Shown in pieces: positions 1 through 50,773 of a DNA stretch of 50,773 nt. The stretch is from an uncultured Clostridiaceae bacterium (lineage in GTDB: Bacteria > Bacillota > Clostridia > Lachnospirales > Lachnospiraceae), in the NCBI GenBank assembly GCA_949948825.1, contig CATLIJ010000001.1:1-50773 (forward strand). The letters run 5' to 3'. Within the stretch, counting starts at the first letter, position 1. Each line of letters starts with the position of its first letter. The notes under the pieces were generated by a model. The model was given only the letters and a program-made list of their open reading frames with translations. It had not been told where the DNA came from and did not search any database. Both the position numbers and the translations under genes were made by a program.

Positions 1-1
1 G

Positions 2-205
2 CTGCAAAAGACCATTTCCAAGGTCAGCGATGTGCTTTCTAACCCGTGGGTAGAGAGACTTTTGGAGAATGGAGCGATCACAGAACTTGACCGTGCTACG
101 GTGGTGGAGTTTATTGACAAGATTTATGTGTTTGAAGATAAGCATATTGAGATTGTCTATAAGTTCAGCGGGGAGTTTGACGGATTGTTTGTAAGGTCTG
201 TTTAA
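2..205 (+). CDS. C-terminal end of a large serine recombinase (DUF4368-like tail), partial at window edge
   Basis: Frame 2 reads LQKTISKVSDVLSNPWVERLLENGAITELDRATVVEFIDKIYVFEDKHIEIVYKFSGEFDGLFVRSV*. The 'ELDR..V..FIDKIYV.E...IEI.YKF' tail is typical of TnpX/TndX-like recombinases. Confidence 0.8.
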   Translation: MQKTISKVSDVLSNPWVERLLENGAITELDRATVVEFIDKIYVFEDKHIEIVYKFSGEFDGLFVRSV

Positions 206-230
206 GAGTATCCGTGAAATTTTAGACAAC

Positions 231-259
231 TTGCAATAGGTTGGGTAAAATGCTATACT
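231..259 (+). promoter_or_regulatory. Sigma-A-type promoter
   Basis: TTGCAA(231-236)-17 bp-TATACT(254-259) with extended TG. Confidence 0.55.
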
Positions 260-285
260 TATTTGGAACGGAGCGTGATACAGCC

Positions 286-645
286 ATGCCAAAAACCCAT
301 GAAAAGAATGGAATTATTTATTTTGATAAACCTTTTAAAACAACATTAGTGTCCTGGGTATTAGAACATGAATTGTGCGACAGCCTGGTTTTAGATAGAG
401 AAGAGCTGATTGACGATGGGTGTGATGAGTGGATCTATGTCCGTTGCTACGCCAGAAGCAGAGAGTATAATAACCGCTTATATTCCGATGTATTTCTGTC
501 AGAACTTAAAAACGAGGGATTGAGAGTGCTGTATGGCGCTGGATGTCAGCAGAACTGGAGCAGGCATTGGGGGAAAAGTATGAAAGTATTGGTTGATACA
601 AACGTTATTTTAGATGACTTGATGGGGAGGAAACTAGGCGAATAA
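286..645 (+). CDS. Hypothetical protein whose last 21 aa are a PIN-domain N-terminal stub
   Basis: ATG 286 follows GGAG and the promoter. The C-terminus MKVLVDTNVILDDLMGR (from ATG 580) matches the VapC/PIN start motif. Confidence 0.5.
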   Translation: MPKTHEKNGIIYFDKPFKTTLVSWVLEHELCDSLVLDREELIDDGCDEWIYVRCYARSREYNNRLYSDVFLSELKNEGLRVLYGAGCQQNWSRHWGKSMKVLVDTNVILDDLMGRKLGE

Positions 646-666
646 TATTTTGGTCTGTTCCCGCCT

Positions 667-1224
667 CCTGGTCATGGAGGAAATGATCCGGGGAAGGTGG
701 GAGTGGATGGAAGCCTGGAGAAGGATATTAACCTGGAGATTGCCAGGAAGCTGAAGGCATATCTGGAGGCGTCAGATGTGGAAGTGGTCATGACGCGGGA
801 AGAGGACAAAGGGCTTTATGGAGAGAAGGACAGCCGCAAGAAGATGGCAGATATGAAGAAACGCTGTGACTTGATTAATGAGACAAGGCCGGAACTGGTG
901 GTCAGCATTCACCAGAACAGTTACCATGAGGAAAGTGTCTCCGGAGGTCAGGTCTTTTACTATAAAGATTCGGAAAAGGGAAAGCAGCTGGCAGAGATTC
1001 TTCAAAAGCGGTTTGATTTTGTCCTGGGGGAGAAGAACAGAAGGCTGGCAAAGCCCAATGGAAATTATTACCTTCTGCTTCATGTGAAACAGCCAATTGT
1101 GATTGTGGAGTGTGGATTTCTGTCCAACTGGAAAGAGGCGAAAGCTTTGAATACAGAGGATTATCAGGATCGGATGGCATGGACGATTCATATGGGAATT
1201 ATGGAGTACTTAAACCGTCCATAA
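667..1224 (+). pseudogene. cwlD: N-acetylmuramoyl-L-alanine amidase (CwlD-like), 3' part only
   Basis: PGHGGNDPG, EKDINL, VVMTR, SIHQN and IVECGFLSN Amidase_3 motifs are present. The N-terminal anchor and the VxID preceding PGHGG are missing. Confidence 0.75.
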
Positions 1225-1235
1225 AAAACAGGAAG

Positions 1236-1266
1236 AGAAGCCGCCATAAGGAGACGGCTTCTTTTT
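1236..1266. terminator. Probable bidirectional intrinsic terminator
   Basis: AGAAGCCG...CGGCTTCT stem with T tract between convergent genes. Confidence 0.6.
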
Positions 1267-1268
1267 GA

Positions 1269-2855
1269 TTACAGGTTATTAAATACAGTAGTTTCTCTTT
1301 CCAGCCCTTTTACCACTTCCTGATTCACTCCCATGCGCTGTGTGATATCTTCCATATCATCAGCGAGATTTTTGGTATTGCCTGCCACACCGGAGATACC
1401 GTTGGCTCCCTGGTCAATGACCTTTGTAATGGTGTTGATGGAATCTGCGATTTCAGACATGGAGTTTTTCAGGCGGTCGGTCCGTTTTTGAAACTCATCC
1501 ATAGTCTGACGGATATAGGCGGCATCCTCCATATACTGGCTGCCGGATTTGACAAATTCCTGAAATTCCGTAAGAACAGACTGACTCATATAGTCTGTCA
1601 GATTCTGTGCATTTTCAGAAAGATTGTAAACAGCGGAAGTGACTATGGTGTTAATGTCCTGAATCCGGTTGGCTGTTTCCTGGCTGGAATGGGCAAGATC
1701 ACGTACTTCGCTGGCAACAATGGCAAAACCTTTTCCGGCAGCTCCCGCATTGGCAGCTTCCACAGAAGCATTAAGGGCAATCAGCCGGGTTTGTTGGCAG
1801 ATGTTCAGAATGTCGCTGGTCAGGACTTTGATCTGGTCCACGCTTTTGCTTTTTTCAATGGCATCATTAAGAGCCAGGAGAATTTCCTTTGCCTTGGCGC
1901 CGGTGATCTCCGCACTTTTTTGGGCAGATTGCTGCATTGTGTTGGCACGGGCATTCATCTGAATGGTATAAGCAGTGATAGCGCTGCATTCTTCTGCAAT
2001 ATTCTGTACATCTGACCGTACATCCTCTGTGTTGTCATTAATGGCAGATACGCTGCCTGCCACTTCCTGTATGGTTGCGGACATTTGCTCTGCAAGGATG
2101 GAAAGGCTGGCAGCGCTTCCTTTGGAAGCCTGAGTTCTTTTTAAGACCTCGCCGGTCATGTTGTTAATGCGTCCGGAGCTTTCCTGGATGGTCTTTAAAA
2201 TATTTTTCACGGGAATCACCACATGACGGTTAATCAGCTTCAGGGCTGCAAACACCAGGAAGACGCAGGCAATGACAGAAGCAGAGCCGCCTGCTATGGA
2301 GATCATATATACAATGGAAAGGTGCATTCTTGCTGTGGCAGTCTGCTTGCTGATGGAAGCATTTAAAGCGTCAATATCCTCCTCCATGGCAGCAGCAGAA
2401 GAGGCAACATCCTGGTTAGCCAGGGCATAGGCCTCCTGAGTCTTGTGGCTGGCGCTGGCGCAGACCAGATGGACCAGGGCATGCTTAAAGGAATCATAAT
2501 GGGACAAAAGCTGTTCATATTGTTTCTGGTCTTCCGGTATAACATGATACTCATATTTGGCAAGCATGTCATCCAAAACAGCTTCCTCTTCCTTAATTTG
2601 CTGGACCAGAATGATCATGGTATCATAGTCAGTAGCTACAATGTGGCTTAGGGCCATTTTATGTATATTCATGGAGGACTGACAGATTTCTGCCAGCTGG
2701 CTTTTGCCCTCCATGTAATTGTCAGCAATATTGGAAGCGCTTGCATTTACATTATGGATATTGATAAAGGAAAGAAGGTTTGACAAAAGCGCTACAATAC
2801 CTAAAAGAGCGACTGGTATAATCAAACGATGTTTTAAACTGATATTTTTCATCAC
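1269..2855 (-). CDS. Methyl-accepting chemotaxis protein (four-helix-bundle sensor)
   Basis: Two TM segments; signalling hairpin [31 protein letters not shown]. Confidence 0.9.
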
Positions 2856-2881
2856 GGCTGCTACTCCTTTATGATCGGATC

Positions 2882-4123
2882 TTATGGGGCGGTAATGCCT
2901 TCAACCATAAGGTCAAGCTGTTCCTGAAGGCTGTCTTTGGACGGATTCCCGGCCAGAAGATTATCGGTAAAATCAGCTACTGGTTCCCAGAAATTTCCTC
3001 CGATTCGCTGAAGGCAGGAAAATTCGGATTGTTCCAGCAATGCAGCGATAGCAGGAGCGTTTTGAACCTCATCTGAGGCTGCCGCATTTTTGTTGGCTGG
3101 TCCCTGGCCCCGCAGCAGAAAGCGCAGCTTTTGATTTTCTTCATTGGCAATCCATTCAGCCAGCTTTGCAGCCCACTCTCTTTGTTTGGAATATGCATTA
3201 ACGCCAATTAGCTTGTAGCCAGAAAAGGAGGTCATCTGTACCTGCTGTCCTGCGCAGGTGTAGGCGGGAAGCTTTGCAGCAGCAAAATCCCGGCCCCAGG
3301 CAGCTTCCACAGCGACTCCATTCCATACGCCGTTAATGCCAGCGATAATCGTTCCGTTTTTAACACCTTCCACAAATCCGGCGTCATCCGTGCTGACAAA
3401 TCCAGGATGCTTTGCCATATCTTCCATAGCCTGGGCCACATCAATTCCTTTTATCCTGCCTTCTGTGCTGTTCCATGTACAGTAATTGGTAATTCCGTCG
3501 TCATTCAGCCCCACAGTAAGCCCTGTATTGCCAAACAGAGCATATACATACCATCCGGAGGACCATTCCATGGAGACTTTTTTTCCATGTTCAGCAGCAA
3601 TCTGAAGCATCTGATCCCAGGATTTAATCTCTTCTTCAGAAAAATATTTTTTATTATAATAAAGAAAATATCCGTTATCTGCTGTCAGAGGCAATGCATA
3701 TAAAGTATCATTTACACAGGCAGCCTGAACCGCTTCCGGAATGTTTGCCTGTCGGAAGGCTTCCGGATTTTCCACTGGTTCCAATGCGCCTGCAGCCACC
3801 AGGGTATTCAGCTGATCATCAGCAAATGCAAATACATCTGCCCCGTTTTCCAGGTCTTCCATCAGTGCGTCGGTGCAGTGGCTCTCACTTTGGGGCTGAT
3901 ATTGGATCTGGAAATTTGCCTGTCCGCGGTATTGAGACTGAAATCCGTCAAAGATCTGGCGAAGCAATTCTTCATCTTCCGCAGCGCCCCATACGGTCAG
4001 ACTGACTGTGTCAGAGACAGGCGATGACACTTCATCTGATGGTTTGGGGTCATGGTTCTGGCATCCGGTCAGCAATGCGGCCAGCAAAAGAGCGGGGAGC
4101 CATGTATTCATCCTCTTTTTCAT
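2882..4123 (-). CDS. Extracellular sugar-binding lipoprotein (MalE-like SBP)
   Basis: Lipobox LLTGC; [14 protein letters not shown] and LYYNK motifs; start chosen at ATG 4123 after GGAG. Confidence 0.85.
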
Positions 4124-4235
4124 AACTTTCTCCGTCATTGTCATTTTTTGACACAATTTTTATTTATTATTATTTGGAATGATTTGGTATGGATCAACAG
4201 GAAATCAGGATGTGAGGAATGGAGCCAACCAGTCA

Positions 4236-4496
4236 TTAAGACTGGCTGGCTCTGTTTTCCTGTTCATAGGCTTTTAATGCCTGAGCAAGCTGATCCGGAC
4301 AGGAGGTGGGGCGAAAACCGCAATGGATGCCTTCCAGCCGTTCAATGGCTTCACTTACATCCATCCCCTCCACCAGACGGGCTACCCCCTGGGTATTCCC
4401 GGAACATCCGCCGATATACTGAACATTAGTAAGCTTGTGATCCTTCACATCAAAACGGATTTCTCTTGAGCAGACATTGCGTGTTTTATAAACCAT
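4236..4496 (-). CDS. Stand-alone TSCPD-domain protein (TIGR03905-like)
   Basis: GGCSGNTQG and CGFRPTSCPDQLA motifs; GGAGG RBS before ATG 4496. Confidence 0.9.
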   Translation of the reverse strand: MVYKTRNVCSREIRFDVKDHKLTNVQYIGGCSGNTQGVARLVEGMDVSEAIERLEGIHCGFRPTSCPDQLAQALKAYEQENRASQS

Positions 4497-4664
4497 TGTA
4501 ATAGTCCTCCATGCTTGTAATAAATAATTAAAAAAATTAACTGGAAATTTCAAACAGTATTTTTATTATATCCAGTTATAAAAGGGATTGTCAAGAGTTT
4601 TATATGTGGTATACTGTGTACGTGAATGGTTACTTAAAAACTAGAAAAACAAAGGAGCAAGCTT

Positions 4665-5357
4665 ATGTTAGGAATCATCGGCGCCATGGCAGAAGAGGTG
4701 GAGCAGCTGAAAAAGGAGATGAAGGAGCCGGAGGTGGTGTCTCTGGCTGGAATGGATTTTTATAAGGGAAGAATTCAGGACAAGGATGTTGTTGTGGTGC
4801 GTTCTGGTATTGGAAAGGTAAATGCAGCTGTGTGCGTGCAGATTCTTGTGGACCGGTTTGGCGTGGACGGGATTGTAAATACAGGAATTGCCGGATCTCT
4901 TAAGGCAGAGATTAATATTGGAGATCTGGTGCTGGCCACAGATGCAGTACAGCATGATGTGGATGCCACACAGTTTGGGTATGAGCCAGGACAGATTCCG
5001 CAGATGGGAACACTGGCCTTTGAGGCAGACCAGAGCTTGCGGGAGACAGCTGCCAGATGCTGTCGGAAGGTCAATCCGGATATTGGAGTGCATGAGGGGC
5101 GCGTGCTGACAGGCGACCAGTTTGTGTCCTCCAGGGAAAAGAAGAAGTGGCTGTCAGACACATTTAAAGGCGCATGTACCGAGATGGAGGGGGCAGCCAT
5201 TGCCCAGGCTGCCTGTTTGAACCAGGTGCCGTTTCTGATTGTACGAGCCATCTCTGACAAGGCAGATGACAGTGCGCAGATGGATTACGAGGAGTTTGAG
5301 CGGCTGGCGATTATTCACAGCGTCAACCTGACCAGGGCGTTGATTGGGGCTGTATAA
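4665..5357 (+). CDS. mtnN: 5'-methylthioadenosine/S-adenosylhomocysteine nucleosidase
   Basis: GIIGAMxEE, SGIGKVNAA, EMEGAAIAQ and RAISDKAD motifs. Confidence 0.95.
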   Translation: MLGIIGAMAEEVEQLKKEMKEPEVVSLAGMDFYKGRIQDKDVVVVRSGIGKVNAAVCVQILVDRFGVDGIVNTGIAGSLKAEINIGDLVLATDAVQHDVDATQFGYEPGQIPQMGTLAFEADQSLRETAARCCRKVNPDIGVHEGRVLTGDQFVSSREKKKWLSDTFKGACTEMEGAAIAQAACLNQVPFLIVRAISDKADDSAQMDYEEFERLAIIHSVNLTRALIGAV

Positions 5358-5555
5358 GAAATATCTGTGTTATTTTTCTGAAGGCAAACATGCCGCGGCA
5401 TGAAAAGAGGCTCCTTAAGAATCCAACATGAACTTAAGAATCAGATATCATCGAACTTTGACGAACGATTCTAGGCTCCCTGAACTTTCCAAAATGGATT
5501 TTGGCGGCTATAATGATAGCTGTCTGAAAAATCAGGAAAGAAAGGGGAGCTTTTT

Positions 5556-6554
5556 ATGCTGCAATTATTAGAAACAGGACAGGCATTGTATGTACTGGCA
5601 GGTATTTGTTTTCTGGGGGTTGTTACCAGAATGATAACCAGTAATCTTTACAAAAGACTGATTAAGGAAAGCGGAAGCATGGCTACCACAAAGAATAAGT
5701 GCTTAAGAGATCTGAAACAGAAAACGGAGAATACATATCGAATGAATCAGGGACTGCCGGACAGCGGAGCCTGGTTGGATCATCAGCTCTGCGAGATGAA
5801 ATTCGGCGGACTGACTTTGGCAGGATGGGGGAATCTTTCCATGCAGCTGACCTGGCTGTGCCTGCTGGCAGGGGGAATCGGGGCGTTTTTTTCTTATTGG
5901 TACAGACTGGATACATTTTATGTGGTGCTCTATGGAGCAGGGGCAGTTTTGATGTCTATGTTTACCATGCTGTTTGACAATGGGACAGCAGGGGGAAGGC
6001 GGGAGCTTTTGGAGGCATCTCTACAGGATTACCTGGAGAATATTTTGTGTCCCAGGCTGGCGCGGAGTGTGACAGAGGACAGCAGCTGGAATGACGGGCC
6101 GGATTCTTCCAGGGCAAAGGTGCGCAGCTTTGTCCGTCTGGCGGACCGGGGAAACCAGGCGGACCGGAGAGGAGATGCAGCTAAGACCAGGGAGCCGGAG
6201 CCAGAGGAGGCAGCTGGTATGAGCGCTGGCCGGATAGGAGACAATGCAACTCAGAATAATGGAAGCGTCCAGGGAGACAAGGGAAGCCAGAGAGACCGGA
6301 GCAGCACACGGCTGGGCGGCTCCGGAAAAAGAAACAATAAAAATGGCAGGCGGGAGGCAGCTGCAACTGCCATGGAGGATACGGGCGAGGAGACAAAGGC
6401 CAGTGTCCGTGATGTGGATTATCTGAAGCGGAGTCTGGAGCAGATTGCTGCGAGCAAGGAAAAAGGGAAGGAAGGAGATGAAAGCTGGCTGAAAGAGCTG
6501 GGACCTGATGAGGTGCAGCTGATTGGAGATATTTTAAAGGAATATCTGGCGTGA
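5556..6554 (+). CDS. Hypothetical membrane protein with low-complexity C-terminal half
   Basis: Long ORF with GGGGAG RBS and three hydrophobic segments. Confidence 0.75.
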   Translation: MLQLLETGQALYVLAGICFLGVVTRMITSNLYKRLIKESGSMATTKNKCLRDLKQKTENTYRMNQGLPDSGAWLDHQLCEMKFGGLTLAGWGNLSMQLTWLCLLAGGIGAFFSYWYRLDTFYVVLYGAGAVLMSMFTMLFDNGTAGGRRELLEASLQDYLENILCPRLARSVTEDSSWNDGPDSSRAKVRSFVRLADRGNQADRRGDAAKTREPEPEEAAGMSAGRIGDNATQNNGSVQGDKGSQRDRSSTRLGGSGKRNNKNGRREAAATAMEDTGEETKASVRDVDYLKRSLEQIAASKEKGKEGDESWLKELGPDEVQLIGDILKEYLA

Positions 6555-6706
6555 AGGCAGGGCAGGAAGCATAGGTAAGGATTGTGAGACAGGTCAGAAT
6601 AATTATGAGGCTGGTGTAAGACGGGGTAAAGACGGAGAGAAGCAGATGTGATTTCCGATCACATTTTATATAGAATATGCTGAGAATCAGCAGAAAAGGG
6701 AATTTT

Positions 6707-6740
6707 AAGGCGTTTCGTTTTAGGTGAAACGCCTTTTTTA
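6707..6740. terminator. Intrinsic terminator
   Basis: AAGGCGTTTC...GAAACGCCTT followed by a T run. Confidence 0.75.
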
Positions 6741-6743
6741 TCT

Positions 6744-7010
6744 TTATTCTTCAATAATCTGCAGCTCCAGAAAATCAAAGGGAATGGATTCCACAAAAGA
6801 GTCCTGAGTAAAACGGGTTTTGGACACTCTTTGAAATTCAGAAATATTCTGATCCAGCCAGATGGGTTTGCTTAAATCAAATTCATAACAAATATCCTCC
6901 AGGGACTGAAAGACCATGGCAGTCCGGGACATGCTGTAATCTGTGATACAAATTACCGTGTCCTGAAGCATACGATTATTTTTCCAGATTTTTCCCCACA
7001 TACGGAACAC
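6744..7010 (-). CDS. Conserved small hypothetical protein
   Basis: GTG start after GGAAGG; globular composition (FDLSKPIWL...KTRF.QD.F). Confidence 0.75.
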   Translation of the reverse strand: MFRMWGKIWKNNRMLQDTVICITDYSMSRTAMVFQSLEDICYEFDLSKPIWLDQNISEFQRVSKTRFTQDSFVESIPFDFLELQIIEE

Positions 7011-7188
7011 AGCGCTTCCTTCCTTTCCATGCTTTTGGTGCTTTCATCTTATCACAGATTTTATGCCCGGTCAACCAAGTATCTTCCGCCAGATTCTTTT
7101 CGGGAAACCCTTGCCCGCAGCAGCAATCTGTTGTAAACTATAAACAGAAAAGGGTCAGGAATCAGCAGCTTGCAAAGGAGGACCAATT

Positions 7189-8280
7189 ATGGCACAGACG
7201 ATGGAGGAATGCCTGGTATTTTTAAACGAGGCAAAGGAGGCGCTGGAAAAGCTGCAGCAGCTGGAGGGACAGGAGCAGAAGCTTGTCCAGGAGGAGGCAC
7301 AGCTGGAGAGAAGCTTGGAAGAAGAGAAAAAGCAGATGGGAGCCGCTGTGCAGCAGACTGTGAAAAAACGGCGGGAGGAAATAAGCGCTGCCTATGAAGG
7401 GGAAATCCGCAAAGCCAAGGAACAGCTGAAGAAAATACGGAGCAAGCGGGAAAAAGCCAAAGGAAAAGGGATTAAGGGCCGGATTCAGGAGGAGACAGCT
7501 GTGTTTTGGGAGCAGATTCGGGACTTAAAACAGCAGAGAAGGAATCGGATTAAGAGGGAGCAGCTGCCGGGAATCTTTCAAAGTCCCCTGTATTACAGTC
7601 TTTATTTTCCTCATTTTTTAAAAGAGTATCTGATGCTTTTTTTGTGTATTCTTGTGGTGTTTCTGGCAATACCCTGGGGAGCATACTGGCTGCTGCCGGA
7701 GCGAAAGCCCCTTTATCTGGCAGGAATTTATATTATAGATATTCTGGTCGCAGGCGGCGGATATATTTTTGTGGGCAATCGGACAAAGCTGCCGTATATG
7801 GAGCCTTTGCGGGAATGCAGGAAGATTCAGGATCAGATTTTGGAAAACAGGAAAAAGATTCGGAAGACTGCAGCCAGTGTCCGGAGAGATAAAAATGAAG
7901 CTTTGTATGATTTGGGAAAATATGATGATGAGATAGCCAGATTGCAGCAGGAGCTGGAGGAGGTGGCAGAGAAGCAGAAGGATGCCCTGAATACATTTGA
8001 TACTGTGACAAAAAATATTCTTAAGGATGAAATTGAGAATCATTACAGGGCAAAGCTGGAACAACTCCAGGGGGATCACCAGGAGGTGGCAAGACGTCTG
8101 CGGGAGGTGCAGGAGGATGTGAAGGAGAGGCGGCTGCACATGACGGATTGTTATGGGACTTATTTGGGAAAGGAGTTTATGAATCCTCAAAAGCTTGGGG
8201 AACTGTGCATGATTGTTCAGGCAGGCAAAGCGTCAAATGTAAGTGAAGCCATCCGGGTGTACCAGAGCCAGAAAAAGTAA
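7189..8280 (+). CDS. Coiled-coil protein with two central TM helices
   Basis: AGGAGG RBS; E/K/Q-rich heptads flanking a hydrophobic hairpin. Confidence 0.8.
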   Translation: MAQTMEECLVFLNEAKEALEKLQQLEGQEQKLVQEEAQLERSLEEEKKQMGAAVQQTVKKRREEISAAYEGEIRKAKEQLKKIRSKREKAKGKGIKGRIQEETAVFWEQIRDLKQQRRNRIKREQLPGIFQSPLYYSLYFPHFLKEYLMLFLCILVVFLAIPWGAYWLLPERKPLYLAGIYIIDILVAGGGYIFVGNRTKLPYMEPLRECRKIQDQILENRKKIRKTAASVRRDKNEALYDLGKYDDEIARLQQELEEVAEKQKDALNTFDTVTKNILKDEIENHYRAKLEQLQGDHQEVARRLREVQEDVKERRLHMTDCYGTYLGKEFMNPQKLGELCMIVQAGKASNVSEAIRVYQSQKK

Positions 8281-8355
8281 AAGACAGAATCAAAGTATAA
8301 AATTCTTTCCAGGCGCTTATAATAGGAATAACAAAATGAGTACAGGCGGGGAAGT

Positions 8356-8955
8356 ATGAAGACAAGTTTGTGCAGAAAATGGAAGATTGGCAGAAAGATT
8401 TATTACTTTGATTCTGGTAAACAATATGAAACCGAAATATTTGCCCGGACTCTCCATGACATGATTGGGGAGATCATGGACGAGGAGGGAAAAAGAGGGG
8501 TGCTGGCCCTGTGTATTGGAACAGACCGTTCCACAGGAGACAGCCTGGGTCCTCTTATTGGATATAAGTTAAAAGAGCATGAGGTGCGTCAGATTCAGAT
8601 AGTGGGGACTCTGGAGCGTCCGATTCATGCCATGAACCTGGAACAGTCCATGGCTATGATCCGGCTCCGGTATCCGAATCATGTGATTGTGGCAGTAGAT
8701 GCCTCAGTAGGAAGTCAGGACCATGTGGGATGTATCACCCTGGGAAAAGGGGCATTGCGTCCAGGACTTGGAGTGTGCAAGGATTTGCAGGCAGTGGGAG
8801 ATATTTTCATTACTGGCATTGTAGGGGGATATGGGAATTATGATCCGCTGATGTTACAGAGTGTCCGGCTTTCCATGGTGATGAAGATGGCGGATTATAT
8901 CTGTGAAAGTGTATTTCTTGTCGAACAGTTTTTGGAAAACAGAGCTTTGGTTTGA
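8356..8955 (+). CDS. yyaC: Spore protease YyaC
   Basis: LCIGTDRSTGDSLGPLIG, GTLERPIHAMNL, AVDAS and PGLGV motifs. Confidence 0.9.
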   Translation: MKTSLCRKWKIGRKIYYFDSGKQYETEIFARTLHDMIGEIMDEEGKRGVLALCIGTDRSTGDSLGPLIGYKLKEHEVRQIQIVGTLERPIHAMNLEQSMAMIRLRYPNHVIVAVDASVGSQDHVGCITLGKGALRPGLGVCKDLQAVGDIFITGIVGGYGNYDPLMLQSVRLSMVMKMADYICESVFLVEQFLENRALV

Positions 8956-8984
8956 CAAAATCAGCACTCCACATATGTTATGAT
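8919..8984 (+). promoter_or_regulatory. Putative Spo0A-activated sigma-A promoter for the LysM gene
   Basis: Perfect 0A box TGTCGAA (8919-8925); TTGACA(8952-8957)-21 bp-TATGAT(8979-8984). Confidence 0.5.
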
Positions 8985-9038
8985 GGGCATGTATAAAAAG
9001 AAAGCTTTGAAATGAAATCATAACAGTGGGGTGAAATT

Positions 9039-10409
9039 ATGGGAGAATTTTATAATCCATACCCAAAGCTGCCGAAAAATATCCGGCAGATTGGGGAGCG
9101 GGATTTGAATGTAAAGTTATATGTGGAGGATTATGTCAATACATATCTGAAACGTCTGTATCCGACCGGTGGACAAGATCTGCGGGTCGGCCTTTTGGTA
9201 GGCGAGGTCAGAACTCAGGAGGGGATGCCTTATCTTTTTGTGGATGGCGCTTTGGAGATGGAGGATGTGGTCCGGGACGGGAGCAAGGTGGATTTCACAG
9301 AAGAAGCATGGGATCGGGCCTATCATGCCATAGAAGAGATGTTTCCAAAACGGACTGTTTTGGGGTGGTTTTTGTGCAGTGTTCCGGACCGTGTGTTAAG
9401 TCCCTTAAATTACTGGAAGCAGCATGGAAGGTATTTTCCGGAGAAAAACCAGCTGATGTACTTAAGCTGCGGCCTGGAGGGGGAGGAAGCAGTGTATGTG
9501 GCGTCAGAGGACGGCTTCTATAAGCTGCGCGGGTATTGTATTTATTATGAAAGAAACCAGATGATGCAGGATTATATGGTGTCTAGGAGGGATGTGCGCC
9601 GGGTGGAGCAGGGAGCAAAGGAGACCATTATCCGGGATTTCCGCCAGAAAATGGAGGACAATAAAGAAGAAGCAAGGCGGAGACGTTCCACCCTGGGGAA
9701 TCTTCAGACAGCCTGCGGTGTTCTTTCTGTGCTGGTATTGGCCTGCGGTGTGGCCATGTTTAATAATTATCACCGGATTAAGGAGATGGAATCTGTGATC
9801 GCCTCTGCTCTGCCGGAGGACATGGAGGAGAAATGGTCCGGCTTTTTGGGAAAGGAGCCACAGACCAGGGAGCAGGGAGAGCTTTTGTTTGAGGAGGTAG
9901 CAGGGGAGGTATATCCGACCAAACCGGATCATGCCATTGAGCCGGAAAGCATGCCTTCCGGGGGAAATACAGTGATGGCAGGCAATGTGGGCGGGAACTT
10001 GGCTCCGAATACAGAGACGCAGGTTTTGGAGGGAGAGAGCATATTGCCAGCAGGGGCAGAGGGGGTGGATTTTGCGCCTGAATCAGAAAGCGGACAGGCT
10101 ACGCAGGCTGCGGCGGAAGGAGAGCAGCTTCAGGAGAGTGAAGCTGCCCGGGAATCAAAGGAGGCAAATTCAGATGCAGAGTCAGCAGCTTTTGGCGGGG
10201 AGTCGGGCAAGGAACCAGAGGCAGAGCCGGTTCAGGTACCGGCAGATGCCATTGTCCATGTGGTTCAGGAGGGGGAGACTCTCTATGGAATCTGCATTGA
10301 ATATTACCACAGTGTGAATCATCTGCCGCAGATCTGCCAGTGGAATCAGCTGGGAGATGAGAACCGTCTGACGGTTGGCCAGGAATTGTATTTGCCTCCA
10401 GTGGAATGA
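9039..10409 (+). CDS. LysM peptidoglycan-binding membrane protein with N-terminal MPN/JAB-like region
   Basis: C-terminal HVVQEGETLYGIC...GQELYLP LysM; one TM; acidic linker; N-terminal VGLLVG...VLGWF pattern. Confidence 0.8.
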   Translation: MGEFYNPYPKLPKNIRQIGERDLNVKLYVEDYVNTYLKRLYPTGGQDLRVGLLVGEVRTQEGMPYLFVDGALEMEDVVRDGSKVDFTEEAWDRAYHAIEEMFPKRTVLGWFLCSVPDRVLSPLNYWKQHGRYFPEKNQLMYLSCGLEGEEAVYVASEDGFYKLRGYCIYYERNQMMQDYMVSRRDVRRVEQGAKETIIRDFRQKMEDNKEEARRRRSTLGNLQTACGVLSVLVLACGVAMFNNYHRIKEMESVIASALPEDMEEKWSGFLGKEPQTREQGELLFEEVAGEVYPTKPDHAIEPESMPSGGNTVMAGNVGGNLAPNTETQVLEGESILPAGAEGVDFAPESESGQATQAAAEGEQLQESEAARESKEANSDAESAAFGGESGKEPEAEPVQVPADAIVHVVQEGETLYGICIEYYHSVNHLPQICQWNQLGDENRLTVGQELYLPPVE

Positions 10410-10486
10410 TTCAATGAAAAGCCTTTGACCCTGCCGGGAAAATGATGTATACTAAAGTTCAAGATTCACAGGCAGGAGATAAGGCC

Positions 10487-11752
10487 ATGGGTGATATGAG
10501 CTCTATGAGCAGGGAAAGCAAAAAACAGCAGCTTCGCCGTCAGATGATCACGCCAGGTAAGGATTTTCCTCCTGGCAGAAGCCAGAAGGAGGAACAGGAG
10601 TTATATGTTGCCCGACAGAAAAAACGGCGCAAAAATCTGATAAAGGCAGGGCTGGCTCTGGCACTGGTATTTGTCGCGGCAGGCGGATGGTTTTATTATC
10701 AGCAGATTTTCCGTTTTACTGAGTATGAGACCATACGGCAGATTCCTTTAAGCCAGGGAAGTCTGGTGGGATATGAGACCTTTGGAAAGAATGTGATCAA
10801 GTATACCAGAGACGGAGCTTCTTATGTGGATAACCGGGGAGCAGCGGTGTGGAATGACAGCTATGAGATGAAGCTTCCGATTGTGTCAGTAAACGGAGAT
10901 TATGCGGCAATTGCGGATCAGCAGGGCAATAAAATCTATATTTATAATACCAGCGGCAAGGTAGGGGAGGCGACTACCATTCTGCCGATAACCAAAGTGG
11001 CAGTATCCGGCCTTGGATTTGTGGCGGTAGTGGTGGAAGGGCCTGCGTCCAGCTATCTGTATTGTTTTACCAAGGATGGAAGTCCTCATGGAACAGAGAT
11101 GAAGGCCAATATATCGGGAAACGGATATATGATGGATATTTCTGTCTCAAAGGATGGCACTCAGATGATGGCTTCCTATGTTTATCTGAAAGGGGGACAG
11201 GCCAAAAGCCGGGTGGTGTTTTATGATTTTTCAGAGGTGGGGAAAAATCAGGCAACCCGTCTGGTGGGGGGCTTTGACGAGCCCTTTGAGAATGCGGTTG
11301 TGCCTCGTGTGGTGTATTTGAAGACACCCTATTCCTGTGCTTTTGGCAGCACGGGACCAGTATTTTTTTCCTCTAAGAATCTGTTAAAGCCGGAGATGCT
11401 GAGTCAGGTTCTGCTGGAGGAGGAAATCCAGGGTATTTTTTATTCCGATGAATATGTAGGCGTGGTTGTGTGGAATAATACCAATGAGGGAGAGCGGCGC
11501 CTGGAGGTGTACCGGGCAGACGGGAAACACGTGCTGAGTAAGGAATTTACTTACGATTATACTCATGCGGATATTGACGGAGAACTAATCTTTCTGTATA
11601 ATGATAACTCGTGTAGGATATATAATATGGCTGGGGTGGAAAAGCTGGATGCGGTTTTTGACTTTGCGGTGACAAAGATCCGCAGAGGATCTGCGCCCAA
11701 TACCCTTTTGGTAATCGGACCCCAGGAAATGCGGGAGATTAAATTAAAGTAA
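10487..11752 (+). CDS. Membrane-anchored beta-propeller-like protein (DUF5711-like)
   Basis: Basic N-terminus, one TM, beta-rich repeats; promoter TTGACC-17-TATACT at 10425-10453. Confidence 0.7.
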
Positions 11753-11792
11753 CAGGAACCTGACATACATACAGAACATGAGGAGGATACCA

Positions 11793-13784
11793 ATGAATCA
11801 GTTAGATACATTGTCAGTAAACGGGATTCGTATATTATCTGCAGATGCAATTGAAAAAGCCAGTTCCGGTCATCCGGGGCTGCCTTTAGGGTGCGCCCCT
11901 ATGGCCTATGAGCTGTGGATGAACCATTTAAGCCACAATCCGGCGGACCCGGACTGGGCGAACAGGGACCGGTTTGTCCTGTCCGGCGGACATGGTTCCA
12001 TGCTGCTCTATTCATTGCTTCATTTGTTTGGATATGACGGATTGTCAAAAGAGGATTTGATGGAATTCAGACAGCTTGGCTCCCGGACGCCCGGACACCC
12101 GGAATATGGGCATACGGCGGGAGTGGAGGCTACTACCGGTCCTTTGGGGGCAGGTATGGGGATGGCCGTGGGCATGGCTATTGCGGAGACCCATCTGGCG
12201 TCTGTATTTAACCGGGAGGATTACCCGGTTGTGGATCATTACACGTATGCCCTGGGCGGCGACGGATGTATGATGGAGGGGATCTCATCCGAGGCATTTT
12301 CCCTTGCAGGCACTTTGGGCCTGGGGAAGCTTATCATACTTTATGATTCCAATAAAATTTCAATAGAAGGCGATACGGATATTACGTTTTCAGAAGATGT
12401 GACAAAAAGGATGGAAGCTTTTGGATTCCAGACTCTTTATGTGGAGGATGGCAATGACCTGGAGGCCATTGGCCGAGCGATAGAGGCGGCAAAGGCCGAT
12501 ACGTCCCGTCCCTCCTTTATCACCATCCGCACAGAGATCGGCTATGGATGTCCGGCGAAGCAGGGGAAGGCAAGCGCTCATGGAGAACCCCTGGGAGCAG
12601 GAAACGTGGAGGCATTGCGGGAGAACCTGGGTTGGGAGTACTCAGAGCCGTTTTTTGTGCCGGAGGAGGTTTATGAGCATTTCCGCAGGGCTTCTCTGGA
12701 AAAGGCAGAAAGCGAGGCAGCGTGGAAGGTGATGTTTGCTGCCTACTGTCAGGAGTATCCGGAGATGGAAAAGCTGTGGAGCCTGTACCATGAAGACGGA
12801 AACCATGAGGCGGCCAATGCTCTTCTTCAGGAGGAGGAGCTGTGGGAGGCTCTGAAAAAGGCAGATGCCACAAGAAATGCTTCAGGGAAGATTCTGAACC
12901 GTCTGCAGAAGCTTCTGCCGAATCTTATGGGCGGTTCTGCAGACTTAGGCCCCTCCAACAAGACCATTATGGACCAGGCCGGAGATTATTCCTCTGCCAA
13001 TCCTCAGGGCCGCAATCTTCATTTCGGCGTGCGGGAGATGGCTATGACTGCGATTGGTAACGGACTGATGCTTCATGGGGGAATGCGTGCTTATGTTGCC
13101 ACGTTTTTCGTGTTCAGCGATTACACAAAGCCCATGGCCCGTCTGTCTGCCTTGATGAAAGTGCCGCTGATTTTTGTGTTTACCCATGACAGTATCGGAG
13201 TAGGAGAGGATGGACCGACCCATGAGCCAATCGAACAATTAGCCATGTTCCGTTCCATTCCGAATTTCCATGTATTCCGTCCCTGTGACGGAGTGGAGAC
13301 AGCTGCTGCATGGTACAGCGCAGTGGCTTCTGACCATACGCCCACAGCGCTGGTGTTAAGCCGCCAGAAGCTTCCGGCTGTGGCAGGAACCAGCAGGGAA
13401 GCCCTGAAGGGGGCTTATGTGCTGGCAGACTGTGAGGGACTTCCGGAGCTGATTTTGATTGCGTCGGGTTCAGAGGTGGCGCTGGCAGCAGAGGCAAAAG
13501 CAATTCTTGACAAGGAGGGCCGCAGGGTACGGCTGGTTTCCATGCCTTCCATGGGAATATTTGAAGAACAGACAGAAGAGTATAAGGAATCTGTGCTTCC
13601 AAGAGCAGTGCGTAAACGCGTGGCAGTGGAAGCTTTGAGCGGTTTCGGATGGCACCGCTACGTGGGTCTGGACGGCGCTCTGGTCACGATGGATGGATTC
13701 GGCGCCAGCGCTCCGGCAGCTCAGCTGTTTGAGCATTTTGGTTTTACTGTGGAGCATATTTTGGAAGTGGCAAGAAGCCTATAA
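11793..13784 (+). CDS. tkt: Transketolase
   Basis: [21 protein letters not shown] and [16 protein letters not shown] motifs. Confidence 0.97.
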
Positions 13785-13945
13785 AAGAGAGACACCAGAA
13801 CTCTGGCATATGAATGCGGGGGCTCTGGTGTTTTTTGAGTAAAATATTGTACATCTTTTACTTGCATTCAAATATACTTTCTTTTATACTACAGCTAGCC
13901 ATATTTAACCATAACAAATCAAAAGGAAAATGGAGGAGAGTATAT

Positions 13946-14890
13946 ATGGAGAAAATGTGTATTGGCATTGATATTGGGGGAACCACGGTAAAGCTTGGGC
14001 TGTTTACGGCCAGCGGCCAGCTGCTTGACAAGTGGGAGGTGGAGACCAGAAAGGAAGACGGCGGCAAATATATTTTAGAAGATGTGGCTGCTTCTATTAA
14101 AGCAGTTCTGGCTGAAAAGAAAATCAGCATGAGTGATGTGGCGGGAGCAGGCATGGGAGTTCCAGGGCCAGTGATGCCAGATGGGTTTGTGGAGGTCTGC
14201 GTGAACCTGGGATGGAGAAATCTAAATCCTCAGACACAGCTTAGCAGTCTGCTGGACGGCCTTCTTGTCAGAAGCGGCAATGACGCCAATGTTGCAGCTC
14301 TTGGAGAGATGTGGCAGGGAGGCGGCAAGGGATATACGGATATTGTGATGGTGACATTGGGAACCGGCGTGGGCGGCGGTGTGATTATAGATGAGAAAAT
14401 CATTGCAGGCAAACATGGGCTGGGAGGTGAGATCGGCCATATTCATGTGCGGGACGAGGAGCAGGAGCACTGTAATTGCGGCGGTGTGGGGTGTCTGGAG
14501 CAGATTGCAAGCGCCACAGGAATTGCCAGGGAAGCCCGGAGAAAGATGGCAGCAACCGATGCGCCCTCTTCCATGCGGCAGTACGGTGACAAGATCACAG
14601 CAAAGGATGTGATGGATGAGGCAAAGGCAGGAGATGCCATGGCTTTGGAGGTGGCGGAGACCGTGGGGCGGTATTTGGGCCTGGTGCTGGCGCAGATCGC
14701 TTTGACTGTGGATCCTCAGATGTTTGTCATTGGCGGCGGCGTGTCCAGAGCCGGTGAGTTTTTGCTGAACCGGATTGAAAAATATTATGATTACTATTCA
14801 ACGATTTCCAAAAATAAGGGAAGGATCGGATTGGCAGAGCTGGGAAATGATGCTGGGATTTATGGTGCAGCCCGACTGGTGTTAGGATAA
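13946..14890 (+). CDS. glcK: ROK-family glucokinase
   Basis: GIDIGGT, NDANVAALGE, GEIGH and CNCGGVGCLE motifs. Confidence 0.92.
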   Translation: MEKMCIGIDIGGTTVKLGLFTASGQLLDKWEVETRKEDGGKYILEDVAASIKAVLAEKKISMSDVAGAGMGVPGPVMPDGFVEVCVNLGWRNLNPQTQLSSLLDGLLVRSGNDANVAALGEMWQGGGKGYTDIVMVTLGTGVGGGVIIDEKIIAGKHGLGGEIGHIHVRDEEQEHCNCGGVGCLEQIASATGIAREARRKMAATDAPSSMRQYGDKITAKDVMDEAKAGDAMALEVAETVGRYLGLVLAQIALTVDPQMFVIGGGVSRAGEFLLNRIEKYYDYYSTISKNKGRIGLAELGNDAGIYGAARLVLG

Positions 14891-15108
14891 TTGTATTTGG
14901 ATATAACATGAGGAGACCCCGGAGGACTTTCGTCCAACCGGGGCAATTATGAAAAATCTATGTGCAATTTTACTAGCGAATTGAAATGTTTTCTTGACTT
15001 TCTATACAATTAGTATAAAAATAAGATGTGAACGGAATATGAACACATTGTAAATAGATTGTAACGCTTAGAGAGTACATGGAGAAACGGATTTTGTGGG
15101 AGGAGATC

Positions 15109-16776
15109 ATGGATGCAGAGAGAAAAAAGAAGACCATTGTAATCGGGCATAAAAACCCGGATACGGATTCCATCTGTTCAGCGATTTGCTACGCCAGACT
15201 GAAGAGGGCGATTACAGGCAATGCATATGAACCGCGGCGGGCAGGGCATATTAATGAAGAGACCCGGTTTGTGCTGGATTATTTTGGGGTGGATGCGCCC
15301 CATCCGGTGGAGAGTGTCAGGACCCAGGTGCGGGATGTGGAAATCCATGAGGTACAGGGAGTGGACAGAAATATTTCCCTGAAAAAGGCATGGAACCTGA
15401 TGCAGGACGGGAATGTGGTGACTCTTCCGGCTGTGAGCAGCGACGGGAAGCTGGAGGGGCTGATTACGGTTGGGGATATTGCCAAGACTTATATGAATGT
15501 GTATGACAGCAGCATTCTGTCAAAGGCACGGACCAGTTACAGCAACATTCTGGAAACTCTGGAGGGAGCTTTGCTGGTGGGAGATGAGACAAAATGCTTT
15601 GAAGAGGGAAAGGTTCTGGTTGCTGCGGCTAATCCGGACATGATGGAGTATTATATTTCTCCCCATGACCTGGTGATTTTAGGCAACCGGTATGAATCCC
15701 AGCTCTGCGCCATTGAGATGGAGGCAGACTGCATTATTGTCTGTGAAGGTGCAGCTGTGTCCATGACCATCCGCAAGCTTGCCCAGGAGCGGGGCTGTAC
15801 AGTGATTATGACTCCCTATGATGCTTATTTTGTGGCGCGTCTTATTAATCAGAGCATGCCTATTGAGTATTTTATGAGGACAAAGGGGCTGATCACTTTT
15901 CAGGATACGGACTGTATTGACGATATCCGGGATGTGATGGCAAGCAAGAGGCACCGGGACTTTCCTGTTTTGGACCGGGACGGCAGGTATCGGGGCATGA
16001 TCTCCCGCCGGAATCTTTTGGGAGCCAGAGGAAAGCAGATTGTTCTGGTGGATCACAATGAGCGGAGTCAGGCTGTGGATGGAATTGAAAATGCAGAGAT
16101 TTTAGAGATTATTGACCATCATAAGCTTGGCACAGTGGAGACCATAGCTCCGGTGTTTTTCCGCAACCAGCCTGTAGGGTGTACAGCTACCATTGTTTAT
16201 CAGATGTACCAGGAAAACCGTGTGGAAATCGACAAGGCCACAGCCGGACTTTTATGCAGCGCCATTATATCGGATACCCTGCTGTTCCGCTCTCCGACCT
16301 GCACGCCCATGGACCGGCAGGCAGCTCTGGCTCTGGCAGAGACTGCAGGGATTCAGGTGGAAGCCTATGCAGGGGAAATGTTTGCAGCAGGAAGCAACCT
16401 GAAGGGAAAAAGCAATGAAGAGATCTTTTATCAGGATTTTAAGCGGTTCAGCGCCGGAAAGGTGTCCTTTGGCGTGTCTCAAATCAGCTCTCTCAATGCA
16501 GAGGAGTTAAAGGAGCTGAAGGGACGGCTGTTGGATTATATGAAAAAGGTTCAGAAGGAGTCCACTGTGGATATGCTCTTTTTCATGCTTACCAACATCC
16601 TCACAGAGTCCACAGAGCTGTTATGTGTGGGAAACGGGGCAATCGGCCTGATTCAGATGGCGTTTCATGTGGATCAGAAAAAAGAGGAGGAGGACGGAGA
16701 GTCTTTGGAGCTGCCCGGAGTGGTATCCAGAAAGAAACAGCTGATTCCTGCGATTATGGTGGCCTGTGAAGGATAG
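15109..16776 (+). CDS. ppaC: Mn-dependent inorganic pyrophosphatase with CBS/DRTGG insert
   Basis: GHKNPDTDS, LVDHNE, IIDHH, SDTL and SRKKQ motifs; CBS repeats. Confidence 0.93.
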   Translation: MDAERKKKTIVIGHKNPDTDSICSAICYARLKRAITGNAYEPRRAGHINEETRFVLDYFGVDAPHPVESVRTQVRDVEIHEVQGVDRNISLKKAWNLMQDGNVVTLPAVSSDGKLEGLITVGDIAKTYMNVYDSSILSKARTSYSNILETLEGALLVGDETKCFEEGKVLVAAANPDMMEYYISPHDLVILGNRYESQLCAIEMEADCIIVCEGAAVSMTIRKLAQERGCTVIMTPYDAYFVARLINQSMPIEYFMRTKGLITFQDTDCIDDIRDVMASKRHRDFPVLDRDGRYRGMISRRNLLGARGKQIVLVDHNERSQAVDGIENAEILEIIDHHKLGTVETIAPVFFRNQPVGCTATIVYQMYQENRVEIDKATAGLLCSAIISDTLLFRSPTCTPMDRQAALALAETAGIQVEAYAGEMFAAGSNLKGKSNEEIFYQDFKRFSAGKVSFGVSQISSLNAEELKELKGRLLDYMKKVQKESTVDMLFFMLTNILTESTELLCVGNGAIGLIQMAFHVDQKKEEEDGESLELPGVVSRKKQLIPAIMVACEG

Positions 16777-16828
16777 GGAAAAGGAGACCAGAGAGACAGC
16801 TTTGGTCCCAAAAGGAGCAGGAGGAGAA

Positions 16829-17482
16829 ATGCAGATTAAAAAGAAAAAACCAGTTTCTCCCAATAGAGAGACGTGGAAGCCGGGAAACATGCTGTATCCA
16901 GCTCCGGCAGTAATGGTCAGCTGCAAGGGCGCCGGGGGAAAGCCCAACATTATTACTGTGGCATGGGCAGGCACCATCTGTTCAGATCCGCCCATGCTTT
17001 CCATATCTGTGAGAAAAGAGCGGTATTCCTATGGCCTGATTGAGGAGAGCAGGGAGTTTGTGGTAAATCTGGTGAACCGCTCCCTGGTATTTGCGGCAGA
17101 TTACTGCGGCGTGAAATCCGGAAGGGATGCGGACAAGTTCCAGGATATGGGACTGACTCCGGTATCCCTTCCTCATGTAGCTGCGCCTGGAATCGGGGAA
17201 AGCCCTGTGTGCCTGGAATGTAAGGTGACACAGCAGATTCCTTTGGGAAGCCATGATTTGTTTTTGGCAGAGATTGTGGGCGTGTCTGTGGACGGAAGCT
17301 ATCTGGATGACAAGGGGAAGCTTCATCTGAATGCCAGCAGTCTGGCAGCCTATTCTCATGGGGAATATTTTGCCCTGGGAGAAAAGCTGGGAAGCTTTGG
17401 ATATTCGGTGCGGAAGAAACCGTTAAAGAGAAAAAGCCCAAAAGCGCAAAGGCCAGGAACCCACAAAGGAGTTAAGACATGA
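16829..17482 (+). CDS. Flavin reductase family protein
   Basis: YPAPAVMVS, CGVKSGRDADKF and GSHDLFLAEI motifs. Confidence 0.9.
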   Translation: MQIKKKKPVSPNRETWKPGNMLYPAPAVMVSCKGAGGKPNIITVAWAGTICSDPPMLSISVRKERYSYGLIEESREFVVNLVNRSLVFAADYCGVKSGRDADKFQDMGLTPVSLPHVAAPGIGESPVCLECKVTQQIPLGSHDLFLAEIVGVSVDGSYLDDKGKLHLNASSLAAYSHGEYFALGEKLGSFGYSVRKKPLKRKSPKAQRPGTHKGVKT

Positions 17483-17988
17483 AATCCAATATTACTTTAA
17501 TCGGCATGCCTGCCTCTGGCAAAAGCACCATTGGCGTGCTGCTGGCAAAACGCCTAGGCTTTTCTTTTCTGGATGTGGATTTGGCGATTCAGGAGAAAAC
17601 CGGAAAGCTTCTGAAAGAAATCATTGCCCAGGAGGGCATGGAGGGGTTTTTAAAGACAGAAGAGAGAGTGAATCAGCAGATTCAGGTAAAGCGTACTGTG
17701 ATTGCGCCGGGAGGAAGCGTGATTTACGGGCCAAAAGCCATGGCCCATTTAAAGGAGATCAGTCAGATCGTGTATCTGAAGCTTTCCTATGAAGAAGTGG
17801 TCCGGCGGTTGGGGGATCTGACGGACCGGGGCGTGGCAGTGAGGGAGGGCATGACCCTTAAGGATTTATATGAGGAGAGAGTGCCTTTATATGAAGCGTA
17901 TGCAGATCTGACGGTCTGTGAGGGAGACCGGGGGCCAGGAGCAGTGGTGGATGAGCTGCGGGCTATTATGGAAAGGAGGATATTATGA
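17479..17988 (+). CDS. aroK: Shikimate kinase
   Basis: IGMPASGKST P-loop, GGS, ERVPLYE. Confidence 0.88.
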   Translation: MKSNITLIGMPASGKSTIGVLLAKRLGFSFLDVDLAIQEKTGKLLKEIIAQEGMEGFLKTEERVNQQIQVKRTVIAPGGSVIYGPKAMAHLKEISQIVYLKLSYEEVVRRLGDLTDRGVAVREGMTLKDLYEERVPLYEAYADLTVCEGDRGPGAVVDELRAIMERRIL

Positions 17989-19187
17989 AATATATTGTAA
18001 TGCTGGGAGACGGAATGGCAGACAATCCCATAGAGGCCCTGGGGGGAAGGACCCCTTTGGAGGCGGCAAAAAAGCCAAATATTGACCGGCTGGCCAGAAC
18101 CGGAGAGCTGGGGATGGTAAAGACAGTGCCAGACGGCATGAAGCCAGGGAGCGATGTGGCGAATCTTGCAGCCATGGGATATGATCCCAAGGTCTGTTAC
18201 ACAGGACGTTCTCCCCTGGAGGCAGTCAGCATTGGAATTAAGATGGAGGATTCGGATGTGGCTTTCCGCTGCAATCTGGTCACTCTGTCAGAGGAGGAGG
18301 AGTACGAGAACAGGCGGATGGTAGATTACAGCTCCGGAGAGATTACCACCAAAGAGGCAGCAGAGCTGATGGAGGCAATCCAGAAAGCATTTGGGACCGA
18401 TGAGATTCAATTTTATCCGGGAATCAGCTACCGCCATTGCATGATCTGGCATGGGGGGCCGGTGGGGCTGAATCTGACCCCTCCCCATGATATTTCTGAC
18501 AAAACGGTTACATCGTATCTGCCGGAGAACCCGGTGATTCTGGACTTGATGCGCCGCAGCAGCGAGATATTAAAGGATCATCCAGTCAACCAGGCAAGAA
18601 AGGCCAGGGGGCTGAATCCGGCCAATTCCATCTGGCTGTGGGGAGAGGGGACCCGTCCGGCTGTGTCTGGCTTTGAGGCAGCATATGGGGTGAAGGGGTC
18701 TGTGATTTCAGCTGTGGATCTGATTAAGGGAATCGGCCTCTGCGCAGGCATGAAGGTGATTGAGGTAGAAGGAGCCACAGGAAACATTGACACCAATTTT
18801 AAAGGAAAAGGAGAGGCTGCCTTAAAGACTCTGTCAGAGGGACAGGATCTGGTCTATATCCATGTGGAGGCTCCGGATGAATGCGGCCATCACGGAGATC
18901 TGGAGGGAAAAGTCCGGGCCATTGAACTGATTGACGAGCAGATTGTCGGGCCGCTTCTGGAAGGTTTGGAGGCGGCAGGGGAGGAGTATTCCATTCTTGT
19001 CATGCCAGATCATCCCACCCCTCTTGCCATCAAGACCCATGTGGCAGATCCGGTTCCGTATCTTTTGTACCGGAGCAATGGGGCGGCAGGGGACGGAGCG
19101 GATACCTATACAGAGAAGACAGCAGCTGCCACAGGGCGGTATGTGGACCATGGATATGAGCTCATGGGGAGGCTGCTGGGAAAGTAG
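17985..19187 (+). CDS. apgM: Cofactor-independent phosphoglycerate mutase (archaeal type)
   Basis: GDGMAD, PGSDVAN, HVEAPDECGH and PDHPTP motifs. Confidence 0.92.
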   Translation: MKYIVMLGDGMADNPIEALGGRTPLEAAKKPNIDRLARTGELGMVKTVPDGMKPGSDVANLAAMGYDPKVCYTGRSPLEAVSIGIKMEDSDVAFRCNLVTLSEEEEYENRRMVDYSSGEITTKEAAELMEAIQKAFGTDEIQFYPGISYRHCMIWHGGPVGLNLTPPHDISDKTVTSYLPENPVILDLMRRSSEILKDHPVNQARKARGLNPANSIWLWGEGTRPAVSGFEAAYGVKGSVISAVDLIKGIGLCAGMKVIEVEGATGNIDTNFKGKGEAALKTLSEGQDLVYIHVEAPDECGHHGDLEGKVRAIELIDEQIVGPLLEGLEAAGEEYSILVMPDHPTPLAIKTHVADPVPYLLYRSNGAAGDGADTYTEKTAAATGRYVDHGYELMGRLLGK

Positions 19188-19196
19188 AGGTTTTTT

Positions 19197-20069
19197 ATGT
19201 TAGAGAAATACAAGCACAATCTGATTGTGCGGAGAATGATAACAATTGTGGCAGTAGTTGTGTCTGCTTTGCTGCAGACCTTTGTGATCCAGTCCTTTAT
19301 TCGTCCGGCCCAGCTTTTGTCCGGGGGATTTACAGGGATTGCCATATTGCTGGATGACATTGCGTCTCTGTATGGGAAAAGCTTTTCCACATCATTGGGG
19401 ATTCTGGTGTTAAATATTCCGGTAGCCATATTGTGCAGCAGAAGCATCAGCAAACGGTTTACCTTTTACTCGGTCTTACAGGTTTTTTTGGCAAGCTTAT
19501 TCCTGAAAATCTGTGATTTTCAGCCGATTTTCCAGGATTTGATGCTGAATGTGCTCTTTGGAGGGTTTCTGTACGGAATCGGAATTGCAATCGCTTTGCG
19601 GGGCAATGCGTCCACAGGAGGAACGGATTTTATTGCTCTTTATGTGTCCAACAAGACCGGGAGGTCCATATGGGAATATGTGTTTGCTGGAAATGTGCTG
19701 ATCCTGTGCGTGTTTGGGGCTATGTTTGGATGGCTGTATGCAGGATATTCCATTTTGTTCCAGTTTGTTTCCACCAAGACCATTTCTGCTTTCCACCACC
19801 GTTATGAGCGGGTGACGTTGCAGATTACCACCACAAAGGCAGAAGAGGTGATCCGCGCATATGTGGCCAGGTGCCGCCATGGCATTTCCTGTGTGGAGGC
19901 CATCGGAGGGTACAGCCATCAGAAAATGTATCTGCTTCATACTGTTGTTTCTTCCTATGAAGCGGCAGATATTATCCGGCTGATGCGTGCCGTGGACCCG
20001 CAGATTATCATAAATATAATAAAGACGGAAAATTTTGTGGGGGGCTTTTATCAGGCTCCTATGGATTAG
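19197..20069 (+). CDS. YitT family membrane protein
   Basis: LLSGGFTG, LNIP and STGGTDFIA motifs; multiple TMs. Confidence 0.9.
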   Translation: MLEKYKHNLIVRRMITIVAVVVSALLQTFVIQSFIRPAQLLSGGFTGIAILLDDIASLYGKSFSTSLGILVLNIPVAILCSRSISKRFTFYSVLQVFLASLFLKICDFQPIFQDLMLNVLFGGFLYGIGIAIALRGNASTGGTDFIALYVSNKTGRSIWEYVFAGNVLILCVFGAMFGWLYAGYSILFQFVSTKTISAFHHRYERVTLQITTTKAEEVIRAYVARCRHGISCVEAIGGYSHQKMYLLHTVVSSYEAADIIRLMRAVDPQIIINIIKTENFVGGFYQAPMD

Positions 20070-20105
20070 TATGGCAAGCTTTAGGAAGAAAGGGATGGAA
20101 GGATT

Positions 20106-21485
20106 ATGTATCAGATTGACTTTAGTAAACCGTTGACAGTTCATTTTATCGGTATTGGCGGCATCAGCATGAGCGGGCTGGCCAAAATCCTTTTACAGGA
20201 AAATTTCAGGGTCAGAGGATCAGATGCTCATGAGAGTCCTTTGACGGAACAATTAAGAGAGTGGGGAGCCGAGATTTTCTATGGCCAGAGGGCGGAAAAC
20301 ATAGAAGAGGGAATTGATGTGGCAGTATATACGGCTGCTGTTCACAAGGATAATCCCGAATATCAGGAGGTCCTTAGGCGGGGGATTCCCACCCTTACCA
20401 GGGCGGAGCTTTTGGGGCAGATGATGAAGAATTATCATCATGCGGTTGCCATTGCAGGGACCCATGGAAAAACCACCACCACCTCCATGCTCACAGAGAT
20501 TCTGCTGGCAGCCAACATGGACCCCACCATTTCCGTAGGGGGGATTCTTCCGTCTATTGGAGGCAATATCCGGGTGGGAGGGCAGGAATACTTTGTCACA
20601 GAGGCCTGTGAATACACCAACAGTTTTCTGTCGTTTTTCCCCACTATAGCAGTGATTCTAAATATTGAGGCAGATCATCTGGACTTTTTTAAAGACTTGG
20701 AGGATATACGTGCCTCCTTCCGGAAATTTGCAGAGCTGCTGCCAGAAGAGGGAGTGCTGATTCTGGATGGAAGCATTCCAAACCCGGAACAAATCACCGC
20801 CGGACTTTCCTGCAGGGTGGTGATGCTAAGCCATGAATCGGAGGGAGATTACGGGGCTGCTGATATTGAGTATGATGAGAAGGCCTGCCCCTCCTTTACA
20901 TTGATGAAAAAGGGTATTCCGTCCGGCAGAATCCATCTGTCTGTTCCAGGAGAGCATAATGTGTATAATGGTCTGGCTGCCATTGCGGCGGCAGAGGCAT
21001 TGGGAACCCCATGGGAAAAGATTTGTCCGGGACTGGAGGGTTTTAAGGGGACGGAGAGACGTTTTGAGAAAAAGGGAGTTGTGGGCGGTGTGACCATTGT
21101 GGATGATTATGCCCATCATCCCGGGGAGATTGGGGCAACCTTAAAAGCAGCCAGACATTTTCCACACAAAAAGCTGTGGTGTGTATTCCAGCCTCATACT
21201 TATTCCAGAACCAAGGCCTTGATGGATGATTTTGCCAGAGAGCTGGCAGCGGCAGACCAGGTAGTTCTTGCAGAGATTTATCCGGCCAGAGAGACTGACA
21301 CTTTAGGGGTCAGCTCTGCACAACTGGCAGAAAAAATTCAAAAAAACGGCACTCCGGCATGCTGCCTGCCTACTTTTGATGAAATTGAAATATTTATTTT
21401 AAAAAATTGTTCCCCAGGAGATTTGTTGATAACTATGGGGGCCGGAGACATTGTAAAAGTTGGGGAAAGGCTTCTTGGAAGGTAG
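20106..21485 (+). CDS. murC: UDP-N-acetylmuramate--L-alanine ligase
   Basis: HFIGIGGISMSGLA, AGTHGKTTT, DDYAHHP and FQPHTYSRT motifs. Confidence 0.97.
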   Translation: MYQIDFSKPLTVHFIGIGGISMSGLAKILLQENFRVRGSDAHESPLTEQLREWGAEIFYGQRAENIEEGIDVAVYTAAVHKDNPEYQEVLRRGIPTLTRAELLGQMMKNYHHAVAIAGTHGKTTTTSMLTEILLAANMDPTISVGGILPSIGGNIRVGGQEYFVTEACEYTNSFLSFFPTIAVILNIEADHLDFFKDLEDIRASFRKFAELLPEEGVLILDGSIPNPEQITAGLSCRVVMLSHESEGDYGAADIEYDEKACPSFTLMKKGIPSGRIHLSVPGEHNVYNGLAAIAAAEALGTPWEKICPGLEGFKGTERRFEKKGVVGGVTIVDDYAHHPGEIGATLKAARHFPHKKLWCVFQPHTYSRTKALMDDFARELAAADQVVLAEIYPARETDTLGVSSAQLAEKIQKNGTPACCLPTFDEIEIFILKNCSPGDLLITMGAGDIVKVGERLLGR

Positions 21486-21686
21486 TTATCCACATTATCC
21501 ACATAGTTTTCCACTTTTTTGGGGAAGAAACTATGTGGATTTTTTGCTTAACATAAGTCAGTGCTGATATAAGACAGGAAATCCAGAGAATACGCAGAAA
21601 ATGACCATATTCGACAGGTCCGGCCTCTGTCATCCACAAAAATTATCCACTTTATCCACATTATCCACAATTCATTTGGTGGATAA
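21486..21686. promoter_or_regulatory. DnaA-box cluster (about 9 boxes) with a central Spo0A box
   Basis: Perfect TTATCCACA at 21486, 21495, 21652, 21661; near matches at 21507, 21534 (rev), 21630, 21643, 21678 (rev); TTCGACA at 21610-21616. Confidence 0.9.
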
Positions 21687-21751
21687 GTACCCCTATTTTC
21701 TTTTGGAAAAGGATGTGATAAAATAGAAATCAATGGAGAGGATGGGAAGCG

Positions 21752-22789
21752 ATGGATATGATTTGCAGTTTTCGGATGGACGCCACAGTGGTGGCAAACA
21801 CATTTATTGACCAGTATATGACAGCTGCCAATGGAGAATATGTAAAGGTTTATCTGTATCTTTTGCGGCACCAGCAGGAGACCGTGGACATTGACCGGAT
21901 CGCTGACGCACTGAACCATACAGAAGCGGATGTGAGACGGGCTCTGGCTTACTGGGAGAAGCTGGGAATCCTGACAGCGGCAAAGAAGGAGACAGAACCA
22001 GCAGAACCGCAAAAGCAGGAAGAGGCTGTTTCAGAACAGCCGGCACAGGACAGCGGGGAAAAAAGGCTGTCCCGGACAGAACCAGAACCTCTGGCAAAGA
22101 AAGCGTCTGTTCAGAGAAGACCTGTATACAGTCAGGACCAGGTAAATAAGCTGGCGGAGGATGAGGACTTTACCCAGCTTCTTTACATCGCTCAAAAATA
22201 TATGGACAAGGTTTTTACCTCCAGGGAGTGTGAGGTGTTTGCCTATCTTTATGATGGCCTTCACATGCCTGCAGAGCTTTTGGAGTATCTGGTGGAGTAT
22301 TGTGTCCAAAGCGGGCATACCAGCATTCGTTATATTGAAACCGTTGGATTAAACTGGCGTGAGAAGGGCTTTGGCACTGTGGAGCAGGCCAGAGCATATG
22401 CCAGCGGCTTTTCGAAAAATACTTTTGCAGTCATGCGCTGCTTTGGGCTGACAGACAGGAATCCGGGGGATGCAGAAAAGCAGATGATCGAGAGGTGGTT
22501 TTCCTCCTATGGCTTTTCCAGGGAGGTGGTGCTGGAGGCGTGCAACCGGACGATGGAGGCCACCCACACCCCCAGCTTCCGATATGCGGACAAGATCCTG
22601 ACTGAATGGAAAAAGGCCGGAGTGAAGACCATGAGAGATGTGGCGCTTCTGGATGAAAAGCATCAGGGAAAAAAGAAAACCCGGACAGAGAAAAAGCCTT
22701 CGAACCAGTTCCACAATTTTGAGCAGCGAAGCACAGATTATGACGCCATGGTGTTAGACCAGGTGAAATCCTGGATTGGACAGGCATAG
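21752..22789 (+). CDS. dnaD: DnaD/DnaB-domain replication protein
   Basis: N.FID.YM..A.GEYVKVYLY; two DnaB_2 repeats (YIETVGLNW, YADKILTEW); NFEQR tail. Confidence 0.85.
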   Translation: MDMICSFRMDATVVANTFIDQYMTAANGEYVKVYLYLLRHQQETVDIDRIADALNHTEADVRRALAYWEKLGILTAAKKETEPAEPQKQEEAVSEQPAQDSGEKRLSRTEPEPLAKKASVQRRPVYSQDQVNKLAEDEDFTQLLYIAQKYMDKVFTSRECEVFAYLYDGLHMPAELLEYLVEYCVQSGHTSIRYIETVGLNWREKGFGTVEQARAYASGFSKNTFAVMRCFGLTDRNPGDAEKQMIERWFSSYGFSREVVLEACNRTMEATHTPSFRYADKILTEWKKAGVKTMRDVALLDEKHQGKKKTRTEKKPSNQFHNFEQRSTDYDAMVLDQVKSWIGQA

Positions 22790-22891
22790 GGATGTCTGCA
22801 GGGCAGGGGATATTGCCGGCCAGTCAGGGCTGTACTGGCACAGCGCTGCATTCGGGAGAGAAGAGGGCTTGCATTGAGAAAGGGATAATGT

Positions 22892-23890
22892 ATGGGACTG
22901 AACAATTCTCAGTATAACCAGGTTATGAGAGAGTATGAGCAGCAGCAGCTGAAGAACCGGTATGAGCAGCAGCGCAGGGTGGAAGAGGTGTATGCCCGCG
23001 TGCCGCAGATTGGCGCTTTGGATGAGGAGATCCGGAGCCAGGGCGCCAGAAGCGCCCGGATGGCCTTAAAGGGAGATACAGAGGCAGGGAGACGGTTCCG
23101 GGAGAATCTGGCAGATCTCCGGGAACAGAAACAGGTGCTTTTAGCGGCAGCCGGCTATCCGCCGGATTATATGGACATGCATTACCAGTGTCCGGCCTGT
23201 AAGGATACCGGATATGAGAACGGCAGACGGTGCCGCTGCTTTGAGCAGGCAAGAACCCGGATTCTGTATGCCCAGTCCAATATCCGGCAGGTTCTGGAAC
23301 GGGAGAATTTTGACACCCTTTCCTACAGCTGGTATGACGGGGAAAGAAGGCTGGAGCGGCTTGGCATGACCGAGCTGGATTACATGAAAATGGTGGTGGC
23401 AAAATGCAGGGAGTTTGCAGCAGGATTTCCGGAGAAGGGAAGAAACCTTTTGTTTACCGGAAGTACCGGCGTGGGAAAGACCTTTCTGACCAACTGTATT
23501 GCAAAGGCGCTGATTGACCGGTATATATCCGTGATTTATCTTACCTCTCAGGATTTGTTTGAGCTTTTGTCCCGGTATAAATTCGGCAGAGACTTGCAGG
23601 AAGATACTGAGGAGGCGTGCCGCCATATTCTGGAATGTGAGATGCTGATTATTGATGATCTGGGAACAGAGGTGAATAATACCTTTGTGTCCTCCCAGCT
23701 GTTTTACTGCATCAATGAGCGGATTCTCCGTGAAAAGGGGACAATCATTTCCACGAATCTTTCTGTGGGAGTTTTGCAGGACACTTATTCGGACCGGGTG
23801 ACATCCCGGATTATGAGCCATTATGCTGCCATTCCTTTATATGGGGAGGATATCCGGGTGAAAAAGAAAAACTTCCGAGGATTAACTTGA
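22892..23890 (+). CDS. DnaC/DnaI-like helicase-loader ATPase
   Basis: CPACKDTG..CRC Zn motif; GSTGVGKT Walker A; LIIDDLG Walker B; TIISTN; RVTSRI. Confidence 0.85.
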   Translation: MGLNNSQYNQVMREYEQQQLKNRYEQQRRVEEVYARVPQIGALDEEIRSQGARSARMALKGDTEAGRRFRENLADLREQKQVLLAAAGYPPDYMDMHYQCPACKDTGYENGRRCRCFEQARTRILYAQSNIRQVLERENFDTLSYSWYDGERRLERLGMTELDYMKMVVAKCREFAAGFPEKGRNLLFTGSTGVGKTFLTNCIAKALIDRYISVIYLTSQDLFELLSRYKFGRDLQEDTEEACRHILECEMLIIDDLGTEVNNTFVSSQLFYCINERILREKGTIISTNLSVGVLQDTYSDRVTSRIMSHYAAIPLYGEDIRVKKKNFRGLT

Positions 23891-23961
23891 CTTGCATGAA
23901 GCATAATGATATAAAAGAATCATTGTCATACACCAACACAACCAGAGGATGGAGGAAGAAC

Positions 23962-25140
23962 ATGATATACGAAGAAAAGACAATTGAGACCATTCCCGTA
24001 GGACCGCTGGGGCTGATTCCCTTACAAAGCTGTGCCGAGCTGGGGGCAAAAGTGAATAACTGGCTGATTGGATGGAGAAAAGAGCGGGAGAGTGAGCACA
24101 AGTCCACCATCGCCTTTGCAGGCTATCAGAGAGATTCTTATATTGTGGAGGCCCGGACACCCCGTTTTGGCTCTGGCGAGGGCAAAGGGACCATAGAAGA
24201 GTCAGTGCGGGGAGATGATCTGTATATTATGGTGGATGTATGCAATTACAATCTGACCTATTCCCTGTGTGGCATGACAAACCGGATGTCCCCGGATGAC
24301 CATTTTCAGGATTTGAAGCGGGTGATTGCAGCCGCTGCGGGGAAGGCCCGCCGGATCAATGTGATTATGCCATTTTTGTACGAAAGCCGCCAGCACCGCC
24401 GTTCCGGAAGAGAATCCCTGGATTGCGCCCTGGCTCTCCAGGAGCTGACGAATATGGGAGTGGAGAACATCATTACTTTTGATGCCCATGACCCCCGGGT
24501 GCAGAATGCAATTCCCCTGAAAGGCTTTGAGACGGTTCAGCCCATTTACCAGTTTATTAAGTATCTGCTTCAGGTGGAGACAGAGCTGGACATTGACAGT
24601 GATCACATGATGGTGATTAGTCCGGACGAAGGCGGGATGAGCCGCGCAGTGTATTTTGCCAATGTGCTGGGGCTGGATATGGGAATGTTTTACAAGCGGC
24701 GGGATTACACCCGCATTGTGAACGGACGGAATCCCATTGTGGCCCACGAGTTTTTGGGAACCAGTGTGGAGGGGAAGGATGTGCTGATTATTGACGACAT
24801 GATTTCCTCAGGAGAGAGCATGCTGGATGTGGCTAAGGAGCTGAAACGGCGGAAGGCGAGAAAAGTGTTTGTGTGTGCCACCTTTGGATTATTTACCAAT
24901 GGTCTGGCCAAATTTGATGAATATTATGCCAATGGCCTTATTGACCGGATTCTGACTACCAACCTGGTGTACCAGAGTCCTGAGCTTTTGTCCCGTCCCT
25001 ATTATGTAAATGTAGATATGAGCAAATATGTTGCCCTGATTATTGATAATCTGAACCACGACGACTCTTTAAGCGATCTGCTGAACCCGGCAAGGCGGAT
25101 TCATAAGCTGCTGGACCGGTATGCGGAAAGCAGAAAGTGA
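23962..25140 (+). CDS. prs: Ribose-phosphate pyrophosphokinase
   Basis: FGSGE, PFLYESRQ, SPDEGG and IIDDMISSG motifs. Confidence 0.93.
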   Translation: MIYEEKTIETIPVGPLGLIPLQSCAELGAKVNNWLIGWRKERESEHKSTIAFAGYQRDSYIVEARTPRFGSGEGKGTIEESVRGDDLYIMVDVCNYNLTYSLCGMTNRMSPDDHFQDLKRVIAAAAGKARRINVIMPFLYESRQHRRSGRESLDCALALQELTNMGVENIITFDAHDPRVQNAIPLKGFETVQPIYQFIKYLLQVETELDIDSDHMMVISPDEGGMSRAVYFANVLGLDMGMFYKRRDYTRIVNGRNPIVAHEFLGTSVEGKDVLIIDDMISSGESMLDVAKELKRRKARKVFVCATFGLFTNGLAKFDEYYANGLIDRILTTNLVYQSPELLSRPYYVNVDMSKYVALIIDNLNHDDSLSDLLNPARRIHKLLDRYAESRK

Positions 25141-25164
25141 CAGAACAGAACCGAGGATAGAGAG

Positions 25165-25779
25165 ATGAGTGAGGATAGAAACTATGAAGAACTGACAGAG
25201 GAAGAGCGGGGAGAGGGTCCCGGGCAGGATGGTTGGAAGATTCCCAAAAAGCCTAAGCTTGACTGGAAGAGGGAACTGTGGGAATGGGTAAAGATCATTG
25301 TGTCAGCGGCAGTCATTGCTCTGGTGCTGAATACGTTTATCATTGCCAATAGCCAGGTTCCCAGCGGTTCCATGGAAAACACCATTATGACAGGGGATCG
25401 GGTGATTGGCTTCCGTCTGTCCTATCTGTTTCAGGAGCCGGAGCGGGGGGATGTGGTGATTTTTCGTTTTCCGGATGACGAAAAGATTTATTATGTAAAG
25501 CGGATTATCGGCCTTCCGGGAGATACTGTGGATATTTATGAAGGGCATGTGTATCTGAATGGTTCGGATACTCCCCTGGAAGAGCCTTATGTGCGGGAGC
25601 CGATGATTCCGGAGAGGCCGATGCACTTTGAAGTGCCGGAGAACAGCTATTTTATGCTGGGAGATAACCGGAATTATTCAAAGGATGCCCGTGTGTGGCA
25701 GAATACTTATGTGAAGAAAAATAAGCTAGTGGCAAAGGTATTGTTCCGGTATTATCCAATACCGGGTAAGATTAAATGA
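25165..25779 (+). CDS. lepB: Signal peptidase I
   Basis: VPSGSMENT, YVKRIIGLPGD and LGDNRNYSKDAR motifs. Confidence 0.95.
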   Translation: MSEDRNYEELTEEERGEGPGQDGWKIPKKPKLDWKRELWEWVKIIVSAAVIALVLNTFIIANSQVPSGSMENTIMTGDRVIGFRLSYLFQEPERGDVVIFRFPDDEKIYYVKRIIGLPGDTVDIYEGHVYLNGSDTPLEEPYVREPMIPERPMHFEVPENSYFMLGDNRNYSKDARVWQNTYVKKNKLVAKVLFRYYPIPGKIK

Positions 25780-25816
25780 TTCAAGGTTCCGGATAACAGG
25801 AAAATGCTTGTACAGG

Positions 25817-25848
25817 AAAAGGCGGCTAAAAAAATGAGTCGCCTTTTG
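25817..25848 (+). terminator. Intrinsic terminator
   Basis: AAAAGGCGGCT...AGTCGCCTTTT. Confidence 0.7.
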
Positions 25849-25937
25849 TCGTTTTAAAATTGCCTTTTAGAAGATAGTATGCTATATTGAAAAGTAGTTA
25901 AAAATCAGTAAAAGCCGGATAGAAAGGATAAAACAGG

Positions 25938-26861
25938 ATGAAAAATACGACATTAGTGATTATGGCCGCAGGCCTTGGAAGCCGGTTTGGCAGTGGAATT
26001 AAGCAGCTGGAACCGGTTGGCCCAAACGGCGAGATTATTATGGACTATTCCATCCATGACGGGCTGGAAGCAGGCTTCAATAAGGTGGTGTTTATCATCC
26101 GCAAAGATTTGGAAGCAGTTTTTAAGCAGAAGGTCGGCAGGCGGGTTGAGAACGTGACAAAGGTAGAGTATGCTTTCCAGGAGCTTTCGGCATTGCCAGA
26201 GGGGTATACAGTGCCAGCGGGCAGGACAAAGCCATGGGGCACCGGACAGGCAGTACTCTCTGTAAAAGGGCTGGTTCATGAGCCTTTTGTGGTGATCAAT
26301 GCAGATGATTATTATGGAAAAGAGGCTTTTCGTAAAATCCATGATTACATGGTGCAGGAGATGGATACAGAGGCAGCTGTGCATGATCTGTGTATGGCAG
26401 GGTTTATTCTGTCCAACACATTAAGCGAGAACGGCACTGTCACCCGCGGAGTCTGCAGGCTGAATGAGGACAGAACCTTAAAGCAGGTGAAGGAGACGTA
26501 TGAGATTGAACAGAAGGGGGAGGAGATTGCAGCCTGTGATGAGGAGGGAAACCCGGTTTCGGTGGCTCCGGACCAGCAGGTGTCCATGAATATGTGGGGA
26601 CTTCCGCCAGCGTTTCTGGAAGAGCTGGAACGTGGATTTCCGGTATTTTTAGACAATATGGGGGGGAATTTAAAAGCAGAGTATTTGCTGCCGAAATTTA
26701 TTGATGAACTGATCCAGAAGGGAAAAGCTAAGGTGAAGGTGCTGGAGACCAGAGATAAGTGGTTTGGGGTTACTTATCAGGAGGACAAGGCCGCAGTGAC
26801 AGCTGCTATTCGGGATTTGGTGGAAAAGGGTGTATATCAGGAGAATCTGTATAAAGGATAA
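25938..26861 (+). CDS. Sugar-phosphate nucleotidyltransferase
   Basis: MAAGLGSRFG, RTKPWGTG, INADDYYG and WFGVTY motifs. Confidence 0.9.
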   Translation: MKNTTLVIMAAGLGSRFGSGIKQLEPVGPNGEIIMDYSIHDGLEAGFNKVVFIIRKDLEAVFKQKVGRRVENVTKVEYAFQELSALPEGYTVPAGRTKPWGTGQAVLSVKGLVHEPFVVINADDYYGKEAFRKIHDYMVQEMDTEAAVHDLCMAGFILSNTLSENGTVTRGVCRLNEDRTLKQVKETYEIEQKGEEIAACDEEGNPVSVAPDQQVSMNMWGLPPAFLEELERGFPVFLDNMGGNLKAEYLLPKFIDELIQKGKAKVKVLETRDKWFGVTYQEDKAAVTAAIRDLVEKGVYQENLYKG

Positions 26862-26936
26862 TGGAAGAAGGTTGACTGGCGGAAGGCTGCCATTTGGGTA
26901 TCCCTATGGCAGCAGAGGAAGAAAGGTGGCTGGAGA

Positions 26937-28841
26937 ATGCGGCAGTATAGGATTGACAACAAGGACAGGAAAGCATATCCATTAGGGCTTACACATGTAG
27001 ACGGGGGAATCCATGTCTCTGTGACAGCAGAGGCAAAGAATTGTAATTTTGTGCTGTTTGGCACATCGCCAGAGGCGGAGCCGATTCGTATTCCGTTTCC
27101 GGAGGAGAGAAGAGTTGGAAACGTATGGGAGATGACCTTATTGGGAAAAGGGCTGGAGCGCTATGAATATGCTTTTGAGGCAGACGGAACCCTTTTTTCA
27201 GATCCATACGGACATACGTTTACAGGGCAGGAGGAATGGGGGAACCTGGAGCAGGCTCATAGAGTGCTGCACAGTCCGGTCCGCGAGGAGGAATTTGACT
27301 GGGAAGGAGACCAGCCCCTGGGGTTGTCCTATGAAGAATGTATTGTGTACCGCATTCATGTGCGGGGATTTACCAGACATTCCTCCTCAGGAGTGAAAAA
27401 TAAAGGAACATTCCGGGGGATTGTGGAAAAGATTCCTTATATGAAGGAACTGGGGATTACAACTTTGGAGATTATGCCTGCGGCTGAGTTTTCCGAGATT
27501 CTTATGGCCTCCAGTCCAGGCAGCCCTGCCGGAACAGAAAAGCCCACAGGCAGGCTGAATTACTGGGGATATGGGCCAGCCTTTAACGGTGCGCCGAAGG
27601 CATCCTATGCCGGCAGGCGGAGAAGGCCGGACACAGAGCTTAAAAATCTGGTAAAGGAGCTGCACCAGGCAGGCATTGAGCTGGTGGTGGAGCTGTTTTT
27701 TACCGGAAAGGAGCCGCCGGTATTTGTTCTGGATATGGCGCGGCGGTGGGTGCGGGAATACCATGTGGATGGCATTCATCTTGCCGGGAATGTTTCTGCT
27801 GGTTTGCTGGCGTCTGACCCTTATCTGGCCAATACCAAGCTGTGGGCAGTTTCCTGGGACGGAGTCGGGGGAAAGCCGGGAGGAAGACGCTGCCTGGGAG
27901 AATATAATGATGGTTTTATGATTGATATGCGCCGGGTGCTGAAGGGAGACGAAGGGCAGATGAATGCTCTGGCATACCGCAGCAGAAGAAATCCGGCAAA
28001 TTATGGGGTGATTCATTATCTGGCCAATACCAATGGCTATACTTTCATGGACATGGTATGCTATGAGCAGAAGCACAATGAAGGAAATGGTGAGAACAAT
28101 CAGGATGGAAGTGATTATAATTACACCTGGAACTGCGGTGTGGAGGGTCCGGTCCGGAAGAAAAAGGTGCTGGAGCTTCGGAGACAGCAGCTTCGCAATG
28201 GGCTGCTCCTGCTGTTTTTAAGCCAGGGTACGCCCCTTCTCATGGCAGGGGATGAGTTTGGCAATTCTCAGAATGGCAATAATAACGCTTACTGTCAGGA
28301 CAATCCCATATCCTGGCTTAACTGGAACCAGAAAAGGACCAATGGAGACCTGCTTGATTTTGTGAAGGCAGCTATCCGGTTCCGCAAAAGCCATTCTGTG
28401 TTCTGCCAAAGTGCAGAGCCAAGAATGATGGATTATCAAAGCTGTGGATTTCCGGATGTATCCTATCATGGAACAAAAGCCTGGTTTCCGGAGTTTGACC
28501 ACTTTCGGAGGCAGCTGGGAATCCTGTACTGCGGTGATTATGGAAGAAAGCCGGATGGTACGGCAGATGATTACTTTTTTGCAGCATACAATATGCACTG
28601 GGAGCCTCATGAGTTTGCTCTTCCCCACCTGCCTAAGGGAATGCGCTGGCATGTAGCCTTTGATACAGGAGATGGGGCTCATAATGGATATTTTGAACCA
28701 GGGCAGGAGCCTGTGATTCAGAATCAGAAGCAGAAAATGGTTCCGGCGCGGACTATTCTGGTATTAATTGGAAAAAAGCCGGAGATCCAGGAAGCAAAGA
28801 CAGAAAAGGAGAGTCAGGAGGAGTATGGACAGATTTCATGA
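26937..28841 (+). CDS. GlgX/isoamylase-like GH13 protein, catalytic motifs degenerate
   Basis: YPLG, HVRGFT, NYWGY, KHN..NGENN.DG, WNCG.EG and GDEF.NSQ.GNNNAYCQDN motifs. Confidence 0.85.
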   Translation: MRQYRIDNKDRKAYPLGLTHVDGGIHVSVTAEAKNCNFVLFGTSPEAEPIRIPFPEERRVGNVWEMTLLGKGLERYEYAFEADGTLFSDPYGHTFTGQEEWGNLEQAHRVLHSPVREEEFDWEGDQPLGLSYEECIVYRIHVRGFTRHSSSGVKNKGTFRGIVEKIPYMKELGITTLEIMPAAEFSEILMASSPGSPAGTEKPTGRLNYWGYGPAFNGAPKASYAGRRRRPDTELKNLVKELHQAGIELVVELFFTGKEPPVFVLDMARRWVREYHVDGIHLAGNVSAGLLASDPYLANTKLWAVSWDGVGGKPGGRRCLGEYNDGFMIDMRRVLKGDEGQMNALAYRSRRNPANYGVIHYLANTNGYTFMDMVCYEQKHNEGNGENNQDGSDYNYTWNCGVEGPVRKKKVLELRRQQLRNGLLLLFLSQGTPLLMAGDEFGNSQNGNNNAYCQDNPISWLNWNQKRTNGDLLDFVKAAIRFRKSHSVFCQSAEPRMMDYQSCGFPDVSYHGTKAWFPEFDHFRRQLGILYCGDYGRKPDGTADDYFFAAYNMHWEPHEFALPHLPKGMRWHVAFDTGDGAHNGYFEPGQEPVIQNQKQKMVPARTILVLIGKKPEIQEAKTEKESQEEYGQIS

Positions 28842-29205
28842 GCTTCTTTCCGTGGTGGAGACATTAAGATCAGAGAAGGGCTGTCCCTGGGACCGGAAGC
28901 AGACCTTTGAGAGTCTGAAATCCTGTCTTTGCGAGGAGACGGAGGAGGTTATTGAGGCCATTGGCCGTCAGGATATGGAAAACCTTTGTGAGGAGCTGGG
29001 AGATCTGCTTTTTCTCATTGTCATGTACAGCCAGATTGCCAGAGAGCAGGGAGTTTTTTCCATTGAGGATGTGGCGGAGGGGGCATGCAGGAAGATGGTT
29101 CGCCGCCATCCTCATGTGTTTGGCAACCCCAGGGATTTATCACCAGAAGAAAGCCTGAATTTATGGAATGAGATTAAAAAACAGGAAAAAGATAAAAAAC
29201 CTTGA
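28825..29205 (+). CDS. mazG: MazG nucleotide pyrophosphohydrolase, single domain
   Basis: GCPWDRKQT, EELGDLL and RRHPHVF motifs. Confidence 0.9.
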   Translation: MDRFHELLSVVETLRSEKGCPWDRKQTFESLKSCLCEETEEVIEAIGRQDMENLCEELGDLLFLIVMYSQIAREQGVFSIEDVAEGACRKMVRRHPHVFGNPRDLSPEESLNLWNEIKKQEKDKKP

Positions 29206-29297
29206 CAAACAGAAGCAAAACAGATATAAATTGTAGAGTACACTATTCAAGGTAGCAGCGAAAGCGATACCGAATGATTTTTAGGAGGAAATAATCA

Positions 29298-29573
29298 ATG
29301 AATAAGACGGAATTAGTAGCAGCGATTGCAGAACAGGCAGAGATTTCCAAAAAGGATGCAGAAGCAGCGCTGAAGGCATTTGCGGACGTGGTGTCTGAAG
29401 CGTTAAAGAATGGTGATAAAGTGCAGTTGGTAGGGTTTGGTACTTTTGAGGTGTCTGAGCGGGCCGCAAGAGAAGGAAGAAATCCGCGGACAAAAGAGAT
29501 TATCCCCATCAAGGCCTGCAAGAGTCCCAAGTTCAAACCAGGAAAGGCATTGAAGGACATTGTAAACGGATAA
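29298..29573 (+). CDS. hup: DNA-binding protein HU
   Basis: MNKTELV...GFGTF...GRNP...PKFKPGK. Confidence 0.97.
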
Positions 29574-29576
29574 TGT

Positions 29577-29816
29577 ATGAGATTAGATAAATATTTGAAG
29601 ATATCCCGTCTGATTAAGCGGCGGACTGTGGCCAATGAGGCCTGCGACGCCGGACGGGTTTTGGTGAATGGAAAGCCGGCCAAGGCGTCGGTGAATATTA
29701 AGGTCGGAGATGAGATTGAGATACAGTTTGGAACCAGCTCGGTAAAGGTAGAAGTGCTGGATGTTCAGGAGACAGTTCGGAAGGAAGAAGCAAAGGAGCT
29801 GTATCGGTATTTGTAA
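29577..29816 (+). CDS. yabO: S4-domain RNA-binding protein YabO/RqcP
   Basis: MRLDKYLK.SRLIKRRTVANEAC; synteny. Confidence 0.93.
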   Translation: MRLDKYLKISRLIKRRTVANEACDAGRVLVNGKPAKASVNIKVGDEIEIQFGTSSVKVEVLDVQETVRKEEAKELYRYL

Positions 29817-29820
29817 AATC

Positions 29821-29850
29821 GTCATAAGCAGGGAAACCTCCTCATATACT
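29821..29850 (+). promoter_or_regulatory. Sigma-E-type promoter of yabPQ
   Basis: gtcATA-16 bp-CATATACT; yabPQ is sigma-E controlled in B. subtilis. Confidence 0.6.
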
Positions 29851-29885
29851 GAAACCAGGTGTTTCGTATAGCAGGAGGTTTTTGT

Positions 29886-30170
29886 ATGGAGGAAAAATCG
29901 GGAAACCGTCCCCACACCTGTTTTTTGCAGAACCGTGCTGCAGTGAATCTGACAGGAGTGCGGGAGGTAGTGTCGTTTGATGAGAACCAGGTAGTTATGG
30001 ATACAGATCTGGGGCTTTTGACATTAAAGGGAAAAGATCTGCACGTCAGCCGTCTTTCGGTGGAAAAAGGGGAGGTAGATGTATCCGGGACTGTGGACAG
30101 CATGGCCTATTCCTCCAATGAGGCTTACCGAAAAGCAGGGCAGTCATTTTTTGTTCGGCTGTTTAAATGA
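29886..30170 (+). CDS. yabP: Sporulation protein YabP
   Basis: TGV.EV.SFDE..V...T..G.L..KG..LH; synteny. Confidence 0.92.
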   Translation: MEEKSGNRPHTCFLQNRAAVNLTGVREVVSFDENQVVMDTDLGLLTLKGKDLHVSRLSVEKGEVDVSGTVDSMAYSSNEAYRKAGQSFFVRLFK

Positions 30171-30186
30171 GGAAAGGGGCATAGAG

Positions 30187-30531
30187 ATGAGTCCCAGTAT
30201 TCATTTTGAGGCAAGGCTCCTGGCGCTGGGTATTTTGGCGGGGGCCGGATTGATGGCGCTGTATGATATTCTTCGGGTATTCCGGATGCTGCTTCGTCAT
30301 AATTGGTTTTGGGTGGGGATTGAGGATTTGGGGTACTGGATTTTCGCCGGATTTGCGGTGTTTTACCTGTTGTACCGGGAAAATGACGGTGCATTGCGGC
30401 TGTATGTAATTGGCACCATATGGGTGGTTATGATCCTTTATGACCGCTTCTGCAGTTCATTTTTTCGAAAAGTGTTGAAAAAGATGGGAAGATGCTTTAA
30501 AATAGGCTTAACCAAAAGAAACCGAAGATGA
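30187..30531 (+). CDS. yabQ: Spore cortex protein YabQ
   Basis: YDILR.FR, EDLGYW and G.LR.Y motifs; synteny. Confidence 0.88.
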   Translation: MSPSIHFEARLLALGILAGAGLMALYDILRVFRMLLRHNWFWVGIEDLGYWIFAGFAVFYLLYRENDGALRLYVIGTIWVVMILYDRFCSSFFRKVLKKMGRCFKIGLTKRNRR

Positions 30532-30565
30532 ATGAGAGATGGCAGGAACTGGAGCGGGTGAGCTT

Positions 30566-30901
30566 ATGGGTAGAAATAATGTCACTGGAAGAAATACGAA
30601 AAAGCGAAGGAACGACCGTTTAGGCAATCGGATGGCGATTGTTGGAATTACATTGGTAGTGTTTAGTTTGGGCGTGGTGGTGAATTTCAAGAGTACTTCC
30701 ATGAAAAAGAAGGACCAGGAATACCAGGCGCGGGAGGCGCTTTTACAGCAGCAGTATGACCGGGAGGTCAGCCGGTCGGATGAACTGAAGGAATATCAGG
30801 TGTATGTACAGACAAAGCAATACATAGAAGAGGTGGCAAAGCAGAAGCTGGGGCTGGTAAAGCCAGACGAGATTTTACTGAAACCGTCAGACGGCAGCTG
30901 A
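30566..30901 (+). CDS. divIC: Septum formation initiator DivIC/FtsB
   Basis: TM plus coiled coil, YIEEVAKQKLGLVKPDE; synteny. Confidence 0.88.
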   Translation: MGRNNVTGRNTKKRRNDRLGNRMAIVGITLVVFSLGVVVNFKSTSMKKKDQEYQAREALLQQQYDREVSRSDELKEYQVYVQTKQYIEEVAKQKLGLVKPDEILLKPSDGS

Positions 30902-30966
30902 AGCAGTGGCCGAAATGCTTCAGTCCGGATCATTACATCAATTAAGGGTAATTAGAAAGTTTACGA

Positions 30967-30995
30967 GAATACAATCCTCTCCTGACGCATATAAT
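30967..30995 (+). promoter_or_regulatory. Sigma-E-like promoter before the spoIIE-like gene
   Basis: gaATA-16 bp-CATATAAT, same geometry as the yabP promoter. Confidence 0.45.
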
Positions 30996-31016
30996 GTGGT
31001 TTAGGAGGGGATTTTT

Positions 31017-32423
31017 GTGTGGAGACGATCAAAACGCCGGGATATGGCGGATGTGAATGTATATACGGCCAGCCGTTTGGTGGATATGGCCCGGTCCCTG
31101 GGAGTCCTTGCCAGATCCTGCCAGGATGAGCTGGACGAGAACCGGGGCCTTACCAGGGAGGATGCCCTGGCAGCAATGCAGATGTCAGCAGCCATGGTGT
31201 GCGGGGGCTGCAGCCGCTGCAATCTTTACAGTGACAGCGGAAAAGAAGACAGCTATTATTTGTATTATCTTCTCAGGGCCTTTGAGCAAAAGGGCCAGGT
31301 GGAGTTTGAGGACATGCCCAGGTTCTTTCTGGAGACCTGCCGCAGGCGGGAGGATTATTTGTCTCAGCTAAACCGTAATCTGGGACGGGCTACCATGAAT
31401 CTGGAATGGAAGAACCGTTTTCTGGAAAGCAGGGACACTGTGATGGTTCAGTTTCGGGAGCTGGCCTCCATATTGGAGGAGTTTGCCCATCAGATGGAGC
31501 AGGCGTCAGACATTACCGGAGTAAAAGGGGAAGCTGTAAAGAGAACATTTAAACAGCATCATATGATGGTGGAGAATCTGCTGCTTTTGGAGCATGAGAA
31601 CCGGCAGCGGGAGGCATATCTCACGGTGCGGACTACCAATGGAAAATGTGTGACTGCACGGGAGGCAGCGGAAATCTTAGGGAGCGCCATGGGAAATAAG
31701 GGATGGTATGCCCCAAAAGACACCCGGACTCTGGTGACAAGGCAGACAGCTACCATTCATTTTGTGGAGGCAGGCAGATACCGGATGATGTACGGAGCTG
31801 CACGTCTGCCCCGGGAAGGGGAAGAATTTTCCGGAGATAATTTTACTTATTCAGAGGAGGCTCCAGGGCAGGTGATTATGAGCATCTCTGATGGAATGGG
31901 AAGCGGAGAGCAGGCATGTCAGGAGAGCCAGCGGGTGGTGGAGCTGGCCGGACAGCTGCTGGAGACCGGATTTTCAGCCAGAGCTGCCCTGAAAATGGTA
32001 AATACAGTGCTTATGCTCACAGGAGCAGAGCAGCACCCGGCCACCATTGATTTGTGCTGTGTGGATTTGCACACAGGAGTCCTGGAAGCTATGAAGCTTG
32101 GCGCAGTTGCCACGTTTATCCTGGGCGGAAACGGGGTGGAGATACTGGAGGCCGGAGAAGTGCCTGCAGGGGTGCTGGGAGATGTGGAGCCAGTGCTGCT
32201 GTCCCGAAAGCTTTGGGACGGAGACCGGGTGATCATGGTGACAGACGGGGTGCTGGAGGCTTGTCCAGGCACAGACAAGGAGGCCAGCCTGCGGGAATTT
32301 ATTGAGAGTATGGAAGTACATAGCGTGCAGGAGATGGCAGATGACATTCTCCAGTTCGCCTGTCAGGAGGAGCTGCCAAGAGATGATATGATGGTGCTGG
32401 TGGGCGGAATGTGGAGAAGGTGA
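31017..32423 (+). CDS. spoIIE: SpoIIE-like PP2C phosphatase lacking the N-terminal membrane domain
   Basis: SGDNF, ISDGMGSG, ATIDL, MVTDGV and DDM PP2C motifs; CxxCxxC central motif; divIC-tilS synteny. Confidence 0.8.
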   Translation: MWRRSKRRDMADVNVYTASRLVDMARSLGVLARSCQDELDENRGLTREDALAAMQMSAAMVCGGCSRCNLYSDSGKEDSYYLYYLLRAFEQKGQVEFEDMPRFFLETCRRREDYLSQLNRNLGRATMNLEWKNRFLESRDTVMVQFRELASILEEFAHQMEQASDITGVKGEAVKRTFKQHHMMVENLLLLEHENRQREAYLTVRTTNGKCVTAREAAEILGSAMGNKGWYAPKDTRTLVTRQTATIHFVEAGRYRMMYGAARLPREGEEFSGDNFTYSEEAPGQVIMSISDGMGSGEQACQESQRVVELAGQLLETGFSARAALKMVNTVLMLTGAEQHPATIDLCCVDLHTGVLEAMKLGAVATFILGGNGVEILEAGEVPAGVLGDVEPVLLSRKLWDGDRVIMVTDGVLEACPGTDKEASLREFIESMEVHSVQEMADDILQFACQEELPRDDMMVLVGGMWRR

Positions 32424-32694
32424 TGCTTTTTGCCCGTTAAAGACAGGCAGGAAGCTGCCCCGTCTGAATTGCTGGGATTTTACAGTTCAGACGGCAGGAA
32501 GTCTGCCTGGGGAGGGACAGGCATCCCTGTCCCTCCCCGGGCTGTATTACCAGCAAAGCAGAATATAGGATTCTTTCCGAAATTTTTCTATTCTTTTTCT
32601 GAATTTATATCAATACCCCAATCGCACATAACCCTTGCAATCCCCCCTTTTCAATGCTATAGTAATCAAAAAGAAACCGACCGGAGGCAAATTT

Positions 32695-34209
32695 ATGTGG
32701 AACAAAGTATGGTCTTTTGTGGAAAAGCAAAATATGCTTCAGCAGGGGGACCGGGTGGTGGCGGCTGTTTCCGGAGGAGCGGATTCTGTCTGTCTGCTGT
32801 CTGTGCTGGCAGAAAATCCCCTGGATTTAAAACTCAGGGCAGTTCATGTCCATCACGGCCTTCGGGGGGAGGAAGCGGACCGGGATGCGGAGTTTGTCCG
32901 GACCTTGTGTGAACAATGGGGGATTCCTTTTAAGCTGGTGTACCGGAATGTGGCTGAATATGGAAAGGAAAACGGCCTTTCTGTGGAGGAGGCAGGGCGC
33001 ATGGTCCGTTATGAGGCCCTGGAGGAGGCTGCAGGAGAGTGGCAGGAGGAGGCTGGAGGCATTGATGCGGAGAGAGGGAGGGTGTGGATTGCGGTGGCTC
33101 ATCATCAGGATGACAATGCGGAGACAATCCTGCATCATTTGCTGCGGGGCAGCGGACTTCGCGGGCTGTCTGGCATGAGGGCTGTGCAGGGCAGCAGGAT
33201 TCGCCCTCTTTTGTGTGTGCGGCATCAGGAGATTTTGGATTATCTGGCAGAAAAGGGTCTGGACTGGTGTGAAGATTCTACGAACCAGTCGGAGCATTAC
33301 ACCCGCAACCGGGTCCGCAATCAGTTGATTCCGTATATGACAGAACACATGAATCATCATGCAGTGGAGAATATCCTTCATGCAGGGGAGATTTTTGCCA
33401 GGGCAGACCAGTATCTGGAGAGGCAGGCGGAGCTGGCGTGGGACAGGTATGGATGGGAGGAGAGAAAAGAAGCGCCCCGGGCCGGGATTGACCTGAGGGG
33501 ATTTTTGGAGCAGGAGCCGATTATCCGGGATTATCTGGTGCGCAGGATGTTTGCAGCTACAGCTTCCGGGCAAAAGGATCTTACGGCAAGGCATGTGAGC
33601 CAGATGGAACGTCTGGCAGAAGGCAGCCCAGGAGGGCGGTGTGATTTGCCGGGGAACCGGCAGGGAGTTCGGACGTATGACAGCCTGTATGTGGAACAGA
33701 ATTGCAGAAAGGGCGTAAAAGCAGGCTCAAAGGCGGAGGAGAGAAGTGGGAGAAGGAGAGAAATATGCCATGAAATTTGTCCTCCTGCTCCTGGAAATGA
33801 GGTATTACAGGTGGGAGAAATGGGATTTCGGGCTTTTTTTCGAGAGAAAGACATAGAAATTCCGAAAAAAGAGTATACGAAATGGTTTGATTATGATAAA
33901 ATAAAAGATACGCTATGTATTCGGTACCGGTTGGCAGGAGATTATCTTGTTTTGTCCGGAGGCGGCCGCAAAACTTTGAGAAGATTTCTGATTGACGAGA
34001 AGGTTCCCAGGGAGCTGCGGGATCAGATTGTGGTGCTGGCAGAGGGAAATCGGGTTCTGTGGGTAGTCGGATACCGAATCAGTGAATATTATAAAATCAG
34101 AGAAGATACACATACAATACTTCAGGTGGATTTTTACGGAGGAAAAGCATATGGCGGAAAAGATTCGGGTATTATTGTCAGAAGAGGAAGTGGACCAGAG
34201 AATCTGTGA
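32695..34209 (+). CDS. tilS: tRNA(Ile)-lysidine synthetase
   Basis: AVSGGADS, AHHQDDNAET, IRPLL and RNRVR motifs. Confidence 0.95.
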   Translation: MWNKVWSFVEKQNMLQQGDRVVAAVSGGADSVCLLSVLAENPLDLKLRAVHVHHGLRGEEADRDAEFVRTLCEQWGIPFKLVYRNVAEYGKENGLSVEEAGRMVRYEALEEAAGEWQEEAGGIDAERGRVWIAVAHHQDDNAETILHHLLRGSGLRGLSGMRAVQGSRIRPLLCVRHQEILDYLAEKGLDWCEDSTNQSEHYTRNRVRNQLIPYMTEHMNHHAVENILHAGEIFARADQYLERQAELAWDRYGWEERKEAPRAGIDLRGFLEQEPIIRDYLVRRMFAATASGQKDLTARHVSQMERLAEGSPGGRCDLPGNRQGVRTYDSLYVEQNCRKGVKAGSKAEERSGRRREICHEICPPAPGNEVLQVGEMGFRAFFREKDIEIPKKEYTKWFDYDKIKDTLCIRYRLAGDYLVLSGGGRKTLRRFLIDEKVPRELRDQIVVLAEGNRVLWVVGYRISEYYKIREDTHTILQVDFYGGKAYGGKDSGIIVRRGSGPENL

Positions 34210-34675
34210 GGTTGCTGCACAGATCAGCAGGGATTATGAGGGAAAAGCGGTTCATATGATCTGCATTCTCAAAGGCGGCGTGTTTTTTACCTGTGAGCTG
34301 GCAAAGAGGCTGACAGTGCCAGTCAGTCTGGATTTTATGTCTGTGTCCAGCTATGGGGCAGACACCAAGTCCAGCGGAGTGGTCCGTATTGTGAAGGATT
34401 TGGATGAGCCGCTTAAGGGCAGAGATGTACTTATTGTGGAGGATATCATAGATTCTGGCCGGACTCTTTCTTATCTCATCCAGGTGCTCAATCAGCGGGA
34501 GCCAGCCAGCATCCGGCTGTGTACTCTTTTGGATAAGCCGGAACGGCGGGTGAAAAAGCAGGTGAAGGTAGATTATACCTGTTTTACCATTCCAGATGAA
34601 TTTGTGGTGGGTTATGGACTGGATTATGCGCAAAAGTACCGGAATTTGCCGTATATTGGAGTAGTGGAATTTTAA
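34151..34675 (+). CDS. hpt: Hypoxanthine phosphoribosyltransferase
   Basis: LIVEDIIDSGRTL and FVVGYGLDY motifs. Confidence 0.96.
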   Translation: MAEKIRVLLSEEEVDQRICEVAAQISRDYEGKAVHMICILKGGVFFTCELAKRLTVPVSLDFMSVSSYGADTKSSGVVRIVKDLDEPLKGRDVLIVEDIIDSGRTLSYLIQVLNQREPASIRLCTLLDKPERRVKKQVKVDYTCFTIPDEFVVGYGLDYAQKYRNLPYIGVVEF

Positions 34676-34756
34676 ATGCGCCTGTAGGCATTTTGTGGGA
34701 GCGTGTATCAAATTACTGCCTTAAGGAAGAGGCAGTTGGTGAGGAGGCAACTTTCA

Positions 34757-36565
34757 GTGAGACAACAGACTTTTAGAGGAACCGGGATTCTGCTTTTGGC
34801 GCTGGTTCTGGTGACTGTGCTCTGGTTTGCACAGGCTCTTCAGGACAGCAGCCAGCAGCGTTTGACCAATCAGGAATTTCTGAGTATTCTGGATAGTGCA
34901 GAAGTCAGTGGAGTCACAATCCGCCAGAATGAACAGGCGCCCACAGGCGAGGTGGTGTTTCTTATTGGCAATCAGGAATTTAGCGCCTATGTGTCAGATG
35001 TCAATGAGGCAGGGAAGCTTCTGGAGCAGCGGAACATAGATTATCTGGTGGACAATGTTCCCCAAAGCAATTACTGGCTTGGTGTGATTCTGCCGGTTGG
35101 AATCTCTGTGCTTTTGGCTATTGTGCTGATATTTATGATGAATATGCGTGCAAGCGCCGGAGGCGGGGCCAATTCCCGGATGATGAATTTTGGAAAAAGC
35201 CGCGCCCGGATGACTCACAGCAGCCGAGTGAATTTTAAGAGTGTGGCAGGGCTGAAGGAGGAAAAGGAAGACCTGGAGGAGATGGTGGACTTCTTAAGAA
35301 ATCCGCAGAAATATACCAGTGTGGGCGCCCGGATTCCCAAAGGGGTGATTCTGGTGGGACCGCCAGGAACCGGTAAAACCATGCTGGCAAAGGCTGTGGC
35401 AGGAGAGGCAGGAGTTCCCTTTTTCAGCATTTCCGGTTCGGATTTTGTGGAAATGTTCGTGGGTGTGGGCGCGTCGCGGGTAAGAGATTTGTTTGAGGAT
35501 GCCAAGAAGAACGCTCCCTGCATCGTGTTTATCGACGAGATTGACGCAGTGGCCAGACGGCGGGGAACCGGAATGGGCGGCGGACACGACGAGAGGGAGC
35601 AGACCTTAAATCAGCTTTTGGTAGAGATGGACGGATTTGGCGTCAACGAAGGAATCATTGTCATGGCAGCCACCAACCGGGTGGATATTCTGGACCCGGC
35701 AATTCTGCGTCCCGGACGGTTTGACCGGAAGGTGGCAGTGGGCCGGCCGGATGTAAAGGGACGCGAGGAGATTTTAAAGGTTCATTCTCAGCAAAAGCCG
35801 CTGGCAGATGATGTGGATTTAGGGCGGGTGGCCCGGACTACCTCTGGCTTTACTGGTGCGGATCTGGAAAACCTGATGAATGAGGCTGCCATTAATGCGG
35901 CAAAGAACAACCGGTCCTATATTCTTCAGGCAGATATTGAGCGTTCTTTTGTAAAGGTAGGCATTGGAACAGAGAAGAAAAGCCGGGTGATCTCAGAAAA
36001 GGAAAAGCGGATCACTGCTTATCATGAAGCAGGACACGCGATTCTTTTCCATGTGCTTCCGGACATGGGGCCTGTGCATACTGTCTCGATCATTCCTACT
36101 GGGATCGGCGCAGCAGGCTACACCATGCCTCTGCCAACAGAAGATGAGATGTTCAGTACAAAAGGGAAGATGCTGCAGGATATTATGGTTTCATTAGGCG
36201 GACGGATAGCAGAGGAGATTGTTTTTGAGGACGTTACCACAGGCGCCTCCCAGGATATTAAACATGCCAGCAAGATTGCCCGGGCCATGGTGACTAAGTT
36301 TGGAATGTCAGAGATGGTTGGCATGATTGATTATGGCAGTGATGAGGATGAAGTGTTTATTGGCCGGGATCTGGCCCATGCCCGCAGTTATGGAGAAGAG
36401 GTTGCAGGGGTCATTGACACAGAGGTAAAGAGAATTATTGACGAATGCTATCAGAAAGCAAAAAATATTATTTTACAGCACAAGGGTGTGCTGGATCGGT
36501 GCTGTGAACTGCTGGTGGAAAAGGAGAAGATTGGACAGCAGGAGTTTGAGGAATTATTCACATGA
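34757..36565 (+). CDS. ftsH: ATP-dependent zinc metalloprotease FtsH
   Basis: Two TMs; GPPGTGKT; FIDEID; RPGRFDR; HEAGH; GTG start after GGAGG. Confidence 0.97.
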
Positions 36566-36690
36566 CTTGAGCTGCAGCTTCAGGGTTAGGAGAATATGAT
36601 GTGTGAACTGTTACAAGTGCATAAAAATAGGTTAAAAATTTATCTATGTTTGTGCAGACTTATTTCCTGGTTTATGCTATTATAATAGAC

Positions 36691-36788
36691 GTAACCCCCC
36701 AATACATTATATAGTTTTTGCTACACCCCATAAGAAACGAAATACCTTCTCCTGAAAGAGCAGACTACCCCGTCGGCTCTTTCACTTT
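36691..36788 (+). ncRNA. Candidate C-rich small RNA
   Basis: TGCTATTATAAT -10 at 36675-36686; no ORF; CCCC/CCUUCUCC motifs; closing stem GAAAGAGC/GCTCTTTC. Confidence 0.5.
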
Positions 36789-36799
36789 GCAAAAAATGT

Positions 36800-36950
36800 G
36801 TTACTGTTCGCAGGGCGGGGAATCTGGCATGAATTTGGCGTCAAGCTGGCTTGAAAGCCCAAATTCATGCCAGATTCCCCATTGGGCGAACGTCTGATGC
36901 TTCTTGTCCGTCGAAGACGGGCAAGAAGATGCCTCCCCTGTGAACAGAAC
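36800..36950. repeat. ~150-bp palindromic repeat (REP/MITE-like), copy 1
   Basis: Ends GTTACTGTTCGCAGGG...CCCTGTGAACAGAAC; 22-bp stem GGGGAATCTGGCATGAATTTGG/CCAAATTCATGCCAGATTCCCC; inverted homolog at 39177-39329. Confidence 0.85.
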
Positions 36951-37065
36951 GAAAGTGCAACAGTTTTCTGCAAAAAACAAAGAAACTGGTTGTATATTGG
37001 AAGATAATCAGATAAAATAGAAGTGGAACTGGGAATAGTATAGACGAGAGGATATTATTTGGATT

Positions 37066-39129
37066 ATGGACGAACATTGTATAGGACTGAACCGGCAGGC
37101 ATTATTTGCAGATGAGACATCGGATTTTCGGAAACCGGAGGAGCCAGATACAGGCGACCGGACTGTGCTGCGTTTCCGGACAGCCAGAGACGGCGCAGAC
37201 ATGGTTTATTATGTTGAGGAGGAAAAGGGGCTGCAGGCCCGGATGATCAAAGTATCTTCTGACGGGGTGTTTGACTATTATGAATATGTGGTTGTGATAG
37301 GGGAAAAGCCGCGGCTCTATTATTTTAAGATAAAAAAAGGCGAGGAGATCTGTTATTATAACCGGCTGGGTGTTGTGACAGAGCAGCCAGAGAAGCATAT
37401 GTTCCGTATTACCCCTGGGTTTCATACACCTGATTGGGCCAAGGGTGCTGTTATGTATCAGATATTTGTGGACCGTTTTTGCCGGGGCAGTTCGGACAAT
37501 GACGTCTGTTCCAGAGAATATGTGTATATTGGACATCCGGTGGTGCGGGTGGAGGATTGGGATCAGCTTCCATCTGCCATGGATGTGAGATGCTTTTATG
37601 GAGGAGACCTTCAGGGTGTGTGGGACAAGCTTGATTATCTGCAGCATTTGGGTGTGGAAGTCATTTACTTTAATCCTTTGTTTGTATCTCCTTCTAACCA
37701 CAAGTATGATACACAGGATTATGACCATATTGATCCTCATTTTGGAGTGATTGTTAAAGACGGAGGAGAGCTGGTGGCTGAGGAGGCCAGTGATAATGAA
37801 CATGCCACCCGTTATCAGATCCGGGTGGCTTCTCCGGAGAATCTGGAAGCCAGCGATGAGTTTTTTGCCCGGTTTATGGAGGAGATTCACCGAAGAGGCA
37901 TGAAGGTGATCATTGACGGTGTGTTCAATCACTGCGGCTCCTTTAACAAATGGCTGGATCGGGAGCTGATTTATGCCCGTCAGGGAAAGTATGAGCCAGG
38001 AGCTTATGAGTCAGAGGAAAGTCCTTACCGGAGCTTTTTCAAGTTTTATCAGGAGGATCAGTGGCCTTACAACAGCAGCTATGACGGATGGTGGGGACAT
38101 GATACTTTGCCAAAGCTGAATTATGATTCGGATGAATTATATGAATATATTTTGCAGATTGCCCGCAAATGGGTGTCACCGCCATATTCGGTGGATGGAT
38201 GGCGTTTGGATGTGGCAGCAGATTTAGGAAATACCAGCCAGACCAATCATAGATTCTGGCATGATTTCCGCAAACAGGTGAAGGAAGCCAATCCGGAGGC
38301 AATTATTTTGGCGGAGCATTATGGAGACCCGCGCAGCTGGCTGGAGGGCGACCAGTGGGACACTGTTATGAACTATGATGCTTTTATGGAACCCGTCACC
38401 TGGTTTTTGACTGGCATGGAAAAGCACAGTGATGAATATAATAGCGGTCTCTATGGAGACGGCGGAGCATTTTTTCAAATCATGCGTTATAATATGAGCA
38501 ATATGCAGACTCCATCTCTGCTGGTGGCCATGAATCAGCTGTCCAATCACGATCACAGCCGCTTTCTCACCAGAACCAATCAGCAGGTAGGCAGAACTGG
38601 CACTGTGGGACCAGAGAAGGCAAGCCAGGGCGTGAAGCCTGCGGTCATGCGGGAGGCAGTGATGATTCAGATGACCTGGCCGGGAGCGCCTACCTTGTAT
38701 TATGGAGATGAGGCCGGAGTGTGCGGATGGACAGACCCGGACAGCAGAAGAACCTATCCCTGGGGACATGAGGATTTTGAACTGATGGATTTCCACCGGT
38801 ATATGATTACCATTCACAAGAATCTGCCAGCCCTGCGTCGAGGTTCCATAAAGCAGCTGGCAGCTGACCGGCACCTGATTGCTTATGGGCGGATGCATGG
38901 CTCCAATAAATGTGTGGTGGCTGTAAATAATGCTGATTATGAGCGCCAGCTGGAACTTCCTGTATGGGAAATCGGGGTTGTGGGCCATCCGGTTATGAGA
39001 CGGCTTATGCTTACTTATGCAGATGGATACAATGCCGGGATAAAGGAGTATGAGGTGAAGGAGGGAAAGGTGGAGGTGAGTCTGCCGCCATATTCCGGAA
39101 TTTTGCTTTCTGTGGGAGAGAAGAGGTAA
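37066..39129 (+). CDS. GH13 neopullulanase/cyclomaltodextrinase-type glycosidase
   Basis: YQIFVDRF, DGVFNH, DGWRLDVA, AEH, SNHD and YYGDE motifs; full catalytic triad. Confidence 0.92.
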   Translation: MDEHCIGLNRQALFADETSDFRKPEEPDTGDRTVLRFRTARDGADMVYYVEEEKGLQARMIKVSSDGVFDYYEYVVVIGEKPRLYYFKIKKGEEICYYNRLGVVTEQPEKHMFRITPGFHTPDWAKGAVMYQIFVDRFCRGSSDNDVCSREYVYIGHPVVRVEDWDQLPSAMDVRCFYGGDLQGVWDKLDYLQHLGVEVIYFNPLFVSPSNHKYDTQDYDHIDPHFGVIVKDGGELVAEEASDNEHATRYQIRVASPENLEASDEFFARFMEEIHRRGMKVIIDGVFNHCGSFNKWLDRELIYARQGKYEPGAYESEESPYRSFFKFYQEDQWPYNSSYDGWWGHDTLPKLNYDSDELYEYILQIARKWVSPPYSVDGWRLDVAADLGNTSQTNHRFWHDFRKQVKEANPEAIILAEHYGDPRSWLEGDQWDTVMNYDAFMEPVTWFLTGMEKHSDEYNSGLYGDGGAFFQIMRYNMSNMQTPSLLVAMNQLSNHDHSRFLTRTNQQVGRTGTVGPEKASQGVKPAVMREAVMIQMTWPGAPTLYYGDEAGVCGWTDPDSRRTYPWGHEDFELMDFHRYMITIHKNLPALRRGSIKQLAADRHLIAYGRMHGSNKCVVAVNNADYERQLELPVWEIGVVGHPVMRRLMLTYADGYNAGIKEYEVKEGKVEVSLPPYSGILLSVGEKR

Positions 39130-39176
39130 GGAGTTTTCCTGTTTGACTATGCGGGGAAAAGGCTGGAGGAACCGTT

Positions 39177-39329
39177 GTTATTGCTTAAGGGAGGGATATT
39201 TTCTTGCCTGTGTTCCGCGGACAGGAAGCATTGGGTGTTGGCCTGATGGGGAATCTGGCATAAATTTGGACTTACAGGCAAGCTTGACGCCTAAATTTAT
39301 GCCAGATTCCCTGCCCTGTGAACTGTAAC
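39177..39329. repeat. ~150-bp palindromic repeat, copy 2 (inverted, more diverged)
   Basis: GGGAATCTGGCATAAATTT/AAATTTATGCCAGATTCCC stem; end CCCTGTGAACTGTAAC. Confidence 0.85.
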
Positions 39330-39407
39330 CAGGTGCTGCTCTTATTGCAGAAAATTTTAAAATTATGGTTGATATTTTTTCGTGTTTATAGTATAATGAG
39401 ACTGTTC

Positions 39408-39478
39408 GCAGATGTAGTTCATTGGTAGAATATCAGCTTCCCAAGCTGAGGAGGCGGGTTCGATTCCCGTCATCTGCT
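39408..39478 (+). tRNA. tRNA-Gly (anticodon CCC)
   Basis: Acceptor GCAGATG/CATCTGC; anticodon arm TCAGC-TTCCCAA-GCTGA; GGTTCGATTCC T arm; promoter TTGATA-17-TATAAT at 39369-39397. Confidence 0.97.
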
Positions 39479-39594
39479 TTTTTATTTGGCCTTGAAAATG
39501 CTGGGGTTCCCGCCAGAATCCAGTGTTTGTAAGGATTTTCGATAAACATATGTAGGCTACAAATATGCGAATCGATATACTAAATAGGTAAAAG

Positions 39595-39615
39595 TATCAC
39601 ACGATTTATCACACG
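39595..39615 (+). repeat. Putative integrase arm-type sites
   Basis: Direct repeat TATCACACG at 39595-39603 and 39607-39615 at the integrase 3' end. Confidence 0.55.
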
Positions 39616-40295
39616 GGATTATGTGCCATTTTTTGAAAATGTTCATTAATTTTTTTGTTTTGCCGCACGGTTTCAATATCAATCATATTTCTGTATACTG
39701 ATTTCATAATATTATCGCTTGCCCATCCTCCCTGCTGAAGAATATATTGATCTGGTATCCCTATTGCGTGCATAATGGATGCGGCATAATGTCGCAGATC
39801 GTGAAAACGGAAATGCGGAAGGTTCGCTTTTGTAATGGTTTTTTCTGGTAAAGTTACTTTAAGGCGCAAGTCTGGTGCAAACATTTCAACGGCAGCAGAC
39901 AGCAGCCCATAAAGGTTACGGACAGATTTAGGGGAAAGTTCTTTGGACACACTACTGATCCATACTTGTACATCTGTGCTGTTTAGCTCATCCAGCCATA
40001 TTCTACCGATTTCTTTCATTCGGCGTTCCTGCATTCCCATATATTCTCTTATCGTGCTGGGAGATAAAACCCCTTCCTTTGCCTCAATATAACGTGTTAC
40101 AGCCTCATACAGCGTGATTCTGGTAGGTTTCTTTTCCGCCTTCCCGGCTTTCCACTGTGCGGCCAGATATTTGGCCTCTTGCCGTGTGGGGGCTGTAAAT
40201 GATTTGTAATGCTTCTTTCCATCTACATCCGTGTAATCGTACACCTGAATCCGGATGTTGCCGGATGGCAGTTCATTCTTTTTCTTTTTTGGCAT
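39609..40295 (-). pseudogene. Tyrosine integrase with an in-frame internal deletion
   Basis: Arm-binding N-terminus, SAM-like core and FHDLRH...GGW...VY box II are present. Only 228 aa; box I (GxRxxE) is absent at the LPEKT|ITKANL join. Confidence 0.85.
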
Positions 40296-40476
40296 AAGTT
40301 GTACCTCCTTTTTGGGTATCAAAATTACACTACACCTTTGACAGGAGGCGCCGGAGATGATACAATAGTACTGTTGTATGGGTTGTATCATCTGGCACAC
40401 TGTCCAGGTATAGAATCTATGTAGAAACCGTTTGGTGCTGGCAGTGTCAGACGGTTTTTACATTTGATATTAAAAC

Positions 40477-41022
40477 CTATTTAATTATTTTTGAAATAAT
40501 AATTGTCAATTCCGGAAAGAGGCCAAAGGATACTGATCCATCAAATGGGTATATAGTTGGTGCAACATCTTCCTCAAAACGATACACAACAGTAGCTTCT
40601 TTTTGGAGATCTACAATCCAATATTCGCGGACTCCGGCATCCTCATAAAGCGCACTTTTGATAATATAGTCCATCCTTCTGCTGGATGGTGATACAACTT
40701 CAATAATAAGGTCAGGAGCGCCATTACATCCTTTATCCGTGAGTTTATCAGGATCGCAAATAACCGATATATCCGGCTCTACATAATTTTTGTTATTCTT
40801 ATTGAGAAAAACAGCAAATGGGGCAGGATATATTTTGCAACACCCGTTATGTGAATCAATATAATTTCCTATAAGTTTTGTAAATTGTGAGACAAATTCT
40901 TGATGAAGACGGCTTGGCGGGGCCATATTATACATTTGTCCGTCAATCAATTCTGCTCTCTGTCCATCAGGAAGCGCATAAATATCTTCAATCGTATAAA
41001 TCTGTTTCTGCGGTAGTGGCAT
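40477..41022 (-). CDS. Uma2/DUF820 family PD-(D/E)XK endonuclease
   Basis: ELIDG.MYNMAPP, VEPDISVIC, GAPDLIIEVVSPS and GVREYWIVD motifs. Confidence 0.92.
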   Translation of the reverse strand: MPLPQKQIYTIEDIYALPDGQRAELIDGQMYNMAPPSRLHQEFVSQFTKLIGNYIDSHNGCCKIYPAPFAVFLNKNNKNYVEPDISVICDPDKLTDKGCNGAPDLIIEVVSPSSRRMDYIIKSALYEDAGVREYWIVDLQKEATVVYRFEEDVAPTIYPFDGSVSFGLFPELTIIISKIIK

Positions 41023-41233
41023 AAAGCATACCTCCTTTGCTCTAATTTTCCTCTGCTTTCCCAAGAACCTTCCCCAGTATTATAATCCGGCCCCCGTCAC
41101 CCGTAAGTGGCGGGTAGTTTGGGTTGAGGGAAAGCAGACCCTCCTGCCTTCCCTAGTACTTTTCCAATAAGTTTCACTTCTCTGTTATCAACAGTGGTAT
41201 CTGGAAAGGCTTCTTTATGATATCATATTGCAG

Positions 41234-41464
41234 CTATGCAACCTTTGAATAATCAATAATTGAGATTTTGCTTACAATTTTTTCCAAACCATCTAAAATA
41301 TCATCAATTTTTTCAACAACAGACCCCCTAAATACCACGTCTCCACATTGATCACATTTTAAGCAAGGAACATTTTCTATAATTACATAACAATTCTTTA
41401 GTTGGGCAAAATATGTTGCCTTATCTTCTGCCATTGTCCCGCTTTTACAACTTGTACATCTCAT
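41234..41464 (-). CDS. YgiT-type zinc-finger protein (MqsA-like antitoxin N-domain)
   Basis: MRCTSCK...IIENVPCLKCDQCG. Confidence 0.88.
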   Translation of the reverse strand: MRCTSCKSGTMAEDKATYFAQLKNCYVIIENVPCLKCDQCGDVVFRGSVVEKIDDILDGLEKIVSKISIIDYSKVA

Positions 41465-41691
41465 GAGGCAGGCTCCCTTCTAGTTTTTAAATCATTTTCA
41501 AATGTCTGGTTCAACATAATTCCTGCTATCTTTATTAAAAAACACTGCAAGGGGGGCTACAAATACCTCACATGAACCATGGTTGGTGGAGCCATGTTGT
41601 AAATTTGGCCGCCAATCAGTTCAGCTCTCTGGCTATCCGGAAGGGAACAAATATCCTCGATTGTATAATGGTCCATTTTTACTAATGGCAT
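41461..41691 (-). pseudogene. Second Uma2 paralog fragment fused to the 3' stub of a DUF4258-like gene
   Basis: MPLVKMDHYTIEDICSLPDSQRAELIGGQIYNMAPP, then a frameshifting deletion, then HGSCEVFVAPLAVFFNKDSRNYVEPDI, then FENDLKTRREPAS* overlapping the YgiT ATG. Confidence 0.75.
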
Positions 41692-42163
41692 ATGAATCTT
41701 CCTTTTTGCGTTTTTCTGTTACTATTAAATGAGGTTCAAATTGGATTGCATATCCGTCTATTTCCGTATATGTTCCATATTTCTCACGGTAGTAGTCTAA
41801 GGCATCCTGTAAAAAGGATTCTGTAACCCCTAAATATTCCGCAAGTTCATAATTATTCTGACATTTCGCGTGGTATCCTTGGATAATACCAGATAGCCCA
41901 ATTTGTTTATCGTAGGCCCAAATCTTACCTGCGCGTTCCTGCTTCCGGTTTGCCGTATTTGATTGATCAAGAATATTGCCTGCTGCTGTGTGGTAGTGGT
42001 CAATTTCCTCTGCCAATACACACGCTTTTTCAGCTAAAGTGGGAATGTTCCGTCGTATAGCGATCCGTTTTCCTTTAATCCGGCCTTTGCATATCGGTAA
42101 ATTTTTCTCTTTTACGATTAATCCTGCCCTGTCTGCTTCTATCAATAAATCTTCGTAGCTCAA
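41633..42163 (-). CDS. ImmA/IrrE-like metallopeptidase (anti-repressor)
   Basis: ACVLAEEIDHYHT, KQERAG and ELAEYLGVT motifs; lysogeny-module position. Confidence 0.8.
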   Translation of the reverse strand: MSYEDLLIEADRAGLIVKEKNLPICKGRIKGKRIAIRRNIPTLAEKACVLAEEIDHYHTAAGNILDQSNTANRKQERAGKIWAYDKQIGLSGIIQGYHAKCQNNYELAEYLGVTESFLQDALDYYREKYGTYTEIDGYAIQFEPHLIVTEKRKKEDSYAISKNGPLYNRGYLFPSG

Positions 42164-42334
42164 ATAGTATCACTCCTCAGATCAGGCATACATAAGGTGG
42201 CCTTTTGGTTCTGGAACATTAAGGCCCTTTCTATTGTTAGTTCAAACTACTCTTTGATAACGATCTCGGTATCTTTGCACTTCGGCGTCAATGTGGAATG
42301 TGGGAGTAGAGTGTTTTTGGTGTTCTTGTCTGTA

Positions 42335-42694
42335 TCAATCTAAATGCTTATTAAGTTTTTTGTCAAAGCTAAACACATTTTCTTTGTTAATCTTATGATA
42401 TGCAATCAGCAGACAGTCTACAAAGTCAAGGGAAATTGATGAATATATATCTATGGCCACTCTGACACATTTTTCTTCAGCACAGGAAATATCATCAAGC
42501 ATGGAATATATAAATGCCCGTATGCTGTTTTTGTCAATTTGATAAACTCTTTTTAATACATAAATGACTTCGGCAATGATTTCTGGCTTTGTATACACGT
42601 TGCCAGAAGAAACAAGCTCTCTAGCCTTTGATGACATTTCCAGACTGTCATTGAGCAGATACCGCAATATGACATTGGCATCAATCAATCGCAT
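42335..42694 (-). CDS. PIN-domain (VapC-like) toxin
   Basis: LIDANVILRYLL, AEV.YVL, LDFVDCLL and FSFDKKL motifs. Confidence 0.9.
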   Translation of the reverse strand: MRLIDANVILRYLLNDSLEMSSKARELVSSGNVYTKPEIIAEVIYVLKRVYQIDKNSIRAFIYSMLDDISCAEEKCVRVAIDIYSSISLDFVDCLLIAYHKINKENVFSFDKKLNKHLD

Positions 42695-42920
42695 GTTTTT
42701 CGACCATTGCATCGGCGAATGCCTCCTTTTCCAAAGATATTAATGCTGGGTTGGCATATTTATGGGCAATACCGAATGCAGAAGTTTTCCCTGGTTTGTT
42801 TTCAAGAGTTTGTTGTCTATCTTCTTGAAATTTAATGAACTGCATGAAGGTACATACGGATTCAAGCCTGTTTTCGGGTATCGTCTGTAATAAATCCATA
42901 GCTTTTTGTAATGCTGACAT
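42681..42920 (-). CDS. Cognate antitoxin of the PIN toxin
   Basis: Small ORF overlapping the toxin start; SAFGIAHKYANP.LI..EK.AF. Confidence 0.75.
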   Translation of the reverse strand: MSALQKAMDLLQTIPENRLESVCTFMQFIKFQEDRQQTLENKPGKTSAFGIAHKYANPALISLEKEAFADAMVEKHAID

Positions 42921-42990
42921 AAAATATCCTCTCTTTCCATAAAGAATAATGTATTATCATTATCAGACGAATAAACGATCCGTTCATATT

Positions 42991-43476
42991 TTAAAAATTT
43001 TCGTCATCCATAATGTCTTCTTCCATTTGTTTCAGTTCTTCTGGGGCATTTACATAGCCGTCAGCGTGGGCTGCATTGAGAACTAAATAATCAGGGGGGG
43101 ATTCTTCAACCACAGGGATAGACTTTTGTTTCTGATTGACCATTTGGCAGCGGTCGTGTTCCTTGTCAAGAACTGTATCAACCATGTCTTTGCCATGGGG
43201 GTCGAGGCAGCGGTATTTGTTAATATGCTCAAATTCGGAAGACTTTAATTGGTGTGTGGAACACCTTTCTTTTTCTTCTGTTATTCCTAATAAATAATCT
43301 GTGGACACTTTAAAAAAATCAGACATCTGCTTTAAAAATGTATGCCCAGGTTCTCTTACATCTGTTTCATAATTTCTCAATGTAGTTTCTGGTATTCCGA
43401 TTTTTTCAGCGAAGCTCTTACGGGTATGAAACCCTTGCTCTTCTCTAAGTTGAGATATTCTATTTCCAAAAGTCAT
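42991..43476 (-). CDS. Phage CI-like XRE repressor
   Basis: HTH FAEKIGIPETTLRNYETDVREP, VSTDYLLG; NAAH C-terminal motif; GGAGG RBS. Confidence 0.9.
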   Translation of the reverse strand: MTFGNRISQLREEQGFHTRKSFAEKIGIPETTLRNYETDVREPGHTFLKQMSDFFKVSTDYLLGITEEKERCSTHQLKSSEFEHINKYRCLDPHGKDMVDTVLDKEHDRCQMVNQKQKSIPVVEESPPDYLVLNAAHADGYVNAPEELKQMEEDIMDDENF

Positions 43477-43497
43477 GCAAGTACCTCCTTTAAGCCC

Positions 43498-43621
43498 ATT
43501 ATATGTAATATTTTTCATAATGTCAACACCAAAAAGCTCAAAATGAGCAAAAAAAATCAAAATACTATTGATAAAAGCTCAAAACAGGATTATACTACAC
43601 TTATAAAAGCTCAAAATGAAC
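43498..43621. promoter_or_regulatory. Lysis/lysogeny switch: divergent promoters and three operators
   Basis: Leftward TTGACA(43526-43521)-17-TATAAT(43503-43498); rightward TTGATA(43568)-17-TATACT(43591); GCTCAAAATGAGC-type sites at 43536, 43577, 43609. Confidence 0.8.
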
Positions 43622-43637
43622 AGAAAAGAAGCGAAAA

Positions 43638-43856
43638 ATGCTCAGTAGTATCGAAACTGAAAGGGCGCGTAATGGGCTAACAAAAGAGGAGCTTGCCAAA
43701 AAGCTAGGAGTTACCATCAGGACCTATTATAATTGGATTAATGAAGAGACAGATATGCCAATTACAAAACTCGTGATGCTGTCTTGGTTATTCAACACAA
43801 ACATAGACTATCTTCTTCAGGGAATGTCTGGAGTTGCGTCAGACAAAGGGGCTTAG
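43638..43856 (+). CDS. Cro-like HTH regulator
   Basis: LTKEELAKKLGVTIRTYYNW...NIDYLL; divergent from the repressor. Confidence 0.88.
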   Translation: MLSSIETERARNGLTKEELAKKLGVTIRTYYNWINEETDMPITKLVMLSWLFNTNIDYLLQGMSGVASDKGA

Positions 43857-43873
43857 GAAGGAGGTGAAAGAGA

Positions 43874-44038
43874 ACGGGCGAAAATGATATGAATGCTGTT
43901 TTTCGGGAGGAAAGAGAACTGCTCCACAAGCAGTTGCGGCTACTTGTAGAGCAGTCAGAAAATTGTACATCTACGGAATTATCAAAATTATCAGAACAAA
44001 TGATTGCTATTTATTCTGTTCTGACACCTGGATATTAG
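43874..44038 (+). CDS. Small phage hypothetical protein (ACG at the RBS-optimal position; next ATG 43889)
   Basis: GGAGGTG RBS; ERELLHKQLRLLVEQSENC..ELSKLSEQMIAIY. Confidence 0.5.
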   Translation, partial: TGENDMNAVFREERELLHKQLRLLVEQSENCTSTELSKLSEQMIAIYSVLTPGY

Positions 44039-44165
44039 AAAAAATTTGGTTGTACAAATCTATTGTGATTTGAGGGATATCATAATTTTGTTTAAGGTTA
44101 GCTTGCTTAATTGTACCAGGGAGTGCTAATTTGACAAGTTCCAGAGAGATTTCTTCTTTTGACAT
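44007..44165 (-). CDS. Small 52-aa hypothetical protein
   Basis: AGAAAGGA RBS; MSKEEISLELVKLALPG...LYNQIFSNI. Confidence 0.55.
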   Translation of the reverse strand: MSKEEISLELVKLALPGTIKQANLKQNYDIPQITIDLYNQIFSNIQVSEQNK

Positions 44166-44184
44166 TTGGTTTTCCTTTCTATAA

Positions 44185-46217
44185 TGTCAAGCCCTAAATT
44201 ACTGATTTTTAGGCTTTTTTCTTTAAATAGTTACCTCTTAAACAAGAACTAAAAGTGCATGACAGTCATTGTATCTTGTACTGAATAGTTAAATAAGGGT
44301 ATCGTTTATAAAGCGTCCTATTGTTTCGCTTTATAAAGGCTATAAATCCTCTGTTAACTATGATGGTGAACCTTCCGTGTCTAATGGTATCGCGTACCAA
44401 CTTCCTTCGTCCCACCTGTTCATGCACCGAGTGCCCGCTAAGCTTTCTAACAGGGTCCATGCCCTACGGAGAGAACTACTGTCGGCTACAGCTCTTGTTT
44501 CTATCCTGATCTTATTGACACACCCGTTCCGCAGGGTACGGATATCCCGTGGACGCTTGCCCTGCCTCACTTTGCTGGTCTTTATGATGATGCAGTGCTG
44601 CTGCACTCCATCGTTATCGGGTTTCTTTCCAGAACCCTGCCCGATTTCGGAATCATCCGGAACCCGGCAAGGCTCTGGAATCAATAATGCTATAAAAATG
44701 TCTTACGCTGCAGCTGCTTCCTTCTTTTCCGGACGCTTGATGTCCATCAGCATCTTCTTCGGATCATAGACTGTTTCATTCTTCAGAATCGTGTAGATGA
44801 TTCTCAGAAGCTTGCAGGCTATAACAATTAATGACTGCATCTTTTTCAGCGGATTATCTGCCCGTGTCGTATAGTACATATGAAGTTCTTTGAATTCTTC
44901 CGCATGGGCCACCGCTGACTTTGCCGCCTGGAATAACCTGTATCTGAGCCTTTTTCGTCCTCTGTGACTGATCCTGGTTTCTCCTTTATGCTTTCCCGAG
45001 CTGCACGCTACAAGACCTAATCCGCTTAATTTTTGTATTTCCTTCACATCATCAAATCTCAAAATGTCTCCCAGCTCTGCAAGGATGCCGGAAAGTGTAT
45101 TTTCTCCGATTCCTGATATCTTCAGAATGTTACCGCTATGCGGTATTTCCTGGCATTTCTGGTTGATCTGATTCTCCAGGACGGTAAGATCTGCATCCAG
45201 TTCCAGGATTCTCTGAACAAACCACTTTACAGCTGTCTTGCCCGCAGCGGCCCCATCCCGAATCCCAACACTTGTTTTCGTATACCGCAAGATTTCTCCG
45301 GCTCTGCTGTAGCCACGTCCTCTGAGCTTAGCTTCATGCCAGATCTGTCTTATTCCATCTTCACCCAGAGATATCAGATCATCCGGGAATGGCGCCTCTT
45401 TCAGCAGTTCCAGACTGAATGCGCCATCGGCTTTTCCCAGCGTCTCTTTATACTCCGGGAGATAAATCTTCATCTCCCTGTGCAGTCGGTTGATCGAACG
45501 GATCCTGTCCTCATTCAGCTGGTCCCTGAACATCGACAGTCGGCGAAGTTCCGCATAGAGTTTTTCCGGAAGGTATGGCATCCCAAAGTTACCATCCTTG
45601 ACAAGATTTGCTATAAGTTTCGGATCTTTCGTGTCATCCTTCCGCTGGCTGTTATCTTCAACCTCCTTTGTCTGCTTCACAGCGTAAGGGTTTACCTGTA
45701 CAACACTGATTCCGTTTGATATCATCCATGTCGCAAGGCAGAACCAGTAATGGCCTGTCGGCTTTAAGCCCAGTACGATCTGGCTCTTGTTATGTTCAGC
45801 AGCTATTTTCACTGCCCACTCCTTTGCACTCTGGAATCCCTCTGAATCATTGTTAAATGGAAATGCGGACTTACTGAGTTCCCTTCCCCTGGTATCAATT
45901 GCTCTCATATAGTGTGTTTCACTGCCTACATCGCATCCTAAGATAAGCATGTCATCACTGATAAAGGAGAGATTTTTATTTTTATCAAACTTACTCTTGG
46001 TTTCCAGCTCATGCCAGGTTGAAGCCGTAAGGCTTTCTCTGATCACCTCCGCTTTCTTCAAAAGCTCCTGCTGTTCAAAAATATTTGCTGTTACTACTTG
46101 ATTTTTCTTCTTTGTCCCTTTAATATTCATTTTAGATACCTCTTGTATTCTTTAGATTTTTACCAACTGGCTGGTCAGTAATAATCTAAATTTACTTGAG
46201 GTATTTTTTTGTGTCAA
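44185..46217 (-). mobile_element. IS110-family insertion sequence (~2.0 kb) with long 3' non-coding end
   Basis: IS110 transposase; TGTCAA repeated at 44185-44190 and 46212-46217 (ends uncertain by a few bp). Confidence 0.85.
44703..46130 (-). CDS. IS110 transposase/recombinase, probably catalytically impaired
   Basis: RuvC-like GCDVG, (E>K)PTGHYW, VNP and KDD.KD motifs; ISGIG; SSG serine loop; ACKLLR. Confidence 0.92.
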   Translation of the reverse strand: MNIKGTKKKNQVVTANIFEQQELLKKAEVIRESLTASTWHELETKSKFDKNKNLSFISDDMLILGCDVGSETHYMRAIDTRGRELSKSAFPFNNDSEGFQSAKEWAVKIAAEHNKSQIVLGLKPTGHYWFCLATWMISNGISVVQVNPYAVKQTKEVEDNSQRKDDTKDPKLIANLVKDGNFGMPYLPEKLYAELRRLSMFRDQLNEDRIRSINRLHREMKIYLPEYKETLGKADGAFSLELLKEAPFPDDLISLGEDGIRQIWHEAKLRGRGYSRAGEILRYTKTSVGIRDGAAAGKTAVKWFVQRILELDADLTVLENQINQKCQEIPHSGNILKISGIGENTLSGILAELGDILRFDDVKEIQKLSGLGLVACSSGKHKGETRISHRGRKRLRYRLFQAAKSAVAHAEEFKELHMYYTTRADNPLKKMQSLIVIACKLLRIIYTILKNETVYDPKKMLMDIKRPEKKEAAAA

Positions 46218-46255
46218 TCTCTTGACCTATTTAAAGTATACAGGAAGGAGAAGCA

Positions 46256-46471
46256 GTGACTAAATATATGCGGTGGAATCTGGTGATAGCTCGTGGGATT
46301 GTGGTTAAAGCAGATTGGATTTTGCAGATGCTGGCAGCCGAAGAGCAGGAAGATTTTGAGAGTTCTCCAGGGGGACCGGAGCGCCAATTCGAGATGCAAA
46401 GGAACTTAAAAATGTTGGGAGAAGCGAGAAAATATCTGGATGGTGCAATGTCTGAGATAGATCGGATTTAG
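46256..46471 (+). CDS. Phage hypothetical protein
   Basis: GTG start after AAGGAG; helical C-terminus. Confidence 0.55.
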   Translation: MTKYMRWNLVIARGIVVKADWILQMLAAEEQEDFESSPGGPERQFEMQRNLKMLGEARKYLDGAMSEIDRI

Positions 46472-46480
46472 CAGAGGAGA

Positions 46481-46948
46481 GTGCAGATGACAATACAGGA
46501 GGTTTTAGAGGCTGATTGGAATGTGGACAAATTAGATATTTCCGTCTGCCATGAGAAAACAGGCTGGAGGATAATGCGGTATTGTATTGGGAGGGATGTG
46601 TGGCCGTCAAAACAGGATCGGTTTATTCGGGAAACGGAAGCCGGGAGCCTGTACGGCGAAGGTGGACTCAATGTCCTTTACTGCAATCGAGTAATCCAGT
46701 TTTTGCAGTGTACGGATAAACCAAAAGGCTTACAGCTATGCGCCAGAGAAGTTTTGTTAAAGCAAATTCCAAAAGAGTTATTGGAACTGGCTGTTTACAG
46801 CATGTCTCCCTGGAGCTGTGGCGGAGCGGATTTTTTACATGGATATCGTTTTACCTGCTATGTGGATTCGTGGAATGGAATTTCAGGAGAAAAGGAGAAT
46901 TGGCATGAAAAAAGAATTGATTGGGCTTATCACAAGAATGTTATCTGA
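46481..46948 (+). CDS. Phage hypothetical protein
   Basis: GAGGAG RBS; 155-aa ORF. Confidence 0.65.
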   Translation: MQMTIQEVLEADWNVDKLDISVCHEKTGWRIMRYCIGRDVWPSKQDRFIRETEAGSLYGEGGLNVLYCNRVIQFLQCTDKPKGLQLCAREVLLKQIPKELLELAVYSMSPWSCGGADFLHGYRFTCYVDSWNGISGEKENWHEKRIDWAYHKNVI

Positions 46949-47204
46949 GCTCTCCCACAAGGCATTTGTGGAATACGTTGCGGATAATGACGATTTTAAA
47001 CGTTTGCTGAAAAATGATGAGTCATTAGAGCGGGAGTATTTGGCACTTGATTTGCGGGATGACCAAAGAGAGGTTATCGAAAAATTACTGCAGTCCCGGC
47101 TGGATGTTGAGCAGTGCAGTTTGCCGCTTATGTATGTGGCTGACTACATGAATGCACTTTTGGCTTTAAGCAAATTGGGATTCTTGGATAATTTCGATTC
47201 ATAA
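46905..47204 (+). CDS. Phage hypothetical protein
   Basis: AAGGAG RBS before ATG 46905. Confidence 0.65.
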   Translation: MKKELIGLITRMLSELSHKAFVEYVADNDDFKRLLKNDESLEREYLALDLRDDQREVIEKLLQSRLDVEQCSLPLMYVADYMNALLALSKLGFLDNFDS

Positions 47205-47221
47205 AGAGGAGGAATAGGGAA

Positions 47222-47419
47222 ATGGATTATAAAAGAGCATTGGAGATAATCAAAAGGAAGACGTCCATACCGGAAGAAGGAGAAACATTTGACGACATAT
47301 CGGAGGCGTTTGATTTGGCCGCGGCAGCTATCGAAAATATTATCCTTGCGAAACCATGGAGTGTTTTGGACGTAGACGTGGATGGAGAAAGTAAAGAACT
47401 GGATCTAGGAGGGATTTAG
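47222..47419 (+). CDS. Phage hypothetical protein
   Basis: GGAGG RBS; EAFDLAAAAIE motif typical of small early phage proteins. Confidence 0.65.
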   Translation: MDYKRALEIIKRKTSIPEEGETFDDISEAFDLAAAAIENIILAKPWSVLDVDVDGESKELDLGGI

Positions 47420-47892
47420 TGAATCAGAGTATACTGGCTCAATATTGCAGCATGAAGAAAGAGATTAAGGATTTGCGGACCCGGATAAAAAAGCTGGACA
47501 AGTTCTTAGAGAATCCGCCGATTGTATCGGATACGGTAAAAGGGACTAGAAGAGACGGCACAATAGGCCCGATTAAAATTACGGGCATTCCGGAACCTAT
47601 GTATGAGAGAAAGCAGCGGCTTCGGGACCGGTACCTGCGGCTCTTGGAGGAAAAGGAGGCGGAGCTTTTAGAACTGGCCTGTCAGGCAGAAGAGTACATA
47701 CAGAGCATACCAAAGTCGGAGCTGCGGATTATGTTTCGGTTGTATTATATTGATGGACTCACGTGGGTGCAGGTAGTTCACCGGATGAATAGTATGTTTC
47801 CAAACAGGAGGATTAAGTATACAGAGGATAACAGCTGGAGAAGAAATCAGAGATTTTTTGAAAATGTCGGGTCATGTCGGGAGAAAATGTGA
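47419..47892 (+). CDS. RinA/ArpU-type late transcriptional activator
   Basis: L.QY...KKEI.DL..RI; IQSIP.SELR.MFRLYYIDGLTW.QV; sits just upstream of the packaging region. Confidence 0.8.
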   Translation: MNQSILAQYCSMKKEIKDLRTRIKKLDKFLENPPIVSDTVKGTRRDGTIGPIKITGIPEPMYERKQRLRDRYLRLLEEKEAELLELACQAEEYIQSIPKSELRIMFRLYYIDGLTWVQVVHRMNSMFPNRRIKYTEDNSWRRNQRFFENVGSCREKM

Positions 47893-47898
47893 TATGCT
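47864..47898 (+). promoter_or_regulatory. Putative late promoter with activator direct repeats
   Basis: ATGTCGGG twice with 10-bp period (47864, 47874), followed by TGaTATGCT. Confidence 0.5.
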
Positions 47899-48069
47899 TT
47901 AGACTGGACATATTGGAAGCGAATAGCAGCCTTTCATATTTCTTCGAAAATCCCCCTTTACGGCCGTTTGGTGCCATAGCCAGACGGCTGATTTGGAACT
48001 GACAGTATCTCCAAGCCAAAGACTGTCAACAACCTGGTTTCGGACTCTCCATCCAGACATTCCAGGTAT

Positions 48070-48097
48070 AAGGCGCCTTAGCAATAGGGCGTCTTTT
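48070..48097 (+). terminator. Intrinsic terminator
   Basis: AAGGCGCCTTA-GCAA-TAGGGCGTCTT followed by TT. Confidence 0.7.
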
Positions 48098-48131
48098 GAT
48101 TGTAAAAAAAGTATTCATAGTTGATTGGTAC

Positions 48132-48160
48132 TTTACAAATGAGAACATATGTTCTATAAT
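48132..48160 (+). promoter_or_regulatory. Sigma-A promoter containing a perfect LexA (Cheo) box
   Basis: TTTACA(48132)-17-TATAAT(48155) with GAACATATGTTC at 48143-48154. Confidence 0.8.
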
Positions 48161-48289
48161 AGAATAAGGAATAGAGAGTTTAGTTACCGCATAACATAAT
48201 AGACAAAACTTGCTTGGTATATTTGGCAAGATTTTCCAGTACGGCATGTGCTATAATGTAAAAAAATGTCGGATTGGAGAGTGGGTTAC

Positions 48290-49186
48290 ATGGCAAAAAC
48301 GGTTGCTATTGAATTTCAGTATTTTGAAGTGTGTTGTTTGAATGATAAAACAAAAACGGAATTTAAGTATGATTTTCAGAAGTGGCTTAATAAAATATTA
48401 GACGAGGCTGATGCGTTAGATAGTCGAATTAAAGAAATTGGCGGAATCAAAGGACGCCTAGAAAAAATTGATATGGTGCTAAATGATGAATTTTATGTTC
48501 TGAATTTTATGAGAATGGAAGAAATAAGTAACACATATATAGTTAGAGAAAATGAAAGGGCCCAACATATTGATTTAGAAGATGATGAATATATAGGAAG
48601 AAGTACTGTTGTTTTATATGACCCCAGGGTAAATGTGGCTATGATACAGAGGAACAGAGGTGGGTATGGCGTTTCGGCAATTGAAAGCTATGTTAATTCG
48701 TTTAACAGTTCGGATGATTTATGCTATTTTCGGCCAATAAATGATGAGTTTAAAGATAGCGGTCGAGACGGGGCATTTTTAAAATTGGATGTGAGGTTTG
48801 CAAATATCCGAAATTTTAAGGCATATAAATCAAAAGCGTTTGAGAAAGTTATTGATGCATGTAACGATCTTGAGTGCCTAACTGCTCATTTAGAAATAGG
48901 TTTGGGGCGAGCTAAAGGAGAAGAATTGAATGCTGAAACAATACAGGAAGCTATTTTAGATATTAGGGATCCAAGAAATCGGGAAAATATAAGTACAGCT
49001 AAAATAAAATATACGGATGACCAGAAAGCGGAAATTTTTGATTTGTTTGATAATTTGGTTCATGATATAATATATTTCACAGTTCCGTCAAGGGGGGAAT
49101 TAGCTTTTACAGATATGGCAGAAAGAATGGCAAAACAGTATGATGAACAGAGTAGAGCAAAAATTTTGAATATTTTAAGGGAGTGA
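48290..49186 (+). CDS. AT-rich moron gene A, soluble hypothetical protein (DUF6731-like)
   Basis: 298 aa; IDL.DDEYIG.STVVLYD...MIQRNRGG.GVSAIESY; family name from memory only. Confidence 0.75.
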   Translation: MAKTVAIEFQYFEVCCLNDKTKTEFKYDFQKWLNKILDEADALDSRIKEIGGIKGRLEKIDMVLNDEFYVLNFMRMEEISNTYIVRENERAQHIDLEDDEYIGRSTVVLYDPRVNVAMIQRNRGGYGVSAIESYVNSFNSSDDLCYFRPINDEFKDSGRDGAFLKLDVRFANIRNFKAYKSKAFEKVIDACNDLECLTAHLEIGLGRAKGEELNAETIQEAILDIRDPRNRENISTAKIKYTDDQKAEIFDLFDNLVHDIIYFTVPSRGELAFTDMAERMAKQYDEQSRAKILNILRE

Positions 49187-49192
49187 TCCAAG

Positions 49193-49762
49193 TTGAAGGA
49201 AAGAAGAAAGTTTATTGATATTTGGAGGGAATGCTACTCTTTAGTGATACCTACTGGAGCTTGTTTTTTATATATGACTGTTTATTACCTTACACAGACA
49301 AAAATACTTAATTTTAAATATATTACGGATAGCCAGAATTTTTCTGCAATGTTAGAATCGACAATTAACTTTGTTTCTATTATTATAGGTATTTTCGGGT
49401 TTTTGTTGCCAATATTGATAACATCAAAGAATGAATTTGCGTTAATAAAGTATTTTACTTCAAATATTGATAAAAAAGCGTTTTCGTTTAATCTACGAAT
49501 GATAATTGTTAGCGGATTGTCAACAATTTTTGTATCGTGTATGTTATTTTTCTTTGATATTTTTAGCGAATGGTTTAAGCAGATAATGATTTTATTATGG
49601 ATTTGGATGCTGTTTTATTTTATGCTTAGTTCTTATAGATTTGTTAGTATTTTTATACGTTTGTTTTTGGAGGAAAAAATTGAACCCCAAAAGGAGGTGG
49701 CGTCTCCATTGGATGCCACAAAGGTAAAAAATCTGAAGGATAAAATAAAAAAAGGAACATAG
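49193..49762 (+). CDS. AT-rich moron gene B, four-TM membrane protein
   Basis: TTG start after GGGAG; four hydrophobic segments; 6 bp downstream of gene A. Confidence 0.8.
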   Translation: MKERRKFIDIWRECYSLVIPTGACFLYMTVYYLTQTKILNFKYITDSQNFSAMLESTINFVSIIIGIFGFLLPILITSKNEFALIKYFTSNIDKKAFSFNLRMIIVSGLSTIFVSCMLFFFDIFSEWFKQIMILLWIWMLFYFMLSSYRFVSIFIRLFLEEKIEPQKEVASPLDATKVKNLKDKIKKGT

Positions 49763-49824
49763 TGTAGTGTTAATTCAATTCTTTTTTCTCTCATAAAAAA
49801 CCGACCAACAGGGGGTGAGTAAGC

Positions 49825-50604
49825 ATGGCCAGGGCGCCGGACCCGAGAATAGACCAGGCAAGGGAAATGTATCTTGCTGGTGAAAAATTAATTAATATTG
49901 CGAAGCAGCTTGATTTGCCAGAGGGTACGGTCCGCCGCTGGAAATGCACGCACAAATGGGGCGAACGCTCGAATGCAAAAAGCGAGCGTTCGCAAAAGGG
50001 AACGAAAGTGAAGCGGAAACGTGGTGCGCAGCCAGGAAACAAAAACAGTTCTGGCGGGCCGCCAGGAAATAAGAAAGCAGTTAAGACGGGAGAGTTCGAG
50101 ACTCTCCTTTTTGATTGTCTGGATGAAGAGGAAAAGAGGTTGATTGAAAGCACTCCAAAGGATAAGCAGCGCCTTCTCTTGCAGGAGATCGGATTTTCCT
50201 CTGTCCGGGAGCGTCGTATGCTGAAACGGATTGAGGCTATAAAGCAGTCCGAAGGGTACATGGGGGAAGAAGGGCTGACCCTGGTAAGCATTGAGACGGG
50301 AGAGGAGGGGACGAAAAAGAAATATGAAGGGAAGCTGGGACAAATCCAGGCGATTGAAGAGGCCATAACCCGTGTACAGGCCAGAAAGCAGCGTGCCATA
50401 GAATTTTTGCATAAATTTGGATTTGACGACGAACAGATCCGTCTGGAGACCCGGCGCCTGGAGATGGCGGTCAGAGCCAACGGTGAGGTTGGGGAAGAAG
50501 AGGAACAGGATGACGGCTTCCTGGATGCCTTAAAAGGTTCCGTAGATGCAGATTGGGAGGGATGGGAAGATGGCGTTAAGGATGAAAAGGCGTCCGATAT
50601 TTAA
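49825..50604 (+). CDS. Phage terminase small subunit
   Basis: N-terminal HTH (IAKQLDLPEGTVRRWK..HKW), GAQPGNKN / PGNKKAVKTG, DDGFLDAL tail. Confidence 0.9.
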   Translation: MARAPDPRIDQAREMYLAGEKLINIAKQLDLPEGTVRRWKCTHKWGERSNAKSERSQKGTKVKRKRGAQPGNKNSSGGPPGNKKAVKTGEFETLLFDCLDEEEKRLIESTPKDKQRLLLQEIGFSSVRERRMLKRIEAIKQSEGYMGEEGLTLVSIETGEEGTKKKYEGKLGQIQAIEEAITRVQARKQRAIEFLHKFGFDDEQIRLETRRLEMAVRANGEVGEEEEQDDGFLDALKGSVDADWEGWEDGVKDEKASDI

Positions 50605-50773
50605 GTTTAAGCCATTTTCCAGGAAACAGCGGCAGGTCCTGAACTGGTGGATGGACGGAAGTCCGGTAAAAGACTATGAGGGGATTATTGCAGACGGTGC
50701 AATCCGTTCGGGCAAGACAGTGTCCATGTCCCTTAGTTTTGTGTTTTGGGCTATGGATTCGTTTGATTGGCAA
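50570..50773 (+). CDS. PBSX-family terminase large subunit, partial
   Basis: FKFKPFSRKQ..VLNWW...IIADGAIRSGKT Walker A; runs off the window. Confidence 0.9.
   Translation, partial: MALRMKRRPIFKFKPFSRKQRQVLNWWMDGSPVKDYEGIIADGAIRSGKTVSMSLSFVFWAMDSFDWQ

Follow-up and report, generated by a model that had tools for sequence, protein, structure and literature searches.

Large serine recombinase elements that split cwlD in gut Lachnospiraceae: a candidate family of sporulation-gene intervening elements

The window analysed here is a stretch of 50,773 nucleotides forming the start of contig C1 of the genome under study (G000), a metagenome-assembled Lachnospiraceae genome of 350 contigs and 82% completeness; the sequencing runs containing the window sequence are labelled mostly as mouse or mouse-gut metagenomes. 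Its first part carries, all on the forward strand, the 3' tail (67 aa) of a large serine recombinase at 2..205, recognised by DUF4368 (27.9 bits against a cut-off of 25), a cargo open reading frame (ORF) at 286..645 (119 aa from the ATG at 286, without Pfam or NCBIfam match), the right end of an element at 646..672, which represents the P arm of attR, and a 3' piece of cwlD at 673..1224.

The cwlD piece comprises 183 codons, from the first zinc-binding His through the catalytic Amidase_3 domain onward, and contains no stops and no frameshifts. The stop-to-stop frame 646-1221, which begins YFGLFPPPGHGG..., has CwlD (TIGR02883) as its best family, with 205.3 bits over profile positions 7-189, the cut-off of 221.55 bits applying to the full-length protein and the 3' piece alone lying just below it. 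With 92% identity of the G000 gene to intact, syntenic genes of relatives, the split gene is by its sequence CwlD, comprising an anchor and an Amidase_3 domain with His/Glu/His zinc ligands and the catalytic Glu. In the window amidase the zinc-ligand Glu follows 16 residues after the first His, and by motif and spacing this His would be the counterpart of the zinc ligand His49, which C. difficile CwlD needs for function (bioRxiv 10.1101/2021.06.21.449279). The initial annotation had placed the amidase homology from 667 onward, behind a recombinase ending about 460 bp upstream; the order of the two genes stands and the recombinase stop lies 468 bp before the amidase piece, but the true cwlD begins at the His codon at 673, the preceding P and G codons being element end and not cwlD. 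It had also reported that no start codon precedes this His, and frame 646-1221 is indeed without ATG, GTG or TTG upstream of it. The identical element end stands before the identical His codon in six other genomes of the genus, which together with a common 7-bp core indicates that the split of cwlD is beyond chance.

The 5' fragment of cwlD that had been predicted at the far end of the element was found on a second contig of G000, C26, at 15328-15478, the one strong match in this genome to the N-termini of 26 intact relatives. This piece has 48 codons, contains a hydrophobic stretch (the anchor) and terminates in VVIDSG, then CATGGAG (C26:15472-15478), after which 921 bp of non-cwlD sequence extend to the contig end. 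The same 7 bp form the core in the window (673..679, forward strand), where CA at 673-674, the predicted crossover, opens the His codon; the core being common to both contigs, exchange inside it would restore the reading frame. The expected in-frame join is thus borne out, exchange within CATGGAG yielding D-S-G-H-G-G-N-D-P from a window piece that starts HGGNDPG; alignment to an uninterrupted gene, that of the relative G015, agrees with it, the two pieces abutting there at the core, and the att frames agree in all eight tabulated carriers (8/8). A second, intact cwlD had been named as a finding that would speak against this interpretation, and none was found in G000 or in seven other split carriers, the sole candidate in G000, an amidase on C190, being rejected at just 29% identity.

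Regarding the att sites, the right end 646..672 is conserved in G017, G027, G063, G066, G068, G070, L054 and L060, and its positions 652-658 form an inverted-repeat arm mirroring the left end on C26. The element-end arms mirror each other at positions +15 to +21 relative to the central CA in the seven tabulated close carriers, and in G028 they are also mirrored but of different sequence, the core being merely GGCA; on the basis of the arm symmetry and this shorter core, the crossover is predicted at the CA of the His codon. The right junction is bridged by contigs in 4/4 runs and the left junction likewise in 4/4 (7 runs from 5 studies, of which X3 and X5 are possibly the assembly's own source), and the bridging of both junctions in independent mouse-gut data sets excludes an assembly error. 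Both cwlD halves lie on a single contig in G027, G063, G068, L054 and L060.

The recombinase tail is 89.6% identical to the tail of the complete 571-aa recombinase of G017 and 80.6% identical to that of G027, and the complete recombinases of relatives have Resolvase, Recombinase and Zn_ribbon_recom domains. The remainder of the G000 gene falls into an assembly gap before the contig start, leaving 504 of about 571 codons unassembled, and neither this remainder nor the small ORF that precedes the recombinase in relatives was found among the G000 contigs. Hits on C252, C85 and C26:900-2480, at 21-33% identity, are other recombinases and were rejected as the missing part; the large serine recombinase gene at C26:900-2480 lies about 13 kb upstream of the 5' piece of cwlD, and C252:958-3985 holds a tandem pair of such genes, both loci falling outside the clade described here.

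Comparative analysis of the genus detected cwlD in 48 of 51 genomes and the split at the first zinc-ligand His codon in 8/48 (G000, G017, G027, G028, G063, G066, G068 and G070), so that the shared split position for which a survey had been proposed is present in relatives. The 5' piece was seen in six of these eight carriers, the contigs of the other two ending too early. Among the 40 non-split genomes, 27 were read as intact and 13 were judged by open frames of at least 236 aa only; G069 and G119 had been flagged by position or short frame, and their cwlD proved intact. A family-wide draw found cwlD in 80 of 140 genomes with two short frames, one split (G105) and the other that of G119. A recombinase-first scan of GTDB yielded 45 loci, 11 whose recombinase reaches 54% identity or higher and 34 at 25-38%. 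The cwlD junction was present at 9 of the 11 close loci (five of the 11 being genus genomes already in the 8/48 count), with the remaining two contigs too short, and no cwlD piece was detected beside the distant recombinases within the DNA of those loci (0/34). In a quick tree the close recombinases group together with support 100 (11 rows; 82, not starred, once G028 is included), and the labelled members of this clade include L052 and L056, at neither of which cwlD is visible. An origin of the G028 element as an independent convergent invader is not supported, its recombinase joining the clade at 82% and its small ORF being the same. The type strain Otoolea muris DSM 111138 (locus L060), which is in culture, has a complete 4.6-kb element.

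No close homologue of the recombinase was found in IMG/VR, GenBank phages or plasmids, where the best matches reach about 28-34%, and the nearest named recombinase among the eight plasmid matches listed is TndX, at about 30% identity. All nine informative close homologues sit at a single target codon (9/9), which is unusual since DUF4368 recombinases, the domain occurring in 0.73% of site-specific recombinases, belong to a mostly multi-targeting clade (PMC10083194).

The five complete elements measure 2943, 4239, 4599, 4610 and 5692 bp, and their only constant part is a promoter-like motif, the small ORF and the recombinase. Cargo is variable and includes one choline-binding-repeat protein, the others being without name (four cargo ORFs were scanned against families and the rest judged by eye); in the ORF lists, inspected by eye, no phage structural, replication or lysis genes and no relaxase, conjugation or resistance genes were recognised. 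Regarding the cargo ORF at 286..645, its first 88 residues are common to other family members and its last part is a different cargo module, truncated by the element end; near-identical counterparts occur in G017, G066, G068, G070 and L060, and window 552-597 matches the G027 cargo at 91%. The end of this ORF, window 580-645, reads MKVLVDTNVILDD... and, by its motif and with no family match, resembles the opening of a PIN-domain toxin gene cut at the element end. Beside the counterpart of this ORF in L058 (12266-12775), L060 (12270-12779) and L046 stands a cargo ORF with a DTGA motif, which suggests a retropepsin-like aspartic protease. The left end of the element (C26:15552-16399; L038:1722-2569) is filled by two copies, 77% alike, of a non-coding unit of ~370 bp, in which long hairpins are predicted and whose end resembles a terminator. 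This unit was also detected at L041:12921-13597, L060:8484-8872 and in L046, stands ahead of secreted cell-wall-repeat proteins in G017 and L060, and contains a 35-bp segment that recurs in other gut contigs at high depth; it is a candidate leader RNA, and an Rfam search of the G000 left end returned no family. Group II intron pieces (RF00029, RF02001) lie within family elements at L050:1-117 and L053:8054-8162.

The small ORF of 44-70 residues lies directly before the recombinase start or overlaps it in all 11 relatives with upstream DNA (11/11), with overlap in G027, G063 and L054. A 34-residue homologue was detected in G028 (E 5e-5), and none at E <0.5 at the 34 distant recombinase loci (0/34). 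The 44-residue form has no Pfam match over cut-off and no PDB fold match, was modelled alone as a single helix with an uninformative pTM of 0.38, and has 78 clusters resembling it; we regard it as a candidate recombination directionality factor.

Upstream conservation starts at TCATATT-14 nt-AATACG(C/T)T, 26-28 nt ahead of the small ORF; the DNA upstream of this motif varies among elements while the motif distance is fixed, and in L054 no more than about 100 bp separate the motif from attL. When compared with a sigmaE consensus, the 11 motifs, among which kin are not independent, have 2-4 mismatches, as do spoIVA promoters of the genus, and the best hit is in place in 10/11; among 2368 upstream windows of G000, 38 reach three or fewer mismatches, the level of a typical member, and 123 reach four. 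With a matrix built from spoIVA, spoIIIAA and cwlD upstream regions of the genus, the motif scores 6.0-8.5 bits (9/11) against a training median of 16.3. In C. difficile sigmaE promoters, ATA is the -35 mark (PMC3789822). The motif may be read by sigmaE, and, being nearly palindromic, it could also be an operator. Just 3' of the motif, TGTTAG is conserved over the predicted transcription start in L053, L055, L057, L058, L059 and L060, and, compared by eye on the other strand, it agrees with the SpoIIID box of C. difficile at 7/9 positions (PMC5025042). In G000 the motif, the small ORF and the full recombinase all fall within the assembly gap; we infer the module for this genome because both gap flanks are collinear with G017 and the end of C26 matches the G070 element (99.4% identity over the last 169 matched bases).

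A small-ORF profile of 48 sequences, searched against 400 Lachnospiraceae genomes, matched 21 places in 20 genomes, of which 20 places were taken further (G191 was left out). Nineteen of these homologues precede a recombinase or recombinase piece and 18 lie within elements at amidase or pdaB genes; for the other two no split gene could be assigned. Behind nine of the 20 stands an amidase piece that begins at the same His codon (three CwlD-like, five Amidase_3+SPOR, one Amidase_3 only), eight lie next to a piece of pdaB that opens at a Trp codon, the pdaB 5' piece being detected in 5/8, and one further homologue lies inside a pdaB-type element. Since the profile seeds came from cwlD elements, the amidase matches are partly circular; the pdaB matches are not. 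The Amidase_3+SPOR targets may, by analogy, be sporulation genes too. Upstream of the 20 homologues, 19 regions score at least 4.5 under a relaxed model, versus 61% of 242 same-locus windows (p 0.002, with several near-copies among the 20), and sigmaE-like motif scores are modest in distant members. At L195:5051-5918 the small ORF stands directly before a 5'-truncated pdaB and no recombinase was found on the contig, perhaps a leftover element, or one that is excised in trans; at L191:5682-7031 a retron-type reverse transcriptase (best family Ec67, below cut-off) lies near a degenerate pdaB element.

Regarding selection, the sister species G000 and G017 (support 99/90) both have a split cwlD with collinear element ends; between them the 3' piece has a dN/dS of 0.015, the 5' piece shows 13 synonymous and no other changes, and both halves together show 73 synonymous versus 6 other changes, the intact cwlD pairs that could be computed giving dN/dS of 0.024-0.043. 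The 3' piece is free of stops and frameshifts in 11 split carriers. By these measures both halves are under purifying selection, the low dN/dS speaking only in part for function since the insertion: recombinase dS is 0.083 (G066/G068) and 0.186 (L060/G070) versus cwlD dS of 1.38 and 3.0, and on the cwlD tree the split alleles need 7 changes and their union in one clade is rejected (p-AU 0.0007), so that many insertions are recent and the low dN/dS is partly older. The same values rule out a purely vertical, domesticated inheritance, and the element is a still-mobile parasite in a safe site, gained and lost repeatedly over the genus, and no fixed host organ. Strain differences in the recombinase tail, read by hand, are synonymous in 10 of the 13 listed.

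Regarding other sporulation genes of the hosts, spoIVA and spoIIIAA matches are kept in 8/8 carriers (in G000 merely as pieces at contig ends), and genome-wide G000 has unbroken sigK, sigE-like and pdaA genes. The three genus genomes without cwlD (G071, G072 and G073; 93-99% complete) are also without spoIVA and spoIIIAA matches, and sporulation has probably been lost there. The sigK gene is whole in G000, G017 and G068 and split in the cwlD-element carriers G063 (C79, C43) and G027 (C29), where two excisions would accordingly be needed.

Neither a rejoined cwlD nor an excised joint of the G000 organism was detected among the matches listed for seven runs, these being metagenome contigs, from which rare forms drop out. 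A gapped attP motif matches one JGI contig from a relative, L050, and gave no matches in IMG/VR. L050 contains the attP-type joint twice, 928 bp apart, enclosing a gene 76% identical to the G027 element left end, and has no recombinase; the contig represents either a circle or a tandem copy, and in both cases the element family makes an attP-type joint. An intron end lies just ahead of the attP arm of this recombinase-less mini-element.

The split, both junctions, the in-frame core, the arm symmetry, the site specificity and the conservation of the halves are seen directly, and the reading that we consider likely is that sigmaE drives excision in the mother cell, restoring cwlD there, with the spore keeping the element. 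By analogy with skin and gin, from which the directionality role, the sigmaE reading and the mother-cell confinement are taken, sigmaE in the mother cell would switch on the small ORF and the recombinase, the 44-residue partner would turn the serine recombinase toward excision, and attL x attR exchange at the CA would release a circle and rebuild cwlD in frame. The restored CwlD, without which spores of related bacteria fail to germinate properly, would then help to form muramic delta-lactam, and with excision limited to the mother cell the spore would retain the element. The cwlD gene of C. difficile is itself sigmaE-controlled (PMC3789822), and excision of the present element would be expected during sporulation.

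The alternative that survives best, although we think it unlikely, is an ordinary site-specific mobile element with low, untimed or stress excision, for which the His motif is a conserved landing site and cwlD is restored only where cells or lineages happen to lose the element. Its horizontal movement is clear, its nearest named relative is TndX (about 30%) in the mostly multi-targeting DUF4368 group (PMC10083194), related elements use the same motif in non-cwlD amidases, and yin of C. botulinum is excised at all time points (PMC10747680), all of which would suit untimed loss; however, the second, unrelated target family, pdaB with its Trp codon, is also a sporulation gene, the promoter-like motif keeps its distance while upstream DNA varies, and the integrated form stands alone among the matches listed for the seven runs, which gives no sign of frequent loss in vegetative cells. 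A dead-end insertion, in which the element stays, cwlD is a young pseudogene and spores germinate poorly or are not formed at all, is improbable in view of the 11 split carriers whose 3' piece lacks stops and frameshifts, the 73 synonymous versus 6 other changes between G000 and G017 with both genes split and element ends collinear, the largely synonymous strain differences of the recombinase tail (10/13 of those listed) and the intact pdaA and sigK of G000, even though the excised form of this organism is not among the matches listed for the seven runs, most of the recombinase (504 of about 571 codons) is unassembled in G000, the right-end cargo is scrambled, and some related elements (L191, L193, L195) are degenerate. 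Stand-alone translation of the 3' piece, from a start in the element end or from GTG 697, is very improbable: in-frame TTG or ATG codons in the element end, with the His retained, were detected in G017 and G063, but G000 has no such start, the starts are not conserved, and the protein made would be without the hydrophobic anchor and VVID strand, both unchanged on the separate 5' piece. Mis-assembly or a binning artefact, which 350 contigs, 82% completeness and junctions on two different contigs might suggest, can practically be dismissed, refuted as it is by the junctions bridged in independent runs and the single-contig halves of the five carriers named above.

If sporulation-timed excision in the mother cell is confirmed, a programmed DNA rearrangement would control the enzyme by which the spore cortex is marked for germination, in gut commensals that are common and probably rely on spores to pass from host to host. 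Confirmation would also account for cwlD and pdaB genes that look like 'pseudogenes', and for amidases called as truncated, in gut genomes. It would bring in a small family of directionality factors, give a clade regarded as multi-targeting a site-specific branch, provide compact integrase/att/partner sets for Lachnospiraceae genetics, and make cwlD a new target among 'skin'-type rearrangements. A wider interpretation, put forward tentatively and with limited credence, is that Lachnospiraceae harbour a clade, so far undescribed, of minimal phage-free and still-mobile cassettes for mother-cell wall-remodelling genes, each consisting of a sigmaE promoter, a 44-residue directionality factor and a DUF4368 recombinase and targeting cwlD, amidase+SPOR or pdaB genes, and that circles freed at lysis spread them; mother-cell excision would then gate muramic delta-lactam synthesis, and sporulation itself would be the route spreading the element and its secreted cell-wall-binding cargo between gut species.

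Known intervening elements of sporulation genes are skin, SPbeta, vfbin, gin and yin, and with these the cwlD element shares a split sporulation gene, a frame-restoring att core and a large serine recombinase (as a tail in G000 and as complete genes in relatives). Among the matches listed, mostly from open-access literature, no paper was found naming cwlD as a target of such elements; 'cwl' is absent from the main text of PMC5595907, PMC10747680 and PMC4191935 and from the supplement text, figures aside, of PMC4191935 and PMC6957869, and the supplement of PMC10083194 gives amidase activity in 5/1069 target clusters, unnamed and not enriched.

The closest likeness is to gin in gerE of Bacillus cereus ATCC 10987, which has the GirC recombinase and the 42-aa GirX (PMC5595907): both are non-phage elements in a mother-cell gene with a large serine recombinase and a tiny conserved ORF, and both have a short core enclosed by an imperfect inverted repeat, which attP carries and attB lacks, the arm symmetry around the CA fitting the attP layout of gin (PMC5595907). 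In contrast, gin comprises 28.6 kb with three recombinases, versus 2.9-5.7 kb with one here, and its excision has been demonstrated (PMC5595907), whereas excision of the cwlD element is predicted and the likeness of the small ORF to GirX is one of layout; the target here is an enzyme gene, cwlD, and the host a member of the Lachnospiraceae. In the skin elements of sigK, SpoIVCA acts with Skr in B. subtilis (PMC6957869) and CD1231 with CD1234 in C. difficile (PMC5025042); B. subtilis skr overlaps the recombinase gene start (PMC6957869), as the small ORF does in three of the present elements, but the skin directionality factor is under sigmaE control (PMC6957869, PMC5025042), which for the cwlD element is predicted only, and skin is prophage-like with a sigma factor as target, while cwlD elements have no recognised phage genes. 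Like yin in yabG of Clostridium botulinum V73, for which a recombinase, a putative directionality factor and a circular excised form are described, the present element is clostridial and lies within a sporulation enzyme gene; unlike yin, a prophage of a single strain, the cwlD family is non-phage and recurs across species (PMC10747680). The domain set Resolvase, Recombinase, Zn ribbon and DUF4368 is that of the TndX/TnpX type (Tn5397-like; PMC10083194), from whose transposons (Tn5397, Tn4451) the cwlD elements differ by a single target codon, no recognised relaxase or conjugation genes and an identity of about 30%. The cwlD gene is a real, recurrent and apparently unpublished target, and the element clade, apparently unpublished too, represents an already known kind of rearrangement.
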